Source of the DNA: Vermamoeba vermiformis | Lineage: Eukaryota | Assembly (NCBI GenBank): GCA_045837725.1 | Contig: JBEWZL010000276.1 | Span: forward strand, 372,001 to 436,000 | Reading direction: 5' to 3' | Length of the DNA: 64,000 nucleotides | Part shown: positions 1-64,000 of the stretch, in pieces | How positions within the stretch are numbered: position 1 is the stretch's first letter | Layout of the letters: the number at the start of each line of letters is the position of its first letter | Program-made: the position numbers and the translations under genes | Notes under the pieces: model-generated | The model's database searches: none | The model's input: only the letters and a program-made list of their open reading frames with translations | What the model was told of the DNA's origin: nothing

Positions 1-780
1 CACCGCAGTACATGAAGTGGATGATGGGCAAGGTATGCAATTGACGTTTTTAGACATATTGCCTTATTTGGTAACTGATCACGTGCCTGACAGATCACCA
101 AACTTGGCGGCAAATTCGTGCAAGGGCACGTCGAGTCCATTCAAGCGACGATCAACGAGTTCAAGAGCCAGCAAGTGACATGTGTCATCAACTGCCTCGG
201 ACTCGGCGCAGCTAAAGTGCTCGGCGACAAAGAAATGAGCCCTATTCGCGGTGTGCTCGTGCGCGTCAAATTGCCCGAAGGTCATCCCGTGAAACATTTC
301 TACTTTGACGACGAGAACCCTGAAGGCATTGTCTACATCTTCCCGCGCAAAGACGTGTGCATATTGGGTGGCATGGCTGACAAGGGCAACTGGAGCACTG
401 AGGCTCGTCTCGATGAAGTGCAAGGCATTATCAACCGTTGCTTGAAGTTGGAGCCGAAATTGGCTGATGCCACTGTTGTCGATACCTGGTACGTAGCTCA
501 TATAGAAATACAGTAGAATGACCATTTGACTGACATTGCGCGCTAGGGTTGGTTTGAGACCTGGCCGCACTGGTGTTCGCGTCGAGGCTGACACGTCCTA
601 CCAAGGCGCATTAGTCGTGCACAACTACGGTCACGGTGGCAGTGGTGAGTAGTGCCAATGCTATATGATAGGGCTAGTATTAATGTTGGTTGTAACGCAG
701 GTTGGACTGTTCAATTTGGCTGCAGTGAAGAAGTGACCGACATTGTGCAGTCACATTTGAAGCCCAAGAGCAAGCTGTAA
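1..780 (+). CDS. D-amino acid oxidase / D-aspartate oxidase family, 3' part (5' end lies outside the window), peroxisomal
   Basis: Spliced exons give VINCLGLGA, PIRGVLVRV, YIFPR, W-VGLRPGR and VVHNYGHGGSGWTVQFGC. The protein ends KPKSKL-TAA (PTS1). GT-AG introns at about 33-93, 489-546 and 646-700. Confidence 0.9.
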
Positions 781-837
781 TTCATGTTATAGTCTCTATA
801 TCACTATTAAACCACTTTGTAAATTCAAATCAATTGT

Positions 838-3725
838 TTATTTGGTTTTGCTTCGTTTAACTTCCCGTTCTTCTTCGTTGTTTGATTCTGGATCGCGCTT
901 TCGTTTCTTGTCATTTGCAGTGTCATCATTGTTGTTGTTCACTTTATACGTCACAGTAACTTGTTTAATATTGGTGCCGTATCTTCGTCCAACAACAGAG
1001 CTGCGCTGGAACTGTTGCAAAGAGTTATTCAACGCAATCAGATCTGCACTGCTCGCTTGAGGAGGCACGACGACATCTGGCTTAGGCTTTGGTGCCTCTT
1101 TAACCTGTGGAGCATGTGTTGGCTTAGCAGGTGTAGACTTGGGCACGGCAACTTTATCGTCTGATTTCACGGGCGAAGAAGATCGGCCGATGTCACTGGT
1201 AGTCGTCACAATCTTCGCAAACGCGGAGGCTTTAGGAGCCTTTTTCTTATCGTCCTTGCGCTTGTTCTTCGATCCTTTCACTGTACCAACGAGTGGCTCG
1301 TCTTCTTCTTCCTCGGGCACGAGTTCTTGCAAGTTCATCGGCAGTGGCAGCCAGAACGATTTGTACAATTTGATGAGCGTGTAAGGCAGTGTATTTGAGT
1401 AGCTAGTCGGGTTATAAATGTGGTACCTTGATATAATCATGTAGTACTTACAGTGGACACAACACTTCGTCCATGAATGTGCCGAATGAGCCTCGTTGCG
1501 TGAAGTCCATAATCGCTGACACGGACTGCAACAACGTCTTGACTTCTTTGCGTGTCTCTTTTGACATGATCAAGTCCTCTTCTGAACTCTCTGTGCGGTC
1601 TTTGCCGAGCAGTGCTGTGTTCAGTTCAAATCGAATGATCGTTTGTAATAAAAATCTATAACGTGATTAGAAAGATAAATCTAATTTAGGGATAGCACGT
1701 ACATTCTAACTTTGTTTTGCACGTCAACATCTTCCCCGTTGTATTGTTTAGTCAGCTCTTCTAATGACTTGAACAAATGTGATTTCACGGCCTTGGTAAC
1801 CTCTTTAACGCCCTTTGTCGTCACTGCATGTCTGATGCACACGGATAATTGGCGCTCTACATGTGAAACATTGGTGTCCGTACAAAATCGCTCAAAGTTG
1901 CTCGTCAGAAAAGACTTGAGATCTTTGAAGGCAGGGAAGTCAAACACCATTTGATCGTTCGTAGCGTTGTCACTCATCTCTTTCAATAAGGTCTTGCTGC
2001 TCTTAGTGCCGCGTTGTTGCGGTGCTAATTGTACTACTTTGCTGGATGATTTAGTGAGCTTCGTGTTGCCGTGAAGAATATCATCTACATCGTCGTTCTC
2101 GGGCTTGTCGTTCTTTGATTTCTCCGAGAGCGCTGCCACGTGCTTAGTGCTTAATTTGGCAAAATAATCGACGCGCTTTTTCAGCTCTGCTTTGTCCGTG
2201 TCCAGTGTGACTTTTGATTGTTTTTGATTGCAGGCTTTAGTAACTTGAGACTTGAATTTGTCCAGCACGGGTTGTACAATGGCCCTAAGCACATTAGTAT
2301 GGTGCAGGTTTCGAGGGGGAATGAACTTACAAGAGCGAGGTGACCGGTCGCAGAACTACCATGAACGGTGACTCGACGCCAGTGACTTCAGCAACAATAC
2401 AAGCACGCTGATGCAACGCGCTGAGTACTTGAGCTAGCAGTGGGTCTTCATTGCTGACGTTCTCGAATGAGCACAACAATTGTTCGCGTGTCACCCAATC
2501 AGCGCCCACTGACGTCTGTTTCGCTAGACCTTTGAATACAAGGGATGTTGTTTCTTCAGTTTGTTTCGCACGTGATTTCTTGGCAGTGGACTTGGCGGTT
2601 GTTTTAATGGCTTTTTTGACGGTCCATTGATTGCGTAACTCTTCGGATAACTCGTCGGCCAGTGACATGACGGTAACTTTCTCGTTCAAGACTTGATCTT
2701 CGTGCATGAACTTGCCCTCCCACAAATGGTCCTTGGCAGTGTCGTGCAATAGGGCTTCAAGAACGGGCAAGAGACGCGAGCCATACTGCATGACTTCGAT
2801 GGGAACCACGTGACCATCCATTCCTGCCACGACTGATTTGAAAAGTGCAAGGCCTTTGTGATCTTGGGCCATCTATATTGCGTAAGAAATAATCAGACAT
2901 TTTTATGTCCTTACCTTGGAGGCATCGAACTCGTCACCTGGGCCAAAGTTAATCTCAAAGGCGCCAGGCAGAATGTGACGACTGTCAATGAAGTGTGCAC
3001 CAATGTTGTACTTAGATAGCAAAGTAGACAAGCCACTATCGTCCACGAATAATTGATTCAATTTCTTTTGTGTTCGTACTTGGATTTGCTTTGCTGTTGG
3101 TGCTTCGTCGTCCTCGTACATTGCGTTGTCATTCATTAGTGCTTGATATAACTCTAAGCTATGTGTAGGTAGAGGTGTTATAGTCCATATTTCAAAAATG
3201 CTGTCTGTTGTAGTTTCTTTGGCATCTGTTGCGAGCTGATCCAGCTTGAAATCTGTTATAGCTTGACGAATTGTCGTGTCTATTCGCTGTAAATAGCTTT
3301 TAATCGCTTGCTTTTTGGGTTTCTTTTGCTTTAATAAGCTCTCTAACTCTTTGTCGAATAAATCCAGACCAGAGAAGGCATCAAGCGATCGCCGGTCCAG
3401 TTGCGTAGAGACAGTCTGAGAATTAAAAAATTTCCACCTTAAATATACGCGTTAATTAATATCTATTATTGCAGTTATTGTCACCGTTGTAATTTAAAAA
3501 TAATGGCGCGAATTAATTAATCTTCGCTTTACAGGAAATAAAGGGATTATATAAGCGAGAACTTACCCCCATTCCAATGATTTGCATGTCTTTAAGTAGC
3601 CAGTTATTATTCGTAAAATAGATAGCTTGAGACTCTCGTTCAAGAATCCACTTCTGATCTGCAGAGAGCTCAGGCAAGAAGTTGAAGTTGATATCGACTA
3701 AAAATACTATAGATATATGTGACAT
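838..3725 (-). CDS. Treslin/TICRR (Sld3)-like DNA replication initiation factor, multi-exon, with one apparent frameshift near the 5' end
   Basis: The N-terminus MSHISIVFLVD...ESLKLSILRIITGY...EWGWKFFNSQ resembles the Treslin vWA-like start (KVMLLLD...LRLLTYL...HWAFKFFDSQ). The spliced core HLFKSLEEL...NKVRIFLLQTIIRFEL...EVKTLLQSVS...TLPYTLIKLYKSFWLPLPMNL resembles the Sld3/Treslin domain. A basic NLS-like tail follows. Comparison is from memory. Confidence 0.65.
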
Positions 3726-4209
3726 ATTTACATGTAATAAGAAAATGGTCGGTAAGAAATTTGGGTTGAAAAAATCGTCCGAACCGCGGGAATCGGAGGG
3801 TTGCTAATTACTCACTTAGGTAAGAGGAGGTGCAAAGCAGCAAAAGCTTATAGAAAAAGGCATCAGGCCACAAATGATGTTCCCCGAGCTCATCATTGAG
3901 ATATAGATTTCCGGATGTAAGGCCCTGAATCAGCCTGGTTGGATAATCCGTGGTACGTTCCGACTAACTAACGAAAGCGAGTCCCATGGTTTGCATAGTA
4001 CCTGCATTATCAAAGTAAATTACGCGGCAGCTGGTATGTCGACAATAATCTCCACGTTATCTCGAGGTTAAGTTCTGCGGTGAAAGAATTGTTGGTTAAT
4101 TAACCTCGGTTCTGAGCACTAGCACAATCAAAAAGTTGTACTATTGATATTAACAGCGGACACATAAATGATAGCAGTCAAAGCAAATTGATAGATCTAG
4201 CAAGTTCCG

Positions 4210-7200
4210 ATGAGGTAAGAACTCAGTTCCGTTGTGCACAAACTTTGAAAAATCACCAATGTATATGAAATTTGTAATTGTATAATAATATAAGCGGCAG
4301 ATTTGCGCTTAATATACGCCCGATGGTTAAATGTAATTTTTGTAACGGAAAAAAAATAATATTTATTATTGATCTCCCTAATTATAAATAATTAATCAAT
4401 TATTTTATAGCGACAGCGTATATTTAGTTGAACCAACATCCGGATGGGTGTTTGAGGACGGAACGGAATTCGATCGAGAACATGCACCGGACATCTACCA
4501 TGCACCCGTAATTGAAAACAAAGAGCTTGATACGCTTTGGTACTCTCAATATTTTGCATCTCAAGGTACGATTATAATATTACATTTCTTTTTCATTCGT
4601 GCGATGCTAAATTAAGAGCGATCATGAACTTAGGAAATCCGCCGAAAGAAAATAATCAGTTTATTTATCAAACCATTTTATTAACATTTTTATTATTTAT
4701 ATAGAGCATCAAAATTATCTTGGCATCGATGAAAATTATGGACCGTATGCGTTGTCGGTGAAAAAAGAGGAGTCGAATAAACAATATAGAGCTATATTAT
4801 GGCTGAGCGAGGTAATAATAATAATATTACGCATTAATGTTCTAATAATATGCGCATTGAATATGAAATACAGTGAATCAAATATGTGAATTAATATTAA
4901 TTGCAATTAACTCGTGCAGGGCGCACAGACATTACTCATTCCATTAAAAGAAGCAAAACAGACAATAGGACCGAGCGATATATTAAAAAAGATGAATCCT
5001 AATCTCAGAAAGAAACTACGGATAGTTACAGAACCAGAAATCCAAAAGGAGTTAATTTCACTAGAAGAACAAACGAGGGTAAAAATAGAACATTAATGCG
5101 CATTTGAGCGGCTATTAATAGCATCATATTTGAAGGCTAAGCGGTATTACTCGTTTGGTGTATTATATGCCCGCAATGGACAAACACGCGAAGAGGAAAT
5201 GTTCCGAAATAGTAAGTTACAATCTCTCAGTATTATTTATAGCTTGTACTTATATAATATTACAAGGGACGGCAAGCCCCGAGTTTGACAAGTTTCTGAG
5301 TTTATTAGGCGATAAAGTAACGCTGAAAGGATGGAATAGATTCGCGGGAGGATTGGACCTAAAAAGTATGGAGTTGAAGAGGAGCTATTCGGAGCTGTAC
5401 TAATGATATGAATTATAGGCGATCGATCGGGCAAATATTCCATATTTACACAGTTCAGCGATTACGAGATTATGTTCCACGTCTCAACTTTGTTACCATT
5501 TGAGGAGAGTGACCCGCAGCAGATTGAACGGAAGAAACATATTGGCAATGATATCGTAGTGATTATATTCCAAGACGAAGATTGCAGCACACCGTGGGAC
5601 CCTCTGACAATTTCTTCACGGTTCAATCGTAAGCTTAAAATTATCGCAATTTAATTTTTGTAATACAAGCTAACACGCACGCAGATATTTATGCCATTGT
5701 ACGTCCCGTGCAAGGAGGATATAGGTAAGTAATATGAAGCTAATACGAAGGTTATCCTAACGCATGCCATTAGGGTGAACATTTCAAGGCGTGAAACAGT
5801 CAATCCTTATGGCCCGCCATTGCCGAACCCACCTGTGTTCGAAGAACATGTTTTCAAGACATTCTTGCTCGCCAAATGTAAGATCTAGTTGCCGGTTACT
5901 TATTAATACTAACACTAAATGACTTCTGAAGTAATCAACGGTGAACGAGAAACAATTCGATCAGTGCCTGACTTCAAAACAAGTTCAATTTCACAGTCGT
6001 ACTTGTCGACAATATACAGGAATTATTACCAATCAGCGGGCAAAATCAAGAAGGGACTAGCGAATTCAGCCAGCATGCCTGGCAGTACCAATAACAGCCC
6101 GCCAGCCCAACAGCTGCGGTTCAGCGATCACATGACCCTGTCCCGAAGTGACTCAGGCGGTGTTGTGGCATTTCAATCACAGAACGCCGTGTTTACTGTG
6201 AAACAAATGTTTGAGAACTTTGACAAAGAAATTTTGTGCGCTAACACATGGGGTACGTACAACGAGAGCTCGATCAAAATAGTTTCAAACGCTAATGAAC
6301 ATAACGATAGAAAATCGTATCGTGTTTGGTACTCCGGATGGATTGTATATATTTGACCCCACTCGTGGTGCCTCACTCGACCGACAGATTTACCAAGTGA
6401 ATACGAGGACACAGAAGTACACTCATTACTTGCAGATGAATATTATTCCGCAACTTGGCATTTTGGTAGCACTTACAGGTACGGCCGTCCTGAGCTTAAT
6501 CTTAGTACGACAATAGTGCTAATGTGTTTGAATAGCCAAAGCAGGAATATTCATTTACGACCTGAGCAGCATGCAAGATGAGGTCAATGGTCCGCACGAG
6601 TTCAGAGTGCCTAAAACAAAGAATGTACATTATTACGCCTTGGGCTCGTTCACTAGCGAACAGTCGCTCTTCTTGTGTTGTTGCAGCGGCAAAGAAATTC
6701 ACCTCTATCGCTGGGAGAATGACGCATTTGTCCGCGTGCAGACGTTTGTCATGCCTGATGTGCCGAAGGTCGTGGACTTTTGGGGCGAGAGTCTAGTCGT
6801 TGGTCTGCCTCGCGAGTACGCACTGCTGGACATCAACAGCTCCACGCTGCTCTCGCTGTATCAATGCAAGGGCACCGACATGACACCACTCGACGTCGTT
6901 ACCCTCGAGTCCGAGCTGTTCTTGTGCTTCAACAGTACGTAGCCAGTGTTAGTGCCATGCGAATCTAACCACTCTCTATGATCAGATATGGGTGTGTTCA
7001 TCACCGCCGACGGAAAGAAGTCACGTGGTTATGACATTGTGTGGGGCGCTGTTCCGCATCAATTTGGTACGCTAACTGCGCTATATTAGAGTATTAGACT
7101 AACACTCGCTCTCAGTATATGTATTCCCTTATATTCTAGCCTTCACACCCAAGTGTATTGAAGTCAGGTCGATGGTGAACGGCAGTTTGATTCAGACAAT

Positions 7201-7871
7201 TATTTTGGACAAACAGACGGATCACATTCAGTTCTTGACCTCCACCAATGGTCTTTTCTTCTCCATTAAGTACGTACTCCAACACTTTACCTGTCCCGCG
7301 TGCTAATTTACCATCGTTGCAGACTTTCACAGCCCCAGGCTGTTAAGGGCACGAGCTCAGCGCTGTATCAATTGCGGCTGCAAGGACCACCGCCCAACAG
7401 ACGGTCCAAGTCCCCGACTTCGAGCTTGACCCTCAACTCGCGCACTTTCAAGCGACGCACGATCAGCAGTCCGACATTGGCTGCTGCTCTCAAAGAACAA
7501 GAGCTCGCTGAGCAGTACGTGTCTAGCTTACTAATGATGTGTTTGTCGTTGTTAACACGTTGTTTTCGTGCAGGCGAGGAGCGTTGCCGGGCATTAGGGA
7601 GCGCAAGTCAGAGCGTGAATTGGTGCCGGAGCCCAGTCCGAAGATGATCAGCACATCCAGGTCTGCTGACAACTCGAACTCGGAGAAAGATTCTAACTCT
7701 GAGACCGATCTCGCCGCGAGATTTTTGATCGCTCGCAAAACTCACGGCCGAAGACCATCAAATTCGAAGCCGCAGATCGGACAGAGAAGCAGCTCAGCTG
7801 AATCACGTGATTCTATGATGTCGAGCTCTAATCAGAATAATAACTCACCGAGCTCGACGATGGAAGAATAG
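4210..7871 (+). CDS. Rap/Ran-GAP domain + CNH domain protein (GARNL3-like)
   Basis: RapGAP motifs [39 protein letters not shown] and [11 protein letters not shown]...[19 protein letters not shown], followed by a CNH-like beta-propeller region and a Ser-rich tail. The ATG at 4210 is the in-frame start in the exon preceding the 4411 exon. Confidence 0.85.
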
Positions 7872-7994
7872 CCATATTTAACTCTTTGTATTCTATCAAC
7901 TGTGTATTGTAAATATAAATTGCGCCAGAAATTGTAGTAACTTTTGTGCGGTTGATCCAGCAGTATTATTTTTAAGTTAAATACGCGCAACAAC

Positions 7995-9494
7995 ATGTCG
8001 CAAGGTAAAATTGAAACAGCAGAGATTGAAGCTGTCAGTGATGGCGGATCTGACGTGCTTGAGCCTGATGCAGGCCCAGATCTTGAAACAGATAATCAAG
8101 GTTCTAGCAGCGATGAAGAACAAGAAAACGCTAGCATGGAAGTTGAGGAATCACAAAATAATAATAACGACGGAAGTGGTGAAGAGTAAGTTAACAGATT
8201 CAAATCTCGATCGCAAAAATTCGCTGATTTTAATTATTAATAATTTACAGTAGAATTATAAGTTGATAAATAGGCGAATTAATTAAGGATCGATATTGAC
8301 ATTAATTTATTATTGGATCTGATCGCGGATTTGGATTTGCTTTACTAATTGTTATAATTTAATTATGATAGAGAGGACGAAGAAAGCGAAGAAGAGGAAG
8401 AAGATAAATTCGTGCCCGTAGATGCAAAGGGTCCTGTAACGCTTTCTGATATTGAGAGCGAAGATGTCGAACTCTGGTTGTTGAAAGTGCCTCAAAACGT
8501 AAGAAATATTCTATAAAATATCCATTAATATTCCGATAATAATTAATCGAATAACACTTTGTCAAGTTAAGAGATCTAATCACTCCTTTTAGTTTGAGGT
8601 CGATAAATTTATTGGCACGAAGCACCTTCGATTCCACAAAGTACCGCACACAGACGGTGAATTAGCGACAGTTGCAGTGCCTCACGACGATAAAGAGCGA
8701 AATTATTCGATTGTCTCTGCAGATCCCATCGAGTTTCAAACACTTGTCAATGTATTCCCCGGCAAGGATAGCAACAAGAAGCGACGACTATTACTAGGTA
8801 CTGTCGGATACATTACACATTATAGCTTGTTATAGCTCTAATCTAACGCTATATTAGGCAAACCATTCACGAAGATGTTGACTTTCGTAGAAAAAATTGA
8901 CGTTAAAATTGAAAAGAAGCAATCTGAAGCAGATATGCTGCGCAGACAAGCACCTGTACAGCCTGAAAAACTATACGTTCGATATGTCCCGCCTGGTGCT
9001 AGTACGTGAATAGTTGTTACTCAAGATGTGTTATTAACGTACTTGTCATAGAGCGTCCTGAAGAGGTGCCCAATCCGATTTTATCGAAGCGCAAACGCGA
9101 GAGTGAGAATGACACGCCGAACAAAAAGGCAAAGACATCAGCACGTGACACACCAAACAAGGGCAGTGCGAGTGAAAGTGGTGTGTTTAAGACCCCTGAG
9201 CCCGTTGCTCGTAAGAAATCATCGTCGAACATGAAGGACGGATCCACCCAAAGCAGCAACACTTCACCGACCAAGACGGTTGAATCAACGAGCGAGAAGA
9301 AAGACAAGGCTAATGAGAGTGCGAAGAAAGACAAAAAAGATAAGAAAGACAAGTCGTCGAAGGACAACATGGATGTGGATGAGTCACCCAAGAAAAAAGA
9401 CAAAGAGAACAAGTCTGAAGACGATACACCGACCTCTAGCCCGACCAAAAAAGACAAAAAACGAAAACACAAGAGCGACAAGAAGGACAAATAG
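7995..9494 (+). CDS. RNA polymerase I subunit RPA34/PAF49-like
   Basis: Acidic N-terminus, ELWLLKVPQNF motif, PVQPEKLYVRYVPPG motif and Lys-rich KKDK tail, as in A34.5/POLR1G. Confidence 0.7.
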
Positions 9495-9590
9495 AGTTGT
9501 AAGTTTAATATAAAGAAAAGTAATTGCTAACGAAACAAAAAATGGAATGGTTCAAAGTTATTTTCCATTTTGCTAGTCAGCTTGAATTGA

Positions 9591-10979
9591 CTAACAGAGG
9601 CCCAACAAAATCAAAGCACTGATTGAAAAGCCAATGATCGTTGAGGCGTCACTAACAGAGTTAGGCGAGGGCGTTTTGGTGCCCATAGGAGGAGTGCTAG
9701 GTACGACCACGTCCGTTGGAGCTGCGGTAGGAGTTGTAGGCGCGGCGACAGGAGGCACTAGCGCTGAACGAGGTAGCGTGAAGAATCGGATGGAGTACGT
9801 GCAACAATCGATTTTTGGGCCGAAAGTCACGATGAGATCAGTGTCAGACACACCAACAGCCACGCCCAACAAGCCTACTTCAGGCGATGAGAGGCGCGCA
9901 ATAGGCGTCCACACGTTACTCTGGCGCTGCAATATCACAGGGAGTCCCGTGGGTTCTGTAGTGTCAGGTCCTCCGCGCTTGTTGGTTGCAGCGGGCACTG
10001 CGTACGGTGCACCAACGAGCAGCGTGTCGCGGTCAATAACAGCGAATGATCGAGTGCCCAGATAGGGACTGCGAGTCGTGCTGAAACCAAACTCTTCGCC
10101 AGTGACCACTTGCAGCACCCACTGGTCGTTGACTTTCGTGTAGATGACGAGGTATCCCTGAACCTGTGATCCGGTTGGCTGAGCGTTAGGAAATGCAAAC
10201 ACAACAGTGTCTGCATCATTTGAATACAAGTAGTATTGATTGTCGCCGTAAATGAGAGACGTGTTGAAAGGAAAGCTGTCAGTCTGCAGCCAGGATTTGT
10301 CCGATTGGCGCGTGAAGATGAACGTGTGAAATGTGCCGTTATGACATATGATGAGGTTGTCGCTGATCCATATTGATTTCTGAGGATAAGCGCTGTGGTC
10401 ACAATCGGCATCCAGGGTTGGACCTGCGGACCAAGTTGAGTTGTCCTCGTCGAACAAATACGAGGAGAAGCCGCTGGCTGTAGCATAGACCAGGGTGCTG
10501 TCTGAAAGAAGGGCAGCATAATTGGAGTCCGATATCTCTAATGACGTTTGATTGACAGGCTGAAAATCCGCATCCAGTTGAAAAAGGTTCGCTACTGGAG
10601 CAGCAAAAGGAACTCCACCAAACCATTTGCCATTGTTGAATACAGTTGTTGAAAAAGATCCTGCTACTTCCGCAACTTTAAAGTATTGGCCAGCTTCCTG
10701 TTTGAATACCAAATACGGGTAAGCGTTGTCTAACCACGCACCAACCAAAATCGTGTCTTGATGAACGGCCATCGGGAGGTTAAGGTCGTTGTTAAAAAGG
10801 AAGCTCTCAGAACTGTTCGTTGGCTGCAGATTCTGGATTAAAAGTTACTAAAACGATTTATCCTGTTATAACATATAATTAACTGTTTCTACTGATTAGT
10901 CACTTACAAGTAGACCATCTACGAAAGACAGTGCAACAGCTATGAGCAACAGATGTTGTAGAATTTTAAGCGCGTTCAT
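9591..10979 (-). CDS. Secreted or GPI-anchored beta-propeller protein with FG-GAP-like repeats
   Basis: Signal peptide exon MNALKILQHLLLIAVALSFVDG. Repeats DTILVGA, DTVVFAFP, DTLLVGAP. P/T-rich stalk and hydrophobic C-terminus (SDASTIIGFSISALILLGLC). Confidence 0.65.
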
Positions 10980-11177
10980 CCTCGAAATTGCAGATTCGTC
11001 CGTGAGTAAAATCAACTGAGCGCACCGACGGTTAGAAAGTTCTTGTCTTGCAGCTATGAACGTTGCAAAACTTCTGGAAGTATAATCTTTTTTTTTTGGT
11101 TTCTGTCTTTTATTTTTGGTGACAGCTGTCAACCAGGACTTGAATCGATATCTCGATGGTTGATGATTCAATTTTTT

Positions 11178-14100
11178 TTATTTTTTGATCAACTCGAGAC
11201 ATATATGGCCGAACTCTGGTCGTACTTTGGGATCAATAGCCAGACATTTCTTAATCAGATCTGCAATCACGGGATCGCAGTTTGCAGGCACAGTGAGTGG
11301 TATTAACTTCTGCGTGCGACATTTAGCCATGTGCGCGTATAATTGTGGTGCATCCATGCCATCAAAGGGCTTCTTGCCCGTCACTAACTCCCACAGGATC
11401 TAACAAGCACATCCATCAGCCACAACTTGGAATCGTATGGCAGCAATGAGTACTTACGACACCGTAGCTGTACACGTCAGATTTCCTCGACACGAGCTTG
11501 GAGTGGTGTTCGCCAAAGAGTTCAGGGGCCAAGAAGGCAGGCGTGCCAAGCACTGACTTTTCAATGGACTGGCCCGTGTCACGTCGCGCGAATCCGAAGT
11601 CAGCGATCTTCACGACCCACTCGCGCTCAGTCTAATTAACAATTAATACGAGACTAGTGATATGATGTTAGTAGGACTCAGTCCCATTGCACTTACCTTC
11701 TTCATCAAAATATTAGCGCTCTTCAGATCACGGTGCAGCACGTTGTACGAGTGCACTTGCTGCATGCCGAATGCAATGCCGTGTGCCACGTGACGAATGA
11801 ACATGGGTGTGAAGAGCGCGTACTGTTCTTTGAGCAGTGTCTCGAGTGTCGTGTCCAACAGTTCGAGCACAAACACGTGATAATTGGTCGGAATGCTGCT
11901 CGACTTGCTGGCGGGCTGGTACGTATAGCCTTTGAATTTCACCATATTTGGAACTACTGGCGAGATCAAGCTGTGTGCGAGATTGAATTAGACAGGTGTC
12001 AAAAGTGTCAAGAGAAATCACGTGACGTACGCCATGGTGACGAGTTCAGTGCGCAGATCTTCGAGCGGGACTTGATTCTCGTCAATGCACTTGATGGCCA
12101 CATTCAACTTCTTGCCTTTGCTCTTCAGTGTGCCGCGATACACCGTGGCAAAAGTACCTGTCGCGAGTCAGTACTTGACAGGCTTGACACGTGCTCGCTG
12201 GTCCGAGTCTCCGTTTGACACTTACCGCTGCCGAGCTTGACGTCAAATGTCAACTTGCTGAGATCCACCTCCTCGTACCACTTGTCGTCCCACTGAAATT
12301 TGCCTTGTTTGGCGTACTTCCACAGCTCGTCAAATGCGCCCTTGGTCAGAATCTCGCGCTTGTAGTGACTGCCTAATTGGGACAATTGCGCCAATTCTTT
12401 TGCTGCTTCAAGTGCTCCAGCGTCTTGGGCCTTCATTTTGGTCACTAATGTGTCAACCCGGGCCATTTCTACGGTACGATTGAGTCAGTGCCGAACAGTG
12501 GTTGACAGGTGTCAAAAATGTCAAAAAGTACCTTTCGGCGTCAAGCGTGGTTCTTCCTTCTTTTTCTTTTTCTTCTTTTCAGGCAGTTTTGTGCCGTCAG
12601 CGTGTTCAGCATCGAGTCCAACGATTTCAACGATGTGACCACCGCCTTCTTTGACAATCAGCTCGCGAATTTGCTCTAAACAAACATTAGCATTAGTGGG
12701 CGAACGGATCGAACATAACTAGCACCGTACCAGACTGCGCCAGTTGTTTGATGGCATGAATAGCTTGTTCTTTGACTTCAGCGGCCTTATTTGTCGTTAA
12801 TTCGATTAAAAATCTCAATCCACCCATCTTCGCAATGGTGATCTGGGCTTGAGCTAAACAAATGTCCGTCAGTACGTTACTAATCGCTATATAGCAATGC
12901 ATAATACATACAACTATTGCTGATGGCTCTTAATATAGCAATTGCGTCTTCTAATGCTCGCACACTTTTGTTTGACTTCAAAATATTGATCATCGATGTA
13001 ATTCCGCCTTCGTTAAATATAATCGTCTTGTTCTTTTCTGCGAAATTTAAATCGTATTAGTATTATACAATACTATAATAACGCCTTTACCATTTACAGC
13101 GAGATTTCTAAGAGTGCTAAGTGCTTCTTCGATCATTTTGGGATTGGTCGATAACAACATTTCTAATAAAGGCTGAACACCTCCTTCTTTTGCAACCTGT
13201 TCTTTGTTTGTATCTACAAGCATAATAATAAGCATCAATACTCAAAATAAAGCATTTAAATGGGTCGTAAATATTTGTAACGAGATCTCGGAAATTTAAA
13301 ATTTCAGTTGAATACATCGAAAAAGGTTACTAAATATATTACCGTTCTTAAATGCAAGTACAGTGATGGTAGTAGCAGCCTTCAGCTTGGCTTCTTCATC
13401 TGTGGACTTTAACATGGCCACTAACCACTTGATAGCGCCTTCTTTGCCAATCAACAGCTTATTTGAATCTACAAATACGTCAGTAGTATTAAATATGATA
13501 TATATTTGTAAATTATACGCACCATTTTGATAAGCCAAGTTCTTCAAGGCTGTTGCGGCTGTTTTTTGTGAATTGAGATCTTTTGACTTCAGTAACTCGA
13601 CTAGCGGTTTGATACCATTATTTGTAGCTATAATTTCTTTGGCTTTATCTGTAAATATGAATTAGTGTTAATGATGTGTACGTGCTTTTACGGGATAAGG
13701 GCTGGATCGAACAACAAAAATTAATTAACAAGCAACAAATACATAGCAGTAAATTTGAATAGTAAATGCTCATAATAATATAATTCAAGCAGTATTTAGC
13801 TTAGTAACAGTTAACAAGCACGCGAATGCAATTCAGCAGTGTGAATTGCGAGATAAAAATTATTGTGTCATAATAAATAATGCTAGTATTATTTTATATA
13901 GCTGTGGCATACTATTATTACTGGTACGTTTAAATTAGGTCTAATTACGGCACAGCAAATTTTTTAATTAAATTTAATTAACGGAACACAGATCTGAAGC
14001 TGTTATTACCTTGTTTCATAGCAATTTCCGCTAATTTCGCGGCTGCTTCACGCTTTTGCACATCACTCGTTGTTCTAATACTCAACGCTTGAATGGACGA

Positions 14101-14199
14101 GTGGATGTCCTTGTCTGGCAATTACAGCATCAGTATTGAAGTCAAAACTAATATGACATAATATTTAGTTAATTGCGCTTTCGTACCTACTTCAGCCAT
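11178..14199 (-). CDS. Armadillo-repeat + TKL-type protein kinase
   Basis: ARM repeats (GGVQPLLEML...EEALSTLRNLA) on ~123-126-nt exons. Kinase motifs VKLGSG, HRDLKSANIL, KIADFGFAR, GTPAFLAPE, KSDVYSYG. Confidence 0.85.
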
Positions 14200-14398
14200 C
14201 GTGTTGCTTCAATTCAAAAAATTGATCTGAAAATTTCCAGCCAATAATGTCTCCAATCGTAGGTCGAATATTTACGCAACGTCTGTTCAAGCAAAAGCTA
14301 GCGTAGTCTTACAATTCACAAAGAATAATAATTCGCAAAAGAGCAACTTATTTATTGACGTTATTGTGCTTAGCGTTTTACTGCATTGACAAGTTTAT

Positions 14399-15338
14399 TC
14401 AGATAGTCTGTGTGACCAACAAAAACTTCGGGTTCATTGTAGGATTATCTGCAAATGTACTGCACAACCATTCCAAAATGTCTGCATGGCCACGTTTGGC
14501 AGCTACATTTATTGCTCGCATTATTGAAGTGTTTGATACTCCACATTTCACCGCAAGCAGCTTTGCTGCTTCTATGTGTCCATATTTTATTGCGCTACGA
14601 AATGGTTTATAATCCTTCACAGAAGCATCGACACGGGAGTCGGCAAGCAACCGTTCAATCATTGACAAACGACCGAAGCGTGCTGCGTATAAAATGGGCC
14701 TGTTAGTAGTTGGCTCGTAGGTTTTACCGGAAAAGGGACTACTGAATTTTTCACACTCGCTAATGTCAGATGCTGAGGGGTCTACTCGTTTGTCTTGCAT
14801 GAGTAAATTAAATATCTCTGCGTTATTTGACCCGATCGCTGCTGCTAACGCACTGTTATTCCCAACTGATGGATCGACACCAAGCTGCAACATTAACTTG
14901 ACACTATCATTCATGTTAGCGATGATTAATATTTCCATTGGAGTTACTGCTGGAAAATAACCCGTTTGTCGTTTTGTGTAAGGTTCAAAATTAGGGTGCT
15001 GTATAAACTGTTCCACGATGCATTCGTATTTTTCTTCTACTGCTGTTCCAAAGACATCGTTTCCGTCGTGGCTGGAAAACCCTTCTGCAAGCGAGAGCAT
15101 TATCGAGGCTGACATAAGTGAACGACTGTAAATATAACGTTGCAACTGGAAAATATAAGTGCTTTTGTCAGCAGCGGAAGCTAATCGAGTCAACGCAGAA
15201 CGAAAGTAGAATCTCGACACTAGTAACCATCCAGAAGGACCTAATGGCAAGATATGATTCGTAATGAGTTCCGTGGGGAGTGATTGGATAGTAAATACAC
15301 CACTAATGATTCGCAAAGAATTATCGCTGGATGTCCAT
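14399..15338 (-). CDS. Intronless F-box-like + ankyrin-repeat protein
   Basis: SLPTELITNHIL (F-box-like) and ankyrin repeats DPSVGNNSALAAAIGSNNAEIFNLLMQDKRVDPSA and PILYAARFGRLSMIERLLADSRVDAS. The ATG at 15338 is one base out of frame with the ORF. Confidence 0.7.
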
Positions 15339-15584
15339 TAGTAAATTAATTAGTAGAAAACAATAATTTATTTTTGTAATTGTAATAACATTTAAAAAAG
15401 TTCGGTAGATTTGCGTAAACAAAACAGTAGAAATTCTAAATGTTTCCGTACCTTGCCATTTCAATACTTGCTATGCAAAAAAAAAAAACCGAGTTGTGGT
15501 AATGTTTCCTAGCCAATGAAATATTTAGTGCTTGTTATTTTTTTACTGTTCGGTCTGGTATAACACTGAATACACACGAGCACA

Positions 15585-17148
15585 ATGGAATCCGTTCCTC
15601 CCCCACCACAAGACGCTACAAAGAAGAGTGAAGCTGATAAGGAAGCTGAGAAACGTCAATACATCGCCGACTGTTGGGCCAAAGAAGAAGCGCTAACTCT
15701 TGAACAGCGTAGACAACGCTATGCAAATGCGAATTTTGTAACTATCAAAGAGATTGCCCCGTGGACAATTCAGCAGATCAGCGCAGGTAATTCAACTTCG
15801 AATTCTAATTTAAAAATTGAATTTTTCACTCGTTTATTTATACATTAATTTAAAAATGAGTGATTCATAATTCTTCATAAAACAGAATTAATTTGAGCGT
15901 TTTCAATTTTTTCTAATTTTTCTAAATCAATCCCTTGTTATAATTTTATGGATCGCACTAAATAATTATTAGGTCTTGTAATATATTCTTCACTTCCCGA
16001 CTCATTGAAGGGTCAAATGAAGTCATCAACTGAAGTTCTCGCCGATCAACTTAATAATCTTAAGGTGGAAAAGACTGAGACTCCCAAGGTGATTACCAAG
16101 ATTAAAATTATCTCTAATACGACTATTATTTATCGGTCATAATATTAGGAGACCGACTACAAGCCCAACGCAGAACTCAACAGAAAAGTGTGCACTTGGC
16201 GAGGAAACAGTAAGGAGGAATCAGATTTAATGACGTTATTATTAACGACTATGATTTATTAGTCACTACACTGGAGATCGACGCCATTGTCAATGCTGCG
16301 AACAGATCTATGTTAGGCGGTGGAGGAGGTATGTTGCACGAGTCACAGCGACGTCCTATATGCTGCAGTACTTTTGAGACACTAATCAATCGTGTGTAGT
16401 CGACGGTGCCATTCACGACGCAGCCGGCAATCAATTATATCTTGAATGCAAGCGACACAACGGTTGTGCAACTGGTGACGCGAAGATTACTCGAGGTACG
16501 CAGCTGTCATCTCATTCAATGCTTCAATAACGCTAACCCTTAACAATAGGCTATGCTTTGCCTGCCAAATGTAAGTTACTTGTGCAATTGAAGTTGCAGA
16601 TGAGGCCAAGAATTAACGTGCGGCAGATGTCATTCACACTGTCGGACCGATCGGTGAAATCCCTGACAAGTTGGAGAGCTGTTACAAGCGATGTTTGGAC
16701 ATTGTGGCCGAGCGCAACATTCGCACCATTGCATTCTGCGGTGTCAGCACTGGTATCTATGGTTATCCGCTCTACGCTGCTTCACGGTACGTGCTCGTTA
16801 CCTGAACGCCCTGTCAGGCACTAAATATCTCTTAGAATTGCTCTTAAGACTGTTCGTGAGTGGTTAGAGACGGGTGACAACAAAAACAAAGTAGATCTGA
16901 TCATTTTCTGCACATTTTTGCCGCGTGAGGAAACCTGTTACATGGAATTACTCGCTGAATATTTCCCTGCAGTGCAAGACAATGAATTTATCGAGAAGTA
17001 TGACAAAGAGAGGAAAGAATTTGCATCTGAGCTCGAGCAGTTAAATAAGATCAGATCCGATCTGGCAAAACGAGATCCACGGAGCGTTAGAGAGGACTAC
17101 CCTGATATCTCGAGCGACGATACTGACAGCGACTCCGATGACTTCTAA
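15585..17148 (+). CDS. Macrodomain ADP-ribose glycohydrolase (MacroD1/2-like)
   Basis: Spliced motifs [55 protein letters not shown] and [14 protein letters not shown]. Confidence 0.92.
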
Positions 17149-17341
17149 GCTATAAGCCACTGCTGTACCGTTTGAGCGTTGTAATAAATATTCGTTTTTG
17201 ATTGCCGCCGTTTTTTTTATTCCTTTGTTCGGTGACAGACAACAAGTCACCGCATTATTTGTGCAGTATTTATTTGTTTTATTGTAAATATAATTTGTAT
17301 CAATTGTAAATAGTTTAATTATTCCAATAATAACACAAGTA

Positions 17342-18927
17342 ATGGAGGTAAGAATTGCACATCTGAATAGGCGAATTAATCCAAACCAATTTTATATAAC
17401 TGCACATAACATATAGTACAATTTAATTAACCAATATCAAATATTGAAAATTGAGTTTTTACCAACAATATTTTTGTTATTCGGAATTGAATTCACACGT
17501 AATCTTCGTTTGCTGCGTAATACTGACCTCATATAATTTTTTCAGCCTCATAATCCCGTTGTATTACAATACCCCGACCTATTGCTTCCTTATTTGCAGC
17601 ACTTCGGAGTTGGCTTAGCTGCCGGTCAAGACTCGTCAGAACCGCCTTTAGAAAAGCTAATAACACGCATATTTATCAAGCTACCAATACCAGTACGCAA
17701 TTTCATTACCAACTCGCAACACATTCTTGCTGAAGAAGACTTTGAACGCCACAAATTACACGTAGCTAAGCGGATTGGCCAAGAGTTTCTGGATTCAGGC
17801 TGTGCGCGGTGGGCAATCGGTAAGACTCACACGGGCAGTAAAAATTAAGAACGGCGAGTCTAAAATACCACAATTAAATTTTTGAGCATCAAGACCAGCG
17901 AGATAAATTTTTGTCGCTGTGTACACGAGGAATGGACCAGTAGCTCAAAGTAGAGCCCTCGCCTGCCCTTCGGGGTTAACGACTGACTTCCACAGGACAC
18001 TGTTTGGATTTCCAGAAGTTTCTAGTTATGTAATACGAGTGGTTGCATGTTCGAGTCATGCCTGGTCCAATTTCTTTTTTGCCGCTCGCTACCTTTAATT
18101 TATTTATTATTTGCTAAACAATACTAATTCTTATAATTGTTGTTTAGATCAAATGTGGCCGCAGTGGGTAGATCTGCGTGAATCGTACCTCGATGGACTC
18201 GCAGCGTTCAACTACCCTTTTGCATTCTTCTCTGGCTTTGCTTGTGGCTTCTGTTACCTGTTCCTCAAAGGAGGCTTCAAGCGAGACGGCAAGAAGAAGA
18301 ATATACAACTCAATGCTAATGTAGAAGCCATTCAAGAGTTCAAAAAGAGCAGATCTGTCGCGGAGTTCTGGCCTCGTGTGCGCAACATGCTGGGCCACCT
18401 GGGCTTTAGCTACGTGTTCTTGAAGTACCCTCGACAGCTATTCGAGACTATTTTCCCTAAATTCTTATTCACATTCCACGTACGATCACAACAACTCGGC
18501 ATCAACTTTGGATTCAGCTTGTCAGATGCGCTCTCAACGATCGGCCCTATCTTGTCTTGGTCACGTGGCATGTTTGCAATGATCACACTATTCGAGATGT
18601 TCCAATCTCACGCTGAAGAGAGCGAAAGAAAGCGGCTTAGAAGCAATGCAACCAGCGCAGATCAAAACCTCGTTGTCTGAAGAGGATCTGAAGCACCCGC
18701 ACATTGATGAATTCGAAGTCGTGCAGCGCGAGGTCCACAACCTCGTCGTGCAAGTCGTAGGCCAGCGCACAATCAAAGCAGTGACCGTGTTTTGGCCGTT
18801 CATGAAACACATGCTTGCGATTCAATGGCGGTTCTCACACGTGCGCAAGTTCTCGCGGGCAAAAATTGGCGCTATGGGACCACTAAACTTTTGGATTTGG
18901 ACTGGCTTTGCTTACTTTAGCTACTAG
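17342..18927 (+). CDS. Uncharacterised protein with hydrophobic segments; host gene of the intronic tRNA-like element; apparent +1 frameshift at ~18638
   Basis: ATGGAG/gtaag first exon, exon ~17546-17819, intron 17820-18148, then ORFs 18111-18680 and 18646-18927 that join with a single-base shift. Confidence 0.5.
17934..18069 (+). tRNA. tRNA or tRNA-like gene with a ~65-nt insert in the anticodon loop; isotype ambiguous (Gly-GCC if the intron is canonical 37/38, GTA if non-canonical)
   Basis: Acceptor stem GGACCAG/CTGGTCC + A. D arm GCTC-AAAGTA-GAGC. Anticodon stem CTCG/CGAG. 5-nt variable loop. T arm GCATG-TTCGAGT-CATGC. Downstream T-run (Pol III terminator-like). Confidence 0.7.
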
Positions 18928-19217
18928 CGAGCACGGCAATTTTGTTATTTTGTACATTCGAAGAAAGCCGTTGGTAAAATAAGTTTACAATGATGGGCAT
19001 TTCATATAATCGCCGAGGTCCTATGGTATGGTCCTAATCGCATAATGGAACCACTAGACCACATTTGGTGTGCTTGTGGTACGCGATCTGTCACTCTTGT
19101 CACCAGGAACATGTCAAACGCGCAGTTTTGGCTTTTTGACATTTAGATTTTTCTTGCAGTTTAGTGAAGGCCACAGTTGATTTCAAAGCATCAATTGTGT
19201 TTATTTATTCCAGCACA

Positions 19218-22200
19218 ATGGCCTCTAACTTCATCAAATTGGCTGCATTGACAGTCTTGCTTGGATTTGTTGTTGCACAAGAGCGTAAGCTGCATTTATT
19301 TAAGAATCCTATTTACGCGGGCTTAATTTAATGCGCCCTATTAATTGATGATTGACACGGATGATTTGATTATTTTTATTTTTGGAGGATTGGAGATTTG
19401 GAGCCAGTTAAACTCGTCTTCTTTACCTTCAGTTGCTAATCATTTTTATTCTAGCAATCGGTCTTGTGGACTCCTTCAGAGCTCCCTTTAACTTGCCTCA
19501 AGGTGCTACCCAATATTTCTCTTTGGCCGTTCCTCAACCAGACTTGGTTGTTTATGCTTACGTTCAATGCACTACGACTGATCTCCTCAGATTTACTGGT
19601 AAATATTATAGAGTATCCTCAGTCTAGTAACACAAACACACAACGGGAGCGGATGCGAATTTTCGAACGAAGTTGTTCCTTTATCTTCTTTAAGCTTCAT
19701 TTGGTCGTAAATTTAATTCTTTGATGACATTTGCACATTACAAGCTAAATTAGATATTTGTATTTGACCTCTTGGATGAGATCGAATCTCCAAAACTTCT
19801 AGAAGGCTCGACTGTTCTACCTCAAAATCAATTTCCTTCTTTGCAATATTTCCGTATCGAAAAAATCTTCTCGAAACTAATATCTTTACTTATTTCAGAT
19901 GAGTTTAACGTCACTTCCCGTTTGAATGATCTGCCCACTGCCACTCAATACGAGAACCGAGCTCAAGTCGAGACTATCATCCGCGAGGCTTTTGCTATTA
20001 AAGAAATTTTGGTCCCTGCTGATAGTACGTATGACCATTTGCATGAAATTTTTGACAGATGCGCAATCACATTTTTGATTCAATTTAATTTATTCGGTTA
20101 ATTAGATACTAATTGCGTCTAATCTATAGTTTCTGGCAACGGTACTTGGTTCTTTGCTGTTACAAACACATTCTCTGATGCTTTGGATTGCAACATTTTG
20201 GCGAACTCGAACGGTAGGCCCGATCTGGTCTTATTTTCTTCGACTATGAAACTAATTCTAGGAACAGAGTTGATCACTCCTGAGCCTAACACTCTTACTG
20301 ACGTCCAATTGCTGACTCCTCAATGGCAATTCTTCAATATGCACGTCCCTGCGGATCAGATCCTTTCCATCATTGCCGTGCACGCGCGTGTTGAGTTCTT
20401 GAGCTACGAGTTGACCTTCAACTTGCAGGCTGACACCTACCCTCTCATCTCCTCACCTGGCATCACCCCCGATCTCTTCTTGCACCAACGCACCGAGTTC
20501 AATGAGGTGATCATCCCCAACTCCAACGAGGGTCAAAACTACTTTTTGGCCTCGTACGTCTTGTTCAACGGTGTGCCCGTCAACGTGCCCATTGACTACC
20601 AACTCTTCTTCAACTTGGGTCAAGAGCGCCCTCTTCAATCACTGGTCACTTTCGAAGACGACGTCAAGTCCTTGGAGAGCGATTACTTCTTGATCGACGT
20701 CAACTCTGCCGGCGTTGCCATCTTCATTTCGTTGGACGCTGACAACTTTGTTGAGCCTTTGGTTTCTTACCTCCAATACCCCACTCTCAAGAACCACATT
20801 GACTTGTTCGAGGAGTACGTCACTCCCGATGAGAACGTCACTCTCACCAACGGAACTCGTAAGTGTCCTATAGGATTAAGGAAGACCTCGTATCTAACGT
20901 CGTAATGCAGACTCGTTCAACTACCGCGCTGTCATCCCCAGCTCGCAAGTCAAAGAGGGTGAATATCACTTGCGTATCTTCAACTTCTTGGCCAATCAAA
21001 TCAACTACGCCGTCACTTACGAGCTTGTTGGTACGTAATATTTCGAGTACATGCATTACGACGCCTGAATTAACTGTGCGTGTAGATGAAATGAAGATCG
21101 AATGGAACCAACAAATCACCGCTGTCCTCCTTGCCAACAGATCCAACTCTTACCTCGTCTCCGTCAACAGAAACGACCTCATGCTCAACATTGTCACTCA
21201 ATCCAACAGCGACTTTGTTATCCAAGTTCAACTCGACAACTACCCCTGTGACTTTGACAGCTACGAGATCTTTGCTGAAGACACTTGGACTGACGGTAAG
21301 TTAGTTGTAAGCACCGAGTTTAATGCCCAATACTAACGTGTAGTATTAACAGACCAAGGCACCGTTCACAAGCACGTTATTGTTCGTCCTCCTCAAGACG
21401 GCAGTGTTGGCACATGGCACATCTTGGTGCAACACAAGCGTGACAACTTGGAACAAGATTTGACTTACAACATGGCTGTCTTCGGCTCTAGTACGTCGTT
21501 ATTAATGTCGAGTTTGATTGACGTTACTAACCCTTTACACTCGCAGCTGAACGTCCTCTTGACGAGTACTCGTTAGTCACTGGTACTTTGCCCCGTGGTG
21601 GCTTCGATTACTTCCGCATGGAGATGCCCGCTAGCGACATGTTCAACTGGTACGTCGCAGTTGAGGGTTCACGTAAGTATTCGCAGATATCGTTAGCTTG
21701 GTTCTATTGCGGACCTAATTGATATTTGTAGCCAACTTGATCAACGCTATCATCCAAAAGGGTCAGTACCCTACCACTATGGAGAACAACCAAAACCGCC
21801 TCGTTGCTCGTGAAATCTTGTCTGATGAGTACGTACTAACTTTGATTGCAACTACCTGTATCGATGATACTAATATTGGTGTCCAGCTTCTCTCTCACTG
21901 AGATCCTCGTCAGATCTGATGTTATGGAAGAAGGCAACTGGTTCTTGCGATTGGACAACCCTGCTCGCTTCAATCCTCCCGCTCAAGACCCCAGCGACAA
22001 CACTAGCGTCCCTCAAACGCGCGACTACTCTCAATACTCCATGCGCTCTCACTACGTCGAGTTGACTCCTCTCGAAGTCGGTGCTGACCCTACCCGTGTC
22101 GTGCTCAGCGGTCACAGATTGGCATTCCTTCGCGTCCCCGTCATCACTGCCGCCAGCCCTCTCGTTCTCACCGTCACTCCTGCGTAAGTCTTAACACTCG

Positions 22201-22810
22201 CCCTATTGTGTCAATCAATCTAATATCTCCACAGTGACGTTCAAGTTATTGCTCGCTTCGGTGACTTCCCCTTGACTCTCGCGCAATCACCTGTTTCTTC
22301 TGTCAGCGTTGATGTTGCCAATGACTTCATGACCATCACCATCGGCAACGACCTTTTGACTGCTGGCAACTACTTCTTCCGCGTAAGTTGTCTCATTCGT
22401 CTTACAGCCGACAAGCACTAACACTTTGCAACAGATCCAAGCCAATTCTTTGTTGTCTGACGTCTCAGTCCGTGCCTCATTTGACATCCCCGCTGCTCCC
22501 ACCGATGTGGTCCAACCTCCTGTCACTCAAGATACCCCTACCGCCACACCTCAAGACGACAGTGCCTTGACTCCCGCTGACCGCGAAGGTCTCAACGGCT
22601 ACCAAATCGCTTTGGTCGTCATCATCGTCGTCTTCTTCGTTGTCTTTGTTGGTCTCTTGTCCGTCATCATTATGCAACGCAATGCTATCAAGCGTTTGGG
22701 TGGCGCTGGCGTAAGTTTTGAGAATTTAAAATGATAAATAACGATCGATAATAATGGATTTGTTATCATAGGGCAAGACTAACTTGGAGTACACCTTGTT
22801 GGAGAAATAA
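19218..22810 (+). CDS. Large type I membrane protein with repeated PPC-like beta-sandwich modules
   Basis: Signal peptide MASNFIKLAALTVLLGFVVA. Repeated hydrophobic-x-Y/FP motifs (LQADTYP, VSYLQYPT, VQLDNYPC, IQKGQYPT, ARFGDFPL). TM IALVVIIVVFFVVFVGLLSVII. Tail GKTNLEYTLLEK. Confidence 0.7.
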
Positions 22811-23010
22811 GTATAATTTTGATTCTTTCGGAGGAATTCACCTCGCTGAATTATATTACAATAAATTTTGATAATTTTACTTAAACCGTGACATCAATCG
22901 TTCAGAAAAAGTTTAAAGCAGGATCCCAGTGGAAAATGACGTGGAGTGATTCAAAACACGAAGGTATTATTATATTACATACTATTTACAAGAAGGAAAG
23001 TGAAAGCGCT

Positions 23011-23645
23011 CTAACTAACAACCTGGATCGGGATGTCGTGGAGTAGTTGCAACTTTGGCGGTGGCGGCAAAGGCTGTGATAATCGGAACCGAGACTGACT
23101 AGCAGCTATAGCTGTAAGAAGTGGTAAGATTAATGAATAGAAACGCTAATGGTTTGGCCTACAAATGTAGATCCTGATCGATAATTTTTTAAGGATGATT
23201 TAAATTCTTACCCAAATATGAGGAAACAGCGGTAATTATATTATCTGCGCCTTCATATTGTGGCTTCGGTGTTGTAGGTACAGTAATGTCGGGTCTGCTC
23301 GTGTACATTAACGCTGCCTCTTCATATTCTGGTTTCGTCGCTGATTTCTGTTCAATTCTCTCTTCAGTTTTTTGAGCAATTTGGGGCTCAGGAGTCTTAA
23401 TAGGCTCAATATTTACAGGTTTTGGTGCAGGAGCTGGCTCGGATGCAGGTGTCGGCCTAATTTTAAAATAATATAATATTAAATTTCGTATTTTTTCGTT
23501 GCTTCGTAATGACGTAAACTATCAAAATTATACTGGTAGTAATATTTCCATAATATTCGCTTTGTTAGGAGCGTAATTTGTTGAGATATAATAATTCGAC
23601 GTACGTTGCCGTAACGTTCTTGGCTTTGGACTTCTTCTGTCCCAT
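23011..23645 (-). CDS. Small Pro-rich protein with a putative N-myristoylation start (MGQKKS), 3 exons
   Basis: ATG GGA CAG AAG AAG TCC exon with a gtacg donor, an open middle exon (PTPASEPAPAPKP...) and a last exon ending TAG at 23011. Confidence 0.5.
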
Positions 23646-24101
23646 ATTTATTCAAGACAGTACTGTTTTATAAAGCGTAGGTGCTTTCGTTATGTTACGT
23701 TGAAAATAATACTTGCGGAATTCGTGAAGAAAAAATGTTCCTTTTGCTTCTATTTTTAGTGCCAGCCTTTTTTGAACTTGTACTTTCAATCGTTAGAGAA
23801 GAAGTGAATCTAGTGTTGTAAAATTGTGTAAAAAATAGCGTCAAATAAAGAGCACTCTAAGCACGGAGTAAACGATTATTCAAAAATATCGTATTTATTG
23901 TACTTTACAAAGTAGACCTGAGTTTGCACAAAAATTTATTGCTGAACTTACCTGCATAGAACTGCAGGAGATATACAGTCTGGAGATATTGACGTTAGTC
24001 CATACAATTCGATCCCTATGTGGCCTCGAGTTGGTACACGGAGCAGATCGCGTTACATCAGCAGACTTGATATTTGCCACGAGACATTCACGTTATGGAG
24101 A

Positions 24102-26400
24102 TCAGCGGATTTGAGCGACCAGAAACGAAAATATTCCGCTGAAGAATTCGCTGAAGTTGTTTCGACAAACTACGAATGACTTGGCGTGTTTGTTTTCTTT
24201 CTTATCAGGCCTGTCACTCACAAACTGATTCGTCAAGTAGACGAAGAAATTGTTTTTCAATGCCACAGGACTGCTTTCTGCCATTTGTTGTTCTCTCGTA
24301 CACGCACTATTTGAGTTGCCAACAGATGTTCCGTGAGCAATTGTTGAAAACTTCAAATGAATGGAGATGTTGTTCGGTAATAGAAGCAGCGCATCTTGGT
24401 GCAGATCCGTCTTGCCAACCCAAAAAGCGATCGGTACGTGCTTCCTGATATCTTCAAATGTCTTCGGTATCACTCCTTTGGTCTCCACGTGGTGAAAGGA
24501 CGTCAAATTTGCAGCTGTGTGATGAATAATATTGATAGTCTTCTCGCCGATCTCGAAATTTCCCGTTACATCATTCGCCATCCACGCTCCTTTGAAAAAC
24601 TCTGCAATATCGATCACTTCGAACTTCGTCTCCACGAATAGATTATATTTCAGTACGAGGAACGAGAGACAGAACTGTTCGAAAGTTTGGTCGTCAAATG
24701 TTCCGCACAAGCAGAGATCCGCGTACGTGACGAATATTTTCCGATAAACGTTCTCTTTGTGCAAAGACTTAACTGAATTTCGCAGGAAGATGAGCGGAAT
24801 AAAAAACTCGTTTCTCTCTCGCGTAAATAATCTTCCGTCGTAGGTGAGCTCCATCACCACATTTAAAATCTCCGGCTTTTTCCAGCGCAATAATATCATC
24901 CAAAGTCCATCTTTGTACCATCACTAACAAAGCTGCGTGCAATTGCTCCATGGGTATCGTCCACCTTTCAACTTTCTCGGCAAACACGTCACACATGTTG
25001 ATCACGGAGCTGGAGGACGTGAACGGTGATGGATCGTTATCGAGCTCCTTTGAAAAGAGTTCCCACACACGCGGAATATTTCCAATCAACTCTAACAGCG
25101 CGGCAATGTTCGGTGAATCAAAGATCGTGCTGAGCGATGGGTGTTTCGATTTAAGCAGTGCAATGCCATCAGCTGGAGTTAATGGATCGAATTGGATGGG
25201 ACTCCACTGATACCTTGTCTGGGCCAGTAGTGTTGTCGAGTGTAACTCAAATGTACCAGTGAAGAGGTTGAAAACTGCGGCGTTGTAGGCTGCAGCGTTG
25301 ACCGTGAACTCCATCGCGGATGTTATGTACTTGTAGATAAGGCTGTTTTGACGAGTTTCGTTATTCAGGCTGCGAGAACTGTTGTGGCGTTGTTAATGTT
25401 TGCATCTCGTCGTGCCCGGAAAGTATTAAGAATGGCTCGTCATCGCGTATTTTCTGCACTATTCTGATGGCTTGCAGCAATATTGCGGGTTCCAGGAAAA
25501 GTTTCTCGAGACGAGTCTGACGAATCGCATTCAGCAGACTATTAATAGTAACGCCGTTGAGGCGCTGCTCATTTTGCTCTTCTAATAGCAACTGTGATGC
25601 TATGGCAGCACTTATATAGAGGCGTACGTCTGTTTCATCTGATTTCACCTGCTGACCATTAAACTGTGGGATCCAAACTCGCAAAACGCGGTGAGAGGCG
25701 AGAAATTCTGCAACTTCCGGATATTCCTAAAAATAACGTTATTTTAATGATACATGAGCGTTGGCATTCTTACTGTGGGATGTTTGCTAATATAATCGCG
25801 AAGATGTTCCAGCAAGAAATGATTAAAAAACGTTTTACCAGATCCTGATCCGTTGAATATGCAAGGAGCAGACCATTGCTGCGTTATTGTATGCTCTTGG
25901 CTCAAGGAGCCTTGAATTTTAGGCCGTTTCAACCGCTGCAGAATATCGAGAAGATTGTTTAGCGCGGATTTGCATGCAGCATCGCGCGGTGCCGTAGCAC
26001 GTTGGAAATAGCGCGCTTCCGAGCGCTCAATACTGGTATATTGTACTTGTTTGACAAGGAATATTAAGGCTTCTGTTGAAACAGGTGTCAATATAATAAA
26101 TTATTTCAGAAATAAAAATAATTGATGTTTATTTTGGAATATTCACAAAATAATCTATCAATTTAAGCATAAGTGTTAGTGCCAACTTTTGTTTATAAAA
26201 ATCCAGATCTAAATCCGGTACCTAAATTAACAAAATATCTGACCTGGATTTTCGGCAAGGGCGAGAGTAGCAAAGTCTTCTGCCAAAGTTTTATCCTCCA
26301 TTAGAATGGAGCTTGGCGGAATGACGATTATCTGGCTTGTGGTGCTTGTTTACTCTACCCAAAAATGGCGGTTCGGTCGAACTTTATCCATATCTGTCAT
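24102..26400 (-). pseudogene. Crinkler/RHS (CR)-type effector: P-loop NTPase + restriction-endonuclease-like C-terminus, interrupted as assembled
   Basis: Walker A NGSGSGKT, Walker B-like LILSGHDEMQ, IGNIPR, FFIPLIFL, FEQFCLSFLVLK, QDALLLL...HLK and VVCRNNFSEFF. Two +1 frameshifts (~25378, ~24865) and an in-frame TAA (26350-26352) in a degenerate N-terminal ...QIIVIPP segment. A downstream ATG at 26301 is possible. Confidence 0.65.
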
Positions 26401-26565
26401 TTTGCTAATACACGTGAATTATTTGCCCTATCATTACGATCGTAAGCAAGGGAATGTAAGTCTCATCAACGGACTTGTTTTCAGTTTAACAGAATAATCG
26501 CAGAATTCAAGGTGTTTAAAAGTCAACCGTGTAATTTTTGTTTATTTTATTTTGTATTTACACGT

Positions 26566-29500
26566 ATGGCTACTCCTAGCCAATTGAAGTTATCGGAGCT
26601 CATCTTGCGATGCTTCATCGAGAAGAAGAAGCGATTCGCCAAGTTTGACGTTGTCCGATCTGTTTGTGTCGAGTTGGCCAAAGAAGGCAACATTGATTTT
26701 GTATTTAATGCTGTTGATTTTATGCGAAATGATTTGAATTTATCAACTGCAAGCAATTTTTTACTGGCCGTACTTTGTAACACCGATGAGTTTGACAAGG
26801 CCATCCGAGCCCGATTAATGAATTATTTCCAAATACCAACGGATGTAATTGAAATATTAGATTTTTATCAAGCTGGTATGTAACTAATTTGAATTTATTT
26901 AATTAATTTATTTTTCTACGAGACGTTATGTGATTCCTTCTAACGTGTTCATAGATCCACAGCGTAAGAGTGCTGAAGGAGCCTTTCCTGCTTGGATCCG
27001 TAAATTAGTCGTACGGAAGTTTGCTGAATTTACGGTTGACGATTTCGGAAAGTACTTGAACGACAAGGCGATCAAAAAGAAGTATAAGAAGAAGAAAATG
27101 AAGCTCTTAGGGTAATTGAGCTATTTGTTGGCGAACACTATATTTCTGACACTCGATCCAGCATCAAGAAGAAGCCTAAGGCACCCAAGCCAAAGCCCGG
27201 TACTATTACTACGCGAAAGATCAAGCCGCGCGAGAAGACCCAAAAGGTACCTGGCTTGCGTATTCCGATCACGTGGTTCTATTTGGTCAAGAAATTCCAC
27301 ATCACCGAGCCTCAAACCAACGTCATGGCCGTGTTAGGCAAACGATTTCCTAACAGCGAAGAAGAGTTGAAGCGAAGGTAAGACGTCATTATATATGCAG
27401 CTCTTACTCACGATCACGTGGCAGTGGAATGAAAGGTCAGTTCTTTCCCTCGATGGCAAACAAGCGCCTCAAATTTGCCAAGAGACCCAAGTTCCGAAAC
27501 TACGACGAACCTAAGCGCGTGATGAAGTTGAGCAAGTTGTTAGAACAGTTCCCGTTCATCAACAGCTTGATCACGCTCGGTGAATTGATTCGCACGCAAG
27601 TCAAAGAACAAGAGCGCGTGGCCAAGTTGCAAAACACCAAGCAGTTCCAGAACTTGATCTCGTTGAAGAATTACGTGCCCAAGTCACCGCAACTCAAGCA
27701 CGCAGCTATCACACGATTGATTGCTGATTGGCGCGAAGTGTTGGAGAATCCATTGCCGTACATTTCAGCCGAACCGCTCGAAGACAACTTCTTTGAATGG
27801 CACTGCAACTGTACGTAGTCAAGAGATCTACAACACTACTAGCGGTATTAACGTATAATGCTATCTAGTGCGAGGACTCAACGACGCTTTCAGGGATGTG
27901 TCATTTCACTTTATTATGAAGTTCTCGAGGTACGTGTGTTAGACGTGCTTGTGACGTTGTATTGAACATGTTTTATTGCAGCACTTATCCGAACACGCCT
28001 CCTGCGGTCATTATGTGCACGCACTTGTTGCACCCGAATGTGATCAAGATGACTCGTGGCGATCGATCCACTGAGAGCTTCGTCTGCTTGGACATGTTGA
28101 ACTCTCCCGCCAAGACTTCACGAATCTCTGAGAAAGTTGACAACATAATTACGAGCGGTGGCTGGAGTCCTGCATACTCAGTGCTCTCAATTTTGATGCA
28201 ATTGCAAAGTAAGCTGACGGTTACAGTTTATTCATGCACTAACACGTCTCAGCCTTCTTGCAAATCGATTACAACGAGCACAATCTGCTTAACAACCCCT
28301 CACAGACTCTCGACATGAACGAGTGCATTCGCCGTGCTCGTACTTATTGCTGTCCTGTCTGCCCTCACAAGATGAACCACCCTTCACCAGCCTATCGTAG
28401 CAAGCCTATGAAGAAGAAGCAGCAAAAGGTCGTCGTTCAAGTGCCCGTTCTGGATCAACCTCAACAAAAGGTAATTACGCGACAACAGTACGTTATTAAG
28501 CTAATCGTCTTGACAGGCCGAGACTACTAACACCACAGAGTACGGATGGAGTGAGAAAGCAGATGTCATCATCGAAGCTAACCGAGCTAAGATTTGCAAC
28601 TTTATCATTAACGTAAGTATATTTCAATATCTTAGTAGACACTTCCTGACACGTGGTATATAGGGCCACACGTTTGCTGCTCCCGAAAACAATGTTGCAC
28701 AACCCGCTGTTGACGAGGAACCAGAGGACTTGAAAGTACTTACCTTGAGCGTGGATGAAGAAAATGAAGTGTCACTCGATGCGCAAGCCTTGGAGAACAT
28801 GGGCATGTTTGGTGCGGTGCCGTATGAAGTCCTCTTGGCCATGGCTGAAATCCTGCCGCCCTCTGCCATTGGTGCATTAGGCCGCTCTTGCCGCGAACTC
28901 CGTCGCATTGTGAACGGTAAGTTTAATCAGAGCTGTGATGTGTCGTTGGTTGGTCTAACATGTGCACTAGACGGCTGGTTGTGGAAGCACATCTTTTCGT
29001 TCTATTATCCCAAGAAAGATGTCTCTGTGGCCACCATGGACGACTGGAAACACGCCTTTGCCCTCGAAGTCAATGAAATTCCGCGCGAGTTAACCTGCTT
29101 CTACACCAAGCAATCTTTCAAGCAAGACGTGCTCGGCTATCCTCTGTTCTACACGATCAATCCTAGGTACGTTTGTGCACTTCTAACCACTGTTAAGCCC
29201 GACTAACACGCGTGGTGCAGAACTCGTTTAGTGGACTACATCACCTCGCCTCTCGAGCTACTCTCAGCCACGGCATTCTACCAGCACAAGGTCCGTCGCA
29301 GTGTGTGGCGCGAACAGTTCACTGACTGGCTGCCAATCTACATCAGTGAAGAACACTTTGAGCGTGGCTTGCCGTACATGAAGGTACGTGACTAGAGACG
29401 CACAATCGAGCCAAAATAACACTGCCTTTCCTGTACAGTCATTGTTCATCAAGTTGTGCCCTCAATACAAAGACACCACCTTCAAGCCCGAGATGGCTGT

Positions 29501-31234
29501 TGACGCGTTGTGCAAGTTGATGAACACCATGTCTGTGCTCATCGCTGACAAGGGCTTGCACGGTAAGACCCTATATTTTCCCTTAACTAAATATTCTTTT
29601 ACTAACACTGTACGTTTATTAGCCTCCACCAAGGCCCTCGAAGGTTATTGCGCCTTCCACCGTTTGTTGATTGCATTCATTCAGCGCTACCCCGAATTGA
29701 ACGACTACATCATTGGCGTCATTGACAAGTTTGTCGCGTCAGAAGAAGGACGACACAAGAACGTCATTCCTGCCCTCGGCAACTTCTTGCCGTTGTTAGC
29801 CGTGCAAGAAAAATATCAATGGCACCAAGTCGCCAAGGCATTCTTGTTCGAACAATTTGATCGCAACGTGCTCTGGATCTGCAACAAGTACCCAGAACTG
29901 CTGACCGTTGAACAGCCTGGCAAGTTGAACGATCAGTTGCGCATTGACAAGAGCTTCCAAGCCACGACTGTCTCCATGCGCTTGTTGATGTTCCAAATCT
30001 TCTTTTTGACTCGCGTAAGTAGCAATCCAAAAACACGCGCCGCCTATCCGGAAACTAATCGCCAATCGGTTGATGTAGATTGGTCGTCCTCGCAACTTGT
30101 CGATCAGTCAAATCGCAGCTAATTACGATGTGTTCTATGGCTTGCCACCTCATTCTTCCAAGATGAAGTTCTTGCAGCACGCCAAGAGACTTTTTGCCGT
30201 GGAACAGATCACGTACGACATTAACGCGTTGATATATATTTGCACGAGTACTAATATATTATCTCAGCGATGTCTTGTACAACATTGGTGCTCGTGGCAA
30301 TGAGTTGACTGAAGCACGATTGGCTCGTTGGTTGCGCGACTGTGTTGGCAATTCATTGAGAAAGGGTTATCATACTAGTACGTGCTCTTCGGCCTCGATC
30401 TTTCTTAACACTCGCGCTGATATTGCTTATTGTTGCAGATAAGACAGGCTTTGGCAAGATGGGTCGTCACGTCTCGGTCATTTTGCAACAAAACGAGTCG
30501 TATATGATTGAAGCTGCCAAGGTGAAGAACTTGCGCTTTGAAATCACGTACAGCTGGCAGGGTGCTCGTGTTCACCTCGATGCTGGCTGGATCTTGACGT
30601 CGAGCGGCGTTGCTTATATGTCCAAGCTGTTCAACTACAGTCCAAGCTATAACTACAGATATTACACCTACGAAGAAGCACTTGCCTTCCATGCCGAAGG
30701 CACGCAGACCTTTGATCACCAACACCGAGGCGAATCCAGTTTCAATGTATTCTTGAACAACATTCCAAATGCGGTCGATGGTATCTTCTTCACTATGTGG
30801 TATGTTATAGTCGGTCTAATATCATTTTGACGCCTTCTGACTTGCGGATGTAGGTCTTCGCCGTACTATGACTGGCGTCATGAACAGATGCACAACAGCC
30901 TCAGCTTCGCGAGGGACATCAAAGTGACTGCAGTCGATGTGACCAATCCCGACATGCCTAAAGCGTTGTGTCAGCTCACTTTCAAGCCAAAACAAAAGCG
31001 GCCGTTGACTGACGGTGCTGTGTTCTGTCGATTACGTCGTGTCAATCGTGACAACAAATGGGCGGTAAGTTTAAGGGTCATAATTAGTCTATAGTCATAT
31101 ATTAATGTTCAATCAAACAGTTATCGACTTTGGTGGAAGAGGTGAGTTGTAAGGACGACGACGATGCTTACTACTTGCTTTACGACCGTGTAAATGAAAT
31201 TGTAAAGAAAGAGAACAACGTCAAGGGTAAATAG
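26566..31234 (+). CDS. Multidomain fusion: TEP1-type TROVE + ubiquitin-conjugating E2 + F-box + uncharacterised domain + TerD-like domain
   Basis: TROVE-like FMRNDLNLSTASNFLLAV, QIPTDVIEILDFYQ, FPAWIRKLVVRKFAEF, FHITEPQTNVMAVLGKRFP. E2 motifs RLIADWREV, NFFEWH, YPNTPP, HPNV...VCLDML, GWSPAYSVLSILMQLQ. F-box VPYEVLLAMAEILPP...LGRSCRELR...WLWK. TerD-like SWQGARVHLDA, FNVFLNNIPNAVDGIFF, AVFCRLRR...W. The junctions checked splice in frame. Confidence 0.75.
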
Positions 31235-31393
31235 AGTTGACAGTACCATGTCACAAATAAAGCATCACAGCCGGTACTTCCGGTTAAATGAGAGTGTTGG
31301 CCAAAATAGTTTTTGCATTATTTTAGTCTCATTGTATGAAAGACTACCACTCCCAATAATTTGACTGCTTATAAAATGACTGTATAATTACAA

Positions 31394-34300
31394 ATGAAAG
31401 GTAAGTACGCCTTCGGTTGGAAATACGGCAAGATCTGATCGGTTTTATTTTTTAGCAGCGGCATTGATATTTTTGGTTGTGCTTTTATTGCCGTTTATAA
31501 AAGGTAGTAAAAATAATTATGCATTTTATTCGTAAAACTTACGATTTAATTCAGCGTGTATGTCGGATGTATTTAGTTTGCCAACAGCAGTGCACGGATT
31601 AGCCTCAGCAGTGGTAGACGATACAATTTATTTTGCTGGAGGAGCTACTGGAGGCTGGAATATTCAAACTCCCTTGGATCATATCGACATCTACAACACA
31701 ACTTCAAAGACATGGTCGCAAGATCAGTTAAGCATTCCGAGGACTTATTTAACGCTATCAAAAGTCGGTCATAGACTAGTTTTTGCTGGCGGTGCCTCAC
31801 GACTAGGCGATGGACCAGCGCTGCCTTCAACGCGCATTGACATTTTTGACACGTTAACACGCACGTGGTCCACACTCGAATTGAACGAACCAAGATTTGC
31901 CCACGTGGCAACGACATACGGAGACAAAGTTTTTGTCGCTGGCGGCTTGGTGGAGCTCGGTGGCTCAAATATGATTACAGTGGACTCCGTCGAGATGATA
32001 GACCTCGCGACCAACAACGTGAGCATCATTTACAGAATGACCACGCCCAGATACGCCCAGTCATCGGGCACTGTCATGGACGTCGTCTTCTTCGCGTCTG
32101 GCCGTCACCGAATCAATGTCAATGTGCCCGAAGTGTTCATGTACAACGTCACCGCGAACGAGTGGCGTGTTGAAATGTTGCCGCTGGCTCGCACGTACAC
32201 TTCAGCAGCTGTGTACGGCAAGAAGATTTACATTGCTGGCGGATGGGTTCAAAACTTGATCGCGACAAACAGAGTTGACATATTTGACATTGAGACGTGG
32301 CAGTGGAGCGACCCAGTTCTGTTGGAATCGGCGCGCGGTCTCATGTCCGCTGTAGTCTTAGACACGAAGATTTATCTCGCTGGCGGCATTGGTGTCCTGT
32401 TTGAATCACTCGTGGACGTGATTGATGCCGAGACTGGCGAGCGACTGTCAATTCGATTGAAAGAACCACGTGCCATGATGACAGCACCCACTGACGGCAA
32501 ACGAATTTACTTCGCTGGTGGACTCGTCAATGAATTCTCCAACTCAGATGTGATCGAAGTGTTTGACTCGCACGGCATTATTGATGAAATAGACATGCCT
32601 CGTGCTCGAACAAACTTCGCTAGTGCAACGGCCAATCAGCTCGTCTTCTTCGCTGGAGGCACATTGAGCGATGGAAGTCGCACGGACTCTGTGGACATTT
32701 ACGACGAGCGAACCGAACAATGGCTTCGAAGCACGACTTTCAGTACCTCGTGCGGGCAGTCATCTCTGCGGTGCTTGGTCCTCGAGTGTTCTTCATTGGT
32801 GGCGTTGACAGCGCGAATAATTCGGTAGCAGCAATTGACATTTACAACACTTTGACGCGCCAGTGGACCACCGCACAACTGTCTCAAAGCAGAGTCCAAT
32901 TCAGCGTAGTGACTGACAACACGAGCTTGTACATTGCAGGCGGTGCATTGATCTTCGGCGATCGAGCTTCACCCGTGTCAGACGTGGTTGACATTTACGA
33001 CAGCAGGACGAATCGCTGGACCACAGCTAAGCTGAGTGCTGCACGCTCAAGAGTGTCTTCATTCGTGCACCAGTCAGTCGTGTTCTTTGCAGGAGGATCA
33101 AGTGAATATAAAATGAACGACGAAGTGGACATTTACGGCACTATCACCAACACCTGGACCGTGGCTCGATTGCGCATTGGACGTGCGGCCATTGGAATTG
33201 GTGCGGTGCTCAATCAGGTGGTGTTCGCAGGAGGACTACTCTTTGACGACTTTTCAACGCGTGCTATGGATATTTACGACACAACCACCGGTCAATGGAG
33301 ATTTTCACAGCTGACAGTCCCGCGCTTTGATCTTTCAGTACTCACCTTCAGCAATTACTTGATCATTGGCGGTGGCATTGGAAACTCCGTGGCGACAGTT
33401 GTCGAGGTCTACAACGCCGACACTGGCGTGCTCACGGACTCGAGAATTCTATTGACTAGGCACAACACGCTAGTAGTAGCGATGGGCAGTACATTTATCT
33501 TTGCCGGTGGATTCTTCATCAGCGGAGGCAGAGAGCGATTGGCACAGTCGAGCGCGATTGAAGTGTTCGATACCAACTCAGCTGGTGCGTTCTCGAGCTA
33601 TTTTTTGAGCAAAAACATCACCTGGAGGCACGCAGTAGTGTCGCACAACAAGATTTATTTCAGCGGCAACGACTACGCCAAGATGAACGTCATGGTGATG
33701 CCTTCGATGGAGCGATTGTTAGCCAGTCAGCAACAGTTCTTAGGAAGACAAGTGACGTTCAACGCCACAGTCCTGGGACGAGGCATCACCTACTCTTGGA
33801 CGCACAATGACGAGCGAATAGCAAATGTCACGGGCTCGAGCTACACGATCGACGAAGTGACCACAGACTCTAATGGCCTGTACACGCTCACTGCTGTTGA
33901 CATGTGTCGCAATCGAGTCCTGTCCTCTGCTCAGCTCGAAGTGTTAATTGCGCCCACATTCGCTGAAGCCACTCTTCAAGACACAGTCGTGCTGTGTGGC
34001 AGTTCGGTGACGTTGAGCGCACCTGCTCGAGGAGTCGACGTTCAATACGAATGGTACTTCGATGAGCAGCAACAATTCAACTTCAGGCACGACATGACAG
34101 TCCAAGCCCCTCCAAGCTCTTGTGATGCCAGCCATCGTGTGTGCATCATAGCAACTAATCCTGCGGGCGCGACTGCAATGTGTGCCTTGCTGCGAATGTC
34201 TTCGTACAACAACGTGTTTGACGGTCCGACTGTCGCTAACAACAGACCTTCGTGGCTCTTAGGCGACAACGCGGAGATTTCCGTGAATCTTCTCGATCCT

Positions 34301-35978
34301 CTTTGCACTTCACACGAGTGGCGCAAGAACGGAGTCGTTGTGCAAACTGAGACCGGCACGAAGAGCACCCTGGTCGTGAAAGTCGGTTCCAGCACTGACT
34401 CAACGACCTACTCCGTTGTTGCTTACTGTGGTGCCCCTGTGGAGTCACGCCCTGTCAAGCTGGATGTGGTTTACTTGTATTGGTGGGGTGTGCTGCTCAT
34501 CGCTCTATCCTGCGCTGGTGCAATTGCTGGCGGCATCGTGGCATTTGTGCAGATCCGCAAACGATTCCAAAACAAACAAGAGCGCGAACAAGAGTTGAAA
34601 GAGCTGCTAGACGATGCTAAACGAGCGGTTATTAATACATCAAGCACCACCGACTCCGTGATCAATGTGCGCAGGTGGGAGTGGATCCCCGATGACAATT
34701 ACCGCTACGTACCGGTGTCTGACTTGCCGTTCGCTATCGACACGACCAATGTGCTCTTCTTGAAGAAAAATCAACAATTAGAGATTGGTATTTGCATGCA
34801 AGGCGATATGATCTTCGCGTTCAAATCGACCAAGAACAGCAAAACACCGTCATCCCTCAAGGAAAAGCTCCTGAGGCGGTCCATGCAAGTCTCAATTTAT
34901 CCTCCGCGCTCGCCCAAGTATGAAATGACCGTGGACCCGCAACACTTCGCCATTGGTCCTGACGATGAAGTGCGCGTGCTCGTGTCACTGACGATGAAAA
35001 TGACGACCAAAGCGAAGATCAACTTGATCATTGGACTTGAAGAACAGGAGCTCTATTCGGCCATCGAGTTCAATGTGGCCAGTAAAATATCACCGTGGAT
35101 TGACGCTGATGAAGTCATTATCCAAGGAGATCCGATTGGCATGGGAGGGTACGAATCCAATTTAATTTCAAGTTTTTGTAAGCTTTACTTACGTTCGTCT
35201 ATCTAGATTTGGCACGGTCTCGAAGGCTACTTATAGAGGCCAAGAAGTTGCTTTCAAGAAGTTGCGCGTACAGGAGCTCGATCCGTCAGCTAAAATTGAG
35301 TTCGAACGCGAAATTGATTTGATGATGAATCTGCATCACCCTAATATCATTCAATTCATTGGTGCCTCTCGCGTCAAAGGATCTCTCGCCATTCTGACTG
35401 AATTTGCACCGCTCGGCAGTCTCGAATCCAGTCTGAAGAAAAAACGGCTCAATTTGCACCAGCAGATTATCGTCTTGTACGAGGCCGCTAGAGCGCTGCA
35501 ATTCCTTCACGCGAATAATATTCTGCATCGCGACATCAAGCCTGAGAACCTCCTCGTGTTCTCGTTGGAAATTTCAGCGCCCGTGCACGTCAAGCTAAGC
35601 GACTTTGGCACTGCTCGCTTGGTATCAGATCAACCAAGTACAATGACCAAAGGAGTAGGAACACCACTCTATATGGCCCCTGAATTGTTTGGCAAGCAAG
35701 GTTACTCGCGCAGTGCTGATATATACAGCTTTGGAATGCTCATCTGGTCCGTCATGCATCAGCAAGAGCCGTACGACTCATCCGAGTTCCAGTTCCCGTG
35801 GGACGTACCAAACTTTATCAAAGCAGGCAATCGTCTCGCCATTTCAGAGGAGATATGTCCTGCTGATATCGCGCAGCTCATACGCGAGTGTTGGCAACAA
35901 GAGCCAGTCGATCGACCGCAGATAAGTCAAGTCGCGCAACAACTCGCAAATTTCCTGAAAAATATTGGTAAATATTAG
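31394..35978 (+). CDS. Receptor-like TKL kinase: signal peptide, ~14 kelch repeats, 3 Ig-like domains, TM, juxtamembrane domain, kinase
   Basis: Signal exons MKAAALIFLVVLLLPFIKA. Repeated hh-F-AGG...DIYD...W....LS.PR. Ig-like YSWTHN...GLYTLTA, YEWYFD and HEWRKNG. TM WWGVLLIALSCAGAIAGGIVAFV. Kinase HRDIKPENLL, DFG, GTPLYMAPE. Two +1 shifts at ~32725 and ~32755. Confidence 0.85.
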
Positions 35979-36840
35979 TATTACCATTTACGGACCATAA
36001 TTCCAAAGATCTGAAGAAGATTCGGATTCAAATTTGGGCGGGCAACTTCAGACTTATTTATGTGATGTTTTGTTGTAAGAGCTAACGAGAAGGAACTGCA
36101 GAAAGTACACGTTTGTTAATTATAGGCCTACAATTATCTCGACTATCGTGTTGTGATAAAGAAATGTCGGATCTGCAAAATAAAAAATCAATTTAGTAAC
36201 GGTCACCATACGCGCAACATAATGAACGTAGTAGTGACAACGATATGACAACCTGCGCAATGAATGTATTAAATTATGCTTGATTTTGTTGCATTACGCG
36301 TTTGGCTAAGGTAAAATCGATTAACGAGAAGATGCATTTCGCTTTACAATTTTAGTTAATTACTGGCAGCGAGTAAAATTAAAGTAACTATTTGTTAACG
36401 TATTTTGCACGGAGTATTAATTTTTACCTCAGTGTTTGGGCTCTCTGAAGCCATCTTCTGTGATGCAGCTGTTGGTCAATTGAATTGTTTCATGCGGGTA
36501 ATATTTGCGAGGTAATGATAAAAAATCACTGCCGATAATCCATTGCACGCACTTACCAAAATTTCTCGCGGTTAACTTGTTTACATTGCAAATCTACACA
36601 TCCAAGAACGCTCACTAATGTTTGAAACACGAAGGATCTTTCCCACGTCTCTTCACCAACTTGCATTGATTTGAGCAGTTAAGAGAAAAAATACGAGTAC
36701 AAGCCGCAATTTTAATAGAAATTTCCTTTTTTTGTTCGATCTGGTTCACAGAAGGCCACAGTGGGCTAATTTCTCATAGAATCGCCGTGAAACTCGTATT
36801 CATATCACATTGAATGCCTTCTAAAATCGGAACCGGGCAA

Positions 36841-36849
36841 ATATAAATA
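36841..36849 (+). promoter_or_regulatory. Candidate TATA box of the LRR gene
   Basis: ATATAAATA about 130 nt upstream of the ATG, followed ~25 nt later by TCAGTT (Inr-like). Confidence 0.35.
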
Positions 36850-36978
36850 CTTGTGTCGCTCTCTGTCAGTTCACTTCAAACTCAAGACAAGATCGAACAC
36901 AAGGCAACAAAGACTCGCTTAAAAAGAGCTCATTTTTATTAATTACGCGTACACGCATCTGTTGCTAACACTACAACC

Positions 36979-39068
36979 ATGAATCTTCGCAAAGTAAGTT
37001 GGATCTTTTCACCGCGTACTGGATCTTCATGAAGCTGAAATTAATCTACTTCTTTCAATAGGTCTCAGCACTTCTTACTTTCGCTACGCTGCTTTCAATT
37101 GCAGTCGCTCTCACTCCTCAAGAGACTACCTTCTTGAACGACGCTATCGACTCGATCCAAGGTTTGCCTAACACCTGGAGTAAGGCGAATGTCGCTGCTG
37201 CTTGCACTGGCCCTTGGACCGGTCTTTCCTGCAACAATGGTAACATCTACGCTATGTACGTGCTTCTTGATGACTTTTGATTCTCGGATTTGGACTGAAA
37301 CTAACTTGACGCTTCATTCAGTGAATTGTACAACCGCGGATTGTCAGGCACTATTCCTCCTTCCATCTCTGGTCTTGCCGCCTTGCAAACTCTGTAAGTA
37401 AAAAGATTTTGTGCGCGTAATAATTGCTCGATCCCGAACTAATTATATTTGTTGCAGCAATTTGGCAAACAACTCGTTGAGCGGCGCTCTTCCTCAAGTC
37501 TTTGCCTTGACTCAATTTGTTTTGCTGTAAGTAAACCATACTAGCGCTGCAGAATTGCAATGTACTCACCGGATGTACCTCAATAGTAACTTGCAATTCA
37601 ACCAATTCGAGGATACTTTCCCTGCTGCTTTGGCTAACATGAACAAGGTTCACACTCTGTAAGTAGCAATTTCAATAGCCTCAATTCTTCCAAGGCGGAT
37701 TTACTTATCGGATGTGTTTTGTTTAGTCTCCTCGAAGGCAACCAATTGAACGGTACTCTGCCCGATAACCTCGGTAGCATGACTGCCTTGCGCTACTTGA
37801 ACTTGCGTTCCAACCATTTCTCTGGTGCTCTCCCTGACTCGATCGTCAACTTGGCTAACTTGGAAGAACTCATCTTGTCTTTGAACGACTTCTCTGGTAC
37901 TTTGCCCGCTGGCTTTGGCAACCAATACACTAAGCTCCAAACTCTTTCTATGCGCCAAAACCAATTTACTGGCGACTTGCCTGAGGGTATCTTTACTTCT
38001 CGCGTCTTGGTCACTGTGTAAGTAGCTAACCTTATTGATATTAATATTATGGTGCTAATGCTTATTATCAGTGATCTCTACTGGAATATGTTCACCGGCC
38101 AGATCCCCACCAACATCGCTACCATCCCTACCTTGCAATACGTTTACTTCTCCAAGAACATGCTTACTGGTACCATCCCCGACGGCTGGGTCTCCACTAA
38201 CATGATTGAATTGTAAGTACTCGCTTTCTAAGCTAATTTTCTAAGTGATCGAGCTTTGTAAAGCTAGAAAATTGAGGAAATTTCGTTATTCATGAAAACA
38301 AAGCTAATCTATTCTCGTTTAGCATGTTTGATGATAACCAACTCACTGGTGAAATCCCCTCGTCTATTGGTACTTTCAAGAACTTGGTCATCTTGAACAT
38401 GTTCGGTAACCAACTCACTGGCACGATCCCCGCTGCTATTGGCTCATGCACTAAGCTCCTTCAAATCAACTTCTTCAACAACTCGTTGACTGGCTCTATC
38501 CCCTCTGAGATCGGCAACTGCGCTTCTTTGACTATCTTCACTGTTGGCTACAACCAATTGAACGGCAGCATCCCTGCTTCGCTCGGTGGCTTGAAGAACT
38601 TGTTCTATCTTGAAGTCCAAAACAACGATCTCTCCGGTGAAATCCCCGCTGAAGTTGCTGGTGCCACTAACATCCTCGAGTTCTTGGTCGGTCTCAACCC
38701 CTTGTCTGGCTGCATTCCCGCCGAACTCGAGTCCATGACTCAATTGCAAGGCTGCAACTTGGGCTTCACTAACTTGGACTGCTGCGGTGTCAACTTGCCT
38801 CCCAAGTGCGCCACCACCAAGGACTGCCCCGTCAATCCTCGTCCCAATGCCAACGCTCCTTCGACCACTACTCCCAGCACTAACTGCTCCTTCGACCAAC
38901 GCGCCCAACACCAATGCTCCTTCCACCAACGAGCCTCAAACCAACTCGCCCTCCGTCATCACCACTCCTCAGCGTGTTCCCACGACCAACAACAACCAAT
39001 ACAGCGGTGCCGGATCTTTTGCCATCTCTGCTGTTGTCGGTCTTGCCGCTTTGGCCATGCTCTGCTAA
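36979..39068 (+). CDS. Extracellular plant-type LRR protein, probably GPI-anchored
   Basis: Signal peptide, W...CTGPWTGLSC N-cap and LxxLxLxxNxLSGxIPxxLG repeats. PSTNA repeat stalk and hydrophobic C-terminus. One +1 shift at ~38885. Confidence 0.88.
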
Positions 39069-39180
39069 GTCGATAGAACTAGCGAGTATTCACTCTTTTG
39101 CATGATGTACATACATTATAATATAATCGGTTGTAGTTAACTTTGAAAAAATATAAAAATTATTTATTATTTTAACAAAC

Positions 39181-41318
39181 TTAAGAGAATGGCTGTCCTT
39201 TAATGAACTTAGTAATCATATCGTGAGCATGAAGAGGTTGATCAGCAGGTACCATGTGGCCTAAAATGAAGTTTGTAAGTAATTTTCCTTTTATAGAATT
39301 GTGTAACGGGAACAGATCTCGAGTAAAAATTAAAGAAGAATATAACACTTACCAGCATTCAATACTACGACTTGAGTAAAGCTCAAAGCTTGACGGACAT
39401 AGCCCGCAACATTGTCATTGACCTTCCAGATCTGTCTCGGCGATTGCTCGTAAGTAGCAGCTCCTTTCCAGTGCAAAGTCCTCAAGAACTTCTCGCACAG
39501 TGGCGGGCCTAATATAAGATCGAAATTTCCGTTGTAAACCAGGACCTAGTTAGCCACATCCGTATTAGTACAAAAGAAATAAAATTTTCAAGTATTGATA
39601 TTCGGGCAGTACCTTATAGTTGTCAAATAGCGGTGCCAAGAAGTGCTCGACTGATTTCAACCAATCATCGATCAAATATTGCTCTACGGTGCCGTTGTAG
39701 CCGAAATACGGAACTAATCCGACGTGGATGGCGTTACGAACTGTAGCGCTGTTGAGGAAAGCAGTGTAGGGATTGGCAGGGTAGACTGGATTATACAAGT
39801 TGAAGTAGTTGGTGACGCCAGTAATGTTCTGGAAGTAAGTTGGGTACGGATAGAAGTCTCCGTTCAACATCTCGTCGAAAACTTTGAAACCAGCAGCCCA
39901 TTCTTTTCTTTCAATAGCCTTAGCAATACGGTGCTCGTACTCTTTCAAGACCTTAACTTGGCGATCATCAGCGAAACTACGAAAAAAAAAATTCAATTAA
40001 TTCTCAGATTCGGAGAGTTTAAAATTCTCAAATTTCGCTCGAATTAATTCATATAATATACGTCGAATCTGTTTCGTTCACGAACCAAGCCATATTTTTG
40101 TGTATCTTACCCGACATAGTAAAGCAAATCAGAATAGCCAGTGAACATTGTCTTCGGATCCATGCCGCCGTCACCAATCGCAATACCCTTCAAGTTGACA
40201 GGTACTACAGGGTTCTTCTTGTTGTTTTCATGGACGGTCCATGCGAAGGCTGGTACGTACTTGCCTAAAAAGGAAAAAATAAAATTAATAAAATAATTAA
40301 TGAACCAAGACGACTAATTATGACTTCAATTAAGCATTTAAGCTTTCAATTAATGATCTCATACCTGCATAGGACTCGCCAGCAATATAGAAGTCGTTCT
40401 TAGCGTACTGGTTGAAGACGGTAAAGAACTGCGTAATGAACGAGTAGAGATCGCGTCCAACGTGGTATTCATCGCGCACAAATCCCTCAGTGCTTTGAGT
40501 GAAGCTGAAGCCTACACCGACTGGATTGTCGATGAACAACAAGCTGAATTCTTTGTTCCACGTACTGGCGCGGCTGACCAGATCTTTCGCGTTAGCTGCA
40601 ACAGAGAAAGGACCTGTATAAAGTCGCGTTAATCGCATGTAATTATAGCACCAGAGTATTAATATTGCGATTTGATTGAATCTTTTTTGTGGAGCAGATC
40701 CGATCGTAGAGAAGTAAGTCAACTTTTAGGCTTACCAATCTCGCCAAATAGACCGAACAATGAGCTAGCGCCAGGACCACCTTGCAGCCACACGACTACT
40801 GGGGCATTAGCATCGCCATTTTGAGCAGGGAAGAACCAAAAATACATGTTCGATCCAGTTGTCACATTGACGGTAAAAAAGCCTAATTAACGTATATTAA
40901 TACAATAATTATCCCGTCTTTAATATGGGGTTAAATAATTTCGAGGTAGCAATAATAACACGCGTGATCTAATTAAAAAATCGAAAGTTAACAACAAAAA
41001 ATCTCGTGGGTGCAGTTTATGATTAAAAATTATAAAAGTATCAATAACGTAATATATTTAACCATATTTAAAGTGTAACATAATTAAATAAATTGATTTA
41101 CCTGAATACGAAGTGAAGTTGCCAATCGAATCTACTTGCGCGTATTTCTGAGCGGTGATCGGATCATTTAAATAAGGAGTCAATATTAAGGGTTGATTAT
41201 TGCCTGCTCTATGATCTGGATGCGCAGCTTCGGGACGGAAGCCAGGAAAGTTTTTGAAGGCCAAAGCGACATCCAACGCGAGAACGAAGCAAATTAGTAA
41301 TTTAATATTGAGCGACAT
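39181..41318 (-). CDS. Serine carboxypeptidase S10 (CPVL-like)
   Basis: WLQGGPGASS, LLFIDNPVGVGFSF, FYIAGESYAGKYVP, NLKGIAIGDG, VLVYNGNFDLI and AGHMVPADQP, plus a signal peptide. Confidence 0.93.
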
Positions 41319-41756
41319 GGTTGTTAACGCTTCAATACAATATAGATGTTTGATTAAATATCTAGCCTGAATTGTCTTTGGTAGTTTCTATCAGGCTGTG
41401 AAATTTCACCAAATCACGTGATCTTCACATGTCACCAACGTACAGGCCTAGAAATTGTGTAATTGCTAAAAGCCCGTCATTTCTTGTTGCGTGTTAAGTC
41501 AGGCCAGGAGTGATAGGCGCGTATGGTGACATGTGGTCACATAGGACTAAGTATTAATATGGTGCTTAATGGAGAGAAATGCCTTCTTAAATCATTGCCA
41601 TGTCAATCCATAGTGGAACGTTGAAAGATTCGCGCGTCAATTGCCGTTTTAATGCACTCGGCCAATTCTACGATAAATGTCATTCCGTACAGTTTCTCGA
41701 CCCTCCTTCAGTTTTTATGCAATAGACCTGGAAAGTTTCATATGGACGTTATTATT

Positions 41757-42873
41757 TCAATAAGTCACAAACAATTTATTCACAGCGCTCGTTTGTGTCT
41801 TTTTCGAGGGCGACAAGCTGTTTCTGTACTGGACCAAGTAGACAATGTTGACGCAGTAAAATATCGCTAACGAGATTTGCGCCACTCTGATGAACAAGAA
41901 CAGCAAGAAGTACGCGTATTCTCGGTCAATATGGCAGCTCAAAGGCCGCGTGATTGCATCGCCTGGATCGCTCGCAAAAACGAGATTTCCTGTCAATTGA
42001 TTATTACCTAATTAGGAAATTAAGCTTAAATTGGTTATTACCTTGACATGTCCAGCCTTCAGGCGTAATATTCATTCGCCATTCAGCTTGTCCAAACGAA
42101 ATAATATTGAACGGGATCAACAATCCTATTAGTTAGTATTATATTAGTTCATAAAGTCGGTGATTAATATATTACAATCAATTACCAATAAAGGCAATCG
42201 ACATGACGACTTTAGCAATCAACAATTTGTTGGCGAGTTTGCGTAATTTCTTTTGATAGTGCATATTCAGCTTGTCCATCTCAGTTGGTTCATAATCAAT
42301 TTCTTTTTCCTTCTGTATTAATTAAATATTATTATATTTAATTCGTTCTTTCGTTAAGTAATTATTTGGTTTAGATCCGCTGATAAAACGTACTTCTAAT
42401 TTGGTTTCCAGTATATTAATGTTCTCCAAGTACAATCGATTCAATAGCATCATAACCATGGCTAATAGCATTAACGCTACTCGAATAGCGTAGAATCCAA
42501 CCGCTTGAAAGCGAATTTGCGTCGTACATAAAATTGAGAGGTGATCTGACCGAAAATTAGCTTGTTACGATGAAGTATATTAAATAAATACCCATAAATG
42601 CTATTGCTGGTAGTAACGTTGCATTTCTTAGTAAATCATCGAGAGGAACATCAGCTGGCACGCACTAACAAAAATATTTTAATTAACGATTTAATTTTCT
42701 TTTAATAGACTTACTCTCATTGGCAAATTAACTTCTGAAAATAACGTAAATATTTCTACAACTAAATATACAGTGAATATATAGCTCGAGGACCGTTCTG
42801 TCTTCAGCTTTGGACTTTTGATTTTTCCAAGATCAAATATTCCAACAATATTTTTGAGGACGTCCTCAGCCAT
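41757..42873 (-). CDS. 4-TM protein with 2 Cys in each extracellular loop (innexin/pannexin/LRRC8-like), paralog A
   Basis: Six exons splice in frame: TM1 SYIFTVYLVVEIFTLF, PMRCVP...DHLSILCTTQIR, TM2 VGFYAIRVALMLLAMVMML, charged loop, TM3 LLIAKVVMSIAFIGLLIPF, WTCQG...LSCHIDREY, TM4 AYFLLFLFIRVAQISLAIFY. Confidence 0.65.
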
Positions 42874-43060
42874 CAGTAATTAATTATATGAACTGGCTTA
42901 TAGTGCCTTAATTTTCATTTGTTATTCAAATTCTGAACAGAAAAGATTTGATTTATTTGCGGTTGACGTTAGGAGACGTTTTTGACGTGCCCAAATCATA
43001 CGCGCATCGCTCCTTATTAAATAATTATTAATATAGTAACAACACTATATTTTATATACA

Positions 43061-44099
43061 ATGGGCATTAGTTTAGGCAAATTAACGGACAAATTTACTG
43101 TCAAAGTCGACGATCCGATCTTCTGGCCCGAAGTGGCGAGCAGTTGGCTATTTAGTATGATATTTGGCTTAGACGTATTAGGCATTACTATATTATTAAT
43201 AACATCACCCTCTTGCATATTGGATAGTAAGTAGCGAATTTGGCAATTTTCAATTAGATCTGTTAATTAATTTTAAATAGGACCGTTAAGCGTATTATTA
43301 GTGCCTGGTACTCGAGCAGAGCACGGAGGAATATTAAATAATTATATGGACTTGATTTGCGGCACTGAAATTAGAGTAAGTCAAATCCGATCCGCGCGTA
43401 AAATTTTTAATAGTTCTAATTCATTTGCAGACGCGAGAAAGCTACTTCTTTATTATTAAAGTGCTCTATTTACTCGCGACAGTAGTATATTTCAACACTT
43501 CAAAGGGTTATATCAGCGAATTAAATACGCTTATGAAAAAGAAAACCGAAAACACCGTATTTAAGTGCCAGGCACTGCTCCAAAAATTTTTAAAGTATGC
43601 ACCGATATATAAATATTAATATGTTGCTAATGAAGCGATTATAGATTCAAATTGGGCTTCCTGATCCCGTACGTTTTGATCTTCACCACCGCTGAAATAT
43701 GTAAGCAGCCGAGAATAGAAATTTGGCTTATTAATGAATTAATAGTGATTTGGACGTTTTCTGAAATGCTCGCTTTGGATAAAATCGAATGCAGTAAAGC
43801 GAATCAGATCTGGCAAGATTTGGAACGAGTAGATGAGACTTTTTCGAACGCCAGGTACGTGGTTTACCCGAAAATATTAATATATATACCGAGGATAACG
43901 TACGCTTTATAGGTGCTTGTTCCGTAATCAGTTTGGAATCGCTTTTGTACTGGCCGTTTCAGATGTGATGAAAATATTTCTCTTCATTTTATTTTTCTTC
44001 TCGATTCAACCTATATTTAAACTTCAGCGATGGAGAAGAAATGGAAAAATGTCGCAAAAGCTAGAAATGACTTTGTTTTCAAATCTGAAAGGAAAATAG
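43061..44099 (+). CDS. 4-TM protein with 2 Cys in each extracellular loop (innexin/pannexin/LRRC8-like), paralog B
   Basis: Six exons splice in frame: TM1 WLFSMIFGLDVLGITILLI, SPSCIL...NNYMDLICGTEIR, TM2 YFFIIKVLYLLATVVYF, loop, TM3 FLKFKLGFLIPYVLIFTTAEILIW, IECSK...ARCLFRNQ, TM4 FGIAFVLAVSDVMKIFLFILFFF. Confidence 0.65.
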
Positions 44100-44312
44100 A
44101 TCCAGGCGGACGATAAGCGCTTACCAAAAGCCTCATCACTTTGTACCATATTGTTATGTAAACGCTCGTTTGCGCAAAAAATAATAGTTTCGCTACTGAC
44201 AGTTATGTGTTGCACCAATGAAAGTTGGGCGTTAAAAAAATTTGTAGCGAGCGGGATCGAGCAAAATATTTTTTCTGCCTACAGTCGATTTGCTATATAT
44301 ACTTGCAACCAA

Positions 44313-46226
44313 TTATTGTTTACTAGGCTTTTTCAGTACAAATCTCGTTAGCATCGCTACGTGATCAGAGCCCAGTTCCAAATTAGGCAATAAAACTTTC
44401 TCAGGCAATGACAAGTATGCGATTGGTTCGGAGAGGTCCGAATTATACCAAATATAGTCAATCATCTTCGGGTAATCAGTGAATGTCGTGTAAAACGATC
44501 GATCTTTCGGCAGCACTTCGTTGTACGCTGACGCCAAGTGCCATGTTTCTTTCATGAACGCGTAGACAGATGAAGACGGCGGGGCATTGAAATCTCCGCA
44601 TATGAATGTAGGCATCGGCCCTGTTGTTGAATAATAATCGCGTTGTTTCTTAGTGACTGTGGTGTGTAGCGTAGTGACCTAAAAGTACCGTCAGAACACC
44701 GATAATAAAATTGATAAAAATTATTTTTGGATCTGCACTTACTTGACTGAGGGTTGTATTCACGTCTTTATAGTTCAAATGAGTATCTGCGACACAGAAC
44801 TGTGTTCGTGACTCTTTAAACGCAAAGAATATGATCAGTGCAATGTTGTTCGTTTTCATGTTTGGATCTGACACGAAATTATTGTACGACAGCTCGATAC
44901 TTTTCTCGACAACCAATCTAATCATAATCATTAGCACATATATACCATTACCCTCCTATAATTACCTTTCGTGTCGATAAAAAATAGCAAGACCATCGCG
45001 TTTTTTGCCAGGTCTCAATTTGAACACGTAGCTGTAATTGTACTGCTTAAAAAATGGACTCCAATAGTCTTTTAGTCTAGTCTCGTCAATCTCTTGCAAA
45101 CAAAACACATCGACTAATTCGTCCACAATGTATTTTGCAATCTCCGTTTGGAGCAGATCTGCGCGATGTGGCCACCGTACGATTTCACTTGTTGTCCATG
45201 GATACCATTTCGGGAATGAATAGGCCTCGGCCATAGTATTGTACGACACTATTGTTAACTTTTCACCTACATTCAATCAAGATTTAGGTTAGAAAAGTCA
45301 CCCTTTGACAAAGGTCTAAATTTTAAAATTTCACATATGACATTTCCTAATATGGTAATTAAGTCCTTATTTGCACGTACCTGCAACGTTTTTTTCGTCT
45401 TTAATATGAACCATTTGTCTATTGGCCGGATTGTTGCAATAAACGTCCCAGTCGTCACGTGACACGTGCACTAGATCTGTCCGCACATTGTTGTTGTTAG
45501 TCGCTTTGGGCTCACTAGGTGTAATCAGTGCTATATTTGGCTTGATAATCTCGCGCTTGGTTGTGGATGTAGTCCATTGACCTGTGCGCGACTTGACTCT
45601 CTTCTCAATAAGTCCATCTAATCACGACAGTTAATAACCTACACTTTCCTAATTTGGAAATAGTTTTTGAGGAACCTTCAGCGAGTTCTAAGGCGTGTGC
45701 AACTCCGCTGCCAAGAGATCTGTCAACGTAATCGAACACAGTTTTGTTTTGCTTGTCTTTGAGCTTTAAATTGACGGCAAATTGAAGCATGAATCGGACA
45801 ATATGAAGGAAGCCTGCAAATTGTAAATTGGGTTAAGATCCAGATCTGAGAATTTTTTGAAAATTGAATTACGATTTTTAAATTAAGTAGTAATGACAAT
45901 AACTCATAATAGAGCTATTATATTAGTTATTTGTGCTCATAATCAAATTATTTAAATTATTTGGGCTTACCTCCGCGAGCTGCAAGCATTAAAGCAGTTT
46001 GCCCTTCATAATTGGCTGCATTGATATCAATTCCGTAATGGACCAATATTTCCACTATTCTAGTGTGTCCTTCGTCAGCGGCAATGTGCAGCGCAGTAGA
46101 TCCACTGGTAGGATCAACTGCTTTGAAATTGACGTCGTTAGCGACGATCAACTTCAGTACTGCTTCTTCATCGCCCACTTTACAAGCATGAAAAAAATTA
46201 TCTTGGTTAGCCGTGTTCTTTTCCAT
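44313..46226 (-). CDS. Ankyrin repeats fused to an EEP phosphodiesterase (CCR4/nocturnin/Angel/PDE12-like)
   Basis: Ankyrin GSTALHIAADEGHTRIVEILV and GQTALMLAARG. EEP motifs IVSYNTMA, FCLQEID, DGLAIFY, DTHL, ICGDFNA, IDYIWY and GSDH. Confidence 0.85.
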
Positions 46227-46352
46227 CGTTAAATGAATAAAAATGGATCGGACCAAGTTTTTGTATGTTTTCGAAAGGGACAAACAGGAGGGACATTTAA
46301 TATTGTTTATAAATAAGTATCTACAGTTTAAGAAATTCTATGTATTAGCCAT

Positions 46353-48476
46353 TTAAGATTGAGTGTTTTGAACAGTCGACCACTCGCTCTCGGTCAAGCG
46401 AGGAAGAGAGAAGTAGAATGGATGTGACTTGGTCATCACTTGTTGAGGAGGAGGCACTTGTGGCGTGAGTGTAACACCGACTTGGAAGTTGTTCTCGGGC
46501 ACAGAGGACACTTGCAATTGAGCTTGAGGTGGTGGCGGGGCCTCGACTACAATAGGAATGACTTGACGGATCTTGCCACGAACAATACCAGCACAATAGG
46601 CCTCGACGGTAATATAGTGATTGACGTGGATGAGCGGCGAGAACTCGGGCACGATAGACGCGTTCATGTGAAGAGGAATGGGGACTTCGACTTCAAGCAC
46701 GGCATCTTTGCCAGGCAAGACAGGCATGCCCTTGCGATTGTAGTGCGTGCGGAACAAGGTGTGCGAGTTACTGATCGTGGTCATCTCCGAGGTCAGCACG
46801 GTGGCCTCGCGCAATGCCAACTTCAAGTGTGACACGGGGTGCTTGGACTTGTTTGTCAAGACCTGTTGCAAGAACATGAGCGACAATGCTCGTATTTAAG
46901 ACTATTCTAGAGTGTACTTACCACGCGTAACTTGACCCAAGTGCCACGGTGCACGACAGGCGACAAAATGCTCACTTCCATCTTCAACGACTCGGGCTCC
47001 AACTTGGTTTTAGGAGCCTTGATCAAGTTGCTCTAGAAGCGGATCTGTTAATTACGCTGTCCGAACAGACTTAGGTGCCGGGGTGGTACTTACAGCAGTC
47101 TTGATGAATCTCGTGGGCTCGTCAAAGGCGGAGAAATAGACGTTCATGTGGAAGGGCACGGTGACTTTGCGAGGCAATTTAGTAGCACCGTAGTCAATGA
47201 ACGCGACGACTTTGTACGAAGTAGCGCCGTAGTCGAGTGCGTGGTGCACATAAGTGGGCGGCAATTTCTTGGGCAAAGCGAATCTGAATGGCCAGCTGTA
47301 AGATCCAGGTGGGATGCGCTTGACTTCCTGTTGAGCAATAAAATAATGAGTACATGCGTTATATCATCAATGTATTATTAGTGAACTTACTCCTTGGTGG
47401 CCAAAGAGTGAAACGATTTGTTTGAGCACGTGACTCTTCACATTAATTTCGAGCGTGTTGATGCTAAGGACAATGTTGTTAGATCCGCTGCATTATTGTA
47501 AGACATTCAATATTGATACTTACGTAGTAATACCAACGACCTTGACACCTACTTGCTTGACGTCGAGACCGTTGCCTCCAACGTTCAATTGCACTTCACC
47601 AATCATGGTCTCACCAGCATAGTACGAGGGTTTTTCCATAACGATTCTGAATGCAGGCAAGCGCAGGTTGTAGTGCTCGTGCGTGAGTTCAAATGCCAAG
47701 ACCTCGCTCAAGGGAGTAAAGCGGAACTTGACGTGCAATCTGGCGGCACCGAGCTGATCCGGATGGTTATTGAATGGAACTGGCGCGGAAAATCTTTTTG
47801 GTTTTACGTACAGGAGTCAATGGATCGTTCGTGGTCAACGAACATTCATCCTCAGTGTCGTCAGCAAGGCGATGGAGGTTGAAAGAAATGTTGCCGACGG
47901 CAGGTTTCTTCGCGTTCAAAGTCTACGCGAAAATCAGAGATCAGCCTACGAACTCAATTAAATAGTATTCATGATACTCACCATGACATTAAATTCGATC
48001 GGGTGGCGTTTGTCATAAACAGATAAAATAAATTCTTCGTTCCACTACAACAGTTGGTTAGATTCCAGTTTCAAAAGAACCGATTGATTATATTTGAGCG
48101 TTGGGCAATAATTCTTACCATATAATCCTTTTTTCCATCTTGACTCTGCTCAAAATTCAATTAGAATTGGAAACCTTTTCGATTTTCGCGACGTGCTTAC
48201 CTTCGCAGGAACTACAGGCTTAGTTTTAAAGACAGGAGAACCATGAGAAGACTTGATGGCGAATTTAACGAAGGCCTCTGACAAATAAAGCACATTAATT
48301 CATTGATACGCCTATTATATTTCGATCCGCTGCTTTCATGAAAACTTACTCTCATCAGCGTCAACAGGAACATCGACTGCACCGTAGATTTTGAGGTACA
48401 AGAGACCTTGGAAGTGCTTTTGAGGAGCAGGAACAAGTGCGGGTTGAGTGGCAGTGGCAGTAGCTTCAGCAGACAT
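46353..48476 (-). CDS. C2 domain + arrestin-domain protein
   Basis: C2-like LYLKIYGAVDV...AFVKF...FKTKPV...WNEEF. Arrestin N YYAGETMIGEVQL...WPFRFALPKKLPPTY...SYKVVAFID. Arrestin C SPLIHVNHYITVEA. Confidence 0.8.
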
Positions 48477-49063
48477 TGTTGTTAGATGTAGCTTGTCGCT
48501 TCTTTAATGGTGATTAAGTGAATGAATGGTTACAAGAAAAAAGCATTGGGGTTAAATAGGCCGCGCAGTCATATGTCCTTCTTGAACAATTTTGAAAAAC
48601 CCATTATTTTCACGAATATTTTTGACAATCGTTCCAAAATGCTAAATATGGTTCGTCATTCGAAAAACATCGGCAAAGTATGCAATTAAATTACGTCCGA
48701 TCATCTCCTGTCTGAGAGACGAGTTAAAAGCTGACCGTAAGCTGTACATCTTCAAAAATTGTTGTCCTCTGACCATCCGACATGAGTGATGTACTGTCCA
48801 AACTTGATATTATTGCATTTAATAATTATGGTAATTATTTGTTGTGTTTCATGTTTTGCTCGTGTCGATTGCCAAAAAAAAAAAAAGGGTGCAAAATTAC
48901 GCCGTCCCGTGAAAGTTAATTATGACGTGTATTTATTAACAAAAGCAACAATAAGCCGGTTTATTTACTAACCGCAAAAATATTACATAAATAACGCTAA
49001 ACAGCAATATTCGGTTCAAATCTGAATCCGATCCGCGACGCAAAATCAACAACAGCGCTTAAA

Positions 49064-50112
49064 ATGGCCTCGATCTTTCGCGCAATATGGAAAAACTATA
49101 ATTTAATGCTGGCTAGGCATCCTGTAACTTCAAAAGCCGTTACAGCTGGTGAGTATTTTGTTCGATCGCGCAGAAAAATGCAAATAAATTTAAATAATTC
49201 GGTTGAACCAGAATATGCATTACAATACGTTGATATGTCGTATAATAATCATTATTTACATCCCAATATTGGCCACGAATTTTTATATTTTAAAAATAAA
49301 TTGTTTATTTTGAACTCACCATTAGATCCCGTTCTAATGTCGTTTCTTTCATTGTAGGGTCACTATATTATCTTGGAGACGTCATATGCCAATATTTAGA
49401 GTATTACCAACGGAAAGCAGAACTTGCCAAATCGTTACCTAACGCCGGAGTGTCCGATCCAAATCCACAGATCTCGTATCCCAAAATTACTCTGGATTGG
49501 AAGCGGTCCTTACGAATGGCAGCGTTTGGTTTTGGATTTATAGGACCCTTTTCACACCACTTTTACAGGACCTTAGACAAAGTAAGAGCGGAAAACAATT
49601 TCACCGGTGGATCCGCTTCTGATCCCATTATTTTTTAGCGTCTGCCTGGCAATGCACCAAGAACTATCGCACTCAAAGTACTAGCGGACCAGACTATATT
49701 TAGTTTTACCTATTTGCCGCTGTTTTTCATTTTTGAAGACGCGTTACAAGGTACGAATCCGTTTCCTTTTCAACTGAGCGCTAAAATGTAACCAATTTGC
49801 AGGCAAGACTTGGCCTGAAATGAAGAAAAACGTTAAGGAAAGGTTTTTGCCAACGTAAGATAATTCCTAATAAGTGCTTAAAAGACAGTTTTTAACGAGA
49901 TCTGATACTAGGTACATTGCTGAGCTAGCTGTATGGCCAGCTGCTCAAACACTTAATTTTTGGCTCGTACCACCATCTCAACGTGTATTATATATTAGGT
50001 TCGTCTATTTAAGCTAATGGTACTTGCGCGTACTGACTTTTTTGTTCGGCGAAGTGTTGTCAGTATTGGATGGAACGCTTATTTATCGCGAGTTCAACAT
50101 GGACATCATTAA
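49064..50112 (+). CDS. Mpv17/PMP22 family membrane protein
   Basis: YNLMLARHPVTSKAVTAG-SLYYLGDVICQ, DWKRSLRMAAFGFGFIGPFSHHFY, KVLADQTIF and VWPAAQTLNFWLVPP. Confidence 0.92.
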
Positions 50113-50342
50113 TACCTCTCAAAATCATGCTTCAATTTTGCAATTTTGTTAATAGAATCAACCTCTCTGCGGAACTTTTAATCGCTATTTAAAAATCGAA
50201 TGAATTTTTCAATGGCTTGTAATATAATAAACTCGTATCTGTTCTTGTAATCATAGTAGTGGTTTTGATATAACAAAAATTTATTTAAATATAAAAACAA
50301 CAATTCGAAACTGAAATAATTTTAAAGCCGAATCTGCAAAAT

Positions 50343-53300
50343 TTAAAGCTCGATATCATCAGACTCAACCTTGTTATTAGCCAAGCGTTGATACTCTTGT
50401 TCGAAGTGTCTCTTCTTTCTGTAGATGATGAACACTGCAGCAACTAAAGCCAAGAAGATAATGACCACTGAGAGCGCAATGACCACGGCGAGACCAGTGT
50501 GAACTTCAACAGTTTCTACAATAGAGAGCATTAATATATGAACCAACGAGTATACCCTTATACTATGGGTCTTACCGCAAGCACGAGGCTTAGGTTCCAT
50601 TGCGTTAGCGCCATCGAGATAGCACTCGGCGTCATCAGAAAGCATGTAGTCCACAATTTGAATGCCGTTCTGGCAGGCACGAGGCTGCAAAGAGTTATTA
50701 GTCAAATGAACTTGTATGAACTCAATAGTGCTTACAGTCTCGACGAAATCGGAGAGCAAGCATCTTCTGCAAGCAAGAGAGCTACGGAAGTTGTAGACAA
50801 TGTTGCAGTTGTCAGCGCTTGACACGAAACCAGATCCGCTGGTGGTGGAGTTGCTACCATCCTTAGTGCAGAAGAAGTTGATAGTGCTTAATCAATATTA
50901 GTAACCAACATTATAAGAGACAAAAGTTGCGATGGCGCTTACAAAGTGGAACTTCTTTGGTTGCAGTCAACGGGCACTTCGTCGGTGTTGGTGTAGACAA
51001 TAGAAAACTCCTTCAGGTTCTTGCGCCTGTAATCGAAGTTGACACCAATACGACGAGGAACCAAGTTGTTGTCGTCAGTCTCGAAGATGTAAGCGGGTTG
51101 GTCGCAGCGATAGGCACCGAATCGATCGTAGTAGCACGCAGAAAATTTGTTGCACAGCGAGATTTGGTACAAGCGCAAGTGACCGTCAACGGTGTTGCGG
51201 CGCAAGTAACGGCTTTGACTCCAGAACGAGTTGGCCAAGTTGATAGTGGCTTGCGGACCCATGTCAGGCAGAGGGAAGAGGCAAGTGGGAACGCAATCAG
51301 TGTGGTTAGTGTTGGCCGTAGTACCGCCACCGCAAGGCGTGCAAGCAGTAGCGTTGCTGCCAGCAGAGAACGAGTTACCCTCGCAACGAGCACACTAAAA
51401 GAACATTAACATCGAGTACGAGTTATGCTCGCTTATCTATCTACGTACGCCACTGCCAGGAAGAGCACGATAACCAGGTTGGCAAGTGTTGCAAGTAATG
51501 CTGTAACCGATCGTTAGACACGTGGCAATAAGTAAGTGTCATTGATGCTTACATGTTGCCGCTAGTGTTCTTTTGAGAACCGAAGGGGCAAGTAGCGTCT
51601 TCGCAGTTAATCACAGGACCGGACCCAGGAGGAGGCACGCCGTCAGTGCATTGGCTGCCAGTGTTCTTCACCCAAATCGTGCGGGTCTTGCCGTTAGTGC
51701 AAGGAGCGTATTCCCAGTGGTAATCGTCGGCAGTGCAAGCTGTATAGTAATATTAATACAAGTAGCATTGATATTGATAAGACATGACGTACGATAAGAA
51801 GTGGAGTCACAGGTAGTGTTGCCAATGCAGGTGCAGGTGTCTTCGCTCAAAGGAATGCAGCTCTCAGCAGCAAAAGTGGTGCCTTCAATAGTGATGTCCC
51901 AAATAGTGGCCTTGTCGTCGCCGTAGCTCAACGAGTCGTCCTTCGCGTAACGCCATTGCAAGACGTGAGGACCAGCGGACAAAGAGAAGTTGAATGACTG
52001 ACGGTTGACGTTGTTGTTCAACAAGGCGCGTGTCTCTTCGTCAATGCGGAAGAAAAATCGGTCGTAGTAGGTCTCGGCGTTGACTGTGCCAACAAACGAA
52101 ACATAACCAGGACGAACGAGCTGAAGAATTTTAAGTGAGTCGTCTAGTCTACGAATATGAATTATTAATGTGAACTTACGTTGACGTAGATTTGCAAGAC
52201 AGCAGTGACACCATCTTTGCCTTGAATGCCAGTTTCAATGCGATCGCCCATCAAGAGCCAGCTGCGTGCGTCGCAGTTGGGAACGTAGCCAGTGTAGTTG
52301 CGGTCAACGTAAGTGTTGGCGCACTTGTGAGTGATGAAGAGATCGGGATCGGTGGGCCAAGTAGACCAGCGCGTCAAACACTTCTTGACGGACGAAGTGT
52401 AGCCAGGGTCGCAAGTAGCACAAGCACTGGCGCCGAGGGGCAAGTACTCACCACGAGCGCAAGTGATGGCTGTCAAGGGCTGTCAGCGCGTTCTCTTCTA
52501 TCTAATCTTTGCAAAAATTACTTACGGCAAGGCAAGTCATTCCTGTTGTCAGGCAATCGAATGCCACCAGCGCAGTTCGTGTCTTTCCAGGTGAAGTACA
52601 AGTCTCGCTTGGAGTCCGTGCACGTGGAGTAAAAACTCTCGTAGTCGGACGAAGTGCAGGCTGTACATTATTAAATATTAATATATGATATTAGATTGAA
52701 TTTTGAATGGACGTACGAGGACGATTCGGATCGTAGCATTGGTGGTCGTCAGCATCGTCAACAACATAAGGACTAGCATCAGAAGCGCTGAACATATCCA
52801 AGCAGAAAGCTTTGCCATTTTGATACACCTCACTGACGGTCTTACCGCCCGCGATCAAGGTAGCACCACCGCACTCTGTCAAGAGGGTGTCGCAGAAGCT
52901 AAATAAATGCGTCAATATTATGACTGATATTAAGTATACTTGTATCATTACCTTTTACACAAGCGCCATTCGTAGCGGCTCTCAGAAACATCCGCAGCCC
53001 AAGCGTCTGATCAGATCGGAGTTGTGAGTCACCAACCTCAATGCTAACTTAATACTTACATTGGTCTGAAGCGCACTGCATGCAAGAGGCTTGTCTTACA
53101 GCGGTGGAGCATTGGTCGACGTTTATGAATTGCGCCATCAGTCTGGTGATCTCGTCATTTCCTTTGAGGCGTTAATTTCAGAACGCAGCAATAATATTAA
53201 AATATTTACCGGCATTGATGTCGTCAGAGAGACCACTAGAACAGCAGCTAGCATCGGCGTAACGAGAACAGGCGGACAAAGCTGTCGGCTGAAGGAAAAT

Positions 53301-53613
53301 ACAGGTTAATTTTCGCTATTAGTGCTTAAAAATAATATATGCTATTATTTTTTCGTGGTCATTTTTTGGACTTATCGTGTTTATGATAAATTTTTGATTT
53401 TCGTATTTTTCTGTTTTGATGCGCTGAAAATTTTACTTACAGCAGGGGCCGGGTTGACACCAGGAAAAGATGGCATACCAGCCAACGGGCATCGTAGAGC
53501 CCTTATTATAAAGGCTAAATTAGGCTGGATCAAGTAAAACAGATCTTTATCACTACTTACACCAACGAGCTTGCCAAAGCAAGTACAACCAAAATTACCG
53601 ATAAATATTTCAT
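50343..53613 (-). CDS. ELAPOR/EIG121 (KIAA1324)-like cysteine-rich type I membrane protein with MRH-like domains
   Basis: Signal peptide MKYLSVILVVLALASS. CTSSDYESFYSTC...LPC-AITCARGEYL, SWLLMGDRI, LVRPGYVSF, LSAGPHVLQW and ITIEGTTFAAESC. Cys-rich CxxC repeats, CNIVYNFRSSLAC, TM and a YQRL tail. Confidence 0.7.
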
Positions 53614-53721
53614 GATTAACGTATTATACTATATTTCTATAATATAACGCGTGTTTAGTCGGCAAGAAACAAAAAACAAAATGTTTTTCCTTGTCTTTTA
53701 CAAAGCACCTCACGCAACAAG

Positions 53722-54534
53722 ATGACAGAACACGTGCTATCAAAATTAGAACTGTGGGACTCACCCAGCACATTATAATTCGATCACTTATACCACTGCA
53801 TCCAACAACACGACTTGCTCAAAACTATTATTGCTTCTGTTATTGAACACGTCGTATCAAATCTTCCTTCGAAGATTCCATCACCAATTCCTCATATTGA
53901 ACAACATATATTTGATATGCAGAGTTTCAAGTGAGTATGGTGCCTTGAAAAGGATAATCGACGACGAAGAGGGAGCCAGCAACATGACGCCCCGCCGAGG
54001 AGCCGGACCACCCCCCAAGCAGCGCGCCCGCAAGCCACGGCGCCGGGGCCCCAGAAATATATTTTGTTTGAAGAGTTTCAAGTGAGTATTGTGCTTGAAA
54101 AGGATTTTTGAAATTTTATTGATCGAGATCCAATTTTGAATTAACTTTGACTCGAGCATCCATTAGCTTATAAATCATAAATATTCAAGGGATTAATTAT
54201 TCATTTGCAAAGACATTACAAGTTTGAAAAAACACCGTCACCAGATGGAGCCGCAGACAGCCTCACAGTTACATACGCGTTTGAAGGCGACAATAGTACA
54301 GAAAGAATATCAGGCCATTATAAATGCTGTTTTGAAGAGGTCGATCGCCTAGAAAGTTTTCAATCTGGTCAGATCTGGAGAAACGTGTTCCAAGTGAAGC
54401 TAGAGGAGTCAAACAAAATATATAAGCTGATCATTAAAGATACAGCAGCCCATGGCAATATTAAAGATAAAGCAAAAACAGGAACGGAATATGTGTTGAC
54501 CGAGACGGATTTACCTACCCCGATGAACAAATAG
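53722..54534 (+). pseudogene. Two-exon uncharacterised gene with an in-frame TAA at 53776-53778
   Basis: The frame from ATG 53722 stays open past a single TAA to a phase-2 donor (gtgagt at 53931). It joins in frame to the acceptor at 54212 and ORF 54205-54534. Confidence 0.4.
53921..54105. repeat. Imperfect 34/35-nt direct repeat flanking a GC-rich ~115-nt segment
   Basis: AGAGTTTCAAGTGAGTATGGTGCCTTGAAAAGGAT (53921-53955) and AGAGTTTCAAGTGAGTATTGTGCTTGAAAAGGAT (54072-54105). Confidence 0.85.
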
Positions 54535-54684
54535 AATAAAAGGCTTGCTTTACGCGTCACTACAAACCTATTTGCATATTATTATTAATTTATTCTTTTT
54601 TTACACGTGCGTGGGGTTGGTCCGCTAAACTCCAAAAACACAATCGATTTTATTTTATTGCCACTTCAAAGCAAGAGAACAGCC

Positions 54685-56553
<1,869 letters not shown>

Positions 56554-57179
56554 GACGATGGCAATAGCTCTTATTTGCTCACTCGGTAATCTTATTTAAA
56601 TATGAATAGTTTTTCGGATCTGCGTCGAACGACAGACTTTCTTTTTGACTTGCCTTATTTTAATATTGCATTGTAACTATATGAATAAATCTTTAATTGA
56701 AAAATTACGTTGGAGAACGTCGTTCGGACCAGGCAATTTCAGCGATTACTGGTAAAAATCGATTACCATGAAATAACCGAAGAGACCTTGCTCTTGTGCA
56801 AAATTGACCGAAATTGCCGTAATATCGGCGAATGTCAGCTCAAGAACGAAAAAGAATACGCGATGTGCGATCATGAAATTATTGCAAACTCTTAACGCTC
56901 ACGTGGATCATGGAAGCGTGATGGAGCTGGGCATGGTTTACGTTAATGGCACACATTTGTCATTAATGAACGAATGTGCAAGCGTACTGGAAGTAGACGC
57001 GTGATACACCAGGTATTCATTAACGGCAGGAAATTTAAGCTCCGATTTTGCCATAAAAGGAATTTCCGAAAACGAAAAAAACCCGTTCATGAAATTCTAA
57101 GGGTGGCCATTATATTCAGGCATTCCAATCTCTCCGCGATTACCGGTGGCCATAGAATGCATAAAACTATGTTTGTCCA

Positions 57180-60100
57180 ATGAATACGAAGGTAAGAGAT
57201 GTTTATTTTGTCCATGACACGATGTTAAGTCTACTGAAAGGGGTTGTAAGTTCATTTTGAAGTCATAATACAGCTCGTAGTGGTTGTAATTAATGTTTAC
57301 GTTCCATTATTTCGCAATTTAATGCTGTGGAAACAAAAATACGACCGCAATCAAGCAGATCTTGGCTTTAATATCCGTTAGAGTTTATATTATTATTATT
57401 AAATTATATTGACAAGTTACATAAATATATATACGTACATATACTGGGTTGTCAATAGTTTAGAAAGCTAAGCAATGCCAATTTCAATTGCTTGCTGCAT
57501 TCACTGAATAGTTCCAACATTGCTGTAGAATCAATAAATCGATACTAATCTTGATTAATAGGATGCCCTGCCCCAAAGAGATGTAGGAAACGGTGGAAAA
57601 ATGGATATATTAAGCGTACAACCGCAATTGGACTCGAAAAAACGAGATTTAAGAAAATCCGGCTCAGGTCCCCGCGGATTCGTTCAACCAATGGAAAATA
57701 ACCAATCAATAATTGTTTCAAATCTTATGCCATCAATATCCCCTTCTGTACCAATCAAATCCATGCCGCAAACGATCAACACAACCACAATTCAACTACC
57801 GAGCTCTACACCAACTTCACCAAGAGCGTCACCGATAGTACCACGAAAATCACATAATACGCCCGCACCACCCCCTCAAAACGCTTCAACAGCCTTGGAT
57901 TCGTTAGCATCCACTGCTGTCGCCCAACTGCAAGCTTCCAAATACCCTAACCAATTCACCCGCACCCCCGTCATCACCAATATGGCTAAAGTGCCTCCTC
58001 AAACCCGAATTGTAAGTCTTTGTTGCCTTTCAAGTCCGACCGAAACTTTCCGATCCCTTCGAATTGTCCGATCTGTACTGACAAACTAACGCGTCCTTTA
58101 ATAGACCATCGATGTAAATACTCCTCTTATTGCCGCTAAGCCCCAATTGGTCCCCTCTCCCCACTCATCCAATGTAATCCCACCCTTAACAAACACTCCA
58201 AACGTAGTCCAACCCCCTGTACAGTCAGTTGCCTCTATCATGGCGAGGAGGTCGCCCAATCTACCCCGAAGGAACGTTCCGGCGCCCAAGATCCAGGATG
58301 AGAGCAATCCATCCAAGCCGTCATCATTGCGCTCTTCATTTGGCGCACAGAACAGGACCACTTCCGTTGGATCGGATCCGAACAGTGTCAAGGCCTGCAT
58401 GGGTTACAGTGGTAAGTACCTTACACGCTATTCGCCGATATTGCCTCGGCCAATTGACGTGTAAATTCCGTTTGTCGGAAAGAATATGTACTAATATGGG
58501 TTGTTACAGAATATTTTAAAAAGCTGGAGTTAATCTTACGACAAATGCCCGAAGGAGCCATTAATTGCCCTAACGCAAGCCACGAAACTCCATTGATTTC
58601 TTATCTTTCCGGAAAGCAGCTTGGGAGTAAGGATCGAGCACGTCGGATTGCCGCATCCAGTCCGTTAAGTAACTTTTTTAATTTAGGCGAAAAAGACAAG
58701 CTAAACTACGAAGTTGTGCTGCTCTTGGCATCGTACGGTGCCGATCCTAATTACGTAACGCCCGAAGGTACGGAACAATAGTTTGCACACAGGTACCAGA
58801 GATCTAATTTTATTCAACCTTTTTAGGCAAAACCGCTCTTCATTATGCATTCGAATACATTCAGCCCATTCAAAGCTGGGGCAAGGAATGCCTGTATGGT
58901 AAGACATCGCGCGATAACAAAAATCGTTCGTGAACGGGATCCCTGATAATCAAATTCAATTTCAAAGGTCAAGAAATAGTGCTGGCGCTTATTGAAAATG
59001 GTGCCAAAATGGATTGGTTTCAGTCCGAGGGCCCTTTCACCACGAACCTTAAGCGAAAAGAAGAGCTGTCTCAAGTGTTTCAGTACTGTAAGTGAACGTG
59101 CTTCTGTCTTTCATGAACACTTTTCTGACATCTTTTAGATGCTAAGCCGTACTTTGATCTAGAAGAGCCTGTCGATATTCGGATAGACGAAGATCTAGAA
59201 CTTTCCGCAAAGAAAGATCTCGGATCACTAAAAGCTGGGACTTACTGGAGGCGAGGAAAGATCATCGAGAAGATCGATGAGCAGAATTTCAACGTAGTTC
59301 TTTTCAACGGAGTTGAATACGAAAAGTAAGTTCGATCCGGATCGCGGTTAATTAGCGTGTTCTAACAAGTCTTATAGGGACTCTATAACTGTAAATAAGA
59401 ATCAACTCAGAAAACAACGAATACTTACCAGTGGCTACCATTTTCGACCTGACGATAAAGCCGAGTTTTTGTACAAAGAGAGGTAAGTGCAGTGCAACAG
59501 CGTGTGTGACTAAGGTACTAACCTTTCTTGTCCAGTGTTTGGATTCCCTGTACTATACTTTCCATTCCGACCACTCAATTGCGTCAAGGCTTTACCGTCA
59601 AGCTCGCGAATGACATCATCTGGCGGCAGTGTTCCAAGTTCAAGCTCTCTTCAGCCCCGAAAGGCAAGTCCATCTCCCTTGCCAAGCACGTAACATCTGT
59701 TCCTAATTATATGCTACGTACAGAGAGCTGGCAAGAAAACTTGGATAGCCTGCTGCCGTGCTACGGTATGAAGCAAAACAAGCGAAGCAGAACTGAGAGC
59801 AAGACGTTCAGCGAGAGTTTAGAAGAGCGGCCTTGGGAGCCTTACAACGACTTGGAGAAGTCTCTCGCTGTCAAAGGGCTGAAGCCATCGCTAGAGGAAG
59901 ACAGCTACGATGAAAGCGATAGATTCTCGTACTGCGAGCCCCCGTCACCGTGTAAGTTGTGCTCTGTGAATAAGAAAATCTTCAAATTTAATTAACTTTC
60001 TACCTTTAGTACCCGTGCAAGGACCGCGGCCAGGTATGAAGGTACCAACCGAGTCCGCAGATGGTGTATATATCAAAAAAGAAGAGGAGTCAGCAGCAAC

Positions 60101-60554
60101 GTGTCCTTCGCCGCGTCAACATCGCAAGAGATCCTTTCAAGCAATGATGGAGGGCAATGAGGGCACCAGTTTAGAAGAGCTCGAGACTGTGAAAAGAATG
60201 CGCCTCATGGCTGACGCAAGCAAGGACAAGAGCGAAGTTTTGGCGACGCTGAAGAAGACCATTAACGATAGCGAAACGTCCATCAAAGCAATCAAGAGCA
60301 AGATCGTCGAAGTTGAAACGGAGATCTCCAAGCAAGGAGATAGCATCGCGCAAGTAGACCTATCTCTCAAACAACTAGAGGTGGAATATCTCGAGCGCAA
60401 AAAAGCTCTTGAAGCCAAAAAATTCGAATTGAGCGCGGATCAGATGTCCAAAAAGCAGTCGCTTAAAACTCACCAGGATTTGCTCTTGCGCCTCAATTTT
60501 GACCTAAGAACGAACAATGAACTCTTGCAGCAGTTCGAAAATGATAAAAATTAA
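57180..60554 (+). CDS. Pro/Ser-rich + ankyrin + tandem Tudor/Agenet-like + coiled-coil protein
   Basis: Ankyrin VVLLLASYGADPN...GKTALHYA. Tudor/Agenet-like YWRRGKIIEKIDEQNFNVVL and AEFLYKESVWIPCTIL. C-terminal heptad region. Start inferred from ATGAATACGAAG/gtaag. Confidence 0.55.
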
Positions 60555-60818
60555 AAATTACCTGTACATTCAAAAAACCGACTTGGATCTGGTCGTAAAT
60601 AAAAAGATCAACTTGTATAATAGTATCTTTTGGTTGATAATACCTTTTGCAGTTTCATAACGTTCCTACCGCGATTACATTACAAATGAGCCAATCGTAT
60701 CGCAGTAAAATCTTTTTGATTTGTGTGACATGACGCGTCATAAGTTCCTTGACGTTTTTTTTTTCATTTCAAATCTTTTTTGAATCAAGCAAAGCACAAA
60801 AGGGTTCGCATCGCAGTC

Positions 60819-63695
60819 ATGATTCGTGCGACTCAGCAAGCTACATTATTTGTCGCGTTGCTCGCCTTTGTACACTTGTCAGGTAACGATCAGATGAGTT
60901 TTTAAGGATTAATCGATAACTTTAAAAAAAGATATTGTACGTTAAATAGATATGCATACAATTAACCTTACCTGATTCTAGTGTCGATAAACCCAATTAA
61001 GTTGATTCAAGTTAATGGAACTCCGTTCAACGCGCCTATCGCTCCGGAACATCACGAGCCCTCCGGAACTCTTTTATTGAGTGTCAACTATCCTAATGGT
61101 AATCCTTATGTATTTGAGAGAGTCCTCTTCAATGGCTCTCACGTTCCATTTTCAACACTCTCTGGACTGGGAAACGAGATCAAAATGGCTTCCGTTCGCT
61201 CTATTCATGTCCAGTCATTGGCTCAAGGCTTCCAAGTCGGAGATATGTTCACGGGCAACGGCAATGACGGAGAAGTCCTCAAGATCGCAACGAACCCGGA
61301 TGGCAAGGATGGAACAATCACCCAAACTTGGGTCAAGTTAACTGCTCCTGGAGTGTAAGCGTTTATTGTATTATTGCTATTGAGCTAATTCATTTTTAGA
61401 TCTTCAGTCGGTCTTCTTCGTGGTGGTTTAAACTTTGATCACACCGGCGATTGGAACGGAGATCTCCTTGTTTCAACTACCGGAGGCTACGTCTTCCGCG
61501 TTTCTGCTTCCCGTCAAGTAACTCTTATTGCTAGCAACACTAACTATGAACTCGAGGTAGGCTAATTTCGAAATATAAAAACAATCAGTTTTGAAGTTTG
61601 ACACGTGTCATAGGGAATCATCACCATCCCCAACAACAGAACCAAGTACGGAGATCTCGCTGGTGCTATTTTGACCGGAACTACGAGCTCAAACAGCATT
61701 CTTTGCGCTTTCTATAAGGACGGCTCGACCAAGACCTGGACCGTCAAACCCTTCGGCAAGGACCACGCTTGGGAAGACTTCGACTTCGTAGTCCCTTACA
61801 ATAACTTCTTCGGCATTGATTACGGTAGCAACAGAATGTTAGCCGCCAAGGCCTCTGATTGGAAGGGATTGGAAGACGAGATTGTTGTCACTGAAGAGTA
61901 CTACGTGAGCGATAGCTGCCGATCGTCGTTGTACATCCTCGGCTGGGCCAACAACGCCCCTTCAGTGGAGTGCATCCCTGTCACTTCTGACTCGATGAAC
62001 GTCGTTCATTGGGAGCACGTGACATTCTCAAGCTCTGGCATCAACAACATTCCTCCTTCATTCGATGTCTGCTACGTCGGTTACAGCAGCGGAAGCGAGT
62101 TCCAAGCACGACCTTATCCTCTTGCTGCTGGCACTTTGCCTTCAGTTCTCTACGGCTACAACACTGCCGCTGCCTACAGTCCTAACCCTCACGCTGAGTT
62201 GGCTGACAACGCCGTTCCCAAGCCTCAAAAGGACAGTGTCGTGATGTACTTCTCAATGACTGACACCAATCAGCTCTATTTGACTGTTCTTGTCGACTCT
62301 CCTACCGACGGCACTGCTGGCGAGCTGACCTTGTCAATCACTTCACCGTCCTTCCCCGACGCTCAGACCACCGTTCTTTTGTCCGACGACCCGACTAACG
62401 CTAACATTCCTGCACCCACTGACTTTACCGACAAGTTCAACTGGCAAGATGGCACTGGTTTGTTCCAATTCAAGTGGGGCAACAACACCGCTGACGGTGT
62501 CATTCTCGGTCCGATGCCTTTGTTCGACATTCCCAACTTGGAACGTGGCTATTGCTTGAAACCAAAGATCTTGAGCCAAGTTGGCATCACTAATTTGGTT
62601 GTGGCCGATTACTTCGTCACCGACTCTGGTTCTGTATTCTACACGAGTGTCTCAATGGAGGACTCCGAGATCTGTGTGTATCGCTGCGACAAGTTCTGTT
62701 TCTTGTTCAACTCGTGTGGTCTTTGCAACCTGAACCCCAAGTGCAACTGGTGTGGCAACTACACTGACGGTCAATGCACTGACAAGTCTTCCACCACTGC
62801 TTGCGCTGTTCAAGACGTCGCTAAAACTTGCCCGTGCTCCGACTACGCTTTCTTGGGTTGCGATACGTGCAACAGCGTTCCTGGATGCGAGTGGTGCTGC
62901 GCTGGTGCGAACAGCACTTGTGCCTCTTTGGCCGACAATTCAACCTGCCCTGGCAAGTTCATCGACACCGCTTGCAACGACTTGAACGGTTGCAAGTCAA
63001 CAGACTTCTTGACGGGCTGCATCAACGGCGGTACTTGCACTTGTGGTGTTTGCAACTGTCCTCCTGGTCTTGCTGGTGATCATTGCGAGTTCACTCTCGA
63101 TTGTGCTGGTGTACCCAACGGCAACAACACTTTGAACGCTTGTGGCTTGTGCAACTCAACTGACTTATCATGCATCGGTTGTGATGGCAAACCATTCGGC
63201 ATCAATTACTACGATGAGTGTGGTGTTTGTGGTGGTGATGGAAGCTCGTGCTATAGCCCATGCAACTACACCCTCTGTACTCAATGCATTGCCAACGAAG
63301 CATGCTACTGGTGCTACTTGGATCAGAAGTGTATCTCACCTTTGTACGTCTCACGAAACGAGACTTGCACTCAAAAGGACGATCAACCTGCTGAAGGAGA
63401 GAAGGAGTGCCGCTTGCCCCCTGAAGCCGTTATCGGTTTGACAGCAGGTGCTATTGCCGGTATCGTTATTGGTGTTGCCGTGGCTGTCGGTCTTATCACT
63501 TGTAAGTAGCGGATCTACTCGAGATACAATCTCCGTAATGACTTGAAATTGACATACAATATTCTAGTCGGTGCTGCTAAGGGTACAGTGGACTACTATC
63601 GCAGAAGAAACGCCAACTTGGCTGCCGCTGTGGTTAGTCCGATCTACAAAGATCCAGTACAAGGAGGCAACAACGTTTTGTACCAGCCAAAGTAG
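60819..63695 (+). CDS. Type I adhesion-like membrane protein (beta-propeller-like N-terminus, PSI/EGF-like Cys repeats, GxxxG TM, tandem NPxY-like tail); Sib/integrin-beta-like
   Basis: Signal peptide exon. CxWC repeats, CINGGTCTCGVCNCPPGLAGDHC and DECGVCGGDGSSC. TM AGAIAGIVIGVAVAVG. Tail VSPIYKDPVQGGNNVLYQPK. Confidence 0.8.
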
Positions 63696-63901
63696 ACTCA
63701 TAATTGATGTGCGTAGAAAAATATTTGTAGGATTTGGTAAATAGTGTTTTTATTTCTCAAGCAGCGTAGTCGTGCTGGAATGCAAGTTAGATCTGCGTTC
63801 CGATTTTTTTCTGATAGGTCAGTCCTCATACTAATACGGCACCGGTTGTTTTTCGATCAATCAATTTACACAACCAGAACAATCGCGCTACAACCGTTAT
63901 C

Positions 63902-63953
63902 ATGGAACGCTTTTGCGCTATTTGCTGCCTGCTACTTTTGGCGCAGGTCGTGG
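63902..63953 (+). CDS. First exon (signal peptide) of a gene continuing past the window
   Basis: MERFCAICCLLLLAQVV followed by a gtacgt donor. Confidence 0.5.
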
Positions 63954-64000
63954 GTACGTACCAGCCGCAATATTCACCTAATTATAAGATCATAATAACT

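Follow-up and report, generated by a model that had tools for sequence, protein, structure and literature searches.

Which RNA, if any, is made from a tRNA-type gene whose anticodon loop is interrupted by 65 nucleotides, and is that RNA a tRNA? The question is raised by positions 17934 to 18069 of the window, the whole 64 kb stretch of DNA analyzed here. The locus is a tRNA gene that bears an intron and departs from the norm in some features. As to the bases removed, we tentatively prefer the canonical cut between positions 37 and 38, which would give a GCC anticodon followed by C37, and we hold this preference with somewhat less than even confidence.

The gene (17934..18069, + strand) spans 136 nt including the discriminator A18069. 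The Rfam tRNA model, RF00005, matches it at 45.1 bits (gathering score 29) from position 1 to position 71 of its 71; a single large insert falls in the anticodon loop. The E-value is 2.3e-06 for the whole window and 1.4e-08 when 401 bases are searched. As no other RF00005 match occurs in the 64 kb, the tRNA-type gene at 17934-18069 lies far above chance expectation and is real. ARAGORN with introns allowed (-i) or with the intron fixed at 37/38 (-if), and a list of the stem pairs, lead to the same tRNA-like gene with an anticodon-loop insert that a preliminary description had proposed from the letters. ARAGORN at default settings and Rfam with default filters both overlook it.

Two exons, defined by the pair list and the RF00005 alignment, are the same in every reading. 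The 5' exon (17934..17964, +) comprises the 5' strand of the acceptor stem, U8 and A9, the D arm, C26, the 5' strand of the anticodon stem (CTCGC), C32 and T33. The 3' exon (18035..18069, +) starts with the 3' strand of the anticodon stem (ACGAG), followed by a 5-nt variable loop (TGGTT), the T arm GCATG-TTCGAGT-CATGC, the acceptor 3' strand CTGGTCC and A73. As described previously, the acceptor (17934-17940/18062-18068), D (17943-17946/17953-17956) and T (18045-18049/18057-18061) stems are perfect, with 7/7 Watson-Crick, 4/4 and 5/5 pairs, respectively. Overall, 20 of the 21 stem pairs are Watson-Crick. Two irregularities already pointed out were found again: pair 31:39 is a C:A mismatch (C17962/A18035), and a lone G in the D loop (AAAGTA) replaces G18 G19. 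This leaves the set of elbow nucleotides (G18 G19 with T54 Psi55 C56) incomplete on the D-loop side, TTCGAGT being a standard T loop. Positions involved in tertiary pairs are retained (U8/A14, A15/U48, G22/G46, T54/A58 and G53/C61). An alternative cloverleaf, built on the anticodon stem CCTCG/CGGGG and leading to a 9-nt loop and a 69-nt 'variable arm', was rejected because this arm differs among paralogues and because the covariance model favors CTCGC/ACGAG.

Signals for RNA polymerase III accompany the cloverleaf. By comparison with the A and B box consensus, TAGCTCAAAGTAG (A box) and GTTCGAGTC (B-box-like) are at the positions expected for a Pol III type-2 gene. The T-run reported downstream of the gene is a T6 run (18075-18080, +), 5 nt past the discriminator, which we take to be the likely Pol III terminator. 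No T4 run occurs within 17934-18069, insert included.

The gene is located inside a spliceosomal intron of a protein gene (17820..18147, +; GT..AG, 328 nt), on the same strand. This host intron is confirmed, since the protein of a relative, P0001 (83-93% identical), reads unbroken over the junction (...GWAI-D-QMWPQW...). In a tblastn search, residues 1-82 of P0001 align with 17582-17824 and residues 79-246 with 18141-18644. Thus, the intron initially delimited as 17820-18148 stands but its end does not: the last intron base is 18147 and exon 2 starts at 18148. No Pfam family was found in the exons of the host gene. We also observed that this gene is frameshifted relative to its homologue. tRNA genes inside protein-gene introns are common in animals and, as in those cases, an independent Pol III unit sits here in a Pol II intron, on the same strand. 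The nesting itself is unremarkable.

The insert begins with the hairpin GCCC-TTCG-GGGT (17965..17976, +), closed by a C-UUCG-G tetraloop. Its stem nucleotides are unpaired at 0.11 or less in the cloverleaf-constrained ensemble, from which all pairing probabilities given here were obtained, and GCC, the three nucleotides with which it opens, would be the anticodon under the canonical reading. A second domain (17977..18028, +), present in the minimum-energy and centroid folds, is made of a closing stem TAAC/GTTA, a stem GACTTC/GAAGTT and two inner hairpins, ACAG-GACA-CTGT and TGG-ATTT-CCA. A linker, T-GTA-AT (18029..18034, +), unpaired at 0.90-0.96, precedes the 3' strand of the anticodon stem; its GTA (18030-18032) would be the anticodon if the product were a tyrosine tRNA. 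All the stems and hairpins named in the preliminary description are present in the minimum-energy fold. Its view of the insert as strongly structured has no statistical support: at -16.8 kcal/mol (z -1.18), the 65-nt insert folds no better than its shuffles, of which 20 of 200 fold equally well. For the whole 136 nt, z is -1.65 and 13 of 200 shuffles are equally good.

Other identities of the insert were considered and rejected. As a mobile or repeated element, it has no second copy in the window, where the best stray match is 12 nt, and no target duplication was found around it beyond a shared TG. As a snoRNA or riboswitch, it has no credible Rfam match, the sole other match being at chance level (E 1.7). 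With 65 nt, it is too short for a group I intron in a tRNA. As for a spliceosomal intron in a tRNA, inspection by eye showed no pair of GT..AG borders able to restore a loop.

The locus was compared with X1, a set of DNA contigs from a run of the same species. About 5 further loci in X1 share 17934-17976, i.e. the 5' half and the GCCC-TTCG-GGGT hairpin, and then diverge. The gene family has ca 6 loci and is heterogeneous. The 12-nt hairpin is identical in three diverged paralogue lineages (loose ends in X1, records 2, 3 and 5). On its 3' side, the intron of the paralogues shows 6 unalignable bases and then ca 19 identities out of 25, aligned by eye. D loops of the family have 6 or 7 nt; X1 records 3 and 5 (about 4 loci) have one extra A, and no second G is reported in them. 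One X1 locus differs by 2 substitutions in 32 nt and has an additional T ahead of the hairpin. The inner hairpin of one paralogue is ACAA-GAAA-TTGT, a compensatory change that was seen by eye and concerns one pair only. Unlike the insert of the present gene, those of the paralogues contain a T4 run. Among the X1 loci, the 3' half is unique to the present one, where a single unitig (record 4) covers 17947-18080 with 0 differences. In a working multi-copy family of tRNA genes, an unshared 3' half would be unusual, and this counts against the canonical reading.

Gene 17934-18069 is identical between the strains and its flanks differ. We counted 0 differences in 136 nt, against 3 in 114 nt upstream and 6 and 7, according to the allele, in 78 nt downstream; the flanks together differ by ca 5%. 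With the flank rates pooled, full identity over the 136 nt would arise by chance with a probability of about 0.001, or about 0.02 if substitutions only are considered. For the insert alone, 0 differences in 65 nt were observed where about 3 were expected (p ~0.04).

No second copy of the element was found inside the window, and exact-pattern scans with the 5' half plus hairpin, the 5' half or the 3' half had 0 matches in metagenome_contigs, genome_contigs and viral_contigs. A spurious 63-aa ORF over the gene was used to catch translated paralogues. The word-index search returned none, and 16 HMMER matches were rejected because they were long repeat proteins matching by chance via their repeated stretches. 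In a SINE-like comparison, the 5 or so loci share only 17934-17976, and neither a poly-A nor a target duplication is present at the locus. Protein-atlas and kinase searches pointed to no clear taxon, their nearest named matches being Entamoeba kinases with 30-45% identity. RNA-seq from three runs labelled as the same species placed 1, 3 and 1 reads on 17700-18300, all beyond 18225 and with no joints; these are mRNA-type cDNA, uninformative for a tRNA.

Transcription, the cut sites and any translational role of the gene are inferred along the following lines. A nuclear Pol III-type tRNA gene, lying in sense orientation within a spliceosomal intron, would carry in its anticodon loop a 65-nt protein-spliced tRNA intron. 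Transcription by Pol III would depend on the internal promoter and run as far as the T6 stretch, followed by trimming of the ends. The tRNA splicing endonuclease, measuring from the tRNA body as it does in eukaryotes, would cut at 17968|17969 (after C37) and at 18033|18034 (before U38), and a ligase would join the two tRNA halves. GCCC-UUCG-GGGU would supply the helix and the loop of the usual bulge-helix-loop layout, in which the intron pairs with nucleotides 34-37 and the 5' cut falls at the loop edge. On its bulge side, the layout would be expanded by the second domain of 52 nt. Splicing would leave a 71-nt tRNA with the loop CUGCCCU, the anticodon GCC (glycine by the code), an unusual C37 and the junction ...CUGCCC|UACGAG. 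Even if spliced canonically, it may be a minor or non-standard tRNA, since its body does not have the glycine hallmarks.

Several observations support this canonical route. Among them are the full-length RF00005 match, the retained tertiary-pair positions, the Pol III signals with an insert free of T4 runs, and the identity of the gene between strains. The GCCC segment (34-37) is paired in the hairpin at 0.89 or more. The nucleotides that flank the two cuts are single-stranded except C37, with U17969 and A18033/U18034 unpaired at 0.93 or more. Thus, anticodon-loop nucleotides pair with the intron and the cuts are single-stranded, but the pairing segment is at the 5' end of the intron. In the relevant parts of the literature, eukaryotic tRNA introns are located between 37 and 38 and are 6-133 nt long (PMC4090602), with lengths up to 133 nt also given elsewhere (PMC10275265), so the 65 nt found here are inside the reported ranges. 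The corresponding sections of two sources state that the mature domain sets the cut sites (PMC8479045) and that anticodon-loop nucleotides generally pair with the intron in pre-tRNAs (PMC10275265). Judged from the alignments, the identity of the hairpin in three lineages with a diverged downstream intron fits a splicing role. As the preliminary description had deduced, splicing at 37/38 yields GCC with C37 and a G2:C71 pair, and ARAGORN -if calls Gly(gcc), with a score of 104.3. The sequence allows a 37/38 intron (loop CUGCCCU) and equally other registers.

Other observations count against it. Position 37 is almost always a purine in tRNAs, and C37 of the canonical product is a pyrimidine. Moreover, the anticodon-intron pair is absent. 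C32 (17963) faces U18031 at -3 from the 3' cut, C17963 is unpaired at 0.97 and the nearest G (18030) is at -4. According to the part of PMC8479045 that deals with this pair, its pyrimidine 32 and purine -3 are required for the 3' cut by the Xenopus, yeast and human enzymes. Apart from GCC itself, the characters of tRNA-Gly(GCC) are also missing: the gene shows C37, the 5-nt variable loop TGGTT, G2:C71 and a GCUC D stem. Metazoan tRNA-Gly has a 4-nt variable loop, a GU.C D stem and C2:G71 (Table 1 in PMC9023262), although the relevance of this comparison to a distant protist is uncertain. In the sole amoebozoan tabulated in PMC8718801, 0 of 43 tRNA-Gly(GCC) genes have an intron. Finally, the single G of the D loop also speaks against the canonical reading. 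The preliminary description had opposed its view to that of an ordinary intron-containing tRNA-Gly with many similar genomic copies. Half of this picture holds, since ARAGORN -if does call an intron-containing tRNA-Gly and the 5' half recurs at about 5 further loci. The call notwithstanding, this tRNA-Gly would be no ordinary one.

The most probable of the alternatives, although an unlikely one, is a tyrosine tRNA from which 65 nt would be removed between T33 and G34, leaving the loop CU-GUA-AU. The same product would result from cuts at 17963|4, 17964|5 or 17965|6, each with the matching 3' cut, and the junction would be ...CGCCU|GUAAUACGAG. That another excision gives this textbook loop had been recognized at the outset, and ARAGORN -i does return Tyr(gta) with a 65-nt intron. 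In this free mode, ARAGORN favors tyrosine over glycine (105.8 vs 104.3) and, on the spliced forms, it prefers the A37 loops to the C37 product (113.3 vs 111.8). The loop has U33 and A37, and the precursor leaves GUA single-stranded with a probability of at least 0.9. The precursor, last intron base included, reads U-G-U-A-A, which we take to be the recognition motif of the enzyme making pseudouridine 35. By a post hoc estimate, about 1 sequence in 128 would by chance have GUA and a purine in the five bases that precede position 38. Besides, the minimum-energy fold closes the insert exactly at the borders required for tyrosine. Of the characters of eukaryotic tRNA-Tyr(GUA), A73 and an intron are present, and pair 1:72 is G:C in place of C:G. 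The GCUC D stem and the 5-nt variable loop match the tabulated Tyr type (PMC9023262). All 42 tRNA-Tyr genes of Entamoeba histolytica have an intron (PMC8718801) and, in the section of PMC10275265 on this isotype, so does every eukaryotic tRNA-Tyr gene studied. A family of intron-bearing loci is therefore what a tyrosine identity predicts.

On the other side, GUA is obtained only through a non-canonical excision. Choosing the sites would need something other than the eukaryotic ruler with its anticodon-intron pair or the archaeal bulge-helix-bulge. They might be defined by the insert itself, which folds into a self-contained structure of two stacked hairpin domains with ends that meet. The tyrosine registers have no bulge-helix-bulge, their central helix showing 0 to 2 of 4 pairs. 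In the literature searched, including the relevant parts of PMC4090602 and PMC10485636, the only reports that we found of a 33/34-type position in nuclear genes concerned red algae, nucleomorphs and some green algae. The clash noted from the start between G1:C72 in this gene and C1:G72 of eukaryotic tRNA-Tyr stands (PMC9023262). In addition, the exon-like conservation of the 12-nt hairpin would require a new explanation and the absent G18 speaks against a mainstream essential tRNA. We consider it doubtful that the family is the tyrosine tRNA of the organism, with a 33/34 intron that uses neither a bulge-helix-bulge nor an anticodon-intron pair, and with G1:C72.

Rather improbable, in our view, is a dead relic, that is a diverged or insertion-bearing tRNA paralogue with no working tRNA product; it may still be transcribed, the transcript being degraded or not productively spliced. 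The single D-loop G, the C31/A39 mismatch and the lack of a known splice signal in any register, all together, point in this direction, as does the fact that neither the glycine nor the tyrosine reading fits its isotype. The family is heterogeneous, with D loops of 6 or 7 nt, one locus with an extra T and 2/32 substitutions, and a unique 3' half here; the frameshift of the host gene relative to its homologue would also suit decay. Such decay is opposed by 20/21 Watson-Crick stem pairs, retained tertiary-pair positions, 0/136 strain differences against ca 5% in the flanks, an intact terminator and an insert without T4 runs. The compensatory change in the inner hairpin of a paralogue, although limited to one pair, hints at selection on the insert.

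Least probable of all is an unspliced tRNA-like RNA, in which the 136-nt Pol III transcript would be the end product and the tRNA scaffold would present the hairpin and the second domain: the insert varies between strains as little as the tRNA body (0/65 vs ca 3 expected, p ~0.04), the hairpin is conserved among paralogues and no known splice signal is present, but the insert folds no better than shuffles, the paralogues vary past the hairpin in an intron-like manner and no read falls on the gene in poly(A)-type RNA-seq, an mRNA-type cDNA that is uninformative for tRNA. The analogy with Y RNA or vault RNA drawn in the preliminary description found no support: apart from the tRNA, Rfam returned for 17800-18200 (E up to 10) just one match, an antisense RNA at chance level (E 1.7, 25.8 bits vs gathering 59). 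At E up to 0.01, no other Rfam family was found in the window.

Returning to the canonical 37/38 reading, the gene can be compared with known intron systems. Like canonical eukaryotic intron-containing tRNA genes, such as those of tRNA-Tyr(GUA) and tRNA-Ile(UAU), which are processed by TSEN/Sen and a ligase, it has a cloverleaf with a single insert in the anticodon loop. It also resembles them in intron length (65 nt within 6-133), anticodon-loop-intron pairing, Pol III features and membership in a multi-copy family. Unlike in canonical introns, no anticodon-intron pair is formed at 37/38, and the segment that pairs with the anticodon is at the 5' end of the intron instead of beside the 3' cut. 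The C37 product and the loss of one of G18/G19 further set it apart from canonical tRNAs.

Introns of Cyanidioschyzon merolae and of cryptophyte and chlorarachniophyte nucleomorphs, some of which lie off 37/38 in the anticodon stem-loop according to the section of PMC4090602 on them, would be comparable only if the tyrosine reading holds. The same section reports that C. merolae introns depend on a bulge-helix-bulge; here none is found in 8 registers, and the organism looks non-photosynthetic, unlike those of the red-alga and nucleomorph cases. Archaeal bulge-helix-bulge tRNA introns are also protein-spliced inserts in tRNA genes, possibly long and structured. In contrast to them, the 3-4-3 motif is absent and the gene sits in a eukaryotic spliceosomal intron. 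A bulge-helix-bulge with two 3-nt bulges and a 4-bp helix was absent from all 8 registers in both orientations; the central helix reached at most 3/4 pairs and was never flanked by both outer and inner helices. A last parallel is offered by nematode nev-tRNAs, whose anticodon and charging identity are mismatched (relevant part of PMC3333845), just as a GCC anticodon would disagree with a non-glycine body in the canonical reading. The nev-tRNAs are class II, with a long variable arm and no intron, unlike this gene.

Eukaryotic tRNA introns are held to be strictly at 37/38 and dependent on the anticodon-intron pair. As pointed out in the relevant part of PMC10485636, eukaryotic gene finders assume 37/38 introns, so exceptions go unseen. 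In the conserved multi-copy tRNA-type gene described here, the assumed register gives an implausible product without an anticodon-intron pair, and an alternative register gives the textbook loop of tyrosine, the one isotype that always has introns. A practical point is that default ARAGORN and default-filter Rfam scans overlook such genes. Either this is a slightly degenerate but otherwise ordinary tRNA gene with an intron, to which annotation pipelines would give the label Gly, or splice sites are chosen here in a new way. If the tyrosine reading were true, it would imply an undescribed site-picking rule in eukaryotic tRNA splicing, perhaps one that reads the C-UUCG-G hairpin at the 5' edge of the intron, and a tyrosyl-tRNA synthetase that accepts a bacterial-type first pair.

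The gene at 17934-18069 (+) is genuinely of tRNA type; it contains an intron and lies within a host intron whose existence is confirmed. The gene forms a full tRNA cloverleaf with a single large insert in the anticodon loop. All pairs are Watson-Crick in the acceptor stem (17934-17940/18062-18068, + strand; 7/7), the D stem (17943-17946/17953-17956, +; 4/4) and the T stem (18045-18049/18057-18061, +; 5/5). The anticodon stem (17958-17961/18036-18039, +) has 4 pairs, with C17962 facing A18035 in addition; overall, 20 of the 21 stem pairs are Watson-Crick, the exception being C31/A39. Positions involved in tertiary pairs are intact (U8/A14, A15/U48, G22/G46, T54/A58 and G53/C61). In tRNAs the D loop carries G18 and G19; here it reads AAAGTA, with one G only. 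The gene is followed by a T6 run at 18075-18080, and no T4 run occurs in the gene or its insert. The preliminary description, which had reported three perfect stems, a D loop lacking GG, a C:A at 31:39 and a downstream T-run, is thus borne out on each point.

The Rfam tRNA model supports the proposed tRNA-like gene over its full length (45.1 bits against a gathering score of 29; model positions 1-71 of 71), with 69 inserted bases in place of four loop positions. This match (E 1.4e-08 for 401 bases, 2.3e-06 for the whole window) is the sole one in the window, though the default filters miss it, as does default ARAGORN. Eukaryote tRNA finders handle canonical introns only, according to excerpts of PMC10485636. 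A 63-aa open frame at 17907-18095 (+) spans the tRNA gene. Its HMMER matches (best E 1.4e-15) were rejected as long repeat proteins summing many weak repeat matches, and the frame is a trap for automated annotation. Three RNA runs, about half of each being read, gave 1, 3 and 1 reads over 17700-18300, all in the downstream exon and without joints; these are cDNA libraries, whose counts speak neither for nor against tRNA expression.

A related organism has a 339-aa protein, P0001, whose identity is 83% with the upstream host exon and 93% with the downstream exon. P0001 is uninterrupted over the exon junction (...GWAI-D-QMWPQW...), and tblastn places its residues 1-82 at 17582-17824 and 79-246 at 18141-18644. 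The host intron (GT..AG) is therefore real and spans 17820-18147, one base less than the 17820-18148 initially proposed. No Pfam family was found for the host protein. At 18637-18644 the host gene passes from frame +3 to +1 relative to P0001 with nothing in between; because of a single additional base (CGGCTT-A-GAAGC), the old frame runs into a stop at 18678-18680. Either the frameshift is genuine in this strain, which would make the host gene a possible pseudogene, or the assembly is in error. The upstream neighbour (16214-17148, +) consists of several short exons, one of which (16617-16805) matches the Macro domain PF01661 at E 1e-14. The product of a large gene at 32624-35978 (+) combines Kelch-like repeats with a membrane segment and, at the C terminus, a tyrosine-kinase-like kinase domain. 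The gene is 89% identical to its closest relative, found on a JGI contig of 8.9 kb; public metagenomes therefore contain genomic DNA from a close relative.

All helices first listed for the insert are found in the minimum-energy fold, and forcing the cloverleaf costs just 0.2 kcal/mol (-42.1 vs -42.3 kcal/mol free). The insert had been called strongly structured, but its own fold (-16.8 kcal/mol) has a z of -1.18 and is equalled in 20 of 200 shuffles; the whole gene reaches z -1.65 against shuffles. The insert fold is plausible without standing out. In the ensemble with the cloverleaf enforced, GCCC (17965-17968) forms part of the stem of a C-UUCG-G hairpin (unpaired probability at most 0.11), while T-GTA-AT (18029-18034) is single-stranded (0.90-0.96) and C32 (17963) unpaired (0.97).

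Excisions leaving a 7-nt loop yield four possible loops: CTGTAAT (Tyr, GTA) for cuts up to 34/35, CTGCAAT (Cys, GCA) at 35/36, CTGCCAT (Gly, GCC with A37) at 36/37 and CTGCCCT (Gly, GCC with C37) at the canonical 37/38. The first and last are the two products originally predicted. ARAGORN gives 113.3 for the first three spliced forms and 111.8 for the canonical one, and scores the gene it misses by default at 105.8 (Tyr) and 104.3 (Gly) when unspliced; these gaps are too small for choosing a register.

X1, a DNA run labelled as the same species, covers the locus in two contigs, records 1 and 4 (depth about 231-258), with 0 differences over the 136-nt gene. The upstream host intron shows 3 differences in 114 nt between window and X1. 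These, two 1-nt deletions and one G>C at 17925-17930, lie within 9 nt of the first tRNA base, the 5' leader being variable and the tRNA gene invariant. In the downstream host intron (18070-18147, 78 nt), two X1 alleles (depths 151 and 121) differ from the window at 6 and 7 places, the T6 run being unaltered in both; hence the organism looks heterozygous or diploid, with X1 representing another haplotype. At the pooled flank rate, the chance of 0 differences is roughly 0.001 for 136 nt (about 0.02 with substitutions only) and about 0.04 for the 65-nt insert alone. Sequence comparison gives modest evidence that the tRNA gene and its insert are under constraint.

Additional X1 contigs have 17934-17976 in common with the gene and diverge beyond. 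In records 3 and 5, whose depths of 957 and 846 correspond to roughly four loci, the D loop is longer by one A and the sequence after GGGGT continues differently for 80 nt or more. Record 2, at depth 212 a single locus, is distinguished by a T inserted before GCCC and differs at 2 further places in 32 nt. Depth indicates about six loci in all, summed depths overstating copy number because contigs overlap. By eye, the first six bases of the main paralogue group's continuation cannot be aligned with the window insert, and of the next 25 about 19 are identical, with ACAG-GACA-CTGT replaced by ACAA-GAAA-TTGT. The proposed search for copies and covariation turned up about five more loci sharing the 5' segment and one compensatory pair; pattern scans of three public collections gave no match to the tRNA gene patterns. 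The 12-nt hairpin is unchanged across all three lineages. The 3' half of the gene lies on one X1 unitig unique to its own locus; among X1 contigs compared with 17700-18300, none aligned as the 3' half of a further locus. Elsewhere in the family this half may have diverged, or the inserts may be much longer.

Canonical cutting, giving a GCC/C37 tRNA, is our tentative preference. No other mechanism is known for such organisms. Excerpts describe eukaryotic introns of 6-133 nt at 37/38 (PMC4090602; upper length also in PMC10275265), cut placement set by the mature domain (PMC8479045) and an asymmetric ruler-type enzyme likely common to animals, fungi and Amoebozoa (PMC10485636). Canonical cutting is also favoured because GCCC and the intron form a 4-bp helix with the 5' cut site in its loop, and because the hairpin is conserved like exon. 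In passages of PMC10275265, introns generally pair with anticodon-loop nucleotides, and a C32/U32-antepenultimate purine pair lengthens this helix into a bulge-helix-loop. The GCCC hairpin matches the helix-loop part, and the 52-nt second domain would be an expansion on the bulge side. Against canonical cutting, U18031 at -3 from the 3' cut faces C32, so the anticodon-intron pair is absent; excerpts of PMC8479045 state that Xenopus, yeast and human enzymes need a C32/U32-purine pair for 3' cutting. The C37 product and the failure of tabulated glycine marks (5-nt variable loop, GCUC D stem, G2:C71) also disfavour it; for metazoan Gly tRNAs, Table 1 of PMC9023262 lists a variable loop of 4 nt and GU.C as the D stem.

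A tyrosine tRNA cut at 33/34 is less probable, though credible. It would have a textbook anticodon loop, the insert fold closes precisely at its borders, and both the D stem (GCUC) and the variable loop agree with Tyr as tabulated for metazoa (PMC9023262, Table 1). Tyrosine is the isotype always with introns, in all eukaryotic genes studied according to part of PMC10275265 and in 42/42 Tyr(GUA) against 0/43 Gly(GCC) genes of Entamoeba histolytica in part of PMC8718801. However, the gene has G1:C72 where the same Table 1 gives C1=G72, hairpin conservation is unaccounted for, and the register lacks any known splice signal. Bulge-helix-bulge searches in eight registers and both orientations found none with a 4/4 central helix and both flanking helices. 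Excerpts of PMC4090602 place non-canonical nuclear introns in nucleomorphs and in Cyanidioschyzon, where they depend on such motifs; in open-access text, no amoeba-like eukaryote was found with a reported intron 5' of the anticodon.

A dead relic is rather doubtful, given the near-complete stem pairing, kept tertiary positions, intact terminator and identity between strains; the single D-loop G, the C31/A39 mismatch and the heterogeneous family do speak against a mainstream role. An unspliced tRNA-like RNA is improbable, and registers other than 33/34 and 37/38 take the little that is left. The preliminary description was largely right as a whole, and the gene is best classed among nuclear tRNA genes that contain an intron, with atypical traits that allow a bolder reading.

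Among the paralogous loci, which are seen in X1 only, the main group and the single variant locus have a T4 run (GTTTTCAC) in the insert. It is located some 20 nt past the hairpin, at a place that reads CTTCCAC in the window. Should T4 act as a Pol III terminator in this organism, the transcript of these loci would be about 60 nt long, comprising the 5' half and the hairpin.

Follow-up and report, generated by a model that had tools for sequence, protein, structure and literature searches.

The gene at 26566..31234 on the + strand of the window (the whole stretch of DNA analysed here, 64,000 nucleotides) on balance probably encodes a self-contained E2-E3 ubiquitin ligase, in which a built-in E2 and a UBR4-like E3 module would work in cis and the domains at the two ends would provide targeting; this reading is built on sequence comparison and predicted folds. 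An earlier note on this DNA had placed ubiquitin conjugation at the centre of the protein, and there it stays, with a UBC E2 carrying its HPN motif and Cys, an F-box and the fold of a UBR4-like E3 module. What reads as new, as far as modelling goes, is the UBR4-like fold of the middle domain with the resulting E2-E3 fusion reading, together with the addition of a TROVE domain in this lineage.

Gene Model and Transcript Support

The gene model comprises 18 exons and runs from the ATG at 26566 to the stop codon at 31232-31234. Its 17 introns, all GT-AG and 44-79 nt long, make up 940 of the 4669 nt spanned, and the 3729-nt CDS (1242 codons plus stop) is open throughout. The orthologue P0001 is colinear with the model across all 17 junctions, and residues 1-1242 of the product align to residues 1-1236 of P0055 and P0057, from a close relative, with 83% identity and a common MATPSQ start. 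The 3711-nt CDS (codons and stop) of the latter two lies on contigs of 3787-3788 nt; as these have no room for 940 nt of introns, their length indicates that they are spliced transcripts. Spliced joints were seen in X7 contigs for 10 of the 17 introns, with one contig of 718 nt linking the conserved middle domain to the TerD exon, and RNA reads gave joints at introns 11, 13 and 14 and, approximately, at intron 12.

At intron 3, which is the TROVE-to-E2 junction, the RNA reads of this genome, with a depth of just 0.2-0.6, are too sparse to reveal a joint. One could, thus, imagine that the model joins two neighbouring genes in error, the first a short one for TROVE and the second, with Met230 as its start, for an E2 ligase, all the more as an unspliced intron 3 would bring an immediate stop (TAA, 27379-27381), with the next ATG at 27429. 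The two putative genes would, however, be separated by a mere 47 nt; the Pfam TROVE match crosses the junction to residue 246-247, in exon 4; exon 4 itself, which holds the end of TROVE, runs on into the UBC domain; and P0055 and P0057 (1236 aa) read from TROVE through TerD as a single ORF on intron-less 3.8-kb contigs. We consider such a merger extremely unlikely. The open CDS, the colinear orthologues and the full-length ORFs of P0055 and P0057 instead bear out the claim of one spliced gene made in the earlier note, all pieces of which were found on the + strand, roughly where it had placed them.

Relatives and Distribution of the Architecture

Judged by sequence, the core of E2, F-box, E3 module and TerD is not unique to this gene: it is found, in the same domain order, in Planoprotostelium, Arcella, several chytrids and further transcriptomes. 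The named relatives are Planoprotostelium fungivorum PROFUN_04561 (PRP81326.1) and proteins of Chytriomyces, Podochytrium, Physocladia, Zopfochytrium and Arcella, all of them annotated as hypothetical or “UBC core domain-containing”. These are true homologues, to which the window protein aligns from E2 to TerD; the part made of F-box, E3 module and TerD is 34% identical to P0008 over 633 residues (E 4e-125), and blastp against P0013 gives E 3.7e-116 over 604-1209, plus a match in the E2. When 38 family members were scanned with Pfam, UQ_con was present in 24/38, F-box-like in 27/38, TerD in 21/38 and TROVE in 1/38. In some relatives, vWA or S1 domains take the place of TROVE; P0044, a distant member, has S1 RNA-binding domains after its E2 and before its E3 module. 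In the family tree, the window lineage forms a long separate branch (0.85).

The five-domain architecture, which the earlier note did not recognise, is therefore special to this lineage in its TROVE addition, whereas the TROVE-less form is widespread in amoebozoans and chytrids. Among the family members found, TROVE was apparently added only in this lineage; the relatives lack it and have kept the HSGD motif in TerD. Our literature search found no paper on this domain architecture.

The E2 Domain and the CxxCxH Knuckle

The UBC (E2) core (aa 326-456; 27717..28263) is recognised by Pfam UQ_con (PF00179) with E 1.6e-16 on orthologues and with 36.2 bits on the window's own unspliced ORF piece. 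The HPN motif (aa 394-396; 28031-28039) and the catalytic Cys412 (28085-28087) are both intact, as had been proposed, and the family E2 alignment shows the catalytic Cys retained in nearly all aligned relatives; the window protein has an 8-residue insert from HPN to Cys and a loop insert past the Cys. By sequence, the best PDB matches are tied between Rad6/Ubc2 (E 8.7e-12) and UBE2G2 (E 4.7e-11). Passages of PMC10873205 describe how UBR4 reads Arg7, Arg8 and Arg11 of UBE2A; in our alignment, the Arg8 position alone of this trio is kept. Further along the spliced sequence, the CxxCxH knuckle mentioned in the earlier note is present in CCPVCPHKMNHP (aa 485-496; 28348..28383); the pattern was found again in most relatives through the family E2 alignment and is the consensus in alignments A3 and A5.

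The F-Box

The F-box-like domain (aa 607-650; 28811..28996), which is split by intron 9, was also claimed earlier and is real: Pfam PF12937 matches P0001 and P0055 with E 2e-8 and 34.3-34.4 bits, above the cutoff of 24.3, and scores 20.1 bits on the window ORF with the intron retained. In addition, residues 1-57 of the fold model of P0035 described below match the F-box regions of beta-TrCP1 and Cdc4 (VIA, Z ~4). An F-box beside a built-in RING-like module is redundant under a simple SCF model.

A Predicted UBR4-like E3 Module in the Middle of the Protein

The long domain between F-box and TerD (29087-30361), which the earlier note had described as conserved-looking and left without a name, is real and conserved, and it can be named by its fold as being of the UBR4 hemiRING-UZI type. 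Fold matches delimit a RING/U-box-like subdomain with an incomplete set of zinc ligands (aa 681-746; 29087..29338) and a helical UZI-like subdomain (aa 750-1009; 29348..30361). The fold was predicted on P0035, a relative 38% identical to the window protein (model m3654fa5bda3d; pLDDT 90.9, pTM 0.88). With VIA, this model reached Z 22.5 and 22.1 against UBR4 4833-5183 (8b5w, 8btl_A; 296-299 residues, rmsd 4.0-4.1) and Z 10.4 against yeast Ubr1 1218-1654 (7mey_A; 262 residues), the following matches being at 4.5-4.7. Foldseek returned just two matches at E<=1e-3 (E 1.1e-5 and 6.1e-5, probability 1.00). Residues 59-122 of the model match many RING/U-box domains and the UBR4 hemiRING (Z ~4, rmsd ~2 Å, 45-52 residues). 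No other part of the protein is as well conserved as these two subdomains, which show 97% (RING-like) and 90% (UZI-like) identity between the window protein and P0001.

The 38 members matched 48 Pfam families at E<=5, and the 25 of these that were listed include no UBR4 family. UBR4 has a single C2HC zinc site formed by Cys4838, Cys4841, His4887 and Cys4890 (passages of PMC10873205); these ligands are not kept here, and the RING-like part contains no CxxC. Its near-universal ligand-like positions are one Cys (28/29 aligned family sequences) and one His (29/29); at two more positions, with His in 22/29 and 14/29, this lineage has Tyr and Asp. We nevertheless conclude that the middle domain is predicted to have the fold of the UBR4 hemiRING-UZI E3 module; with this fold, we find an E2-E3 fusion a better reading of the protein than an F-box receptor carrying an added E2.

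The latter, in line with the earlier note, would amount to an E2 tethered to an SCF receptor for substrates: the F-box would be the working E3 link by way of Skp1-Cul1-Rbx1, Rbx1 then activating the E2, with the middle domain and TerD just holding the substrate. Indeed, the F-box-like domain scores above its Pfam cutoff and is found in most relatives (the 27/38 given above); F-box proteins usually bind their substrate through the region C-terminal to the F-box; and the E2 carries a loop insert past the catalytic Cys, through which it aligns with UBE2G2, a feature that SCF-linked Cdc34-type E2s share. This picture nonetheless seems to us unlikely, as, with Z 22, the RING/U-box-like part and UZI-like bundle of the middle domain match an E3 module that binds an E2, and as P0019, P0027 and P0044 have the E2 and the middle domain with no detectable F-box.

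The C-Terminal TerD-like Domain

The protein ends in a degenerate TerD-fold domain (aa 1015-1212; 30377..31141), assigned by profile search and fold, and a C-terminal helix (aa 1213-1242; 31142..31231), which is seen at residues 202-225 of model mb0437140411e. Among the domains, the TerD-like one diverges fastest (65% identity to P0001), and the helix is 53% identical to that of P0001. There is no direct Pfam TerD (PF02342) match, either in P0001 at E<=1 or in the window exons at E<=0.1. A HMMER search with a profile of the domain against 1.84 billion representatives gave 10 matches at E<=1e-3: three whole-domain matches (P0008, P0011 and P0012), all of them positive for Pfam TerD (E 8e-18 to 9e-12), two exon fragments of close relatives and five LVIVD-repeat giants matched over a short stretch alone. 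In the reverse direction, a profile of 23 canonical TerD domains of the family matched the spliced protein at 1003-1212 (63.5 bits). The structural model (pLDDT 78.2, pTM 0.81) gave, with VIA, Z 13.3 to 2qz7_B (160/169 residues) and 12.1 to 2kxt (164/174), then 4.7; of seven Foldseek matches at E<=1e-3, five are named TerD or TerD homologue (TerD E 8.8e-9 to 1.8e-5). The TerD assignment of the earlier note, thus, stands on profile and fold, and both ends of the protein do match the families it had named, TROVE and TerD; it has to be qualified in that the domain is degenerate, without a direct Pfam match and without the HSGD (metal or ligand) motif, which is present in 23/23 canonical TerD rows of the alignment and replaced by AEGT in the window protein, QHGT in P0001 and QNGT in P0003. 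According to the title of PDB entry 2KXT, TerD binds calcium.

Such losses may be taken as a sign that the E2, the RING-like module or both are inactive in this lineage and that the protein works through binding, say as an adaptor or decoy; the long branch of the lineage, the two His positions lost in the RING-like part and the 8-residue insert from HPN to Cys point the same way. We hold a pseudo-enzyme or regulator to be very unlikely, however, given that HPN and catalytic Cys are intact and that the RING-like and UZI-like parts are the most conserved of the protein.

The TROVE Region and a Possible Link to RNA

TROVE proteins, such as Ro60 and TEP1, bind Y, vault or misfolded RNAs. The TROVE domain of the window protein (aa 28-247; 26647..27482, mapped from Pfam PF05731 matches on orthologues) is partial, and a Lys-rich insert (aa 144-184; 27074-27246) breaks into it. 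On P0055, the match has E 6.3e-15 and 55.7 bits, against a cutoff of 23, with residues 28-246 covering positions 46-275 of the 442 in the profile; on P0001, it has E 2.1e-13 and 50.7 bits, and exon 3 of the window alone, as an unspliced ORF piece, gives 19.3 bits (E 7e-4), the lower Pfam scores of such unspliced pieces being due to introns cutting the domains. No vWA was matched by Pfam in P0001 or P0055. The TROVE claim of the earlier note is, thus, supported by a profile match above cutoff, for about half of the Pfam profile and without the vWA domain. This partial coverage, the Lys-rich insert and the missing vWA make it uncertain whether the region closes into a ring like that of Ro60 and whether it binds RNA. 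Searches of the 64-kb window for Rfam families and tRNAs came back empty, which has no bearing on RNA binding by TROVE.

One has to consider that TROVE may have nothing to do with RNA and persist as a remnant in the role of protein scaffold or linker; the gene would then simply be this lineage's member of the E2, F-box, E3-module and TerD family. The half-covered profile, the insert and the lack of vWA would fit, as would the presence of TROVE in a single one of the 38 members scanned and the decay in this lineage of TerD and of parts of the RING-like site. Against this, the window protein and P0001 have TROVE regions of 88% identity, as high as in the E2 (84%), which points to constraint; the Lys-rich insert itself would favour contact with nucleic acids; and one distant member has independently gained S1 domains. 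A remnant is, to us, a reasonable possibility that we would still put below even.

Proposed Mechanism

In the E2-E3 ligase that we favour, the built-in E2 would receive ubiquitin from E1 on its Cys412. Docking of the RING-like/UZI module would then activate this E2~Ub in cis, in the manner of UBR4-UBE2A and Ubr1-Ubc2. The F-box would tether the enzyme to Skp1, a cullin being optional, and the end domains, TROVE and TerD, would choose or gate the target. TerD, fast-evolving here, would have served for sensing or recognition at the C-terminus since the ancestor of the family, and TROVE, added in this lineage alone, would supply the ligase with small RNAs that are structured or misfolded, or with the proteins of such RNAs. 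RNA binding, E2 activity, Skp1 binding and in-cis docking of E2 and E3 are all predicted properties of the protein, as would be the recognition of RNPs and the role in defence that the earlier note proposed.

One lineage may, in this way, have linked the family ligase to RNA through TROVE. A bolder version, which we find rather improbable, is an RNA-directed single-chain E2-E3 ligase, in which TROVE would capture a structured or misfolded small RNA of host or viral origin, the E2 and the UBR4-like module would ubiquitylate RNA-borne proteins, and the fast-evolving TerD, which lacks its motif, would have been moulded by conflict into a second surface for recognition. Were it true, the wider family would form a class of ligases that had gone unrecognised, with an E2 fused to a hemiRING/UZI-like module and gated by TerD or vWA sensors inherited from bacterial Ter-type systems. 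TROVE here and S1 in another member would make the RNA-to-ubiquitin link testable with one recombinant protein. If E2 and module do cooperate in cis, the protein would in any case be a compact natural system for the activation of an E2 by a UBR-type module, and a new route of entry of bacterial Ter-type sensors (TerD, vWA) into eukaryotic ubiquitin signalling.

Comparison with Known Systems

With UBR4 hemiRING-UZI bound to UBE2A (PDB 8B5W, 8BTL), whose fold sets a RING-related part into a bundle of 11 helices, the module shares a RING-related subdomain and a long beta-loop packed on a helical bundle, in identical order; it differs by a sequence identity of 11-12%, by the absent C2HC ligands, by an E2 in the same chain and an F-box before the module, and by the lack of the UBR box and giant scaffold. 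Yeast Ubr1, whose RING and cap-helical domain are seen with Ubc2 (PDB 7MEY), comes second, and no further fold match is strong; its match is weaker than that of UBR4, and Ubr1 has a full two-zinc RING and a separate E2 protein. According to passages of PMC10873205, the UBR4 module activates, mildly, the Rad6-type E2 that it binds, and Ubr1 is related to UBR4 as a “RING-UZI” module; both modules bind Rad6-type E2s (same passages and PDB titles).

The TerD-like domain shares the fold of bacterial TerD/TerF (PDB 2KXT, 2QZ7, 3IBZ; Z 12-13, Foldseek E down to 3.6e-6), and the relatives P0031, P0041 and P0043 swap or add a vWA beside TerD, mirroring the Pfam family “vWA found in TerF C terminus”; here, however, the context is that of a eukaryotic ligase, HSGD is lost and two insertions are present. 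For the co-occurrence of TerD and TROVE in bacteria, which the earlier note took as established, our literature search gave no support, none of the papers searched containing both terms. Likeness to Ro60/TEP1 lies in the above-cutoff TROVE match, limited here to profile positions 46-275 of 442 with no vWA or MIDAS domain.

The E2-E3 hybrid enzymes UBE2O and BIRC6 also have a UBC domain built into a large ligase chain; they lack a RING-like/UZI module, F-box, TROVE and TerD, and the resemblance is one of working mode alone, not of descent. A survey from 2026 that covers the ubiquitin system of humans lists “E2-E3 fusions: 2, intrinsic E2” and places the hemiRING-UZI module in UBR4 alone (PMC13015453); in the present family, which ranges over amoebozoans and chytrid fungi, a module of that predicted fold lies in the same chain as the E2, after the F-box and before TerD.

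Gene Model and Transcript Evidence

The gene under study belongs to a eukaryotic genome with short introns. Our model, built from coordinates, runs on the + strand from an ATG at 26566 to a stop codon at 31232–31234, with 18 exons and 17 GT-AG introns of 44–79 nt, most of which contain a CTAAC/CTGAC-like branch site; the coding sequence of 3729 nt gives a protein of 1242 aa. A first automatic gene model, which missed three introns and ended in a spurious extra exon, was dropped. With an upstream neighbour on the opposite strand (ORFs at 24102–26100) and a separate downstream Kelch-repeat gene starting near 31536, the gene (26566–31234) is well bounded.

The neighbours themselves deserve a few words. 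The upstream gene (24102–26100, − strand) is divergently oriented and consists of four long ORF pieces that include a P-loop-like GSGSGKT motif and have no Pfam match at E ≤ 0.01; it may encode an uncharacterised NTPase. Downstream, 31536–35206 (+) holds two large Kelch-repeat-rich ORFs, the second of which also carries Ig/PKD-like stretches and a hydrophobic segment and looks like a surface protein. Neither an Rfam family at gathering score nor a tRNA was found in the entire 64-kb window.

A word-index search with exon 13 returned two relatives, P0001 (1184 aa) and P0002 (1009 aa); P0001, a close-relative orthologue, is 83% identical to the gene model and colinear across all 17 exon junctions. 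Its 90% cluster has 18 members, including two more close orthologues, P0055 and P0057 (1236 aa each, on contigs of 3788 and 3787 nt), and three further members on contigs of 2883–3699 nt. P0055 1–1236 aligns to model residues 1–1242, and the start MATPSQ is common to both. As a 3711-nt coding sequence on a 3788-nt contig leaves no space for 940 nt of introns, these lengths indicate that the P0055 and P0057 contigs are spliced close-relative transcripts, with TROVE through TerD in one frame. The DNA formally allows two genes, the first stopping at the start of intron 3 and the second restarting at Met230, but this is contradicted by the full-length close-relative transcripts; moreover, the TROVE match extends into exon 4, which then runs into the E2. 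The proposal of one spliced gene, made in an earlier note, is thus borne out by an open 18-exon model, by the colinearity of P0001 and by the end-to-end match of P0055.

Public sequencing reads were then mapped to the locus. Contigs from run X7, 95–99% alike to the window, show intron-less joints at the model coordinates for introns 2, 4, 5, 7, 10, 11, 12, 13, and 14, as well as for intron 15 with an identical length of 61 nt and a position one base off; a single 718-nt X7 contig spans from the middle domain into the TerD exon. Raw RNA reads from three runs show introns 11, 13, and 14 spliced and intron 12 with two letters between; being only 90–95% alike to the window, they come from a relative. 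Joints were only approximate, with replaced letters, for introns 1 and 6, and no spliced joint was seen for introns 3, 8, 9, 16, and 17 in the X7 contigs and RNA reads mapped to the locus. No RNA run carrying the exact window sequence is listed among the public runs.

Three side observations came out of this mapping. RNA runs X21–X23 (window 26300–31500), although they share their species label with the best DNA match, are only 90–95% identical to the window, so that this label covers a strain or species other than the one sequenced here. One X7 contig (depth 5.5) has five extra letters behind window position 27777, in the E2-coding exon 4, that would shift the frame; an error in assembly is one possible cause, an effect of aligning close to the joint of intron 4 another. 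Finally, X22 reads linking opposite strands at 26592/26660 and 27543/27648 (three reads each) are most likely library chimeras.

TROVE, E2, and F-Box Regions

At the N-terminus, residues 28–246 of P0055 match positions 46–275 of the 442 of Pfam TROVE PF05731 (E 6.3e-15, 55.7 bits for a cutoff of 23); P0001 matches at E 2.1e-13 and window exon 3 alone at E 7e-4. The domain is interrupted by a Lys-rich insert (aa 144–184). Judged by profile, it is a real but partial TROVE domain: the region proposed in the earlier note holds as an above-cutoff match, but covers only part of the profile, and the vWA that would follow it is absent. A word-index search with this piece (P0001 1–262) among proteins of 651–2072 aa returned only P0001 itself.

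The E2 (UBC) domain (UQ_con, E 1.6e-16) has, as had been read from the sequence, an intact HPN (aa 394–396) and a catalytic cysteine, Cys412, in VCLDML, with eight residues inserted between the two and a loop insert beyond the cysteine. Its closest PDB sequence matches are a tie between Rad6/Ubc2 (8.7e-12) and UBE2G2 (4.7e-11); PDB sequence searches with window exon 3, P0011 (a whole-domain TerD match) and the C-terminal profile brought no useful match. The Cys/His motif previously noticed after the E2 is a knuckle, CCPVCPHKMNHP, located after the UBC core, and its CxxCxH pattern recurs in most relatives. The predicted F-box was also recovered, with an F-box-like score of 34.4 bits on P0001 (cutoff 24.3); in the window ORF, where intron 9 splits the domain, the score falls to 20.1 bits.

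A Divergent TerD Domain

Although the C-terminal domain of this lineage has no direct Pfam TerD match, both profile and fold uphold its description as TerD-like. An HMMER search of 1.84 billion representatives with a C-terminal-domain profile yielded 10 matches at E ≤ 1e-3: two exon fragments of close relatives, five LVIVD-repeat giants and three proteins matched over the whole domain (P0008, P0011, and P0012; E 1.1e-5, 4e-4, and 6.5e-4), all three of which match Pfam TerD above cutoff (E 8e-18, 9e-12, and 6e-14). The LVIVD-repeat giants (P0005–7, P0009, and P0010) were judged spurious, their repeated match being to positions about 105–177 only. In the reverse direction, a profile of 23 canonical family TerD domains, whose first 12 columns belong to the preceding domain, matches residues 1003–1212 of the spliced window protein with 63.5 bits. 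An AlphaFold2 model of the P0001 C-terminus (pLDDT 78.2, pTM 0.81) has seven Foldseek matches at E ≤ 1e-3, including 3ibz, 2qz7, and 2kxt, and VIA gives Z scores of 13.3 and 12.1 to solved TerD structures, the next being 4.7; the ESM Atlas pointed, as a lead only, to TerD clusters at 0.88.

The window lineage is a derived one: the motif HSGD, present in 23/23 canonical rows, reads AEGT in the window and QHGT or QNGT in its relatives, and the TerD of this lineage has two insertions relative to canonical rows. Between window and P0001, identity is 88% for TROVE, 92% for the linker, 84% for both E2 and F-box, 97% for the RING-like and 90% for the UZI-like part of the middle domain, 65% for TerD and 53% for the C-terminal helix. 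TROVE, level with the enzyme parts, thus appears constrained like them. The low values for TerD and the helix (30377–31231), against 84–97% elsewhere, suggest either relaxed constraint or diversifying selection.

The Middle Domain Resembles the UBR4 E3 Module

The middle domain, left as unknown in the earlier note, now has a match in fold. We used a 396-residue fragment of P0035, a family member 38% identical to window aa 633–1015, folded with a 38-sequence family alignment (pLDDT 90.9, pTM 0.88). The only PDB entries that Foldseek matched at E ≤ 1e-3 are 8b5w (UBR4 E3 module, 1.1e-5) and 8btl_A (its complex with UBE2A, 6.1e-5). In VIA-align, run over 48,161 representative chains, 8btl_A scored Z 22.1 (299 residues, rmsd 4.1; UBR4 4833–5183) and yeast Ubr1 in complex with Ubc2 scored 10.4, with no other chain above 4.5; a second VIA comparison gave 22.5, 22.1, and 10.4, then 4.7. 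Model residues 59–122 match many RING and U-box domains (Z about 4, rmsd about 2 Å). In the UBR4 module, a “hemiRING” with one zinc sits within a UZI bundle of 11 helices; the module uses the hemiRING to bind UBE2A/B and mildly activates E2~Ub, and a similar RING-UZI module is predicted for UBR1-3 (PMC10873205). These matches to the E2-binding modules of UBR4 and Ubr1 indicate that the window middle domain is shaped like an E3 module that binds an E2, the modelled fold being that of P0035 and not of the window protein.

No Pfam link to UBR4 was seen for the 38 family members, among the 25 families listed. An ESM Atlas likeness of the middle domain to the FBXO47 ARM region (0.84) was set aside, no PF24467 match being found in these 38 members at E ≤ 5, among the same 25 families.

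A Widespread Family with Variable Ends

P0008 (694 aa) shares with P0001 the whole stretch between the start of the F-box and the TerD end; the two align there over 633 residues and are 34% identical (E 4e-125). A family profile search (8000 candidates scored) retrieved 36 proteins, those with a named source being from Planoprotostelium fungivorum, Arcella intermedia, Chytriomyces, Podochytrium, Physocladia, Zopfochytrium, and Dactylellina; no label goes beyond hypothetical or “UBC core domain-containing”. Among the 38 members scanned, F-box-like is found in 27, UQ_con in 24, TerD in 21, and TROVE in a single one. Variants include a vWA at the N-terminus (P0032), a vWA replacing TerD (P0041 and P0043), vWA plus TerD (P0031), and S1 RNA-binding domains between E2 and module, in place of the F-box (P0044).

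We built a tree of the middle domain (34 rows, midpoint root only), leaving out fragments covering <280 residues as well as P0003, P0004, P0011, P0012, P0039, P0042, P0045, and P0046. In this tree, the window protein and P0001 share a long branch (0.85) whose sister is a group of 23 rows, most of them with TerD (support 99/96).

Literature searches found no description of the TROVE/E2/F-box/UZI/TerD architecture; eukaryotic TerD fusions may have been mentioned earlier. No paper searched contained both TerD and TROVE domain, so that the bacterial co-occurrence of the two, given as established in the earlier note, found no backing there. The available part of a survey of ubiquitin-system architectures (PMC4327156) mentions neither an E2 + F-box fusion nor this architecture, and a 2026 survey assigns the hemiRING-UZI module to a single human protein and counts two E2-E3 fusions (PMC13015453). 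The earlier observation is confirmed and its interpretation partly supported and sharpened: the gene belongs, as a lineage-specific member with TROVE, to an uncharacterised but widespread family combining E2, F-box, UBR4-like module, and TerD.

Proposed Mechanism and Comparison with Known Systems

We propose that E1 would charge Cys412 of the built-in E2, and that the RING-like/UZI module would hold and activate the tethered E2~Ub in cis, while the F-box would recruit Skp1, with or without a cullin. TerD, putatively the family's ancestral C-terminal domain, and the lineage-specific TROVE could select or gate targets, TROVE offering a possible route to RNA-bound proteins. When E2 (P0001 262–450) and E3 module (596–958) were predicted as a complex, run without controls, the score was 0.21 for a mark of 0.34, a result that speaks neither for nor against such docking.

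One has to keep in mind how far the module is from its reference. The middle domain shares 11–12% identity with UBR4 and does not keep its C2HC ligands. UBR4 reads Arg7, Arg8, and Arg11 of UBE2A (PMC10873205); only the Arg8 position of this trio is kept here, so that docking between E2 and module, if it occurs, must differ in detail. As for the other end of the protein, the pairing of TerD with vWA within the family echoes bacterial TerF/TerY-type proteins.
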